Shown here in pieces: positions 1 to 64,000 of a stretch of 64,000 nt of DNA; the stretch's first letter is position 1, and every line of letters begins with the position of its first letter. The stretch is from the NCBI GenBank assembly GCA_964057225.1, contig OZ059898.1, positions 12,958,001 to 13,022,000 of the forward strand, in the 5' to 3' direction. The translations under genes were made by a program, and so were the position numbers. This DNA is from Auanema rhodensis. Taxonomy: Eukaryota > Animalia > Nematoda. A model generated the notes under the pieces. That model was not told the origin of the DNA, made no database searches, and was given only the letters and a program-made list of their open reading frames with translations.

Positions 1-1311
1 AGAATTTTCTTCAAAAAAAAAGAACGTGATCTTCTCAATAAGTGTTTCAAAAATTTTTAAAATATAATATATGTATATGAATCTGCTTATAATTTGAGAA
101 AAATGTTGAAAGTTGATCTATTAATCTAAAACTATTATTTAACTATTTTTTCAAAAAAAGAGAGAGAGAAAGAGAGATTTAAAGTATGAATCATTTTTGC
201 CAATAAGTAAAGAGGGATAAAGAAAGTAAGGGAGGTCTGCGAAGGACAGGACAGATGAAGAGAGAAAAGGATTGGTAAGGATCGATAGAAGAACCGAAAA
301 TAGGTAAAACATGCTGCTCTTTTAAGGTGGAAAGTTTGGAATATAGAGAATATGAAGCATAGCTAACTAACTATATAATTGTATATTATACATGTTATCG
401 AAGTTGTTAAAATATAAATATAATATAAGATAATATAATATATTTCATATAATTTATTGATAAAGTTGTTGATGGAAATCAAATTTTGTTATTCATAGCT
501 TAAAATAGAGGAAGAAGGTGATTTAAGTATCAAAAGAGGGGGTTGAATGAAAAGAGAAGAGGATAAAGAGGAGAGTTACACGAGAAAAAGAAACCGTGGG
601 AGTGGATTGCTATCTAATCCATCTTATAAATCGATTTTTTATATATAAAATGGATATATAGTTAACTGCTGACAGTCGATAACTAAATTAGGAAAATGAA
701 AATATATTCTTAAATAATTTAATTTATAATATATATATATATATATACGGATAATATATAGTATAGTTAAGTTTTTCGAAGTAGTATATTTGAATTTAAA
801 AATAAATTTCATTTTCTAAACAGAAGAACAAGAAGCACATCTGAATCACATTTGTTTGCCAATGTTGTTAAGAAAAATTGTCAAATTCTCTGTTATTTTT
901 GAGAAATATTTCAAGCTTTTTCCATTTTTTTATAGAAAAAAACTGCAAAGAAGCTGCACTTTAGTGGAAATTTGGAAAACAAAAAGATGAGAAATCAGAT
1001 TCATATTTGACTGATTGAATGAGAAGTCAGAAAAAAACGAAGAAAAATGAATATTTAAACTATTAAATAGATAATGAAAATGATGTTAATGTTTTTCATA
1101 TAGTTAACTAAAATTATATATATTTATTTAATTAATTATAATATTATATTTAAATTTATATAATTTAAATATTTAAATAACTTATTGAAATGGAAATATT
1201 TGTCCTTTTCCTCATCCCTTAATTTATATTCACTTGATTGAACTTAGATGTCTACATCTAGCTTTGCTTCTTAGCTTCTATACAACTTGGAAATCCAAAT
1301 TTTGAGTTCCT

Positions 1312-1336
1312 GTTGCTGGCCAACGTTCATGGCAAC
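1312..1336. promoter_or_regulatory. Possible RFX/DAF-19 X-box-like element(s) upstream of the coiled-coil gene
   Basis: GTTGCTGGCCAAC overlaps ACGTTC-AT-GGCAAC about 170 nt before the ATG at 1498. The right half-site GGCAAC matches the X-box consensus; the left half is imperfect. Confidence 0.3.
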
Positions 1337-1497
1337 GTTATGAAACGATACTATTCGGCTATATTATGAACTTTTAACTGTTCGTTTTAACTGTTTTTTT
1401 CAGATTTTTTTAATAAAAAAAATATTTTTTACAATAAAATGATTATGATGATTATATTTTATGAACATAACTGTGAGTCAACATCATAGATATCATC

Positions 1498-1937
1498 ATG
1501 AGTGCTGGATTAAAACGAGGATTAATCACAGCCAGTATTGGACAATCTGAAGGTCATCAACTACCAGCAGCTAATTCACAACTTGTTACACAGGTATCAT
1601 CACAACTATCTTCTTCCACATTTAAAATTAGAAAATTTGCAAATAATTTCTATTGCTATTGAAGAATGTTGAAAATGACAAAAAGGCTAAAAAGACAATG
1701 TGTATCTATACGAACGATTTTTAAAAATTATTTGCAGACCGAGGAGAAACAGAAAACATTACGGGAACTTTGCTCAAAATATGAAAAATTGAAACTAGGT
1801 CTGTGTGTTTACATATCGTGGACTTTACAATTGAAAAATACGTATGTTCAGAGTTGGATATACATACGAAAGAGAATGATGAACTTTCAAAGAGACTACA
1901 CTCATTACAGGTATTATATGAGAAAGTTGGAGAGAGA

Positions 1938-1973
<36 letters not shown>

Positions 1974-2569
1974 TTAAAATTTATTTTTCAGAATGTAGTT
2001 CCTTTACTTGATAAGCAGAAAGAAGAACATGTTCAAAAAATTAAAAATCGTCAATATGAAGAGAAAAAACGACGAAAAGAGCATATTGCAATAAAGGAAG
2101 AATTAATTATTGAAAAGAAAGAATATGAATTATCAGAAAAAAAGTTGAATGATTTAACAATGAAATATGAACAACTTTTAAAAATAGGTTTTACTCTTTT
2201 ATGCTTATTCATATATACATATATTATATGAAAAATTATTATTTACAGACGATGAATCGAAAATGAAACAAGCGAAATATCGTGAACAAATTGAAAAGTT
2301 TGAAGCTGAAAAGAAGGAGCTAACATCTGCATTAGCCAAGGATGAGCCTATTCTTAAAGTAAGCTATTACGAGAAACTTTATGACAAAAATGAACAAAAA
2401 ACAATAAATTCAGGACTTACGTGAATATTTGAGCCAAATAGCAAAAAGTGTTTTTGAACAGCAACAGAACTTAGAACATATGCAAATAGGTTAGTTTATG
2501 GTAGTTTGGGACTGTGTGCAGAAGATATATAGAAGTGATTGCGATAGAAACACAGAAAGAAAGCGAGAT

Positions 2570-2654
<85 letters not shown>

Positions 2655-5268
2655 AGATAGAGAAAGAAACTTAAATAAGAAGGAAAGAGAAGAAAATGAA
2701 GTAATTGTAGTAAAATAACTAATCTAAATATAGAATGTAAATGATATAAGGATTCGTATCATGAATACGTAGCATATTAGAGAAGTTTAATCATTTTAAT
2801 CCATACCAGTTATAATAGAAAATAAAAAAAAGGAAAAGTTCATTGAGATTTCCAATGATTAATAGGAAAATTCAAAAAAAAATTAAATAAAACGTTGTTT
2901 TATTATTCAAATAATTATAATACGTTATAGGAATTAAATCATCATATAATGATTTACGAAATTTACAAAAAAAAATTCGTGTGGAGAAACGAAATCAAGC
3001 AGCTTTAAAGGCTAAAATTGATCAAAACTATGAATTATTACAACGTAAAGAGGTAAGATAAACTATAAATATTATATATATTATATATAAAATATATAAT
3101 AACTTGTATAAAATACAAATATGTGTCTGCATACCTTGATTCGTTTTTTTTTAAATATTTATAAAGAGATATTATAAAAGTTGTGAAAGCAACCTGATTA
3201 TACGTCATATTTAAGGATTATAATTCGAAATAAAATTAGCATAAAAATGCGATAAGTGTGAACTTTCAACGATTACTCTTCACGTGAAGTCACACAATTT
3301 GAAAAATCTTACGTGAAAATTACGTGGAGAAGCTAATATATAATATTCTAATAAATTTTACAACGTTAAATACTATATACATATAGTTAAATATATGCAA
3401 ATATAACTATAATTTCAATTTAAATTTATATTTCCGTTTCCTCATTTATCTAAAAACTCACGTATTCAATTGAAAAAAAATTAATTTGCATAATATTTGC
3501 GGTCAATGTGATGTTGAATGATTTATCCCCATAATTCGACACTTGATTGTGCAATATTGCTCGGAAAAAAAAATAAAATGATACAGATCATATATAATAT
3601 CTGGGAAAAAAACAAAATTTACTCAATTGAATATAGTTAATTGAATATTTTAGAAACAAGTTGAAGAATTAGAATTAACACAAGATAACTATATGGATAG
3701 TAATCATGAACGTGAATTAGACGACCGTCGGAAACAAATACATGATTTAGAAGAAATATGGTTAGGATTAAATGATAAGGTATACTTACATATATATGAA
3801 TAGTTAATATAGTTATTTTAATTATTTTCAAGTTAATATCGTCGGAAATTCGACAAGCTGAGATACGACAACAGAGAAATCGAGCAGAAAAAAGGAAGAA
3901 GAGATTGGAAGCAAAAATTCGATTACTTCAGATGCATCCGTAAGTCGAATGAAAAATCAATTATACTGATTGAATCATATAATTCAGAACACCATCTCTG
4001 TATAAGGGATTCATGAAGACGGAAGAAGCCATACCTAAGTCAAATGTAACTCGACAATCTCAGAGATCAGAGAATAGAAGTCGACGATCTAATAAATCAA
4101 TAACAAGAGATTTTATTGAAGTACATTACGAGGGGAATGGGGGGGGGAGACGGAGATGAGAGGAATGTTAAAAGGAAATCTTTTAGAAATCAAGATTAGA
4201 AACGATGGAAATGGAAAAAGAATATTTAGAAACATCAAATGATCTTCCATCTCATATAGAATATGAAGAATATGATTATGTGAAAAAGCAAAAACATGAT
4301 CGAGATCAGGTAAATAAGAAGATTTGATTGTGTATGTTGATGATGTACTTTGATATTGCCATCTTTAGTTCATTAAATCAACAGAAACTGAAGCAGAATC
4401 AGCATTGAAGAATCAGAATATGAAAGAAGAACGAACTGTTTTAGAACTTCGTACCGAAGTTGAAGCTATTGAAAAGAATGTTTCAAATCTGCAAAAGATT
4501 ATCCAGGTTCTGTAGTATCTAGTTAACCTACAGAGAAGATGTTCATAGATGTATTTAGACAAAGAAAGGTGAAATCAAAACGAATGAAGATAGGATTGCT
4601 GGAGTACGGGAGAAAATTAGTGAATTAGAAGATCAACGTGATAACTTACGTGCCAAATTGGATGAATTAAAAGAGAAAAAGGTATTTAATTATATATTTA
4701 TATGTATATATAATAAATATAATTAAGGAAATCGAAGCTGAAAATTCAATTAAACAGTTGAACAAGGAAAAAGAAATGTTGGAAGAGAAACGAAATGAAT
4801 TATTAGCTGACATTCGTGGTTTGGAACGTGAAATAGCTGAATCAAAGCATAAATTATCAATGATTATAGCATGGAAGAATAGTATAAACTATAAAGTAAA
4901 ATTATTATATTATATAATTATTCAAATTATTTGATTTTACCTCCTTTCCTATTTATTTTTTATTTTTAGGAATTGAAAGATTTAGCTGTTGCTAAAGATT
5001 ATTGGAATCAAAAGGTTCGTGAAGCTGAACAAGATATTAAAAATTTGGAAGAAACTTTACAAGTTGCTAAAAAAGCAAATTCATTAGTAAAACAAGAATT
5101 GAAGATAGTTAAGCCTTATGGTAATACAATGCAACAACTTTATTATTTATCTGTTTTATTCGAATTTTAGAACCTGAAACATACGAATATGAAATGCTCA
5201 AGTTTGAAGAGAGTCAGTTGAATCATGAACTTGCTAAGCTTAAAAGGAAAAAGCAGCTGATCAACTGA
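1498..5268 (+). CDS. Multi-exon (~15 exons) E/K/Q/R-rich long coiled-coil protein, family not recognised
   Basis: Exons join in frame across GT-AG introns: MSAGLKRGLITASIGQ...|TEEKQKTLRELCSKYEKLKL|ELDIHTKENDELSKRLHSLQ|NVVPLLDKQKEEH...|...ELKDLAVAKDYWNQKVREAEQDIKNLEETL...|EPETYEYEMLKFEESQLNHELAKLKRKKQLIN*, with TGA at 5266-5268. Heptad-like composition throughout. Confidence 0.8.
2574..2650. repeat. (AG)n microsatellite, intronic
   Basis: Uninterrupted AG dinucleotide run of about 38 units. Confidence 0.95.
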
Positions 5269-5826
5269 ATCAGAATGAAAACATTATGTTTAGCATGGGA
5301 ATATGTCTGACTAGTTCCATCTTTCACAGCAATTTTGAGTAAAAAATATGTGAAAAATTGTAATTTTTCATTAAAAATGACTAAATATTGTGATAGTATG
5401 ACGGTTATTTTATATTTTCTTTTAATATGAAATAGTTTTTTTTCAATTTTCATTGTTTAATTATAAGATTTTATTATATAAATTTATAAATTTATATGTT
5501 TAATTCATGATCTTTGATTTACATTTGTGTTTATAATTTCCACGAATACTTTAGAAATGTTGAATTGATTGATAAAACTTATAATTAAGTTAATCTTTGA
5601 TTTCAATAATAACTTCTTTATAACTTATATGGTATATAGTTAAATTTGAGAAAATTTAATGGGATTTAAAGAATAAAATACAACCGGTAATATCATTCCA
5701 TATTTCTCAAAATGAAATTTGACTCGACAACCGTTGTGCATGGCATTTGAATATTCTATTTCGAGTAACTTTTAAAGAATTGAAGTACGAAGGTGGAAAA
5801 AAGTGAAAGAATGTAAGTATGTATGT

Positions 5827-5830
<4 letters not shown>

Positions 5831-5874
<44 letters not shown>
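5831..5874. repeat. (GA)n microsatellite
   Basis: Perfect GA run; further CT/GA runs lie at about 6133-6210 and 6320-6352. Confidence 0.95.
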
Positions 5875-5877
<3 letters not shown>

Positions 5878-6128
5878 AAGAGAAGGAAGAGAATTGAACT
5901 GAGATGGTCATTCGAAGCTTTTTCTTTATTTCTTTTAGTTTTTAAATATTTTCTTTGTCGGAAGAAAAGATCAGAATAGTATCGTCTGTAAAACATATGA
6001 GATCAGAGAGTTAACTACTGTTTGCAAAAGATAAACGATGACTCATACGAGTTCAAAGAAAAAGACAAAACTATTATTTACAGTCTTCTTTGTTGCCTCA
6101 CTATTCCATTTTGTTCTCCCCTTCTCTT

Positions 6129-6179
<51 letters not shown>

Positions 6180-8376
6180 AGCTCTCTATCTCTCCCTCTC
6201 TCTCTCTCTACCTCGAAATCCTTTTCTTTCTCTCAATTCCTCATTTTTATACAAAAGTAGTTCATTGAACCAGAATTTAAGCGAAAAATATAAAGAGAGA
6301 AAAAAGGAGAGAGAAAAGGAGAGAGAGGGAGAGAGAGAGAGAGAGAGAGAGAAAAGAAAGAGAACGAGAGGTAAAAAAGATTTTGAGATAAGTATGAAAT
6401 GAAAAAGTTTGTCTAGAAAATGAACTTCAACACACATGTAATATCTAGTATAGTATATAATATTTCTCTTATAAAATCGAATCAATCTCTTTTTAAACTC
6501 TTGTAATCTCTCATAATTCTCTCTTAATTCAGCATTTTTTTAAATTTTGATTTCTCTTGTTCTTGCAACTTAACTAACTAACAAAATTCTTATACTTAAT
6601 TCGTTCATTGTTTTACTTTTCAGTTTTATAATGCTTTCAATCTTACCCTTTTAAACTTTTTTTAAATTGAAATATCATCAGAAATATGGTTTCCTCCTCA
6701 TCATACATATGTAGAACTACCTAGCTACTAACTGCAGCTTGCTTGCTTGCTCACTCGCATGAAGCTTTGTCTCCGCCCGCTTCACACATCGTCTAATCAG
6801 TTGAGTATCTAAGTGACATAGACAGACAGCACGAGAACACTCAGAGCATATCAGTACATCCAAAAATCACGTGTCATAGTATTGATAAATCAAAAAAAAA
6901 AACTTTATATTCAATCCTTATGAATGAGTTTCTAATTCTTCTTCCTATCCACTATTTTTAATCTTCTCACCTTTCAATTGCAGTCTCATATTATTGAATT
7001 TTGGTTGTTCCAGCGCTCATGTTCGGCTTCTGATATTCGAATCTCAAATTAGAAGAAATTCTCTTTTTCTTTTTCTCACAATCCATCTCTGTTTTCAATT
7101 CTTTTTTTTTTGGTTGCTGAGCAGTCTAGTTGCCTTCATGAAGCTTTTGTTCTTTCCTTCTTCACTCATATCTCAACGTAATTCGTTCAAAAAAACTTTT
7201 TTTTGCTACTAATATCGATTTTAATATAATCTTTTTGTTTATTTAGCTGAATATATATATATATATGTTATATATTTTATATTTTATTATATAACATATA
7301 TATATATACACATATATAATTCAAATTAATATAATTAATTCAATACAAGGCTTTTTTTTTAAATTATTTCACATAATATTTTCATATTTAAGCTTATTTA
7401 AGCTTATTTAAAAACCTCTTTTCTAGCATTTTCATTGAAACATCATCCTAAAGTACATTCTTCGCTCTACGGTACTCTAGACAAACAAATGAAATAGTGT
7501 GTTGAAGTGAATAATCGATCTGTTCCAATATTCTTATATTAACTTTATTCATTTAAGATAATTCTTATTTTAAGTTTATACAATTTTAAATTAAATTCAA
7601 TATATAGATTTATAGGTAATATACATGTGTCTTTAAAAGATATTATTAAAGAAAATCACTTTTTATTGTCTTCAAATCTTCTTGGTTTCTCTGTATCTCT
7701 CTCGCATTCCCTTTGAAACGTAGACATGGGCACGTACATAGGAACTGAGATATAGAAAGAGAGAGAGAGAATTATTTCCATTTCTCTCCCTCTATCTCTC
7801 TCACAACATTTCCTCTTATAATTTCTCTATCTATCTATCTGTCTATCTAACTCTCTCTCTCTATCTCTCTACCTCTCTCTCTATCTGTCTCCATCTTTTC
7901 ACTATGAACAGAAATTGATTAGATACCTTTGCGAAAGTTTCATCACCATGTTTATTACTTTTAGAAATTTGAATATTACCTATATTGAAGCAAAATAAAA
8001 TATAACTATTTCTATTTCTTATTTCATATAATTCTTATAAATGTTTTTATTATTATTATATTTCTTGGAACGATCTCTGCACAACATCGAAATAGAGGTA
8101 AAACTGGAAACTATATAGGCAGAGTGCGTGCCACCTACGATCGATCATCAACAATGCAACAACGTACGCACTACGAACTAATCGGTCTTTCCTTTTTGGC
8201 ATAGCCTCCTAAATGTACTATTTCATATAATATATATCATACATCAATATATGTTTTCTAATTACCTTTTGATCTAAAATTACCTTGTTTCTAATATGTA
8301 GATACATATAGATCTTTGCATTATATCTCCGTATCTTCTCTTCTCTCTTTTTTTATTTTTCTGTAACCTGTCTCTC

Positions 8377-8377
<1 letters not shown>

Positions 8378-8437
<60 letters not shown>
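8378..8437. repeat. (CT)n microsatellite
   Basis: Near-perfect CT run upstream of the plus-strand nhr gene. Confidence 0.9.
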
Positions 8438-8441
<4 letters not shown>

Positions 8442-8931
8442 TCATTGCGTGTGCGTGAAGGCTTATTTCTTTAACATACATGTTAAGAATAACATGATGA
8501 TATCAGTTTTTTCATCTCTGTGTCTATCTTTTCTTTGAATTTTCAAAGAACAGTAGTCTGTTCTCTCAATCACAATTTATGTTCTACTCAATTTGTATTA
8601 TTATTTTATTTTATTTTATAATAAAATAAAAAATATTTTTATTACTATTTTTATTGATTTTTTTATTATTTGTTCTTTTTAAGTATTTCCATGATTTCTG
8701 ATAATTTATAGGACACTTTTTATCTTGAACAAATTAAAATGACATCATCATTACCTTCTTTAGTTTTACAACATTTCTCGTCTTTAATCATCTTATTTTC
8801 AATTCTTTTTTTTGTGTTTAATTTCGTTAAGTCTTGATCAAACTATAATTTTTTAAATTTATTTGTAGTTTAATTTAGAAAAAAAAAGAAGCTTTGAAGA
8901 CACATGAACAAACTTTTATTTTAATAGGAAT

Positions 8932-9613
8932 ATGGAACCATCTTATAATATTCTAACTAAACCGAATTTTTTGGAAAAAGAACAAAATGATTGTTATCCA
9001 TACTATATTAAACAACATTCTAAGGAAATATATTCTTCTGTCAGGTATAACTTCAACTTTTTAAAAAAAAACTTTTTTTTTACTGATATTTTCATTAAAA
9101 GATTATTATATTCTGTTAATAGATATATAGATATAGTTATACATACTATGTTCAATGATAGTTAATCAGAACAACTTGAAATTAGCATAATTGTAATTTT
9201 AATTTAACGTGACATTAGCATAATTGAACGTTACACTCTTTCCGCTTTATTTCCTAATTTTGCACGTAAGAATTGGTTGATCTCATTAAACTTGTTAAAC
9301 GCTGTTCAAATATCTTAATTATACAGTTTTGAATTTCATTTTAACTATGTATTATTTGACCATTAACTATATGATATAGTTACGGAAAATTGTGTTTTCC
9401 TTTGTAATTCAGACGTTCATTTTAATTATATTTAGAGTCATAATAATAATTCTTAGATAAAATGAAATATTATTATTTCTCATACGTAATTGATATAGAT
9501 TATGTGTTAATATGATATCTTTGAATATATATATATATTATATATTATATATAATATTTCAATATTATCATTATTTTTAGTTAAAGAATATCTATTATAG
9601 TATACGTATAGTT

Positions 9614-9663
<50 letters not shown>

Positions 9664-12526
9664 GGACAGTGAGAGAAAGAAAACGAATAAAACAACTTTT
9701 TACAGTTTTTTCTTTTAAGTTTAAATAGTAGCAGTTCTTCCTCATCATCTGATGGCAGCCTACAATCAAGCCCGAATCGACTTCCCTTGAAATATCATAT
9801 ATCGCCTAGAGGATACGTGCACGATATAGTTGATTTAGCGGAATTTGTTGAAGAATCATCACCATTATCGTCAGATAAAAAACTTGAAACGCATGAAATT
9901 AACGTGGATTCACTAACATCAGCCTCATCATCAACATCATTGCCTTATCCAAAACTTCCAAATAATGTATGCCCAACAACATGTTCAGTATGTGGAGATC
10001 GAGCAACCGGATATCATTATGAAGTAGGTTTTAAAGCTTGAGAAGTTTTTCAGTTTAATATTCATGTCTGATTCAAATATTTAAGTTGAAAACAAATTCA
10101 AAATCAGGATCAGAAAGTTTTCGTTGTATATAGCTTTTATTGAGAAATTTTTGTAATATCCAATTTCGTTAATGCAATTATTCGATTTCATAGGTACCAT
10201 CGTGTAATGGATGTAAAACCTTTTTTCGACGAACAGTATTAGCTCAGAAGCAGCACATCTGTGTAAAAGGAGGCAAATGCTTTGAAAACCCGTCTAAAGG
10301 TATTTGATTGAATGGCATGAACAGCGTTTAAAGAAATAGAATTCAGAACGTCGATGCACCTGTAAGGCTTGTCGATTCCGGAAATGTGTAGATGTCGGAA
10401 TGAATCCTTTAGGTTGGTTACATAATCGAATATTTCACTCTTACTCCTTCTCTTTCCCTTTCTTTATCTCTCTCTCTCTCTCTCTCTTTACCTTGATATT
10501 CCCTTTTAGCCATTCAACAATCTGGAGATGTCTCTCATACAGAATTTTTCAATGAAATTACAAAGAAACGAAAAACATCAAAAGGTCAACTAAGTGAAGA
10601 GCCACCCTTACAGATTGTCCGTAACGTCCTCCATGAATATTGTGTTATCTCTCTATATGTTGCAGGCTCGTACAGGCAGATCATTATCATTTCTTGAAGA
10701 TGAAACAGAGAGAATGATCTCACAATTGATGTATCTAGAACTTAAGGTGAAATCTTTTAATTTTCCGTTCAAAATGATTCTTTTTCAATCTTTAGTCTGA
10801 ACAATTTCGTTACTGCAAATATAATCCAAGTCCATTTGCATTACCTAATTTAATAGAATTAATTAATAAAGAGAATCAATTTCCTTTGGCTGATCGTTTA
10901 GGTGTAAGTTTTTTATTATAAAATAATTATTTTTAAATTAAAAAGATTTAATTATATGTATATAGTTATGAGCAAAAGAAATACCAAACATTGTAATAGG
11001 CACCATGGGAGGGGGGGGGGGGTTTCTAGAATTACTTATATCAATCAACACCTTGTTTGTCTAAAAATATGAATAAGGATACTTTCTTTTTTGAAAATCC
11101 TGAAATATTATTTCTTCAGTTCATCAAATTCGCTTCTTTTTTGCTTCAAAACTCTTATTAACTGTCGTGTTGCTCAATCAGATTCATAGCATACTGTATC
11201 TAACCCAAACGGGTGCGTCTGATGTTCCGGTTTGAGTGTACTCGGTTTTTTCTTCTAAAACTATCCGTTTCCGTTATCTGTCATGTGTGAAAGGAATGAA
11301 AAGCTTAATGTGTGTCTATTCCGAAAGTTTCTTGAATCCATGATACATAGTTTACATTGAATGAATGAATGAATGAATGTGGTGATGAGTTTTATTTAGC
11401 CGATGCCAAATTGGCCTTTACTTGATCAAGATGATTTCAAAAAATATGATTCAGATGGAAAAGTAGTGTTTAATCCAGTACCTGAAAGGTAAATTTATAA
11501 ATATACTAAAGTTTTATTATATATTTATTAGAAAACATTGGTTAATATTTGATCTTATAACATCTGTTGAATATGCCAAAACATTTTCATTTTTTCATCA
11601 ATTATCTGATAGTGATAAGGTAAATGATTTTTGATTTTTTCTCTTTTTTTTTGTTCTTTGAATAACTTTTTTTTGAAAATTTCATCTCTAAGTATCTCAA
11701 GTTACTAAAGTTTTCACACATACGAAACATGATTGAAATTGCACAAACATTTAATAAACTTGGAATAATTTCAGATAAGCTTATTAAGAGCTACAGTATT
11801 ATTATGCTTTAATCTTACCCAAGCATTTTATTCATTTCAACAAAAATCTTGTAATTTGATTTATCCGGATGGTACGACGTTGCGACGTCCACCACCGCCG
11901 TCACCTACTTGGGCTGATGTAGAGGAACGAAAAGCTAAAGATGCCCATAAGTATAATTTTAACTATATACATATAGTTAATGACATAATTGTTTTTCAGT
12001 TTTGGCTTAATTGAGCAAATGAAACGTAAATCAATTGAAATGCTTATACAAAAAAATTATACGAAAACAGAATATGTATTATTAAGAAATATTATACTAT
12101 GTAATCCAGGTATGGTTTCTAAATATTAATATATATATACATATATAATACTATTATTATTATTATTAGCTGCTGTTTTATCGGAAAAAGGTAGTACACT
12201 TCTAGCTAAAGAGCGTGAACGAGTCACAAAGGCATTATTCAATCATTGTATGGCAGCATTGTAAGTTAATAAGATAATCTTCTTTCTATCTGTTCCTCTA
12301 TTTAAAAACAGAATATTATACATATAACTAATATGTTGAAGCCTTTTATAAATATATTTTCAGTGGTTCTGCTGGTCCCGGACGATTTGCAGCTAATATT
12401 GCTATGATCAATGCATTTGAAGAACATGCCCAGTTTATGAAAGATTTTCATTTAATTATGAAAGTTATGCATGTCAAATCGCCATTTCATGAAATAAGCT
12501 TAATAGAAGATATTATGAAGACATAA
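8932..12526 (+). CDS. Nuclear hormone receptor, nematode HNF4-derived supplementary NHR class (C4 zinc-finger DBD plus ligand-binding domain)
   Basis: Spliced DBD reads CSVCGDRATGYHYE|VPSCNGCKTFFRRTVLAQKQHICVKGGKC...|RRCTCKACRFRKCVDVGMNP. LBD hallmarks: KHWLIFDLITSVEYAKTFSFFHQLSDSDK, YTKTEYVLLRNIILCNP, GPGRFAANIAMI, and an AF-2-like end SLIEDIMKT* (TAA 12524-12526). The 5' end is uncertain; there is an alternative ATG at 8739. Confidence 0.92.
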
Positions 12527-12857
12527 CTATTACTAAAGATTACATCATCATCATTAGACTTAAACTATATGATATATAGTTAATATAATATAATTTATAC
12601 TCAGGAAGCACATTCATACATATAGATACATATACCAGCAGCATCTATTGTTAATTGATCTCAAAATTATCGGTGAACTTCACATATTATATTTCTTTTT
12701 TTCTTTCAACATTTTTTTCTTTTTTATAACCTATGTGTATAGTTAACTATTAATTTTTATACTTTATAGTAATATAACATATCAAATTGTTTAAATGTGT
12801 GAATTTAATGAAGATTAATTTACGAAAATCAGTATTATCTTTTCAATTTTAATAGAA

Positions 12858-13073
12858 TACAGTATAACTAACTCCTGTGCACTGAAAGTGGAATACTCAA
12901 AAAGCTTTTTGTATTGTTTGAAACAAACTACAAAAATTTCAGAAAAAAAATATGATGAATTTTAAAAAACATCTACCTTCAGCATCAGCAGCATCATAAC
13001 ATTTTTTTGTAGTTTGAAGGGTGTTGTCTGAGTTTTCTCAAGAGGTGTCTCATTTTCATCGCACAGCACTGTA
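12858..13073. mobile_element. Degenerate Tc1/mariner-type MITE (foldback element of ~210 bp)
   Basis: Both ends read TA-CAGT; the right end in reverse complement is TACAGTGCTG, which is Tc1-like. Imperfect TIRs CTGTGCACTGAAAGTGGAATAC vs CTGTGCGATGAAAATGAGACAC. Internal inverted pair CAAACTACAAAAA (~12924) / TTTTTGTAGTTTG (~13005). No ORF. Confidence 0.55.
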
Positions 13074-13252
13074 TATACCATGTATAATATTAATTATGAA
13101 ATATATAGTTTAAAGCTCTTCTTCTTTATGTTTTTCTATTTAATTTTCTATTTTAACTATATGTATGTAAGGAATCATGTATATCTATGTATATCTATGT
13201 ATTTATGATTTTCTTTTTTTTTTCTTATAAATTAATAGATTATATATAATAA

Positions 13253-16173
13253 TTAATATTCATATAATTTAAAGAAACCGTTGTACATGATACTGATATA
13301 CATAGCTGAATGATTCAGATCAAAGAGCTTAATCTATTATTATAAAGTTATGAAAAATAACTTTGGAACTACAAATACGGTTCCAAAACAATGTCTGCTC
13401 CTGAATTCAATCCAATCATTAAACATTACCATCCTTTGTACTATATATAGTATAGTATATATAGTATAGTATAGTCTATATGTATAATATATTATTATTT
13501 ATAATCAATTAATAAGATACAACCGTTCTGTTTAGACTTAAATTACTTGAATAGTATTTTTGTATAACAACCATCGAATATTTACTATATTGGTTTTACG
13601 TGGAAAATTAGAATATTTGACGTTATGAGCTAGAGCTAATTAGCATATCAATTGTAATTGGACCTAACTAAGTAGTTAACTATAATATGTATATTATTAT
13701 AAAAATAAAAACAATTCATAAAATAAAATATATTTATTATAATTATGCATATATGTATATATATATAATTAAACCCATATTCGGATTTTCTTTTTTTTTT
13801 CATTGATAAAGCATTTAGTTGATGATATTTCTTTTTTCTTTTAGAGAGAGAGAAAGAGAGAGGGTTTAGAGAGACAATTCTTCAGTTTTTTCCGCTTAAA
13901 GTGATTTAGTGAAAAAAAAAGAATTAATTCTTTTTTCGTCATTGAGCAGATTAGAAAAAGAATATTACGTCACAACTTCTATATTATTCGAACCTTCAAA
14001 GATATTATTACTTATATGATATAGTTAAGTTTATAGTAATGATATGATTTATCTTTAACTTAACTTACTTTCTTTATTAGCTGCAGCTATGAACATTTGA
14101 AATAAATTCATTAAAGCTCCATATCGTGCAGGTGCAGCTTTTTCACCTAAAACAACATACGGTAATAATAATAATAAATAATAATAATTAGTAGTAGTAG
14201 TAGTAGTAGTAATATTATTCAAAATATGATATAGTTTAATTATGAATTTTAATTAAAAAAATAATAAAAATTACCGCATTTTCTGATCATATAATCAAAT
14301 AGATATTTCATGTACAAACTACGTGCTAATTGAACTTTCTCTGAAGATGAATGTGATACTACTGTAGAATGTGAGAGAACTGATATAACTGAAATATTTG
14401 ACAATGCTTAATATGCTTCTAGCAACAAAAAAATGTTTGAACCTGAATTGAATAACATAATGGCTTTAAGCAATAAGAATTCTGCTTGATCCACATGTTC
14501 TCTAAGAAATGGTCCAATAACCTTTACATATTGCTCTTTTACAATGTTATTCACACTGAAAATCAACATTACAAGTTCGTTACTGTTTAAGTTATTGAAA
14601 TTTTTTGAATTTTGAGCCTTACAGCTTGTACAGAGAATCATATCTGTTTCCAACCTTAAGTTTGTTACTAAAGGTATGTTTCCAGCATTTTTTAAGCAAA
14701 CAAGCTTTTACTTAAACATCAAGTATATTGATGATATTATAGTTTGAAAACTTTTGTAATGATTATTACCTTGATTCAGATTTAATCCAAGATATTCCTT
14801 CTCGTAATTCGTGTTCTGATAAACAATTAAAATCTTTTGTAAAACTTTTATATGATTGTAATGCTACAGTAAGAGGAAATATTGATGATGTTAATACAAT
14901 AACCTATAATTATAATTTTAAGTTAATATAATTAATATAATTAGTATATCTAACCTGTTCTTTATCAGGTAACATCCGGAATTCTTCAAACATTCTTCCA
15001 TATGCTAATCCACATAAGATATCTGTAGTAAGCCATTGAGGTAAGCTGTAAGTTCAAATGATCAAGTTGGAAAATCTCTCATGTACTAGAGCATTACCTA
15101 TTCTGATCATCTTCCAATCGCTTTCTCTGCTCATATTCACAATTCATACCCTATAAGAGAAAAAAATAAGTTAAGTATGCACATAAGTTAAACTTCAAAC
15201 TGCGATAAATCTCCAAATACTGCTGTTTGTGAAAGTAATTGTAATAATTTCCTTTCCTCAATAGATAATTCATTATTTCGATAACCCTTGGTTCTTTAAT
15301 TATATTTTACTTATACTAACTATAATAATTTATATATAAAACCTTATAAAATCTGTTTTTTGTTCTATTGATAGTAAATGAGTTATAAGTGATACAAATT
15401 GATCAGAACTTTGAGAAGAATCATTCGATGCCACACGAGGAGGAGGAGAAGTCTGAAATCAAATATTTGAATGAAATATGTCTTCTTCTTCAACTTCAAT
15501 GAAACATACATGTTGAAGCTTATAAGTAGGAGAATCATCACAACTAGTTGAAGGCTCACATATATCATGTATCATGTTATGGTTCATTGAAATTGCTGAA
15601 GAAAATTATTTTAATCAAGCAGGTATAGTCTCACACTTGTCATTCTTCTCAGCAATATGATCAAGTTTCAACTTACTTTCCAGCCTCATTCCCCTTTTTA
15701 GGCATCGCTGTAATCGACATCTTCGACACTTTATTCGATTATCTATATTTATTTTTGTTTTTTCTAAACAATTATCTTGGAAAACTGTACCAGTTTTAGC
15801 TCGACTCATGCACAGTTGATCGCCTTGTATGCAAGCAGGGGTTTTACCCGAAAGCATGGCTCGACGGAAGAACGTCTTACATCCGTTACAAGATGGAACC
15901 TAAACAACTCAAACTAAAGGTGATGTCCTAGCTGTGCTATTCACAAACATCATAGTGATAACCAGTTGCTGCTCCCCCACAGATATCACAAGGCTTATCG
16001 AAGATTCTAGGCTCACGACGAGCTCGTTCCTAAATGATGTTGAGCATGAAGAAGTTGAAGTGCTTGCACGACGTCAGGTGAAGACGGTGATAGAGAATGC
16101 TTACCATAGTTATAGGTTTCGGAGGTTGAATGAAGCCAGTGGGCTCAACAACAAATGGTAGACGAGATGCAAT
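13253..16173 (-). CDS. Nuclear hormone receptor (supplementary NHR class), convergent with the first; 5'-most exon unresolved, possibly an ATG-only exon at 21630-21632
   Basis: Spliced model: IASRLPF...PITM|ERARREPRIFDKPCDICGGAATGYHYD|VPSCNGCKTFFRRAMLSGKTPACIQGDQLC...|NRIKCRRCRLQRCLKRGM. LBD: LPQWLTTDILCGLAYGRMFEEFRMLPDKEQ, VDQAEFLLLKAIMLFNS, EKAAPARYGALMNLF. Predicted last exon 13305-13253 (TMYISIMYNGFFKLYEY*). Confidence 0.88.
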
Positions 16174-17615
16174 CTGAAATCAGAAACCACAATATGCATT
16201 ATGATATACAATCGGCAAGAATTCCCATGGAATTTGAAAAAAAACGAATAATAAGGATCAAATTAGAAAAAATAGAAGAAGGACAGCACTGATTATACGG
16301 AATAATTATTAATTCAGACAAGAATTTAGTTTAGTTGGCAATGTGGGAGGCCTGATAGGGCGGGAGGTGACTATTGGTAAACCTGATGAAAGATGGGAAA
16401 TACACATACACACACGTAGATCATGTCCTCGTTGGCGTTGTCTCAATGATTGGTTTGTTCCAGATTCTGCTGTTACTGCTATTCTGAATAATGATCGTCT
16501 GAACTGTTTGACCAACGGAAATGATCTAACTTCAACAAGCAGAATCAGCAACAAGTTCTGGGTGTGTATGTATGTGTGTGTGTGTGTGTGTGTGTACGCG
16601 ATGGTCGTCTGAACGCCCAGGAGTGTCTCGCTGATGATGACGAAAACGACGACCCCATGATATACCGAAGATGCCGGAATAGAAGTGAACTTCGGCTTTT
16701 CACCGAAAGAGATTATCATTGCAAATTCTATTATTAGACTATCGAATTAGCAAATTTCCATCACAGCAAATGGAAGATTTCTTGTTTCAACGTCATATAA
16801 CTCTGATTTGTTTTGCTTCTAGATCTACTTATTTCAACAATCTCTGATCTGCTCTCCTCCCTTTTCATTGACAAAAACATTTTTTTATTTCCGTCTGATT
16901 TTTGTTGGGAATTCCTTTTGCAGACTATATACTGAGATAGAGAGAGATAGATAGAGAGAGAGAGAGATAGCGAGAGAGAAAGAGGGTGTGTGTGTGTGTG
17001 TGTTCTGTCAGCTTTATCTTTGATTGTAATCATGTATAGAGGGCAGTCTGTCTACTTTATCATAGAATATTCAATAGAAAAGAACACCATTCTTAACATT
17101 TTTTTGCCAAAGATTTATAGTAAATTCATATTTTAAGAAGATTCTCTTAGGCATTTTAGTTATGATGGGAGGGGGGGGTGGGTTGATAATGAAACGAATT
17201 ACCGTAATCAGTAGGAAGGAAAATTTGAAAATTTGAAAGGAAAAGATACGCTTCTGGGAATTCTATTCTTAGATTTCCGATTCATAAATATATATATGCG
17301 TCTGGTTCTTTTGAAATGCCTAAGAAGAAAAAAAGTTCTATTTTTGGTTAACAGGACTTTCACGTAAATGATTGAGATTCTGACAGTTCATTTGATGTAT
17401 AAATTACATAAAGGAGAAAGAAGCGGAGAAGGAGTAGAATAAGAAGGAAAAGGAAAAGTAGAAGATGAAGAAGACGATGGAGAAAGAGAAGAAGAAGAAG
17501 AACAAGGAGTAGACGATCCTTGAACCGTCAATGAATGAGACCGGAAGGGATGATTAGAAAGGAGTACAAGAGAATGGTCAGTTAAAATAAGAATGCACTG
17601 AATGTTTTGAATATA

Positions 17616-17621
<6 letters not shown>

Positions 17622-17668
<47 letters not shown>

Positions 17669-17973
17669 AGATAGGGAGATTAAGGGAGTAATGTGATTTC
17701 AGAATTTGTAAGAAATACATCAAAAAGACAGAGGTAGCAAAGGATAAGATGATAAACATTGTTGAATTAGAGACGACAAAAAGAAAACAAGTAAGCATTA
17801 CATGTGGATGAGAAAAAGAGAAAAGAAGATAAAGTATTTCCATTATAAATTATTATAACAATATAACTTTTTTTTGTTACAAAAGATCTTTATGTAAACC
17901 AATTTTTTTTGTTGCGAGATATATCTTCTTAGAAAAGCTGAGCATGTCTTGTCCTCTTCTTCTTTCAATCTTG

Positions 17974-18035
<62 letters not shown>

Positions 18036-18649
18036 CTTTCACTGTTTCATATTTAACCTTTCAACCCTTGTTCTTTCCGAACTTTTTTTTGTCTTTTGTA
18101 TCAAAATCTCAAAACGAAAAGTTAGGAACAAAGTTTCCGTTCAACCCCTTTCTTCTTTATGTCAGAAACTACAAAAGGAAAGATAAAATTGCAAAAGTTA
18201 ATGATTTTGCCATACAAGGTTTGACAATCTTCATTCATGTCATCAGCATCAGACCCCAATATAACCTGTTTTCATGTTGATAGTTTAGAGATCATATACA
18301 ACATACACGATATCAATTTTTTTTGAAAAAACATTAAATTTCACAAATGGATCTTGAGGATAAAGAAGAAGATAATTTATAATAATTTATTTAAAGAACA
18401 GAATGATATTTTCATCAAAGCATTTTACTTGTTTTTATTTTTCAAAAGAGGTGGGGGTTCCCCCATTTTTTAAAAATATTTTCAAGTCCTTCTAAATCGA
18501 AGAAAATTTTTTTGATGGTTAAATTCATCATTGAACTGATATATACAAGCTATTATGGTTCTAAAGAAAGAAAATTACAAGAAACAGAGAAATACTAAGA
18601 TTATAAGGAGATTGTGAGATAAAGAGAAAAAGAGGGATACATATGAAGA

Positions 18650-18716
<67 letters not shown>
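17622..18716. repeat. Cluster of three GA/CT microsatellites (17622-17665, 17978-18029, 18656-18716)
   Basis: Perfect dinucleotide runs of 20-30 units each. Confidence 0.9.
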
Positions 18717-18721
<5 letters not shown>

Positions 18722-18922
18722 GGTACAGAAAAGATGGATGATTCATGATATTCTTTTGACTTCCGTTCAATTTTACATTCTACTCATAGTAAAGTTAACT
18801 TTCTCTCAATAAAATCATTTAAAATGAAATGATAATCATGCTTTTTGAAGGTTAAATAGCTATTGCAAAATCAGAAAGAACAGAAGTTTTATATATAATT
18901 AGCATAATTAAAGTAAAATATG

Positions 18923-18965
<43 letters not shown>

Positions 18966-19449
18966 ATATATATAAGAATTATTATTTATACATTTTTAGT
19001 ATGTAAAAGAAATTTAATAGAGAAATACTAATGCTACTATTAGATCCATCAAAACTTGAAAGCAAAAAAAAAAGAAGAGGATTTCATCTGATTAGCTCAT
19101 GATTACACGAGAATATATCGACTTAACTATATGTATACCAGTTAACTTCATAGAATTTTCAACCCCTTTTATAATATAGGATGGGAATTGAAGGATTTTT
19201 TCTAATCTGAAATCCAAAGAAGCACAAATCTATTAGAAGTAGCTTGAAATAGGTCGAAACATGAATGGCATGAGCATTTTGGTCTGTATCATACGTCGCT
19301 TTTGTATTCGATTGTATTCTAATCAAAGACTAGATATGGCAAAAGACTATTTCAGAACAGAAATATGAAAAAAGTTGATCTATCTATCACTTCTTAGAAC
19401 ATTATTACACTAATTGAAAGATCAACCACAATTATGAACACAGAGAGAG

Positions 19450-19480
<31 letters not shown>

Positions 19481-19729
19481 ATAAGAAAGAGAGAAAAAGA
19501 GAAGAAAAGTTTAAAAGAGCCGAAGATATTCTTATAAATTCATGTTAAAATGAAAGAAAACATATTCAGAAAATGAGATATATAATAGAAATGATGCAAC
19601 ATTATAAAAAAATGAATAGATGAAGTCAAAGAAATAGAGGAAAAATACGAATATAGGTAATAATTAAGAAACAACCGTGTGCAGCATACTTTGAAACGAA
19701 AATAATGCAAAATGAATTGTTTCGGATAA

Positions 19730-19780
19730 CACGTGATAGCACACGTGTCTCATGTACGTGAACACGTGGAAGCTCACGTG
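19730..19780. promoter_or_regulatory. Homotypic E-box cluster (4x CACGTG + 1x TACGTG)
   Basis: CACGTG at 19730, 19742, 19763 and 19775, and TACGTG at 19755, all within 51 bp of AT-rich DNA. Confidence 0.6.
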
Positions 19781-20703
19781 GAAGAAAATATACGAAATCT
19801 TGACTGAAGTTGAAGTACATGAGTACGAAAAGATTTCAAATGAATGAAATAGGAGCAAAAGAAGAAGAAAAAAAAGAGTATAAGCATATTATATATAGAT
19901 ATACATATGTCTATAGGTATATAGTATACACATGAAATCATTAGAGTCATAGAGCGAGTAAGATGCTTAAAGAGAGAGAGATATACATATATATATATAT
20001 TATGAAAGAGATAGAGAGCTGTTCAGAGGGAAAGGGAGAGAAAAAGAGGGCGAACTTTGATATGCTGATAAGATGGTAACGGATAGACATAGACCGTAAA
20101 CGCCACGTTGTCTGATCTCTCAAGAAACAAAATGTTATCTGTGAGTTTTGTACATGAAACAGGCTCATTTACTATCAAAGAAATGACGTTTCACAGACAG
20201 CCCTGCTGATGATTAAGATCATGAATGAAATAATATAAGAATGATTAAATTATAACGCAATGAAGGAAGTGATGACTAAAACAATTGTACAATCTGCTTG
20301 AATTGTGCAGATTAATTTGAAACATCACAGACTGATATCGAGTTCGTTATAATATGAATGAATATTGATGATGATGTAATAATATTGCAATCATAATTAA
20401 TAATCTCTTTAAAATTTTCTTTTTTTTTTTTAAATTAAATTAAGAAAAATGATAGACTTCACCAACTGACGTGTACTAGAAAAAGCACAATGAGCATGTA
20501 TGTATCTTATAGTTGTTAACTAGAAACTGATCATTTACGAATTAGTCTCAATATCATTAAAACATAGACAAGAAAGAGAAAGAGGAGGAGAGAGGGAAAG
20601 AGAGACAGATGGAAGGAGGGAGAGAGAGAGAGAAATGAATAAAGTGAGAGAGATAAGAAACAACGACTAAAATTATGAAAAAAATCTTCGGTTCGAACTG
20701 CAG

Positions 20704-20723
20704 GTACGTGATATTCCACGTAC
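20704..20723. promoter_or_regulatory. Inverted pair of TACGTG (HRE-type) sites
   Basis: GTACGTG-ATATTC-CACGTAC, a perfect 7-bp inverted repeat. Confidence 0.4.
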
Positions 20724-21414
20724 GAGACTAGCATGATTGGCTGGCCATAAGGGTAAGCAACAAGACGTCAATACATACACTTCTTCATCTTTTTGCTTCT
20801 GCTTCTTCGACTTCTGAGCATTGCGTGAACAAATCTTATCAGCTAAATTTAATGAAAAAAAGAAAATTATTTTGAAAAGAATTGAAGGATTATTATGAGA
20901 TTGTATGCATCAATTTGGTTTAGTTGGATCATCTCAACGAACATTCACAGATAATATAAGTGAAAACAGTTCAAATACAATCGAAATCATTTTGCTTTTC
21001 TCTAAATCTATTCACTAGACATGATTCATGATGAAAAATGGTCTTATTGGTTTAGTACTGATAAAATATTTTCTTACGATATCAAAATAACATGTTTTAA
21101 TTATTATCAATGTATTATATAGTTAAGTTTTACAAGTTTTACAAGTTTTATTCTATTTTTATAAAAATTTAATTATTATAATACCTGTAATATTACTTAA
21201 TTCATTCATTCATGTACTCTTTTTCTTTTTTTATAAGAAAAAAAAACGTTATCGAACTATTTAGTTCAAACATCAAAATCAAACACCGTATGCCATGTAT
21301 ATATGTAGTGATCAGTGTGTTCTAATGAAATTTCTTTAAAAAAAATTTTTTTCCATTCCAAAATAGACAGAGATCATGGTTATCTATATACAAAGATAGA
21401 AAGAGGGAGGGAAA

Positions 21415-21417
<3 letters not shown>

Positions 21418-21479
<62 letters not shown>

Positions 21480-21908
21480 GATTTTCGGAGAAGAAGATGT
21501 AACACGTAATTTCAATGTCTCTAAATTGTTTCTTCTTCCGAATCTTAAGCAACAACACCAGTATATCTAATATAGGAAGTCAAACAGAAAATTTTTATAA
21601 ATTTGAATGAAAACTTAGAAGAAACTTACCATTAAATTGAAAAAGAAATAAATTAGAATTCTATATTATAAACTAAATAAGAAAATTAAATAAAAAATAA
21701 TAAAAAAAGATAATTCGAGGAAAGGAAGAGGAAGAAATATTTAAAAATAAACTAACCCACATGTTATTCATGATTAACTCCTTTTAATGATGAATTAGTG
21801 TATACTTAGTATTTCGGGCTAAAGAATATTGTCTCTGAGCAGATTGAGTAACACAGCTAAAATAAGAAAGAAGGAAAAATAAGTGTAGAAATAGAAGAGA
21901 CGGAGAGG

Positions 21909-21972
<64 letters not shown>
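21418..21972. repeat. Two (AG)n microsatellites (21418-21474, 21912-21972)
   Basis: Perfect runs of about 28-30 units. Confidence 0.9.
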
Positions 21973-21975
<3 letters not shown>

Positions 21976-23075
21976 TATAACTGTTTAACTAATTGTTAAA
22001 AAGAAAAATACAAAATCATACAACTATATAATTTGAAAATTCGTATTCAAAGTATAATACATCTCTTATTTCATCTATTTATTACTTTTTTGACATTAAA
22101 TGAAATTATGAGAATTACTCATGTTAGCTCATAATAGACATGATGTACAGATACTTGATCAATCAGCACATGTGAGTCAGTTTGCGGAAAGGATTGTTCA
22201 ACAACTTAATTATCAGAAAATGTGCAATAATATGACGTTATTTAGATAAGAAATAATAGGTGGTGAATATTTACAATTTGATCTGTAAATGTGGGTGTAA
22301 CTCTTATTCTCTTTCTCTTTCGAACTTCCTTGCTTCTCCACTATTTCTTTATCTTTTTTTCAGTGAATTATAATTTTATTTTTGATATGACGTTATATTT
22401 TATTTTTTTCTGAAAGCCAAGATCAGATTGCTATTATGCTTTGAATTTACCAATCACAGTTATCTTTCTTTAAAATTCTTTCAAAAAGTAGAAAAAGATG
22501 GTTATGAAATACCCACATATCATTGCTTCATAATAAGTTACATTTATTTCTTTTCAAAAGTATATTTCGAGTTTTTCATTTTGACTTGGTGCAAAAAAAA
22601 TTTAAGATTTTTTTCGTTTTATCCTTCCTCCCTCGTTCTCTCTCTCTCCTTCTCTCTCTTGAAAATGGAAATATCGTTAAACATCTGTTGAATATATATT
22701 TAGAAATTCTTAATGCTTACTGATTAATTCTCAAATTTTTGTTTGAGCAATTAGAATTTAATTTTTTTTTCTATTCTCATATCAAAATTGACTTGTTCAC
22801 AGAAATATTTATAACATTGTATGCTGTATAGATGAAAGTTTTCTAAAACAAGCATAAAGAGAAGGAGGACAAATTAAGAAGATTGTATTAGAATAGATTG
22901 TTTATAATAAAAATATAAAATGATATATAATTAATGAATATAATTTAAATAGAACCATTGGAAAAAATGAGAAGCGGATGGAACTGAGAAGAAGTATATG
23001 GATTTCTTTTGATTTTTTCTGTTTCAATAGCTTTGATTTATCATATCATCTTCATCTATCCTCTTTCTCTCTCTT

Positions 23076-23121
<46 letters not shown>

Positions 23122-23380
23122 AATCTCTTTCTCAATCTCTCTCTCTTTCTCATTCCATTAACAACACATACTTCGAAGCATCATGAAGTCATCTTCAATA
23201 CATCACAGAATATAATTTAAAAAAAAAAAAGGAAAGTAAAGACGTTCAAAAAACTACATTTATAATACTAAAATATGGATAAAATATTTATGAAATATAT
23301 AAAATGTAATAATATATTATTTAAAAATTATATTTTATATTCAAAACTTAGAAGAACAAAAGATTTTAGAAGTCCTTGAC

Positions 23381-23423
<43 letters not shown>

Positions 23424-25000
23424 GTATATAGTATATATATAATAAGTTGAAAGTAGAGATCAAGTACAAATAATTATGATAATAATATTTACTATATCAT
23501 ATACATACATACATATATACTATGCCTACATAGTTAACCAATACTCATTTATCATTTTGATTCTGACTCATTCTTAACTTCAACATTCCATAGTAATCTG
23601 AGATGAGGAATGAAAATCTTTTTATCAGAAAAACCTTATGTTAATAAAAAAAAATTTGATATTTTCTAGTTAATTACGTCTATATTTGAGAATTCTGAGA
23701 CTTTTTACATATATTATACGTATTATGTATATATATTTTTTTCTTTTTCTTTTTAATATTAAAATGTATTACATATATATTTTAAATGTAAAAATAGTCG
23801 TAATAATGGTATTGAGTTCCCTAATTTAGATACCATATATGTATATTATTATCTTGAAAGATATATGTCAAAAGTTCTCGAACATTTTCTTTTGACCATA
23901 GTTTAACTGATTTTCAATTATTATCCTCTCCCCCCTCTTTCTCTCTTTTTACTTCTTATATGCTCATATTTTCATGTTTTATGCTCTTCATTCTAATTGT
24001 AGGTTAGAAACAAATAATGTTCACACGGTTCATAATGATTTTCAAACCCTCACTCCTCCTAATCTGCATATGACGTAGCTCACGTTTGATGAGTGGGGCG
24101 TAAGACGTGAATTTTCATTTTCACGTCATTTTCATGAGAAGATCGGTTGCGAACAAATGAAGTCAAGATTAAAAGTGTTAATGATTAGGGGGAGCATATG
24201 AGAACGAGAACAAATGATAAAACTTGGTTTGTTATTTTAAATTTAATAATTAATAAAATATTATAATTAATATATATATATATAGTTATTTATACATATA
24301 GAAAACATCTATTTATAAATGTTGTAATTTAGATATAAACTAATTTTTTTTAAAATTTTAATTTACAATACAATACAAATTATACTATTTATTACAAATA
24401 ACAATAATAATAATACATATATGTATAACAGATAATCAATTATGGATTATATTGTCACAATAACATGCTGTTGGTCAAGCTTGCCGTTCTTAAGTTTTGA
24501 ATGATCAAACATAAGTTTTCATGCTATTCTGGATTCTATTATATACAAAATCAATAAATATGAATAAAACTATATTTTATATTTATTATATTGATAAATG
24601 AAACAATGTACTTATCCTGAAATATGTTTCCTACATACATACATATGTGATTATCTTATATATCTGAATTCAAATCAAGTCAGAAGGGAGAGAGAGAGAG
24701 TAGGATAAAGTGAGGGAGATTGAAATTGAAAGAAAAGGATGTAAAAAGTAAAAATTAGTTCGTTTTCTAAATTAAATCAATCATTTTCATGGGTTCTCAT
24801 AATGTTTTTGATGTTATATCTTTATATGTTTATAGATAAATTAAGAGATTTACACATATACACACATATTCTATATCCTTTTTCATTTTATACAAATTAT
24901 ATAAATATTCCTGAGATTATACCTGAATGAAGTTCAAGTTTCAAATAAGAAATTTAAGAAAAGAAAAAGAAAAATTTGTTTCAAATCGAATATTCCTTAT

Positions 25001-25858
25001 TCAGGAAACAATTTTTTTGTCTTTTATCCATTTGCATTTGAGCCTGTAGGGCCAATTGAAACACATCAAATATGTATAAAAGGGATTTGAAATGTGAAAT
25101 CACTACAGGAAGATCCATAAAACTTCATTTGGATAGCACAATGTCTATGGAATGAAATCAAGTTCAAGTTTGCTATGTATCCAAGATTCACAAGCACATT
25201 TGCATATTCAATACAATACTCATCAAAGATATTACAGGATAATGAATCAGTGAATCCCTGTTGGATATCAAGTTTTCCACGTAAAAAGATTGTTCTACAT
25301 GTTATATATAGAGGAATTTCAATTCTTTGAACAATCTTTTTTCATTTGTTCCATAGATTTTCAGACATCTATCTACCATCCAACATACTTATATCTGGCT
25401 GACATGTTTATTTACTTTATCTTATCCAATTGTGTTTTTGTTCTATAAACTTGTAGTATAACTTACCTTTATCAGCATTTTCATCAATTTTTATACAAAT
25501 TTCAGCGTGAGAATGACAACTCAAAGCAAGCTGAAAGGAAAATTGTATGCCTAACTAGGGCATTATCTCATATAAATCTCTTGTTCCTTTTTAATTCGTA
25601 ACTATATGTACATATCTTAATAACTATATCTATTCCATAAACCATTATCCCCTCCTCCTCTTCCAATCCTCATTTCCTCACCTTACGCCTATCCCTTACA
25701 TTCATCACAATTCTCCATCTCTTAATAACTTTACAGTTCTCACTCTCAGCGGCTTCATACATCGAGAATGCTGACCTTCAGATGATAACCTGAGAATACA
25801 ACCGTTTATGGTTCAACTCATACATAGCTGGCCCACAATATCTCTTTCCTCTTTCCAT
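25001..25858 (-). CDS. Putative small multi-exon Cys-containing protein, divergent from the collagen; model incomplete
   Basis: One clean exon: ttcctttcag-LALSCHSHAEICIKIDENADK-gtaagt (~25530-25467). Further exon-like segments LSSEGQHSRCMKPLR, TIFLRGKLDIQQGFTDSLSCNIFDEYCIEYAN, TLCYPNEVLWIF and LKCKWIKDKKIVS*. One junction could not be resolved. Confidence 0.35.
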
Positions 25859-26267
25859 ATATCTTTGTTTGAATTTAGAAAATTTGAATTTATAACATAC
25901 AGTAATTCTAAATTATATACACATAGTTAGTCTTATTTAGCCTTCATATATGAGATCAGAATGTTGTATGAATTCATTTCACATTTCAAATTCATTTTTC
26001 ATCTCTCTTATCTCTCTTGATGATACTTTCCCTTTAAGCACGCAGTGTGTTCAGCTACAGCATCAATCATTTATCATTAGGTTTCAAAAAGTTATCATTC
26101 TTCAATTATCATGATGTTCTTTAATTTTTGTCACAAACTCTGTGTGTGTGAAGCCTAGTCTCTCTTATCGTTTACAACATAAGTTGATAACATAAAAACT
26201 ATAGTTAACATGTAGTATATCTTGAAATACTATTATTCTATAGATAATTTCTAATGTTTCAGTTAAA

Positions 26268-27980
26268 ATGTTAAAAACGGATTCAAAAGAAGAAGATGCG
26301 ATACGTTTACGTCGTACTGTCATCATAGCTGTAAGTTTGAAGTGAAAGTTGCAAACTTTTTTTAAACTTTAATATATTAATTTATTCTTGAAACTTGAAC
26401 TCTTTACAGACTATTATATCAACTTTTGCTGTTTTCTCATCAATTATAACACTTCCATTAATATATACTTACTTACAAGCTTTGCAAACTCATATGGCTG
26501 AAGAGATGACATATTGCAGAGTAAGTTTGATACTAAAGTTTCAAAATTGTAGCATTTTAAATAGTTTACTGAATTATTAATTTCAAAAAAAATCTGCTCT
26601 GAAACTAACTTGAAACATAAAAAAACTTTTTTGCTGAGCAACATGTTCATTCAATTTAAATCTTGTCAGGCACAAACTAGGGATATGTGGATTGAAGTGT
26701 TTGCTGTAGAAGATAGTTTACGAGAAAATTCAAGAAATCTCTCTAAACGATCAACGTCACAGAATCCTGATGCTTCAGCTGCTAGAGTTAGACGTGAATG
26801 GTCCTTTGGTCAATGGATAGATAATAGAGTTGGAAACCCAGCCGACAACGTTGAGTCAATCGATCCTAAGACAGATAATGTGCAAAGGAAAATAAGTTAG
26901 AAATACAAAATGTTTGGTTGCTATAAATAAATCTTCAGACTATAAACGATTCGGAAGAGATGACACCGGTGCTTACCCAGACTATGGTGCCAAAACAGCT
27001 GCAATTGAGGATTTCGAACCAGCTTGTTTGAAATAATTTATCCTTTCCTTTTATTTATAGTATACATGTTAGGTTGTTCGTGTCAACAAGGTCCACCAGG
27101 TCCACCTGGACCTCCTGGAGATGAAGGGATGCCTGGTTTTGATGGCAAAGCAGGAATTGATGGACCGAATGGGCGCGATGGCCAGGTGAGATTAGTTCAA
27201 AAAGCATATCTTATGATGCAAGTAGATATATTTATCAGCCATTTCATGTTTTTTCAGCTTTTGCCGCCTTTGAATAATCCACCAGAACCATGTGTTATCT
27301 GCCCTCCCGGAGCCCCAGGAGCACCTGGAGCTATGGGACCGAAAGGACCGCCAGGGCCTAGGGGAACTCCAGGAATTCCAGGGCAGGTATGAAATCCTAT
27401 CCGATCCGACAATTGAATTTGACTATTGAGAATTTATTTTAAGTTGTTGAGCGTAAGAGAGCGGTTGTATTCTCAAAATAATTCAGTAACAAAGATTTAA
27501 TTGATTTTAAAATATTCCAGGATGGAAAGAAAGGAGAACCAGGAATGGCTGGACCTCCAGGACCAACTGGTCGTCCTGGTAGGGTTGGACCCAAAGGATC
27601 TAAAGGAGAAGATGGCCGCGTGATCATTGTCAGTTCAATACGTGTCGTTTATGTCCAGTTAATCTCAAAATTATGTATTCAGGTTGCTGGGCCGCCTGGA
27701 CCACCAGGAATTCCTGGAATACCAGGACCACCAGGAGTGAAGGGATTGAAAGGACCAGACGGAAAGCCTGGAAAACAGGGACCAGTAGGCTTACCAGGAG
27801 GTAAGTTCTCATTAAGCTGACCCCATCAACCATTAAAAACAACATTCTTTTTTAGACCCAGGACTACCAGGTCTCGATGGACGTGAAGGAGTTCGCGGTG
27901 AACGAGGCCCTGTTGGATTGCCTGGACAAGGAGGTACGTGCGATCATTGTCCGCCACCTAGACTACCTCCGGGATATTAA
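26268..27980 (+). CDS. Nematode cuticle collagen (Col_cuticle_N domain plus interrupted Gly-X-Y)
   Basis: N-terminal TM segment [23 protein letters not shown] followed by YCRAQTRDMW; RVRR subtilisin/furin site; [13 protein letters not shown]; [10 protein letters not shown]; C-terminus [14 protein letters not shown] (TAA 27978-27980). Confidence 0.96.
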
Positions 27981-28249
27981 TCTGATCTAACTACTTACTC
28001 CAAGATATTTTCTGTGCAATCAGATTAGCCTAAAGAGTTTTACGAAGTATACGATTGAAATTGTGAAATAGAAACTGACTAATATTACATCATAATTCAT
28101 TCCAAATCTTGTTTTCTGTCCTCATATTTTCCTTTATCTGTTATATCTTGCATATTTTAATCTTCAAATATGTTCTCAGAGTTCAAAAGTCTTTCAAATC
28201 TTAATAATATGTTTTTTTCTTCAAAGTTGTTTATTAAAAAAAAGTGAAA

Positions 28250-29239
28250 TTAGTAAGATGTGACAGGGCGGACTTCCATCCATTGCTTCAAAAGAGGAAT
28301 AGAAGTGACTTTCTTGAAGTGAGCCTTGACCTGAAAGCCAGAGAAATGAATTATCCATAGAAGATGAAGCATATTTCAATCAAATAAATTAAATTTTCTC
28401 AAATTTCATACCTCTGGGTAAGCATCAGCGTACTCAGGAATCAACCCAGTGAGAGTAAAGATGTGCTCAGCGAGAATGAGATCAGCAAAAGTGAGTTCAC
28501 CACCAGCCAAGAAACCTGAAATGATTTCATAAAGCAGGAAATAAGCAAAACAAACGTACCAGTTGTACTTTTCTTGAGATAGTTGGTCATGAAACGAAGA
28601 TATTTGTCACGAGCTGGTAACAAAACCTCATTCTTCGCTTGCTCCTGAAAAGAAAGGGTTGAACTTGCTCAAGATTTATGTTTTTTTTATGGAATTTGAC
28701 GAAACTGAGTTCTCGAGTATATATTAGAAATTCTCACCAATTCTTCTGGAGTATGGGGGAAAATTCCAACAGCTTTGTAATAGTAAGGCTTGATCTCAGT
28801 GTAGAAATCTTTGTATTGATCAGCGAGAGCATCAACGATAGCTTGCTCGTAAGAGCTCTTGCCATAGAAGCCTTAAGTTCATAGTTAACAGCCTAATTCA
28901 AGTTTCTGAAAACTTACCGTATTGTTTGGCGAGGTAACGAACAATAGCAAGAGATTGTGGAATCACTTGTCCGTCAACTTCAAGAATTGGCATTTGCTCG
29001 AATGGAAGAGCTGGAAGTAAACGCATGAAGTGATAAACTTTTATATCCAATACTTACTAGGTTTAACATTTTGCCACTGTTCAATAGGAACACGCTTATC
29101 TTCAAAGGGAATTTCAGCTAAGTGGAAAATCTATAACACATAACGCTCAAAATAATAATGAGAAACTGTAAAATGTTACCTGGCGAGCAATCTCACCAAA
29201 TCCACGTCCAGGGAAGTAAGTAAGCTTGTAGTTGACCAT
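28250..29239 (-). CDS. Glutathione S-transferase, sigma/nematode class, copy A
   Basis: MVNYKLTYFPGRGFGEIARQ|IFHLAEIPFEDKR...|LPFEQMPILEVDGQVIPQSLAIVRYLAKQY|GFYGKSSYEQAIVDALADQYKDF...GFLAGGELTFADL...LKQWMEVRPVTSY*; catalytic Tyr present. Confidence 0.96.
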
Positions 29240-30302
29240 AGCTATTTGAGAACTTGTATGAACCTATAACATATGCGATGAGGCACTGTATTAAATCATA
29301 TATATGATAAGGACACAAGGCATAATGAGAAAACCAGAGCCAGTTTTTGAACAGAATATTCTTGGTAAATCCGTGGCTTAGTGAGCGAAATCGCGAGTGA
29401 AAATAAATAGAAAAGAATAACAGAAATGATATTATAGTTCGATCAAAATGTGAACCACACAGAAATGTAAACTCTGAGTGTTCATATGTTAGAGTCTGGA
29501 TAATCAGACGAAGAGAGAAAAAAAAGAGAAAATGTGGCAAGTCATTGCTTGTCTAAATTGACTCTTACTGTTACTTCATCAGACATCGAGATTTAAACAT
29601 CTAGGAAAGTATGAAACTCGCATTTTTTCGCAAACTATTATTTACTTATATTTCGATAATAGAAAAAATATTGATTTAAGTCTTATGAGATTAAGAGAAA
29701 ACGAATAAAACATAACAACATCCAAATATATATAAAGTTAAAAGAAGATCTCGTTTATCCCTTACTGTGATTGGAATGAAATGAAGAAAAATATTTGATG
29801 ACACGCTGCTTCTCTACATATACAAATTCAAATAATATAAAGCTACATATACATATTATATTTGAAACAGTTTCACAGCTGGTAATAAGCTAATGAAGTA
29901 AAGTATATGAGAAAATACTTGTTGATATTCATAAACAAATTTCTCAATTTGTATTAAAATTTCAGTTTTTGTTCAAATTCAAATCACCCGTAAACGACTG
30001 TTAACTTTACATATATTTTGAAATAACTACGTGGAGAATGTAGTTTGTAGTCAAAGGAAATTTATAAACTTTAACTTCAGAGAAAGAAATGTTATTTGTT
30101 TAATATATTCTTGTTGATACAACTCTGTTGACTTTCTTGATAAGAAGGTTCGACTGAAATTGTATTCAAAAGGTTGCCATGAAATGTACTATAGGAGAAC
30201 TTGATGATGATAAAGCTTACAAGTAAGTAAAAGAAAACAATATTTTTGTTAAAAAATCTAATCATTATTTGAAGGCCAATTGTTCTAACTAATCAAGCCT
30301 TG

Positions 30303-30354
30303 AATTTATGGTTGTGCAATTGACGCTTAATTTATGGTTGTGCAATCGACGCTT
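30303..30354. repeat. 26-bp direct tandem duplication
   Basis: AATTTATGGTTGTGCAATTGACGCTT followed by AATTTATGGTTGTGCAATCGACGCTT (1 mismatch). Confidence 0.9.
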
Positions 30355-31235
30355 TACATATTTGAATACAACCGGATTAACCAAAAAAATCGTTAAAAAT
30401 GGCTTTTACACATTTTTTTCAAATTTGAAATTTATTTCTTATTTATGATTGAAAAACAAACATAATACCGGCTGTGACGAAATATTGATTATTCATAAAA
30501 GCATATTTTATGTATACTTGTTATGATCATTTCTGCAATCATCTTCATAATGTTTCAAGTTTCCCTACTATGTCTCTGTTATGAAATTTCACACGGAAGT
30601 ATTTTTTCCAGAAAATATTAAAAGAATTTTCAGCAAACAGGAAATTGTATATAATGTAAACAGCCTTTTGATTAACAGTGCTAAGTCAGTAGTACACGAA
30701 CCGCTAAGGTGTTGCTGATGTATTGCCAGGAGGTGCAAAAGAATCTGAATACTTCAAAGTATATATCTTTTATACAAATACACAAGAAAATAAAGAATTC
30801 TTTATTTGATTGGAAATAGCCTAGGGTTGTTGATGAGATGAGATGTACAGCACTTAGCAATGCCAATGGCTTCCTATAGTAAGCTGTATTAAGATCTGGT
30901 ACGCCAAATTTTTATCCAAACAAAATTATATAAAAATATTTCTTCCGTAATTTTTTTCAAAACACGTAGCTGCTCTCCTTTTTTATTGGAAATTATTATT
31001 TTCGCATTATTATTCATCATTTTTTCAACAATTATTTCATGATGACGTAAGAAATAATTTATAACTTTCGTCAAATGTTTTGATCTTATTTTTTGATTTT
31101 TTACTTGGAAAGAGAGAAATATTTTATTTCTTACTATGAAACTCTATAGTAACTATGATTGTTGTGCATATTGTAATGCTTAAAAATATTTGTTCTTCCT
31201 TGATGCACTTTATTAAAAAAAAAAAAGAAAAAAAA

Positions 31236-32223
31236 TTAAAAATTGGTAACTGGGCGAGTCTCGATCCATTGCTTCAAAAGAGGAATAGAAGTGACTTTCT
31301 TGAAGTGAGCCTTGACCTGAAAGCCAGAGAAATGAATTATCCATAGAAGATGAAGCATATTTCAATCAAATAAATTAAATTTTCTCAAATTTCATACCTC
31401 TGGGTAAGCATCAGCGTACTCAGGAATGAACCCAGTGAGAGTAAAGATGTGCTCAGCGAGAATGAGATCAGCAAAAGTGAGTTCACCACCAGCCAAGAAA
31501 CCTGAAAAGTTTGAATGAGTGATTACAGAAAGATGATTTTCTATTACCGCTTGAACTTTTCTTGAGATAGTTGGTCATGTAACGAAGATATTTTTCACGA
31601 GCTGGGAACAAAATTTCATTCTTCGCTTGCTCCTGAAACAACAACGATGAACCAAGTATTAACAAAATGAAAATTGAATTAATTTAACATTTGAATGAAG
31701 TCATACCAATTCTTCTGGAGTATGGGGGAACACTCCAATTGCCTTGTAGTAATACTGCTTGATCTCAACGTAGAAATCCTTGTATTGATCAGCGAGAGCA
31801 TCAACAATAGCTTGCTCGTAAGGGCATTTTCCATAGTAGCCTTCAAGTAGTTAGGTTCAAGTTCACGCCAAAGATAAGGTAACATTTCTGAAAACTTACC
31901 GTATTGTTTGGCGAGGTAACGAACAATAGCAAGAGATTGTGGGATCACTTGTCCGTCAATTTCAAGAATTGGCATTTGCTCGAATGGAAGAGCTGAAAGT
32001 AAACGCATGAAGTGATAAGCTCTAATATCCCAAGCTCACTATTCTTAATGGATGCCCATTTGTCCATAGGAACACGGTTATCCTCGAATGGAACCTCAGC
32101 AAGATGGAAGATCTGGAAAAATTAGAAGATGAATGACTACGCTACATGAACGTCTGAAGATACCTGGCGAGCAATCTCACCAAGACCACGTCCAGGGAAG
32201 TAAGTAAGCTTGTAGTTGACCAT
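31236..32223 (-). CDS. Glutathione S-transferase, sigma/nematode class, copy B (tandem paralogue)
   Basis: Same exon structure as copy A: MVNYKLTYFPGRGLGEIARQ|IFHLAEVPFEDNRVPMDKWASIKN...LPFEQMPILEIDGQVIPQSLAIVRYLAKQY...WIETRPVTNF*. Confidence 0.96.
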
Positions 32224-33524
32224 TGCTATTTGAGAACTTGTATGAACCTATAACATATGCGATGCGTTGCTCTATATATACTCAGTAGGTTCATTGAATA
32301 AAAACCAGTTCTTGAACAGAATATTCTCGTTCTATCTGTGCTGCTTTGTTCTTGCATAACTTGCACACAAACTCAGTGAAATCATGGTGGAAATAAATAG
32401 AAAATTATGGTGAAATGATGGAAAAATGATGACAAATAAAAGAGACAAAGTTACATTCATTCAAAAAAATTGACATGGCGAAGAGACATCTCAAGAGAGA
32501 TAGAGAAAGAAAGACGATTGGCCAGCGCGAATAATAACTGCCTAGGAGAGTCGGGCATGGCTGTCTCTGCTTGCCTGTGGTCTACAGCACTTGGGCGTTG
32601 TGGTAGCCCTATACTACCTCAACATCTTTTGTTCCTGCTTTTCCCTCTCATTCTATACTACACATCAGTATTTTTCCCCAATGAACCTTGAACAATGTAT
32701 TTGGCTCCGCCTTTAGTACTATCACTTAGTTCTTTTTCTTAATATAGTTTGTAATTGTCCAACAACTGTGCAAAGAAGTGCAGAAGTGAGAGTAACAACA
32801 ATCATATTCATACTAGACTCAAAGAACATCCGTGATAAAACATCGGGTGATGATAATACAAAAACAGTCGATCAAATGGTTCAGCATAGGGCTAGTTAGA
32901 GACATAGAGACCAATGAATTCGATCTAGGCAATAGCTATGCAATTGTCCGATTCATTTTCGGCCTTGTGTACAATTATTTTTGAAAAAGAGAGGCACATC
33001 AATTCATGTGGTAACGGGATGATGTTTTTCCGTTTTTCAATCCTTTTGAAGGTCAAAAAACAAAAAGAGAGAGAGAGAGAAATAGAACACCAGATTGAGT
33101 CAGAAATGACGTGGTAACGCTCTTGAACCTCTTGCCGTTTTTTCATAAAATATTGAGAATTAAGGGGGTAAAATGTTGTTACAACTACTTTTTCAAAAAA
33201 GATTTGAAAATAAATAATATGCGTACAACAAAAATTGAAAGATTTATCACCGTTTATAATACAGAATTCAAACATCAGAGACCTACAATCACATAAAGTT
33301 ATAGTTGAACTCTGTAACAATACGAAGAGAAAGAACTAAGAAGGGAAATAGAAGAAGAAGAAGAAGAAGAAGAAGAAGGAAAAGAAGAAGAAGACGAACA
33401 AATCGAAGTGATAAGAGGAAATGATTTAGAATAATTGAATATTTTCTTCAAATTTTGAAATAAAAAAGATATTTTTAGAATATTGATAGAATGAATATTC
33501 ATTTCATATGTAATCCAATGTATT

Positions 33525-33526
<2 letters not shown>

Positions 33527-33572
<46 letters not shown>
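33527..33572. repeat. (TA)n microsatellite
   Basis: Perfect TA run of about 23 units. Confidence 0.9.
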
Positions 33573-33576
<4 letters not shown>

Positions 33577-33791
33577 CTATAATTCATCAGTGGTTCCTTA
33601 TTATGATTATCGCTGTAGTTCTTAGTATGTATTTTTAAATTTGTTATTGTGATTAGATTCATATGTGTATTTGCCAAAAGTTGAACTTTAAAGAATAAAA
33701 AAAATGAATTTAATAGTTCTAGAGGATAATTTACTACAACAATCACTTTGACATCAAAGAAACATAAAAATTAAAATACAATAACCCGAAT

Positions 33792-34569
33792 TCAGTATTT
33801 ACTTCCTGTTTTTCCCATTGCTGTAGCTGTTCCAGTCCTCGTAGTACCCGCAGCTGTTAAGCCGGAGGTGAACGCGGTTGTTGTTGCACCTCCTATAGTT
33901 GTCGTTTTTCCTCCACTTTTTCCTTTGCTACTGCTACCGCCACCGCTGCTCATATTACCCATGATGTCGCAGACGTATTCCACATAGCGACAGTCAGTTG
34001 CTCCAAGTATTCTCCATTGAATCTGAACTTTGTGATAAGTTTTATGTAGCAAGAAAGGGCATAGCATCGATAATGTTCTACCTTGGATAATCTTTTCTTA
34101 TTCAAGTATACACCTGTAGCATTTGCGAATCCATATATCACGAGCAAAGCCATAATACTAGCAATGCCTAATGCAGCGCCGTGAACATGAAGATTTACTG
34201 CTTTTAGAGCTGAAAACAATGTGATAAGTTCATTGATATGCTCAAGTTATAAATACCTAATGTTCCTGAAATGGTTTATAATGAATACATTAAAGCACTG
34301 AAATCAACCACAATTGATTTGGAAAATAATTAATTTATCCGACCTATTTCTTTCAAATATTGTTGTTTTCTAACAATTCGTTTTTGATTTCTGAATCTTG
34401 TTTACCTGGTCGAGGATGATTACTCTTATCAGCCGCAGCGAAGCACATTGTAATTGTTGCTAGTATAAAGATCCGCAACACATGATGACTTAAAAGTAAT
34501 TACTCAAGTATTTGAAATTCAAGTTGCAAAATATTTTTTCTCAAAACGTTTTATAAAGACATACCACAT
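33792..34569 (-). CDS. Small single-pass membrane protein with signal peptide and Gly/Thr/Ser-rich cytoplasmic tail
   Basis: MC|HHVLRIFILATITMCFAAADKSNHPRP...|(GTL microexon 34257-34265)|ALKAVNLHVHGAALGIASIMALLVIYGFANATGVYLNKKRLSK|IQWRILGATDCRYVEYVCDIMGNMSSGGGSSSKGKSGGKTTTIGGATTT...KY*. Confidence 0.7.
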
Positions 34570-34752
34570 TTTCCCTATTTTCATAGAAGTACAACCTATT
34601 TTTGAAAAAAATATTTCAGAATGACGTTGGTGTTAGATTATCACTACGTGGAATTTACGTGTACTGTATAATGAACAACTTTACGAGCTTTATAATCGAC
34701 CATTTTTACAAGCAATATGTTTATAGTGCATAATATTGTTAATTACATATTT

Positions 34753-35797
34753 TCAAATAAAAAAAACAACAAGAAACAATAACAAATTCAAGCTCATGCT
34801 TATATTTGCTGAATTCAATTGACATCCAGGTAATAAAGCTTCCGTCGGTCTCACAATCAGCTCACGAATAAGCTGCCAAGCTCTGTAACCACATTCGTAT
34901 CGTACTGGATGTCGTACACAATCGACGTAGTTTCTCATGGCTCTGAAATTAATAGAAAAGGTCTTGGTTGATTTTAGAAAAATTATGCTCACCCGCATGC
35001 TGCAGCATTTCGCGTGCTGATGTCACTTTTTTGCGGAACTTTACGAGTATCAGCAACCATTTCAGCTTGACATTGCATCATTTCAGCTCTTGTTAAAGTT
35101 TTCGTGAAACAGTCAAAGTTTCTCATCAATTCTTAACAATTGTTTGAATGAGAAAGAAAAAATTAAACGAACAAACCTCCATAACCATCTCGACATATAA
35201 AATCAAGAACTTTCAAAGCTGCATCGTATCGGAATCTAGCTTTGGAACTATCAAAGCATACATCTTTGTATGGCTCTATACATAAGTCAAAGATGAAGAA
35301 ATTACTGAAATAAGGTTTAATGCTGATTTTCAATATCTTACTTACTCGCAAACATCACTGAAATATTCTCGAGTCTTGCTCATAAAATGTTGCCACGATA
35401 AGCTTCCACCATCTTCAGCTAAGGCTCCCACTTTGTACAAAGGATCAGCACATTGTCTAACCCTTTCTTGTTCTTTTGGTCCACATTCTCTTGAAATCCT
35501 TTCATCTGCAGATTGCATGACAAGTCCATGAGGAGGAGAACCTATAACAGCTGTGAACGGCACAGTTAAGTTTTTATCCTGGAAGAATATCATGATACTT
35601 GAAGGTTAAGCTGATAAACTTACACCAAGTTGAACGTAATTCATAGGACCAGGTGATTGAATATAGGGGATAAAAATCTGAGATTGTTGTGCGAGTTGAT
35701 TCAAAGGTTGTTGATAATGAAAATCGTCATAGAGACTTTGAGCTTGAGTTGCAAAACATAATAAAGCTGTCAAAAAGGAAAAAGTGACTGTACACAT
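34753..35797 (-). CDS. Secreted, probably GPI-anchored Cys-rich protein (DUF19/CPG4-like domain)
   Basis: Signal peptide MCTVTFSFLTALLCFATQA. Cys spacing ECG...QCADPL...DVC|...LCIEPYKDVC...LDFICRD...FDC...QCQ...AC|AMRNYVDCVRHPVRYECG...LPGC. Hydrophobic C-terminal tail NSANISMSLNLLLFLVVFFI*. Confidence 0.85.
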
Positions 35798-36353
35798 TGA
35801 GCTAGTGGAATATGCTTAAGTAAGCTTTTGAAATTAGCTAGTTGCTGATTTCTGAAGTTTTCACTAATGGTATCTAAGAAGCTGGACTAAACAGCTAAAT
35901 GCCCAAAGACTGAAATCAGGTAAGAGCGATTGAGAGATTTGGATAAGTGGATGACGAAGAAGGAGGGTCCCATAAGCAAGAAGATTGGTTCTAGCTTATG
36001 TTTGCTTATTATGACACATGTCATTCGGCTTCCGCGTATGGTCAACCTATTAACGCCAAACTCAATCAGACACGAAGAACTATATAGTTTCTCTTTTCTG
36101 CTCGGTTTGTATATGGAGTAGTAGCATATAATCATTGGTTATCTAATTGGTTAGAGAAGAAGACTAGCGGGAGAGATTAGGAGGGAAATGAGAAGATACA
36201 ACGAAGCAAGGTAACCAAGATGATAGAAGCTATTCTTTCCTTTCATATACACACACATAGAGTCAACGAACTGTCTATTTAAACGATTTATAACGATGAT
36301 GACAATCTTCTGAATCTGCGATATGACGTATGTTTGTCTCAATACTAAATCCT

Positions 36354-36761
36354 TCATAATATATTTGAAATCTCCAATATTACATCACCAGCATTCACTT
36401 TGTCGCCAACATTTTTGTGAATTGACCGGATATATCCACAGTTATCCTATAATTAATTAATAATATTTTTGATGTTTATTGAATAGAAGACGCCAACCAA
36501 TATATCATGAGTTACATCAACTTTCATGGTGTTTATCACAAACCCTGGTTGGGATTTTGTCACTTGCTGATCCGGTTTTACCTAAAATAAACTTACATAT
36601 TCCAAAAATTACATCAATACTTACAAGAATTTCGGTTAGAATTCCTGAATTCATAGCTATTACCTTACGAATTTTCTGAAATACGATCTTGGTTTAAAGC
36701 CTCTTTATACATGTAATACCTCATTTTCACTTAATTTATTTGTCAAATCAGCTCCAGTCAT
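36354..36761 (-). CDS. Stand-alone biotinyl/lipoyl-attachment domain microprotein (89 aa, BCCP-like)
   Basis: Four exons (36761-36720, 36675-36625, 36581-36498, 36446-36354) joined by three phase-0 GT-AG introns of 43-51 nt give MTGADLTNKLSENE|KIRKVIAMNSGILTEIL|VKPDQQVTKSQPGFVINTMKVDVTHDIL|DNCGYIRSIHKNVGDKVNAGDVILEISNIL*. By eye this follows the biotinyl-domain pattern (V.APMPG.V..I.VK.GD.V..GQ...EAMKM...G.I..I...GD.V..GD.L.EI). Confidence 0.85.
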
Positions 36762-37180
36762 CTTCCTGGTTCGGTGTTGACTAGAATTTTGAGGATGAAA
36801 ACGAGACTGGGTAGGTCAAACTAAGATTTCCCGCTATTAGTACAAGATAAAGAAAATTAATTGCCAATTGTCAAACAGACTATATGTAATAGTATCAAAA
36901 CAAATTTATTGTCAATTTGAAAACTTTCACAACAATGGGTAAAATGAGAGCATATATCATAGTCACGGGAAACAGCTATAACGTTCAAAAATCATCCAGG
37001 GTATAGCTCAAGGCTTATGATATTTTGCAAATTTTTAAAGCTCCTGATCGAAACGTAACTCTGAATGGAGATGCTAAACTTGGGATGAGACTTAAGCATT
37101 ATGGCCGTAGAAAGTAATTTTCTGTATTACTTAAGATTGATAATCAGCTTCAGTAACAATAATAAACAGGATTAGTATAT

Positions 37181-39616
37181 TCATAGAGTCTCTCTACGAT
37201 ATGGATGTACATCATATGTAAGGAACTGTTCAGGATGCTTCACCAACACGTGCATGTATAAAGAAGGTAAGTGGTAAAAGTTATGCATACACTGAAATAA
37301 AAATAATTAAAGAAAAGAAATAAAAATAGTATTACAATTTTGCAATATTCTCTTAACCCGTGGAAATCATAATGAAGATCAAATAAGTTTGCCGTAGAAA
37401 ATGTGAGACCACAACGTTCGCAATCCAAACCATTTTTGTATCTAAGAAAGTCATGTACTTATAACTTGAATAGAAATCTTACTGATTTTCTTGACGGAAA
37501 CCGTCTTCAATCAAAACACGCAGCTCAGCTTCTGTACATAACGGCTCATAGAAAAACTTCAATCTTTCAAATGATTCCATTGCATAAACGTGAGCAAGTA
37601 AAGGTATACAACATTCTTAAATTTAATGATTAGAAGAGAGAAAAAAAAATTCTCTACCATATTTAGTGATCAAACAATGGACAGATTCCATAAATTTGGG
37701 ATTTACATCGGCACCAACCAACTGGGTAAAAGTTCTGAAGAATTCGCCTTGTCTCATATATGAACTCCATCCATGTACAAGAATAAACTAAAATAGATGT
37801 GGGTTTCCCAGACTAGAAAAATAGGGAAACTCACGAATCTAGCTTTGGTCATATCACCCCAGGCGAATTTAGTTCTGGTAGCTTCAGCCATTCTAATATA
37901 ACTTTGAGACATGACAAACTTAATAAGTTTAGTAATATAAAACCACTGATCCTAAAAATAAATAAATAAATAAAAAATGAAAAGAAATAAGAGAGCAACC
38001 CTGAAATTCTTCCATTCTTCAGTAGTAATTTCAGGATCATTTGAAGTAACGTGTCGTTGAAGAATTCCAAATAAATCATTAAATGTCTTTTCAGCTTCTT
38101 CCATCTGTTCTCTGATTTTAGAACTTGTAATAATTTGTTTCTTTGGTGAGAGCAATTTTGGCTCTTTTGTCTTAGGATCGATGATATACTGATTGTTCAA
38201 AATAATAGTAGCTTCGCTAGATAGTCTAGTAGTCATTGTTCTGACCACTTCACTTGGATCAAACTCTTAAATAATTTTCATGCCTTATAAAGTAAAAACA
38301 TAACACAAATTTAACCAACCATCTTTAAATATAATAGCTCCATATCCACGGAATGCACTAATAACTTCGTGAACTCGCTGTGGTATTGGCAAAGTATGGC
38401 ACACAAAATCAGGTAAAGGATCTAAGTAAATAAGGTAAACAACTCAGAGTAAAAAGCCTACCATATGCATTTACAGGGGCCTTCAAAAGAACGTGTTCAA
38501 GTAAAGTACCAAACATTTCGGCATCGCTCTTATTCTTAGCTGGGAAGAATGGATTGAGCTCTGAAATCGTCGATGTCGTCGATATCACATATTTATATAT
38601 ACCTTGTGGTAAAAGGGATGTAATATCAAACTTATGAAAAAAAGGAGGCATCGGTACATTTACTAAAACATCATAGTTATGATTTAACAGTTATTCGAAC
38701 GACTTACACATGCACAGAGTTGAACAGAGTGGTAATGGAGCTTCGTCAAGAATCATGCTTAAACTCGGTTCATTATTTTTAAAGCATTAAACATTTTTAC
38801 GATAGTCTGCCTCCGTTTCGCACAATTCCAGATCTCCTGAAGTCTTCATCAGTCAAGTCCTCCTCCGTCAGATATTCAACAGCAAAGTTGGGAAGGTCGG
38901 TAATAATCGGCTCGAGTAAGAATGTTCGAATAGCTTCGGTCTCCAACTCTTTATAAACATGTTCAGGAATTGTTCCACGCCTGAAATATTTAACAATTAA
39001 GGTTGGACTATATATTTCATACATGGGATGGGGTGGTCGGAAAATTGCAGGAGCTTCGTTGACAGCCATCTGCGAGGAACCAGCTTGATCTGTTCTATTG
39101 CTGCAATTATTAAAATATCACAATTTCATAGGACTGTCTACCTTGCTGCTCGATTAGGTGTCCCCCTAGAGCGACCACCTCCACGAGAAGATCCTCTTCC
39201 ACCTCTTCCTCTAGAAGGTGCTCGTCCTGCACTTCCTCTTGAACTACCTACTCCAGCATTAGAACCACGCGGTCTGCCTCTCGGAGTCGATGGCTGATGT
39301 TTCCCAGGACTTGATTGCCCTTTAGTCGCACCACTTCTTTTTTTAGCAGCTATATTTGCTCGTACGGACTATAAAGAAAATAATTTTCAAATTAGGAAAG
39401 CGAGCATACATCTGTTCGCCCAGCTTTTTGAGGTTCATATGAATCATCACTTGTTCTATCTGATTGGGGACTGTCCGACTCCCTTGGGTCAACTTGCATC
39501 CTACAATTATTCAACACATTATCTACAGGAAATGAAAAAAACATTTCTGGCTCAGTTTCCATCTCAACATCCGGTTGTTCGTATTCGTCAGCACTGCCAG
39601 CTGAAGTACTCGCCAT
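37181..39616 (-). CDS. Putative chromatin/DNA-binding protein: acidic N-terminus, AT-hook, RGG tract, unrecognised central domain and two C-terminal C2H2 zinc fingers
   Basis: About 14 exons join in frame: MASTSAGSADEYEQ...; STPRGRPRGS (AT-hook); RGRGGRGSSRGGGRSRG; C-terminal CERCGLTFSTANLFDLHYDFH and CKI|CMHNFYHLPSLYMHVLVKH; stop TGA at 37183-37181. Confidence 0.85.
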
Positions 39617-40515
39617 AACAAAAACTCAAATTCTGTAATTAGTAATTAACATGAAACAGGCTTTTCCGATACTATGCAATGATACAAGAAAAAAATAAAA
39701 TCTATCAAGCCATAGCAGAATATGCTTTATGCTTCAAAAAAAGAAGAATAACAAAAAACTCATTAACAGATATCAATTAAACGCATTGAAAATAACAGAA
39801 AGACAAAAAAAAACAATTAAAATATGGATGCGTTTCTTGGACCGTAACTACAAAACTTTGTATCCACGCCTTTAAACTTATTGATTGTGAAATATTTCTC
39901 GAGTTCACTAAAATACAACCCTTTACTTTAGAACTTAATAAGTTTGATATAATTTATACGCAACCAGACTTCAAATTTATAAATTTGCAATTGTTAGATA
40001 GATTATTTTATGAAAAAAAGTAAAAGTGTGAACCTTCAGTTGATATATCTCGAAATCTACTACAAGTTCAACTTATAATAGCTTGGAAGCTTTGTCTTCC
40101 CAGAAAACAGATAAAAGGGTAACTGAAACCTGAACGCTTATAAAAATAAAAATGAAGTAATTTAACTTACAAATTCAAAAAAAAATAGGAATAGAGTATG
40201 CGTACATTATATGCATAATAAAGCAAAACAACTGATCAGTATTTGGGTTCTGTGAGGTGTTCCAATATGGCGGAAACTCCTATAACTCGTTTTTTTATAT
40301 AAATATAGTAACATAAACCTACAACATTTTTCTTCTCAAAAAATTGTAAAAATAATTCAGTTACAATAAATTCTTCGAAGAAAAAGGTATATGTTAATGT
40401 ATGTTCTAGTTTAGATATTTGTACCTGTAATTTTGGTTAAAAATTTAAATTATAAGAAATTGGTAACGTACATCAGATCATTTTCAATTTAACAACTTAT
40501 CGAAGATTATATTAG

Positions 40516-42009
40516 TCAAGAGGAATAAGGAAATTTTATTCTTCTACGTCCTCTCCCTGAAATTGAGAAAGGTATAGAAGATTATTAGATCAAAAAAGAA
40601 TTATATCAGCACAGTGTATACAACCGCATCACAGTTATTAAGATTGTTAAATAAGGTCCACATAAGTAAATAAGTATAATTTATCACTAACATTTTCAAT
40701 ACCATCAAAGCATTTTCGCAAATAAAGATCCCAATCTGGCTCACGCCAGCATGGCTCGTTTTCAGCAATGTTGAAGGTAACTTTTTCAGACATCTCAATT
40801 AAATTATTAATTACTATTCATACCATATTACTTACCCCAATATTCATATTAAGAGGATGGACGATATATGTCAGACATTCAGGTTTATTGGCAGGCATAG
40901 GTAAAGGGTACATCCTTCTTGGGTCAATTTCATACATGCTCTCGTCTCTTTTCATCGCCTCTTTCCACTCGTATAAAAAAATATAGTCTAGCGCATGTCT
41001 TCGATCTTGTCCAATACCATCAACATGCAGTGGCAACAAATCTCCGATTTTATACCTGGCACTCATTCTAGGTTCATATTGTTTTATAGCAAGAGCCTGG
41101 GCCAAAGCTTTTTTAGTTTTGAAATCTGGAATTTTTTTTCTAACTGCTTTTGAAGTCTCTGCGTGTAGAAAATTGTTTTCAACATTGTCTTCATCCTTGT
41201 TAACTTCGTCTTCATCCTTTTCAACTTTGTCCTTATCTTCTTTAACCTTGTTCTTATCATTTTTCACTTCGTCCTCATCGTTCGTCATTTGGGCTTCATC
41301 ATTTTTCACGTCCACCTCCCTTTCTTCTACTTCGGCTTCATCATTTTTCACTTCCTCCTCCGTTTCTTCCACTTCGTCTTCGGTATAGTTCTCACTTTCT
41401 GAATCGTTATCTTGTGACTCATTTTCTTCTTCTATATATTCATCGCCGCTATCATCGATATCGTTGTCATCTTCACTATGAATATTTTCCGAATAGCTAT
41501 CTTCAGTATCGTAATTTGGTCGCATTTCATGGTCCCTATTGCGATAACTTCGCAGCCTTGCATTCCTCGATCTAGTAGATATACTTCTTGCAGTTTGGTT
41601 AGAGTTTCTTGTATTTCTAGAACTTCTAGATTCTCTACCTCGAATTGAAGCAGTACTTTGTCTATTAATTCTATTAAGATAGTTATAAAAGCTATCTGAA
41701 GAAATAGATGTTTCCCCACCAGGAGCAAGAACACTTCTATTTGTCGGCCTCAAGAATACATATTAATTTCATATCGGAATTAATTTGTACCTTACTCCTC
41801 TACCACGACCACTTGTGAACTGAATGCCTGGATTATCACCAGGTAACGTATAAATTTCTATTTAGAAGAAGATTAATGTTAATAACATAATTAACAATAC
41901 CGGTGTTGTTAAGGTACGAAAACCTTGAAATTGTTTCAAACGTTGCAGGAGTTATGAAAGGATTAGCGGTATAACTTGAAAGATTTGAAGGCGGTTTTCT
42001 TCGAGACAT
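40516..42009 (-). CDS. Orphan protein with Arg/Ser-rich region, long acidic tract with 7-aa repeats and a C-terminal globular region
   Basis: tttcag-GAATT-ATG at 42009 (MSRRKPPSNLSSYTANPFITP). Large exon 41750-~40835 includes EVKNDE-type heptads; then MSEKVTFNIAENEPCWREPDWDLYLRKCFD and a predicted last exon GRGRRRIKFPYSS*. The 3' end is less certain. Confidence 0.75.
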
Positions 42010-42331
42010 AATTCCTGAAAAAAAATGAGTGAAAGATACGAAAATTGTACTGTCTAAGATAATTGAAGAATTCAAATAAAATGAGATAAATCAAACTCTA
42101 CACTATTATATATTGATAAGATACACTTTTTTTAAACTCTTGCAAAACTCTTGTATGATCTCCCACTTATTTCATTTCTAAGAAAAGTTCAATTTTAGAA
42201 GTCAAATTTTGCGCAAAGCCCGCCTCTAGAAGGAAAAGGATAGTCACGCTAATTTACGTATTGCAAAATTTTAAATACGTCCGCGTACTAATAAGCTTAT
42301 AATAGTTCGTTTCAACTAGATAAGTTGAAAA
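42010..42331. promoter_or_regulatory. Short bidirectional promoter region
   Basis: 322 bp between divergent ATGs (42009 minus, 42332 plus), with local CG-rich motifs TTTGCGCAAA, GCCCGCC and TACGTCCGCGTA. Confidence 0.55.
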
Positions 42332-43826
42332 ATGGTTAGTCTCTTTTCCTGTTTATCAATAGTTTACATATCTATCTTTAGACAAGCAAATTAGAAGAAA
42401 AGCTTGAGAACTGCATTTCTCGTAAGGAGTATTATGAAGCTCATCAAATTTATCGTACCTTGTATTACCGAATGCTTTCATCGAAAAAGTATACTCCTCT
42501 TTTGAATTTATTATTCGACGGATCTTGTAAATTAATGACTGGTTAGTTCTCACTAACGTTTTCAAAAAAAATATACATCTTTAAAACTTCAGTAAATGAG
42601 TACCAAAGCGCCGCAGATTTATCTGATTTATTCATTGATGTTTTATCCAAATCTAACACTGCTCCTTCGGAAATAGTGTTCACTAGATTGGAAAAGGTTC
42701 GTACCCGCTTGCATTCCCTAAATGAAGTAGTTTTCAGTTATTGGAGCTTCACCTACAAGCCGAAAAATCTGCTCCTCAAACAGAGAGTGATACCAAACGT
42801 TTTTGTCAAGGGCGCGACAAATTTATTAGTGATGCTTTGAGATGGTACGCATACTTTTTTATTACCTAATAATAATTTATATTTTAGGTCCCAACTTCAT
42901 GCAGTTAAGCCAAGAGAAAAAAAGAATGGATTATCAATTCTTCACCAAAAAATCGGCCAATTATTATGGAAATATGATGATTGCGAAGCTGCCCGAGTTC
43001 ATTTACTGGTTTCGGAGAACACTGAAGTAAATTATAAAAACATTAAAAAAATTAAATACTTGTTCAGCTTTTTGCTGATTTCCTAATTAAAATTCACGAA
43101 AAATATGGAGCACCTGAGGAACACGACCTTTTCGTTGCATTGGCAGTATTACAGGTATTTTTCGGTCTCGAAACGTAAAATTTCATAATATGTCTAGTTA
43201 TTATGTTTACGACGTGCCAAAACAGCTTGGAATGTTTTCTCATTTTATACGAAAAATCACCCTGTAGGTTATGGTGAATTACCATGCAGTTATCCATTAA
43301 TTAACTTCCTATGGCTTCTACTGCTTGCAGTTCCAAAGAGAAAGGTATTTTTGTAGAATACAAACTGTAATTAACTGTATTGTTACAGTCAATGACGTTC
43401 TGCGATTTGGTTCTAAAATATGAGCCATCTTTGAATCGTGACTCAGCCTACAGACCTCTGATTGATAAGATTGGACAAGTCTTTTTCAATGTACCATCTC
43501 CATCAGGGGGAGGATTACTCGGAAATATGTTGAAAGGTTTGATTAGTTTTAGTGTTCTACTGAAACGATAACTTTATTTCTGTAGGACTTCTTGGTGGCG
43601 ATAAAAAAAGTGAAGAAGAATCCTTCACTTCTTCCGATGTTGAATTTGAACCAAACGATGTTGCTATGGATGTTGGTTTATTTTTATTTTCCTCTCAAAA
43701 TATTACACACTTCAGGGAGAAGAGGATGGATATACCACTGCTGATGAAGAAGAAAATCAAAATCCGCAGCCTTCGTCTTCTAAACCTTCTGCTCATGTCG
43801 TAGACCAAATGGACGATTTAGACTGA
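42332..43826 (+). CDS. GET4: GET4/TRC35 (Golgi-to-ER traffic protein 4; CEE homologue)
   Basis: ATG|TSKLEEKLENCISRKEYYEAHQIYRTLYYRM (GET4 signature YEAHQxYRTL), EYQSAADL, ARVHLL, DLFVALAVLQ, YPLINFLWLLL, YEPSLNRD...IDKIGQVFF, GGGLLGNMLKGLLG, then an acidic tail ending MDDLD*. Confidence 0.92.
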
Positions 43827-44011
43827 TTTGTATATTTGTTTATATATCTCCATTTTCCTCTTTTCATGTTCATTTTTCATCAGATGACAGCGAAAGTTCT
43901 TTTTTATATGAAAAAATGATTATAACTAACTTTGGATGTTTTTGAGTTTATGCTCTTTATTTGCCGGTTCTGGATATAGTTTTGGTATTAAATTGATTTA
44001 TAGAAACTAAA

Positions 44012-44918
44012 ATGAAATTAGGTGATGCTTTTCCCGATTTTAAGGCCACTACAAACCGTGGAGAAATTCCAAGTTTCTACGAACTTAAGGGAAAAAAGTA
44101 TATCTTATGAGGTTACAATAACATGAATTTAAGTTATATATTCTAGTTGGGCTATCATCTTCTCCCATCCCGCTGATTTCACTCCTGTATGCACAACTGA
44201 ATTAGCTAGAGCAGCTCAATTGAGTTCAGAATTTGAAAAAAGAAGTGTCATGATGTTAGCAATTAGTTGCGATTCTGCTCAAATGCATCGTGACTGGATT
44301 AAAGACATCGTTTCCTATGCGAATGACCCTAGTGTTCAAGGTACTCTATTCTACTTCCGTTGCTTTACCAATAATGAAATTTAGAGGATAAATTCCCATT
44401 CGAAATAATTGCTGACGAAGAGAGAGAACTGGCTACTCAGCTGGAGATGTTGGATCCTAATGAGCTGAATAAAGACGGTATTCCTCTTACTGCTCGAGCT
44501 GTCTTCATCGTTGGCCCTGAGAATGATCTAAGAGCTTCTATTCTCTACCCAGCAACAACCGGAAGAAACTTCGAGTAAGGATGAGCAGTAAGAATATATT
44601 AGTTTTCGCTTTTAGTGAAATCCTGAGACTCGTGGACTCGCTCCAATTAACTCAACGCCATCCAGTACTACATTAGTTATTCAACTCATAGCTAACTTCA
44701 ACGTTTTCAGATTGCGACACCTGAAAACTGGAAAAATGGAGGTGACTGCGTTGCCCAGCCCAGCCTTACCGATGAAAAGGTTCAATAAATTTTCAGAAAA
44801 TCATAATATTTTACTTGTCCAGGTGAAAGATATCTTCGGGAAAGATAATGTGAAATTTATCGAATTGCCCAGTGGAAAGCACTACTTGCGCACTGTTCCC
44901 CAACCTCAGGGGCAGTAA
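44012..44918 (+). CDS. prdx-6: 1-Cys peroxiredoxin (peroxiredoxin-6)
   Basis: [10 protein letters not shown]...[23 protein letters not shown]...[14 protein letters not shown]...[11 protein letters not shown]...[12 protein letters not shown]...[11 protein letters not shown]...[17 protein letters not shown]. Confidence 0.97.
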
Positions 44919-47242
44919 ATCTTTAAACCGCATTCTACCAAAACCGGTATCTTTCTAGCACAATATTGTACTGGATTTGTTTTTGTTATTTTGTTTAAGA
45001 TTTTATTTGAAGAAAATGCTATTTTCTATAATAAATTTCAATTTGTTTAAATGGTGTTCATTTTCCCAAGAGATTGGTCCGCTGAAAGTTACATGCACTA
45101 AAAATTGGAATCACATAGTCTCTTCCTTGCCTTGTCCCAACTTGTGGGTCTTCCATGTTCTTGAAAATTGGATTTTGCTTCAAAACACTACAATCAACCA
45201 CTCGTTTCGTCTGTGCACGTGTAAATGATATATATTTTTCCTTTTGCCGCTGTATTCAAAGTTCTACGCAAGCAGTGTGAGAGGCAAAAAGTTTTTTTTA
45301 TCCCGATGTGTTTTCTTGTTTCCAGAATTTCGTGAAAGCATGATAAATTATTGATGAAATATGAAGTTTGATTGTTTGCGAGAAGTATTTGTCGCTTCCA
45401 TGAACCTCTAAGATTCTTCGTTTTGCTGTTGTTTTCCATAAGAACTTAGTTTTTTGGCAAAGCGTTTAAACAAGAGAAGCCTAATACCGCTCATAGTATA
45501 ATCTGAATGTCAGAAATGAAAAAAAAGGAAAGAAATGATAGCAGGAAATAGGGAGAATGAAAACGAATAAAGAGATAGAGAGAGATATTGGAGGACGGAT
45601 GAAGTAGGTCTTGGAGACAAGAACTTCAAACAGAACAAATGTCATATATTCACATGTTAAGCTAATCGTCATCATGTTGATACGTCTCTCTTATAGGTTT
45701 TATGAGTTGTTTTCAAAAGCCTGAAGCTCGTCATGCTGAAAGCTACTTCCTTTTGAAGTAGGTCCTTCTCAAAATCCATACATTCGAAAAACATATAACT
45801 ATACTATATCTAGAGAGATATAAAATTAAAAGTTTCTTTTTTAACATATATATTTTCAATATTTTCATATTTTAAGCTAACATTTTTCTGCTGTGAAGTC
45901 ATAAATCTCACGGGATTCAACAATTCTTAGGTTTCGTCTAAAGTCGCTCCTCGTCAAAACCAGTCATTCTTGAAGACTTTGTCAATACATGAGACGAGCA
46001 TAAGTCTCCTTTGATTTAAAAAAATTAGTTTTCTCTCATGCAAATCATTCTTTTCTTCCAATCGTCTCTTTTTGCTTTGCCGCCCTATTTTTCTATTTCT
46101 CCCTCCCTTTCTACCTCTCTCACACGTTCTTGGACTATCATCAGAATTAGTCTCATCATTGGCCTAGTTTATTTTTTATTTTTGCTTTCACCTACCCCCT
46201 AAGGCATATGATTAATGATGACTATTTATGGGTCTTCCTTCATGCCAACTAGCTGAAAAGAAGAAAAAGAATATACATTCATGATATTCTATATTCTCTT
46301 TATCTTTTTCTTCTTCATTAATAGAAAAACAGCGACGTTTTGTTATGAAGAACAAATTATTTCTGGTAACAAAACTAATACTCTGCTATGAAAATATCAA
46401 GAATAGCTTCTCTTTCAAGATATCCTTGTCGTGTCCTGAAGAAGCAACAGCTGAATTAAGCTTTAAGTTTAACATTCATAGCCTTCTTTCAATTTAACTC
46501 TAATTTACATGCATATACTAAAAGTATAGTTGTTGAATGATTTAACACAAAAGGTTTTGGGCTTTAATTCCTGAACATTGGTGTATCGTGGTCAGACTTC
46601 ATTGATAATGCTTAATGCTTCATCCTAATTTCCGCTTAGTTTTCAAAATAAAATTTTTGCTTCGTTTCCGTTCTATGTATCTTTCCTTATTTTCGTGCGA
46701 GCTTTATGATATATGTCAGCAATTTCTCAAATTCTCATCATACTCACATATACAACTCAAGTTCATCAGCAGCTGTATATCGGTTTCAACTAAAAATTTT
46801 CTTTACTTCTGTTATTTGGTGTCCAACTTTTCTTTTTTTCTTCAATTTTCTACATCGTTGGTTTCTCTGAAGTTCATATGAGCTCTTCTGGTGGACCTAC
46901 ATATATATATATATATATATGTACATAGAGTGTATGAGATGTGAGACTAAAACTGAGAACGAAGAAAGAACTTGAAGTAACTTCCTGATTTTTTTCAAAA
47001 ATCTAAAAACTCCAATTACATCTCAAACTTTCTTCTTTTTTTTTTAAAAAATATATTTTTAATATCCCTTTAATAATATACTTATCCAGATTAAATATCT
47101 TTTCTCTAATTTCTGATATATTTGTACAATTTGAAGGCTTTCAGTAGATACATACATAGCTGTCTGCAGATATTTCTCTTTCTATCTCTTTTTCTCTCTT
47201 TTCTCTCTTTCTCACAATGTTTTCATTTCCTTTAATTTCCAG

Positions 47243-47490
47243 ATGAAAATATTTATAATTGTTCTTTTAACTTTGGTCGATATGGTTATGGGCTACTTTT
47301 TCTTTGGAGCACATTCTGAGCTATATCGAGGCTTACAACACAAGTATGTCTTATCTTGTAACCAGCAGTAAATGCTTTTTATCAAACCTAAAGTTGAACT
47401 TACTAACTTGTTTTTTTCAGTGTTGCACCCTATCAAGTCAATGTTAACGATGAATCATATAGAATTCTTAATAATTCTGGAGCTCGATGA
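47243..47490 (+). CDS. Small secreted peptide (56 aa, two exons)
   Basis: ttccag-ATG; MKIFIIVLLTLVDMVMGYFFFGAHSELYRGLQH|NVAPYQVNVNDESYRILNNSGAR*; intron 47344-47420 reads gtatgt...tttttcag; AATAAA at 47531. Confidence 0.7.
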
Positions 47491-47615
47491 CGTCAATATT
47501 CAAATACTTGTAACAAACATAGATGTTTTTAATAAAAAGTTTATTTTATAATTTTGTTTGTAAAATAATGAAAAGGGGAATGAATATAAGGTAAGACAAT
47601 CAAGATATTTTTCTT

Positions 47616-48341
47616 CTACCCCATAGATCCATGATCTGTATAATACATGGTTTTGTTACAAGAACAAGCATAAATATATTTGACTTCTTCAGGACAGAAA
47701 GACATTTCGAATACTTTGATACCTGTAGAACTTTTGTGAATTGTGTTCGAATCTTCAAGTTGAAAGAATGGAGCAGTATTTCGACTTACGGTGCTCCACT
47801 AAAAAATTTTTTATGTTTTACAACAAAATTATCTTACATACCGAAATCTTCCTTCCTGGATATGCTTCGAAAGAGTGATGATAAAATCCAATATTTTTTT
47901 CAACATAACCAGTTGTGTTTGCACGAATATTACTAGGTGAGAATGAAACCTACAATGTATTAATGTTTTATGAAATTAAAACATATTTTTAAAATTAATT
48001 TAATAATAATAATGAATATTAATGTAATATACTTACAATTCCATTGTTATATTTCAGTTCAATCTTTAACTTTTCATTGACAGCATACTTTAAAGTATAT
48101 CTAAAATAGAATTTTTAAAAGTGAAGATCATTTTGAACTTCGAAAATACTTTAAACTTCTTGATTTACTGTAATTGCCAATGATATAAAAGAACATACAG
48201 TCTGATCTTACTCTTGTTGGTATAAGCTGAAAATTTCAGTTCTCAATCAATCGTTAATTGTCTTTTTTTACTTACAGGAACTCTACATGGTTGCACATAT
48301 TGTGGAAGAAATAAGAGAAGAATAGTAATTAGTAAATTCAT
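47616..48341 (-). CDS. Small secreted protein (~150 aa, 6 exons), family unknown
   Basis: MNLLITILLLFLPQYVQPCRVP|LIPTRVRSDCMFFYIIGNYSKSRSL|KYTLKYAVNEKLKIELKYNNGI|VSFSPSNIRANTTGYVEKNIGFYHHSFEAYPGRKIS|WSTVSRNTAPFFQLEDSNTIHKSST|EVKYIYACSCNKTMYYTDHGSMG*; all junctions are GT-AG and in frame. Confidence 0.75.
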
Positions 48342-51300
48342 TACTGCAGTAGTTAGAAATTAGAGCTACACCTAAATATTCAGATGAGATTCATAATAAG
48401 TACCAACTTCGTTTTAAGGATGTGGCTGTATTATGTTTTATGTTTCCAGGTAACTAATCCAATAAATCAGCGTGTCCCTTCAGAAATTAAATGTTGTTTT
48501 TTTTGTAATTGCTCCGGAAACAAAGCACCAATTTGAACTAGTGTCAGATTCAATTTAACTTCCATAACACTGTAGTCTGGTCGAAGTACAAACATGCCAT
48601 CATAAATCGGGTTAATTTGGTTTAAAATCACATAAAATTATCAGTAATTGTTTAAAACTTATTCAGATCCATTTACTCTGTATACTTGATAGCCCTGTCA
48701 TATCAAGAAAAAAATAGTGATTAGTGATTATACTTGAAACATCAAACTACAAAATCAATCATAATAATCATATTTCACTTTCTGTTCTTTTTATGTTTAA
48801 AAGGATATCGCTTTCTATTCCATACTATTGAAATTCAAAATAAATTTGCATTTCAGCTTTATTTTACAATATTTCACGTGGCAGAATCACGTAAGAAAGT
48901 TATTTAATAGTCATTGTTGCTCACGCATTTGCACGATCGGTTGTGTTTCAATATTTTGGTCATCTTGTTATGTTTTTTTTGTCTTTGTAATGTTTCTCTC
49001 CTTTATATATAGAGATATATACATTTATATATGTATTTCTGAAAAATTGGGAAGTTCAACGATCATCGATTTAGAGAATTTAATATTAATTTTATTTATG
49101 ATATATACATATATATATAAAGAGAAATAGCGACAGAGAGAGAGAGAGAGAAAGATATAGATAGATATGACTCATGTATATTTTTTTACTTTCTATAATG
49201 ACACATTTCTTGATCTATTCTCTTGTTCTCAAATGATTTATGAGAAATTGAACGATAGATGATGTAAGGTAAACCAGCTTTACTGGATTCACCATCATCT
49301 AAACTGAAAAGAATCTCATGATTATCAGAATTCTAATGTTATTAATCTAAGCATATTATATCTATATTATACAGATGTTTGAGCAGTTCTCATCATATTT
49401 CATAATCTTGTCTACATTTTTTTGTGCTTCATATAAAAGCATACATATCAGAGCCATGAGATAAAAAGTTTTTTGGAATTTCTCGATAAGATTTGAGCAC
49501 AATTGTTTTTAAAAGTTTTAACTTGTGCTTTGTTACGTTATCAGTCTTATCGTTCGGTCTTATCAATCACGTCTATTCATCGTGCTTTCATCGGTCTTGT
49601 CAGCTATTGACACACATAATTAGGTAAATCTTAACTAAGTTCATACATACATGATGATGATCAGCCCCTCAAGAGGTAGATGCTGCTGTGCTTACCTTGC
49701 GATCTTTAATTAAAGATATCCATTTCTCATTCCATTTCATTTGTTTTTAATTCATTTTTTCAATAACTTCATAATAATAATAATACCTTAACAGTTCCAT
49801 GAACAGTCAAGTACTTTGGTGAACTTTACTTCTAACATATCAGTCAATATGCAACTTCCTCTCCCCACCCGAACTTCTCCTTCCCCACCAGAACTTACCC
49901 ACCTCCACCCGTGTTCGTAGAATTTTTTAATGCATCACACTGATTATTGTATGATTTTTTCTTTCGATAAATATATTTTTTATTCATAATTGATAGAATG
50001 ACTTCAATCCAACATTTGATCCAAAATGCTACAAGATGAGCAACATCTAATGACAGATGCCGAATAATTTTTTCTTCAAAATGTCGCCGACGGTCATAGA
50101 TACGAAAATGGAACTGTTAATTTTTGTCGTCGTAATCAATGAAGACGATGATAATGAGAGGGCTTGTCATATTTTTCTTGTTGTGTGTTGCTATTCTTCT
50201 ATCAGATTTCTGGTTTATTTGTTCTTGCAAGAGGGCAGCAAATGAGAAAAAGGAAAGGTTAATGCATATGCTGTTTTCGTTCCAACTCTGCATTCTCGCC
50301 ATTGTATGGCTTGATCCGGAAATATGGATGGTTGGTCCATCTAATCAATAGTTTTGATATATCAGTATGAATAATTTATACCTTTGTACTTCTACTAAGT
50401 TTCCTTTTATAAGAAAATGTGTTTTTTTTTTAAAAACCAGGAGTTTCTCATCGATAACCTGATAGGAATAGGCGTGGCATATAGTACGAATGTACGACTC
50501 ATGACGATCATCAAGTACTTATCACATGTAATCTTTCGTTAATTTTCTTTTCTCTTTTTTTCCAAAATAGGACATTATTTGTTTTTTGATCAGCATATTC
50601 CAATACTTGTATTTAAAATAACTTCTATACCCAAAGGTTATCAGCAATAACTCTTCTTGATTATTATCGTTTTCTTCGCCGTTTTCGAAGTTTTATTATT
50701 TTTTTTATAATAATTTATGTTTATATTCATATTGCCTTTCATATACTTACTTATATCAGGTTTTTCTTCATAACAAGGCATATGACAATCCAAACTCGAA
50801 ACGATCCCCCTCTTACTACCACACCTCATCTTAAACTTTGAAGGAAATTGTTTTATCGGAGATGGAAAAGCTGTTGTATCACAAATTTCCAAAACATTTC
50901 TAAATATGTTTTTTCATTCATTTGCTTTTTCTTGCAAATTATCTTTCTTAAAATTACAGGAAAAATGCTAAAATCATGGGCATTGCTTATCAATTATTAA
51001 ACTTGGGTTCCTAATGTTTTGTAAATAAAAAAACTAAAAGAACGTCGTTTTATATTATCACTTAAACGATAATTTTGATCAAAAAATACAATATTGATTC
51101 TAATATATAGATTTGCGTATAATTGGATCATGAATTTAGTTTCTAAATAAAGAATTTGTTCGCTATATCTTGACCTCGGCTTCGATAACATTTGGTCATC
51201 TAACTGTATATTAGCGGCCGATTCGAGTCTCTTCCAGCAGCTTATCGTGCTCTTAATTTGATCTTGGAATTGTTTAGAACTTCATTGTAAGAAGTCAAAG

Positions 51301-51594
51301 CACGATGACAGTCGTAGCACCATGGGCTGAGTCACCTGTTTTCCTTCCTTATTTCCCCCCCCCCTCTCTTTTCCTTCTCCATCTTAGTCTTCTTCGTCGT
51401 CGTCTTCATCTTCTTCTTTCATATCATATGTCAGGCAATTGAACCTCTGTCATAGATTCTTTATTACAAATGCTACTGATGACCGTATTTTTGGATTAAT
51501 TTTACATTTGAGCGCATATCATCACGTAGTTTAGCCAGTTTCCGATGTTATCATGGAAACTTTTTGTTTTCCCAAATGGTCCATTATCATAACG

Positions 51595-52255
51595 TCATAA
51601 ATGCCCATTTTCAACATCGAGAAGTTGTAGATAAATTCTAAATATACAACATATGAAATCCTTAATATTGTTCGAGAACTTCCGAATGATCTCCGCCGTC
51701 GTCCAGCAAGAAGCCAGACCGACATCTAGCCATAAACCATCACCCCCTATTAACTGCTCAGTAACAAAGCGATGAAGCTGCGTCAGACGTGTTTTTGGGA
51801 TTACCGTACACTGATTTGTGAGAAAAAGCATGTCAGTGGAATTCGAAGATGACCATAGACGTGTTCTCATGTCTACGGACACTGGGTGGTGTGTTCAGCT
51901 GACGCAGTCTGCCTTTCTACAAGCAAAAATGGGAGTATTTCATGGTCATCGCATATCCAACTACCTGTTCCTTTTGAATTAAGCGTAGACTAAATAGTGA
52001 CGTTAACGGTTCATCAAGCGTGTACGGCAGAAACATTGATGTTCTGATGTCATTGTTCTTCAGAACATAGCATATGAGTAAGATGTCAGAAACTGAAGCG
52101 AAATCAAGATGGTTTGGGTGTGAGAGAGTCAAAGACGAAGCTAATACAGAGATCATGAAGAAGGCAACCGGATACGGAAATGATTGATTAGCAAGTAACT
52201 GGTTTCCGATAATAATTGGAACAACATGATCGTCATGCTTACCTCCATGCTCCAT
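51595..52255 (-). CDS. Small spliced protein of unknown function (~100-125 aa)
   Basis: ...MFLPYTLDEPLTSLFSLRLIQKEQ|KGRLRQLNTPPSVRRHENTSM|CTVIPKTRLTQLHRFVTEQLIGGDGLWLDVGLASCWTTAEIIRK|IYLQLLDVENGHL*, joined by 42-48 nt GT-AG introns. The start is either ATG 52255 (MEHG|) or the internal Met near 52036. Confidence 0.55.
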
Positions 52256-52950
52256 TCACGAAATGCAACATGAGCCTTTTTATTGAAAAAATAAAGCATA
52301 TGATAGTATGAGAAGATGATATCATCTTCTTTCTTATTATATTCTTTTTATTCTTTTGAACAAGAAAAAACAAGATATATCTCTTCCTTCCGTCTCATAC
52401 AAACTCGCCCTCCTCCCTTTCTCTGTCACCCTTTTCTCTTAAGATGTTCTTTGTGTTTTTGACAATCTTGATGAAGCAGAGAAATGAAAAATGTAGACGT
52501 TTTACACTAATTGTATTCATTTGCATCTTTGCTTAGTACAAGCTGCTTTCCTAAAAGTCTGATCAATCTTAATCTTCAACCTCGCCATGCCGTAACCTCT
52601 GTACAGTTTATACTTCAAGTTTTCAAGCACAAAAGTTTCAACATGCCATCGTTCAATTTTTCATCTCTTCTCTCATAACAACTTTTTTCTTCCTTACGTA
52701 TATGAATAAACCGTCATATTCATTAGATAAAAGATATAAATATAACGTTTGTCATGAGAAACCTGGTTTCGAATTGAGAGAAAAACGAAAAAAAGGAGAA
52801 AAGGAGAAACATGACTTCTTACTAATCGTTATCATCCATTATACCTGGCTGTCTCTTTTCGACAATCATTGTCGGCATTTCCTTTTCATCCGTGTCACTG
52901 TCACAAAAACTTTTCTGCTTTATTTCAGCCCGGAAAGAGGTCTCTGTTAG

Positions 52951-55817
52951 ATGGTTCTTCCTAATCGGAGGCTTTTCCTGATCGTTGCTGTGATATCATT
53001 CTGTTCCAACTGGCAATTCGCCTTTCAGGTATGCTCGATGTTCACAAATTGTACTTGTCCCATCATCCAACCTTATTACCAAATTCTAACTGATCTTGCC
53101 TTTACTCTATATGATAGTAAGCGAGTTAGTTTATGAACTGGACAATGCTCTTGTCAACGCATTTCTACCAGAATCACATAACATAACCGGAGTAAAGTAC
53201 TTTTTACTATAAAAATTTCCGACATTTTGTACAATTTTCAGCCAAAACTTTTAAGAAATTTCATTTGATAATATTGGAAAGGACAAATCAATTATCACAT
53301 TTAGCATAATTCTTTTTCTAATACAAATACAATATGATCATCAATCAAAAATATCATTGACCTTGCTCTATCATATATTTTACATATGTTAATTGAAGGT
53401 CAGCATTTGTATCTTAACAAGAATATTTTACAACAAAAAAAAAAGAAATTGAAGAACATCTGAAAAATTTTTCATTTTTCCAGATCACTTATGTAAACAC
53501 CTCAGTCAAAACATTCTATGATCTTGCTAATGAGGGTTATAGAACTGGACATGGTGAGATGAAACTCTATTATAAATCCTTCATATCATCCTTTCTATCT
53601 TTAGACTGCCATTTCTGCTGGTTACCAGCGGAATCTTGGTCTTCGGCATGGAGTACGATAGTTAGTAGCTTCTATCCTGGAAGTATTGTAGGATTTTTAC
53701 TGGTAATAGCTATACTCATAGAAATCATATTCAACAGCGTTAAGCATGTTTCAGACGCCAGCTCTTACCTCGCAAGTTGGGGTAAAAAGAACACAAATTC
53801 TCATGTGTTTGGCAGCTGTATTAGGATGTAGTGTTCATTTTTTAGCTCCTCAGCTTTCTGTATATAAGAGTAATAAAGCCAAAATATTGAAAATGAAAAT
53901 GTAAACATGATGATTATTATAGATGAATCTGCTGTTTCTCTTGTGTTGATCATAGGAAGATTTTTAATTGGAATTCAAGGAGGTATATTTCGATATTTCC
54001 GGTATTTATCCTCAATAACCAGCGTTTCATTTAAGGTTCCTCTCTCTGTTTGTTGCCTTTGTATATTATTGAAGTTTCTCCTGTGGAACATCGTGCATTT
54101 TTGAGTACATTCCAGGTGTAATCTTAGTTCCAACTTTCACTCGTTCACTGATTAGTTTCAGCAAGTCTCACAAGCTGTGGGTACATTTTTGGGACTAGTT
54201 ATAGGTTCAGAAGACCTTCTTCCCCTGGGTGTTAATAGGTACAAATCTAAAAAACTGAAGCATTCGTCAATTGATAAGATTTAGGTTTTTATGGCTCCAA
54301 GTATTCGCCATTACACCAACGCTATTATTTTTAGCTGTACTTCTTTTAACTCCTAAAACACCTCACCAAACATATAAAAACAATCGTTCCAGAGAAGAAG
54401 GTAACTTTACAAAAAAACCTTTTTACTTTAATTGAATTATCTAGCGAACTTCTTTTCACTTTTTCTTTACTTTATTTTTATTTTTTTCAGTTATCAAAGT
54501 GATTGAATACTATCACGGAAATGATAGAGAGTTTGAAATTGTTAAACGGGAATGTTCCAGCCTTGAAAAACGTACTGAAGCAGAGAATAAGAATAACGAA
54601 GTTGAAGGAACAAACAACTGGTATGCTCAACCGCTCAACGCGTTTGCGAAAATTAAAATGATTACAAACCTTTAATTCTTTTTTGAAATATGCTAATTAC
54701 TTTACAACACTACTAAAATGCCAATCTTCTTCAAATAATCTACGAACAAATAAACAAGTTTAAACTGCAGGTGTGGATGCAGCAACATACCTTGGGCAAC
54801 ATGGAAAGGATTCATGATCGGATCATTAGCAGCTATCTCTTATGGATTCACTGCAGACGATCTTGTAGATACTTTTTCATCTCAAATTCTTAATGTATGT
54901 TTCGAATTCACGCCTTTATAATTCATCTTCCCTCTCGTATTCTTAGAATTCAATCAAAAATGATGCTCGAACGGCTGATTTAATCTCCGTAGGATTTGGA
55001 CTAATCCTTGTTATTAGCAGTTTATTCGGTACAGTCTTGGTAAGACAATAAAGTGAAGAAAAGTTTTCCAACGATTATTCACAGATTGATCATTTTGGAA
55101 GACGTAAACTTCTCCTTTTCGGATTATTCGGAACTGCACTTTCGAATTCATTGGCCATCATTTTCCCTAATGATGCCATTCTTGTTACAGTTGGCTTTGC
55201 CTTAACTAAATGTTTTATTGGATTGGGGGCTGGTGCCCCCGCATGGTTTTTGACTTCTGAATTGGTTAGTTCCTTTTTGAAATTAAAACTTAACAATATA
55301 AACAAAAACAAATCGAAATTGAATATTTGAGAAAGATTAAAGCGGCAAAACCCTTTGTTGACTCACTTGTTAATTTAGATTTCACTGAAAATCCTTTACA
55401 GCAATCTTTACTCGACTTTTAAATGTTTACAGGTTGAACCAGCTCATGTTTCTCTCTTCCAATCTTTATCCACGGGTCTTTTATTAACTTCAAATATGCT
55501 TGTAACCTTTTTCTATCTCCAACTTGAAATGCTCATCGGAAGTCTTAGGTTAGTTTTCACATCGCAGAATTCCTGTTCAATCTAAATATTTTTAAGTGTC
55601 TTAGCCTTAGCTTCTGGACCAGCCTTTGTTTTGGCTACGTTGTTGTTAGTCTTCTTGCCTGAAACAAAAGATAAAAGTGTCGATGAGGTGAATACTCAAA
55701 ATAGAATTGACTAATGACCATCCTTTTCAGATACAAGTTCTTCTTCGCGATAACACTTTCTCAGCTTTTCCTCAGAAGAAGCCAAGCCCCCAAAATCAAA
55801 TCTACGGTTCCATTTGA
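52951..55817 (+). CDS. Major facilitator superfamily sugar-porter (SLC2/GLUT-like) transporter, divergent
   Basis: SFCSNWQFAFQ|ITYVNT, WSTIVSSFYPGSIVG, LIIGRFLIGIQGG, YIIEVSPVEHRA, TPKTP, IDHFGRRKLLL, GLGAGAPAWFLTSEL, LPETKDKS; ends QIYGSI* (TGA 55815-55817). Confidence 0.9.
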
Positions 55818-56198
55818 CCTCTTTCTCACATTGCCTGTTATATATAAAGCTATTGAATAAGATTTCAACTTCATGACCAGACAAAATTGAACACGGAACA
55901 TAATTACAAAACAGTTCTTATCGAATCCAGGCGATATTAAAATTCAAAAGTAACGTTATGAACACGAAATTGATTGACAATTGCCTCAATAACCACCCGC
56001 GTAACTTAAACTCTACAATAATGATCCTATAACTTGTCGCAGCATAATAAAGAACATAGAAAGGCTGTGTAGGATATAGAAGCATGCAGATACAGATGGG
56101 GATCATAAAAATGTTAATGAGAAAGAGGTCCTGTTATATATTGTAAGAGATAAAACATTATGCTAAAGGTTGAACTATTAGCACATAATTTACAATTA

Positions 56199-59100
56199 TT
56201 ATAAATAGATATATGTTCTCTGATCCTTCTCATCTCTAGCCATATACTCGCGTTCAATTAGAGCTTCAATACGCTTTTTGATCAGGGCTGGTGATGAGTG
56301 GAAGCGATGCTTCAATTGATCAATTACCTATAAACAAACTTATTGACAACGTATAATTGATATGTGCAAACCTCAGTAACAAGATTGTTATGGACGCACT
56401 TTTTCCTAGCCTTCATGATACGAACGATCGCAGCTTCAACTTCCAACTTACGATCTTCTTCAATCTAAATAAAATGCTTAATTATAAGAGGCAACGATGA
56501 ATACAAACCTTATTTCGTGTTTCTTTTCGCTCTGGTTCGGTTTCTCCCTTCGAAGTTACTAGTTGTATTTTTATTCTGGTTAATTTAGAAGTAAAACTGT
56601 CGTTAACAAAGAATTCATCTTTTGGTTCTGCAACAAAAATGCTTTAAAAAAAAAGTTAATCATCGAACTAACCGATTTCCTTCCCAACTCCCTTTCTGCA
56701 TAAAACTCTCTGGGTCGTTTTACCCATAGCAAGAGATTGTAAGTTCCGTTTTAGATCCTTCTCAGGTATATGAGTATCAGCCTACGATATAACAATATAA
56801 CTAATGTGCTTCAGCATAATATCTCACCAAAATTTCAGCAAATGTCAATTTTTCTTTTTTGTTGAATAATAATAAAATAACCATTTGATATGTATTGTTT
56901 GTTTGTAAAATCTTAATCTCTTCCTTTCTAACAACGGCAGAACTTGACGCACCGTCTTCCTGAAAAAAAAAAGAAAGAAAAAATGGTCTTTGTTCTAAGG
57001 AAAAAAATACGAACCTGTTGACTGAGATCGTCTCTATTGGCAGATCCTCCATAGAAAGTAGCCTTAATATCAGCACAACCAAGAGCAGTGTTCAATGTAA
57101 TCTTGCGGCCATTATGTTTGGATGTGTAGAACTCTTGGAAAGTCTTGAAACGAAATAATATTATAGAAGATAAATTTTTCTTTACTTGGAAACTAGTAGT
57201 ACAAAGTTGAGGCAAATAGCACTGAGTTGGGACTTGGGTAGGCCAAACACCCGCAGTAAGTACACGGACAGTAATGTCAACAGGATCTTTTTCGCGAATC
57301 TGAAAGAAAGAAAACTTGTAAAAAGTACAACCATGAATTGTATACAGTTTGCACGTCAAATCGTTCACGATATGAGCGGAAATCAGCAGCATTTGTACCC
57401 CAAAGTTCCTTATCGCGGAACATTCCTTCTAATTTTTGTGTAAATTGGCACCCACATTCAGTCTATAATTATTTGAAACTCCGGAAAGAGACAAGCTTAA
57501 ATAAACCTTTAACTTTGTTATCATAGCATTCTCAGCTTCATCAGATATACTCTTATCGAGCAGCAGCCTTCTCGCCAAATGTTGTTTATAATACCTTAAG
57601 ATCATAGAATAAAAAAAGATAATTGGAAAAAGAATACTTTTCAAATGCATCCTTTTCTTGTAAAAATCGGAATAGCACCATTGACTTGTCAAGAAGTTGT
57701 TCAAGTTCACTGTCGTTCAACTAGAAAAGCCATTTACTTATTCCAAATGAAGCACTGTAAACTTACATCTTTACTTCCCTTTCTTAGCTTATCATCCATA
57801 TACAATGACAAAAACTCAGCACTTTTCGTTGTCTAAAAATAGACAGCATAATAATACTCAAAGAAATCAAGAGAAAAAACATACTTTGTTAAAGAAGCTT
57901 TCAAAATCATTTTGAATTTTATGTTTAAAAACTTTATCATTACCAAAAGCCATAAGCAAGAAATAGTCGAACTTCTCCTTCAAGTTGATTAATGCCTAAA
58001 AAGAAAAGAAACTATACATAAATCCAATAGATATACCTGAATGAAATTAACGGGATTTCTAATTAATTCACCATCTTCAGCAACGATATCTTCACCGAGT
58101 TGACGAAGATGCCTTAAAGGCTTACATTAGCAAAGTAAAAAAGCAAAAATATTACTTGCTCATAGCAGCAGTGATTACACTGAGTCCATTTTGTACTCGT
58201 TTCAGGAGGCGATATAACCGGTTCAAATCTTCAACCTAATATAAACATAAAATTCATAAGAAGAAAATTGGAAGAGGAAACATGCCTTGTCGTTAGACAA
58301 CATAGCTACCACACCACTATTTTCCATTTCTACAATTGTTCTCATGTGCTCTGTGATTAATTCTCTATCCAAAACCTGAAAATATTAAAAGCATATGAGA
58401 CACTAAACAGCATTAAACGAACATCTAAAATCTTCGTCTCAGTAGAAGGATCTAAGCAACGCTTAGCCCTAGCAGTTTCTGCTTCGATGCATTCTTCAAC
58501 CTAAAATCCAACACTTTAAATTTGTTTTTGTCACACACTAATCACCTTCTTAACATAAACACTGGCACTGTTTTCGCTCAAAAATTTTTGGCTGGCCTTA
58601 CGATAATATTCGGCCGATTCCTGGAATCAATTTTAATTTTACAACTTGAATATTACCAAAAACTAACATTAAGGAATGGAGTTTCAAAATCAGTCTCATA
58701 AACTTTTCGATTTTCAACACCTAAGGCTACCAACATTTGGCAGGCATTCTTGATGCCCATCCTTGAAAATGACAAATATAAATTATAAAAAAGTACAGTT
58801 TTCACATACCAGTTATCAGAGTTTCCCTTTCTTTGTTCTGCAATTAGCTGAAGTAAAGTTTTGCGAAGATGCTCGCTAACATTATTCTGACGGACAACTT
58901 CGTCTCTGTAACAATAATAGTAAAATAATTAATAAAATAAATTTACCTGAAAATTGACAACCCCAAATGATACACGGGTTCAACATTGTGTTGTTGTACA
59001 TAGACGCGATCCATATACATAAGGATATCCCGAATCATAACCTGATAATATCAAAGTGATAAATCAGGAAATCAATAAAGAATTTACCATAGCAGTAGTA

Positions 59101-59591
59101 TGATCTATCCAAGCTTCGTTTAAAACTTCGAGGAATCTACCCCCATGGATAGCATCACCTACTTTATTTCTGATCTAAAAAAACAATATCCTAATTAGTA
59201 AAAACTATCAAAAACACACGTGTTCTATAAGATGTAATTGAACAACATCTCTGAGGCCATTATATAGTTTTTCACCATGTTTATGAAGAACCTAGAATTT
59301 ATGAATTAAAAAGATATATTCATTTTTACAAACCAATGTGTAAGCATTTCGATAAAGTTCCTCAAAACTTAAGCCAGAATTGTTTTTTCTTTGAATTTCT
59401 TGAATAGCTGTTTTAAGAAGTTCCCATGTCTGCTGAACATTTCTTTCGTCAACATTATTCTAAAATTAAAATATATGTGATTAAATTTATAAATTAATGA
59501 AGAGAATATATATAAATGGTAAAAACCGTACAGGGAATGCGCGGATCCTCATTCGCCCTGCTTGAGCTTGCCCTGCCAGGGGCTTCTGCAT
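56199..59591 (-). CDS. cul-3: Cullin-3
   Basis: MRIRAFP|...[42 protein letters not shown]; [14 protein letters not shown]; [24 protein letters not shown]; [16 protein letters not shown]; [10 protein letters not shown]; neddylation region [12 protein letters not shown]; [18 protein letters not shown]. Confidence 0.97.
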
Positions 59592-62500
59592 ATTTCTAAA
59601 AAAATTAATTCGGGAATTAAATTTAAATTAAATGCAAATTATTAATTCTAATGAACAGTTAAATAGAAGCCCAAAAGTGATAGCGTAATTCACACCAGCG
59701 ATTGACCGGGTTGTCACTTCAATAGTGCAAAAATGATTTTTCGACTTAGTCACGTGAACCTAGTTTAGTTGTCAAAGAAATAGGTATTTGCAACAAAATT
59801 TTTAAATATTCGGGATATATAGGGACAAAAAGATAAGGCATTTTTTGTAACTTGGAATTTAGATTAAGATTTGAAACATGCGGTAAACTTGGCAGTTTCA
59901 GGCTCAGGTGATATTATTCCTAGTTTAAAAAAACTGGATTTCAAATGAGAGCATAAATAAAGTACCAGAACGCAATACATAATATTATTTTAGAATTATT
60001 ATGGAAATAAAAATATGTATCTTCTCTAAATTAAAAATTGAACTGCGGTTACTTGCACAAATTATGAAAGACACTCGAAAAGCGCCAGCATCGAAATTTT
60101 TTCTGGCCAGTCTTGCTAGCACATATTCAAATTCAATTCACTTGAAGCAATTGCTATATAGCCGTTAGTTTCATATGCAGCATCGTTTTCAATTAATCAA
60201 TTATGCTATAACATTAGCTATCAAAGCATCGCTTAAGTCTATCTTTCCATTTCTATGGAATTTATAATAATACATAGTACTTAAGTTATGGTTGTTCTCA
60301 GTATTATTTGTAGGATCTTAGGTTGTCAACAGTCATAAATTCACCTAAATTTGAAAGTAATATATATGTATATATATATTAGTTTGAATTGAATAGTTTA
60401 CTGTAGTGTCTTCCTGGTTCAAAACAAGCTTTTTCGTAATTTGGGTTGTTGTGACGAGGGAGAGGTGAAATTTGCTATAAAAGTGATTCATGACAGAAGC
60501 TGTCACGCGGACCTGGACAAACGCTAAGCTTATTACAGTTTTTTAAGTAAAAGATTGGTGATCTATACAACTATTTAGTTATATCATAAATAATCGTAAA
60601 GATAGTGGGGATATAGCAATTAATGGTACTTAACTATTAGAAATAATCAGCCTATCTAGCAATGTCGTAGAGTTTAGTAAGTGGTTATCACCAGGACCAA
60701 TCAAAACGATTAATGTTACCTGTGAATGAAGACTTATTAATCATCTCTGATAGTTGATTATCTTATTTTTTGGTTTTGAAATGATTTAGTCTAATTTAAA
60801 ACAAAAACTAGCCTATTATCTGTCGTTTGGATGAAACAGAGTTGGTCAGTAAATAACAACTAATTGGCGATATGGAGAAATAACTTAAATTAAATATTTT
60901 ATAATATGCTGATATGTATTGTTCTTTCTTCCATTTATTTTATTTCTTAGATAACGCAATTAAAATAAGCAGAATAGGTTGATATACAATGAATCATAAT
61001 ATTTTTTTTATAGAAATAAATATTATTTTCTCTCGCCTATTAAATCTCTTGAATTATTCTTATGAGGAACAATTAGTTCTCAAAGAGAAGTTGAGAATAT
61101 ACTTAGGATTTGATTGCTGCTTTTATAAAACAATTATTTTATTGTACCTGATGACCACCTGTTGACTTCTACTATATATGAATATAAAATGAAATATAAA
61201 TGAAGTAAGTTGATGGAATTAACAAAAAAACACAAAATTCTAAAACTACTAAATATTTGTATAAAGAAAGTGTGATGTGTATAAATAAAATTTATATAGA
61301 AATGTACATTAAATAGATCAAAATGATCAGGTTTACGTTCTTGGAACTTTTCACGATGAGTAGGTATATGATGTTTAGAGTTCAGTTCAATGTTTGTTGT
61401 TTAGCTCATAATATGTTAATATAATCTTTAAGATTTGATTATTCAAACATGAATGATGCAGCCTTTGCTTATATGTTATCTCTCTTATCAATAAGTTTTG
61501 AAAGACAAAAATGATTTTATTTATTAGAATGTATTTGAATAAGTTGTAGTATGTTATCGCTGAGTAAAGTACATTATTAAGGTGTGAGAAATACGTGAAA
61601 GTCACGTTAATATATAGCACATATCATTTTTAAAAATTGGCGCAACAATACGGTTGTTCTTTGAGTTTTAAACTCCTTTTGAGCCTTTCTCTCAAAAGTG
61701 TTTGAAACTCAAAATTCAAGTTATATATTCTCCTTCTCCGCCTCCACTATTACATAGTCCAGGTATGACTGTTACTTTTACTTTACGTTAATGATTCTAA
61801 GACTTGTTAAAGAGTGAAATCCCTCTGTCTTAAAAGAGAAAGGTTAAAGTTTTACATTTTAAATATTAGCAGCTTAAGGGTTTAATATAATACGATTCTT
61901 CAACCATCATAGAGCTGGTTCCTTTTGGTCGTTTCACTACATAACTAGCTATTCATAGTTGCGTCTTCTATTGTGTTTCAAGTGCAGGCGCTATTTGAAC
62001 AGCCTGTTCCTTAGCTCATCCATACATGAAATCAGGAAATGGTCGCTCATCTTCATCCTCACACCTCTATCTATGTATATCCATGTACATACTACCTAGG
62101 ACTTTGTCTGGTTGGCAACTTGAGGTTCTTCCAAGACACCAGGTTAAGAGAACAAATATGGGCCTATTGCGCAGTTCTACTAACCAAACTAAGCTTGTCT
62201 TGATTCATTCTCCTTGTAATGTAATAAAAGCTTTCGCATTGATAGTAATTACCATTTAAGGGTCCATATTAATGGATGAAACTCGTTTCCCATTCAATCT
62301 TTATGTAATAAGACTGCTAATCTCCCGTTTATCCACTGATGGACGGACCTTAACCTATAGGAGCTATAAGGTTCATAATACCTCTCACTTAAACTTCTTA
62401 TTCGTTGTATTTTTTTTTTGAAATCCATGTTACTACTATTCCTATGCGATTCTTCTCATTCATGGGTGCTTCATGCTACAGCAAACTAGCTAATAGCTTT

Positions 62501-63239
62501 TTACTAATATCTCCAAGTTCATTTTTTCAAAAATTGTTTCATAGTAGTTAATCAGCTGTATATTTTGTCTAAGCTAGTTACAACATTAGCAAAAACGTTT
62601 TTAATGTTTAAAGCAACGCGTTATGAAGAAAAAAAGAGACTTTGAATCATCTTTTGACTGTATTCATACATGGTAATGTGTTCGAATTCATTGTTATGGC
62701 GCTAATTCATGCCTCAATGCTAATGTACTTCGGTAGGCAACCGGAATACTTTATTCTCTTTATCCAGATTTTTTTTTGAATGAATCATAATTAGCAAAAA
62801 AAATGTCTAGTATCCAGGCAATTCGATTTTAGGAAATTAGTTTTTAAATTACAAGTTCTTACTTCAAGCTGTCTACTAAGTGATAATGAAAGTTTCCAAC
62901 TGTTTTTCCCGTTATTCAGCGTTCTATATCATCTATTTTTCTTTATCTACTTTTATCTTCACAGCTTTGTGTCATTTCTCTGAATTACTGCGGATGATGA
63001 CGTAATTATGAACTTTTTGAAAATTTTCTTCTGCCACTTGTTTACTCCTTTTGATATAATTTGAAATCGTTTGCAAAAAAAAAGAAGCAAAAAGAAAAAT
63101 TGTATCGTATTCTTTGTAAAAGATGCCAAAACAGCATTTCAAATATCACGAAACCACTTTGGAATGTTTTGTGAATTAAAAGATTTACCGGATAAGTTGC
63201 TTTTCGACAGTGTAATTAATCAGTTTATCACGCGGCTTA

Positions 63240-63614
63240 TCAAATTCTCGCCAGTTTTGTCGTTTTAAATCCGATCATATTCAGTCCAGAAGCATACTGG
63301 CTAGAAGATTCAGAATCTTGTGTATCAGTCATACATGAAGCATCACAGAACATGTAAATACTACTGTCAAATAGTACTGGTCGCCTTTCTGAGGAAAGTT
63401 GCTTTTGTAGATGCCGACAATGTCTTTGGTGTCGTTCAATTTTCGGAGAAAAAAGTTTCTAAATCTATCTGTTAGAAAATCTTACGTTCGGATAAAAACG
63501 AGCAAAAAACAGCTAGGTGTTCGATTTTACAGATACCTGTGGGTCCCCATGGGTGGTCCATCTACTGTCACTTCTCATTTTCTTGACATTATCTCCTTCG
63601 AAATTATGGTTCAT
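63240..63614 (-). CDS. Possible terminal exons of an unknown gene (5' part unresolved)
   Basis: MNHNFEGDNVKKMRSDSRWTTHGDPQ-gtatct...ttctaacag-IDLETFSPKIERHQRHCRHLQ...KTTKLARI* (75 open codons after the acceptor). A further gtgagt donor lies at ~63786. No recognisable homology. Confidence 0.3.
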
Positions 63615-64000
63615 GACTAAAGTCGTGTTGAAGTTGACACCGAAATAATGCGATGTTTCATGATAAACTAGTCATTTCTTGTGTTAAATTCTAAAACAAC
63701 TTGATAAGAATGCCGTGAAAAGCGACAAAATAGTTACCAGTTTGTAAGCTAACATGACTGGTTCCCCGATTATTGAAGTAACTCACCTTACAGCTTTAAG
63801 CATAACTTTTAATTTAGAATAACAGATTTATAAAATGAAATTAATGATTCTCGTAGCAAATTCTTCAAATTGAATTTGTATTATAGTTTTCTATATTTGG
63901 CACTTGAAGTTCTTTCAAATAACATCGAATTCGATCACAATTTTGTATTTTATAAGACAAAAATTTTTGGAAGACTGTCTCTTGACCACATAGTTATAGA

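Follow-up and report, generated by a model that had tools for sequence, protein, structure and literature searches.

A free-standing biotinyl-type miniprotein encoded by tiny exons in the nematode Auanema rhodensis

Free-standing biotinyl domains are a feature of bacteria and archaea (AccB, BLAP) and of plastids (BCCP), and plants have, in addition, lysine-less regulators of the same kind (BADC). In animals, the biotinyl domain is to our knowledge known only as the tethered part of four large carboxylases. For C. elegans, only four carboxylases are reported as endogenous biotin proteins (PMC9437848). The locus described here lies on the minus strand of a 64-kb window (the whole stretch of 64,000 nt of A. 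rhodensis DNA that was analysed) and encodes a miniprotein of 89 residues, in which a known domain with a non-canonical hairpin is found in an architecture and a lineage where it is undescribed.

Read from the sequence, the miniprotein gene runs from 36761 to 36354 on the minus strand, and its four exons join into 270 nt, namely 89 codons and a TGA stop. Exon 1 has a coding part of 42 nt (36761-36720, residues 1-14), bounded by an RNA joint, and encodes a disordered acidic/basic tail (pLDDT ~51). Exon 2 (51 nt, 36675-36625, residues 15-31) holds strands 1 and 2 and an A-M-N-S-G motif, as placed by sequence, alignment and model, and exon 3 (84 nt, 36581-36498, residues 32-59) holds the hairpin N-T-M-K-V with Lys51, placed by the same three sources together with RNA depth. 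Exon 4 (93 nt, 36446-36354, residues 60-89) includes the TGA at 36356-36354 and is covered by contig pieces spanning 36276-36445. The introns of 44, 43 and 51 nt (36676-36719, 36582-36624 and 36447-36497, respectively) are all GT..AG and all in phase 0; the third has a weak donor, GTTGGC, and the acceptor TTATAG. The start ATG at 36761 is located 19 nt past the AG of TTCTAG, a 3' splice acceptor at 36786-36781 and putative trans-splice site before exon 1, which leaves a 5' UTR of 19 nt (36762-36780), while the 3' UTR comprises 78 nt (36276-36353) and carries the gene's own poly(A) signal, TATAAA, at 36292-36287. The sequence between 36900 and 36762, that is, back to the poly(A) site of the neighbouring gene, contains no ATG, and a colinear RNA that retained the outron would hold an in-frame TGA at 36818-36816, so that the start codon holds up however the 5' end of the mRNA is formed. 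The longest plain ORF in the area has only 45 aa and runs through an intron, hence the gene is invisible to a list of ORFs. The original prediction had proposed just such a hidden gene, with four tiny exons joined in frame into 89 codons, canonical splice sites in three introns, its own ATG 19 nt past ttctag and its own stop, and each of these features was recovered when the coordinates were reproduced from the sequence and compared with the RNA joints.

The miniprotein gene is expressed and correctly spliced, and its mRNA of ~367 nt is separate from that of its neighbour. The RNA data consist of assembled contigs from four runs (X1-X4) of one study, which bear the label 'RNA?' and are taken to be RNA because the contigs lack introns; contigs of this type cannot show a true 5' end or a spliced leader, and rare isoforms are dropped from them. 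A separate spliced contig of the miniprotein was present with 365 nt in X1 and 367 nt in X2, matching the length of the predicted mRNA (19 + 270 + 78 = 367 nt). It spans 36276-36445 in both runs and then passes through the joints 36581/36625 and 36675/36720. The joints for introns 1 and 2 are present in all four runs, the one for intron 2 being recorded as 36577/36621 'cut +4', which equals 36581/36625. Use of intron 3 can be seen from a loose end at 36497 in X4, the 19 letters of which are the start of exon 4, and from the bin 36455-36585, the depth of which corresponds to 81 covered nt, as opposed to the 66 that a form with a short exon 3 would give. A second possible donor of intron 3, GTAACT, lies 18 nt upstream of GTTGGC and keeps the frame, leading to 83 aa; this isoform was rejected, since the RNA contigs use GTTGGC. 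The k-mer depth of the miniprotein contig is 69-96 in X1-X3 and 4 in X4, and the contigs end at 36276, 11 nt past TATAAA. At the other end, bin depths place the beginning of the X1 and X2 contigs ~5 nt inside the TTCTAG acceptor, whereas the X3 contig extends ~31 nt beyond the acceptor into colinear genomic sequence, which is consistent with some unprocessed outron. In the assembled RNA contigs, spliced-leader letters were not seen at the acceptor, and no Rfam family was detected in the window, hence it holds no SL RNA gene.

The upstream zinc-finger gene is represented by a separate contig of ~2.1 kb with a different k-mer depth, and its contigs stop at 36892-36948, beside an AATAAA at 36910-36905 and ~110 nt before the TTCTAG acceptor. 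RNA contigs and sequence thus delimit a spacer of operon-like length (36787-36904) between this AATAAA and the acceptor. Since a spliced contig of mRNA length exists that is not joined to the upstream gene, the miniprotein gene is a stand-alone gene in an operon-like position and not the tail of a carboxylase; the RNA junctions, for which the original prediction had asked, show introns 1-3 in use in a transcript of its own, not in the 3' end of a longer protein. From the spacing of ~110 nt we infer trans-splicing at TTCTAG and membership in an operon. That the exons form instead the 3' end of a carboxylase, or of a fusion to the upstream zinc-finger gene by way of 36781, is extremely improbable. 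No stop interrupts the frame between the acceptor and the ATG, so that a cis-spliced upstream exon could extend it, and a rare isoform of this type would drop out of the assembled contigs; against this, the contig, with 365-367 nt, has the length of the predicted monocistronic mRNA, the upstream contigs end next to their AATAAA, and a joint into the acceptor at 36781 is absent from the assembled contigs of all four runs. A colinear RNA would, moreover, meet the in-frame TGA mentioned above, and the window contains neither carboxylase-like exons nor biotin-carboxylase or carboxyltransferase partner genes, nor any paralogue or repeat of the miniprotein locus.

The upstream neighbour itself (37181-39616, minus strand) has ~16 exons and encodes a protein with two C-terminal C2H2 zinc fingers; its RNA contig has at least 13 joints. 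Its introns of 40-54 nt are all confirmed by RNA joints, the last one (44 nt, 37292-37335) splits the second zinc finger, and the stop is located at 37183-37181. The N-terminal part has an acidic N-terminus, an AT-hook-like GRPRGS motif and an RGG-rich stretch, and no Pfam match was obtained with its single-exon pieces. Introns of 40-54 nt, together with acceptors of the TTTCAG type, are in keeping with a rhabditid nematode. The contigs of this gene from three of the runs stop near an ACAG acceptor at 39633, while the X3 contig, of 3712 nt, goes on beyond 39634 in the 5' direction for another 255 letters, which do not resemble the window; this extension may be a further 5' exon outside the compared stretch, an alternative leader or part of a chimeric contig. 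On the downstream side, a gene of five exons (34753-36054, minus strand) encodes a cysteine-rich secreted protein of ~295 aa without a Pfam family, with a signal peptide from an ATG at 35797 and a hydrophobic C-terminal tail. Its RNA contigs, of low depth, reach 36054, which leaves only ~220 nt to the poly(A) site of the miniprotein gene, and because of this proximity it could be the third gene of the same cluster. Further away, a stop-free exon of 314 codons (40821-41762, minus strand) encodes a Ser/Arg-rich and then Asp/Glu-rich sequence with a better-ordered C-terminal part, and its 311-aa ORF gave no Pfam family and no homologue in a word-indexed search. Two tandem sigma-class GST-like genes are found at 28600-28900 and 31400-32225 (minus strand), the second with an ATG at 32222 and short introns, and a cuticle-collagen gene with Gly-Pro-Pro repeats at 27009-27820 (plus strand). 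A cullin-family exon (56931-57428, minus strand; Pfam Cullin, E 3.7e-14) is the sole neighbour with a recognisable conserved family. Microsatellites of the types (TC)n, (CA)n and (TA)n at 6000-6540, 16300-18300 and 33500-33750 give rise to spurious SLSLSL, THTHTH and YIYIYI ORFs.

The 89-aa product consists of a disordered tail (residues 1-14) and one divergent biotinyl-type barrel-sandwich domain (~15-87), as the original prediction of essentially one biotinyl/lipoyl domain had it. The profile comparison it had proposed, against Pfam Biotin_lipoyl (PF00364), yields 37.1 bits, above the curated cut-off of 22.1, with E 2.9e-9, and aligns residues 23-85 with positions 13-73 of the 73 in the profile; no second domain was detected by Pfam in the 89 aa. 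This E-value, together with the spliced transcript, excludes a chance match. Among NCBIfam models, small BCCP subunits (PRK08225, PRK06549) and pyruvate carboxylase rank first, with scores that are all far under the curated equivalog cut-offs (34 vs 95 bits). Among PDB sequences, the best match is B. subtilis BLAP 1z6h (72 residues, E 4.7e-8, 36 bits), followed by E. coli E2p lipoyl domains and the human PCCA biotinyl domain; for the human PCCA and PC domains, the sequence comparison gives E 1.5e-4 to 7e-3. An AlphaFold2 model guided by a 20-row alignment of library matches (A1, comprising biotinyl and lipoyl domains) has eight strands in a barrel-sandwich arrangement (pLDDT 88, pTM 0.73), compared with a pLDDT of 32 for the model from the single sequence. 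Residues 1-14, which include three acidic residues, are of low confidence in the model, and Lys51 is positioned in a turn of four residues (T-M-K-V) that links strands 43-48 and 53-57. In Foldseek, the top solved structures are BCCP domains (target-normalised TM 0.83-0.94), with a Pyrococcus BCCP first and PC, PCC and MCC following; BLAP is also listed, and the human PCCA and PC domains reach a query-normalised TM of ~0.71-0.73 at an rmsd of ~1 A. Because biotinyl and lipoyl domains made up the guiding alignment, agreement in fold is partly built in, and the model is thus compatible with the barrel-sandwich fold and not independent proof of it.

No protein of this kind is on record in the searched collections, in line with the original suggestion that it may be undescribed. 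A word-indexed homologue search with the 89-aa protein gave no candidate, and the exact 89-aa sequence is not on record among the encoding contigs. Exhaustive phmmer against 1.84 billion representative proteins returned 16 weak matches at E <= 1e-3 (best 2.3e-8), all with an identity of at most 40%, among which there was no orthologue; these are generic bacterial-type and mostly multi-domain biotinyl/lipoyl proteins, including tandem lipoyl/biotinyl proteins, an E2 and an oxaloacetate-decarboxylase-like protein. The one match of a metagenome scan is a bacterial HlyD-type efflux adaptor with the common peptide NVGDKVNA and is irrelevant. The miniprotein is therefore unannotated and has no detectable orthologue in the searched collections, which does not show that it is absent from other nematodes, because genes with tiny exons are easily missed by gene finders. 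Recent horizontal transfer was rejected as a source, given the three spliceosomal introns, a host-like G+C of the gene (~33-34%) and the lack of a close bacterial homologue. Likewise, with at most 40% identity to anything in the 1.84 billion proteins, the miniprotein has diverged too far to have been copied recently from a conserved carboxylase domain.

The same searches bear on the reading that this is a drifting, lineage-specific gene with no selected function, a biotinyl fragment, captured behind the zinc-finger gene, that would owe its transcription and processing solely to its operon-like position. In favour of this reading are the lack of an orthologue or close homologue in any searched collection, the degenerate state of key residues, and the neighbours, which are also fast-evolving and without a Pfam family. 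It is nevertheless decidedly unlikely, since the divergence just described is too great for a young copy of a conserved carboxylase, the k-mer depth is substantial in three of the four runs, and the frame is intact, as are all three pairs of splice sites, the poly(A) signal, the hydrophobic pattern and the glycines that determine the fold (G25, G63, G73 and G79). A stop-free frame of 89 codons would, by an estimate from the base composition, arise by chance in about 1 in a thousand cases. The retention of an intact frame, six splice sites, poly(A) signal, glycines and hydrophobic pattern despite the divergence is indirect evidence that suggests selection on the gene.

The acceptor lysine is residue 51, encoded by the AAA codon at 36524-36522, and stands in the motif N-T-M-K-V, as originally predicted. 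In alignment A1, it is aligned with the modified lysine of both EAMKM and ETDKA domains, and this position in the alignment and the model mark it as the predicted acceptor of a prosthetic group. EAMKM is present in all nine biotinyl rows of A1; of the nine lipoyl rows, eight show E-(T/S)-D-K-A and one shows EGEKA. Relative to EAMKM, the hairpin of the miniprotein retains Met at -1, but position +1 is occupied by Val, -2 by Thr and -3 by Asn; two near-invariant residues are changed, with Asp in place of the turn residue Gly35 and Asn in place of Glu48 (-3), and one residue is inserted after the hairpin. The A-M-N-S-G of exon 2 is aligned to the A-P-M-P-G of biotinyl domains. With class HMMs built separately from the biotinyl and the lipoyl rows of A1, the whole domain scores 48.0 bits as biotinyl and 45.5 bits as lipoyl, whereas with the hairpin masked the scores are 37.5 and 39.7 bits, respectively, from which it appears that the domain body does not discriminate between the two classes. 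For this reason, the biotin call rests on weaker points, namely Met50-Lys51, the A-M-N-S-G motif and the ranking of BCCP and carboxylase proteins in NCBIfam and Foldseek. The original call of a biotinyl rather than a lipoyl domain is thus weaker than it was put: it is favoured by Met50-Lys51, but finds no backing in the masked domain body, and the near-invariant Glu(-3) and Gly35 are replaced.

Animal lipoylation takes place in mitochondria. A lipoyl or octanoyl carrier, in which Lys51 would take octanoate or lipoate within a GcvH- or BLAP-like lipoyl relay, could draw on the domain body, which scores as well with lipoyl as with biotinyl profiles, on several best library matches being ETDKA lipoyl domains, and on the deposition of the best PDB sequence match as 'Biotin/Lipoyl Attachment Protein'. 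It is nonetheless very improbable, as the hairpin is not of the lipoyl type (Asp-Lys-Ala or similar, with Glu at -3): the miniprotein has Met in place of Asp at -1, and Asn at -3. In addition, no GCV_H profile matched the 89-aa protein at E <= 1 in Pfam, we read no mitochondrial-type presequence in it, and the top structural matches are BCCP domains. The identity of the residues matters, given that those around the lysine steer the ligases (PMC2753649). A BCCP with MKM swapped for DKA is partially lipoylated, yeast Pyc1 is biotinylated less well once the residue preceding its biotinylation site has been mutated, and human PDH requires Glu at -3 for its lipoylation, which a change to Gln blocks (PMC2753649). 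Met at -1 and Asn at -3 would accordingly lean towards biotin and away from lipoate.

The explanation that we tentatively prefer, and which we regard as possible, is a cytosolic acceptor domain, the Lys51 of which is loaded by the worm's biotin protein ligase, and which acts as a soluble sink or regulator of biotin or ligase. The mRNA would be produced by trans-splicing at TTCTAG, which follows the poly(A) site of the zinc-finger gene at an operon-like distance of ~110 nt. The translated miniprotein would then remain in the cytosol, because residues 1-14 appear to contain no signal peptide and their acidic character is unlike a typical mitochondrial presequence. BPL-1/holocarboxylase synthetase may attach biotin to Lys51, a modification predicted from Met at -1 and from the preserved geometry of the hairpin. 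As a soluble acceptor of biotin, the miniprotein could then buffer biotin and ligase or compete for them. We know of no multi-subunit carboxylase in animals that requires a free carrier, and its most likely role would thus be that of a sink or regulator, as opposed to a catalytic carboxyl carrier. Roles of this kind, namely a biotin sink or store, a decoy for holocarboxylase synthetase or a trans-acting carboxylase regulator, had been put forward as possibilities in the original prediction. Points against the biotin reading include Val at +1, Asn-Thr at -3/-2, the change of Gly35 to Asp, the hairpin-masked scores and the lack of an orthologue in the searched collections.

In another reading, the domain is folded but no longer a substrate of the ligase, and an unmodified decoy or binder would dock on the BC/CT sites of carboxylases or on BPL-1 in the manner of BADC. 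This is suggested by the replacement of two near-invariant residues, Glu48 and Gly35, and of the Met at +1, and by a Pfam score of only 37 bits, compared with 63-64 bits for the single-domain matches P0008 and P0015. BADC also provides the precedent of a BCCP-like regulator (10.1101/634550). The reading is nevertheless unlikely: a BADC protein has a BCCP-like fold without the biotinyl lysine, whereas here Lys51 is aligned with the modified lysine and the preceding Met is retained, and the carboxylases' own tethered BCCP would out-compete a free domain in animals.

In its strongest form, the preferred reading of a BPL-1-loaded, cytosolic acceptor would make the miniprotein the first animal example of a free-standing protein with a biotinylated carrier domain, which would set the supply of biotin or ligase to the four carboxylases or be carboxylated in trans; this form is doubtful. 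If true, worms would possess a BCCP/BADC-like layer of carboxylase control, which would have stayed hidden from gene finders because of exons of 42-93 nt. More generally, a separate biotinyl-type miniprotein would represent a fifth potential biotin acceptor beside the four carboxylases. It might serve as a biotin buffer or regulate the ligase and the carboxylases, and streptavidin-based proteomics would show additional background from it. The case also illustrates that annotation based on ORFs and homology misses genes with exons this small (42-93 nt). How much the finding weighs hinges on whether Lys51 is modified and whether the gene is conserved beyond A. rhodensis.

Among the closest known systems is B. 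subtilis BLAP (YngHB, 1z6h), which is likewise free-standing, with ~70-90 residues, one barrel-sandwich domain and an acceptor Lys after Met; correspondingly, the miniprotein is a free-standing single-domain polypeptide, with an 89-aa ORF on its own ~367 nt mRNA. The two share 33% identity in the Foldseek structural alignment and a sequence match of 36 bits, and in the library search a mix of unrelated biotinyl/lipoyl proteins scores about like BLAP. In contrast to the miniprotein, BLAP is bacterial and has a canonical S-M-K-M hairpin with Glu at -3, while the miniprotein has N-T-M-K-V, an insertion of one residue, three spliceosomal introns and an extra tail of 14 residues. The BCCP domains of animal carboxylases (pyruvate, propionyl-CoA, methylcrotonyl-CoA and acetyl-CoA) have the fold and the lysine position in common with the miniprotein, but they are always tethered to catalytic domains and have the hairpin (E/S/I)-(A/V)-M-K-M, whereas no catalytic domain is found with the miniprotein, on its transcript or in the window. 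Free AccB/BCCP subunits of bacterial, archaeal and plastid origin resemble it in that the biotinyl domain is on a separate polypeptide, yet the miniprotein is without their N-terminal oligomerisation region and their Pro/Ala linker, and we know of no genes for partner biotin-carboxylase or carboxyltransferase subunits in animals. Plant BADC, finally, are small BCCP-fold proteins with degenerate hairpin residues, for which a regulatory and not a catalytic role has been proposed, and they differ from the miniprotein in that they are without the biotinyl lysine and are not biotinylated (10.1101/634550), whereas the miniprotein retains Met-Lys.
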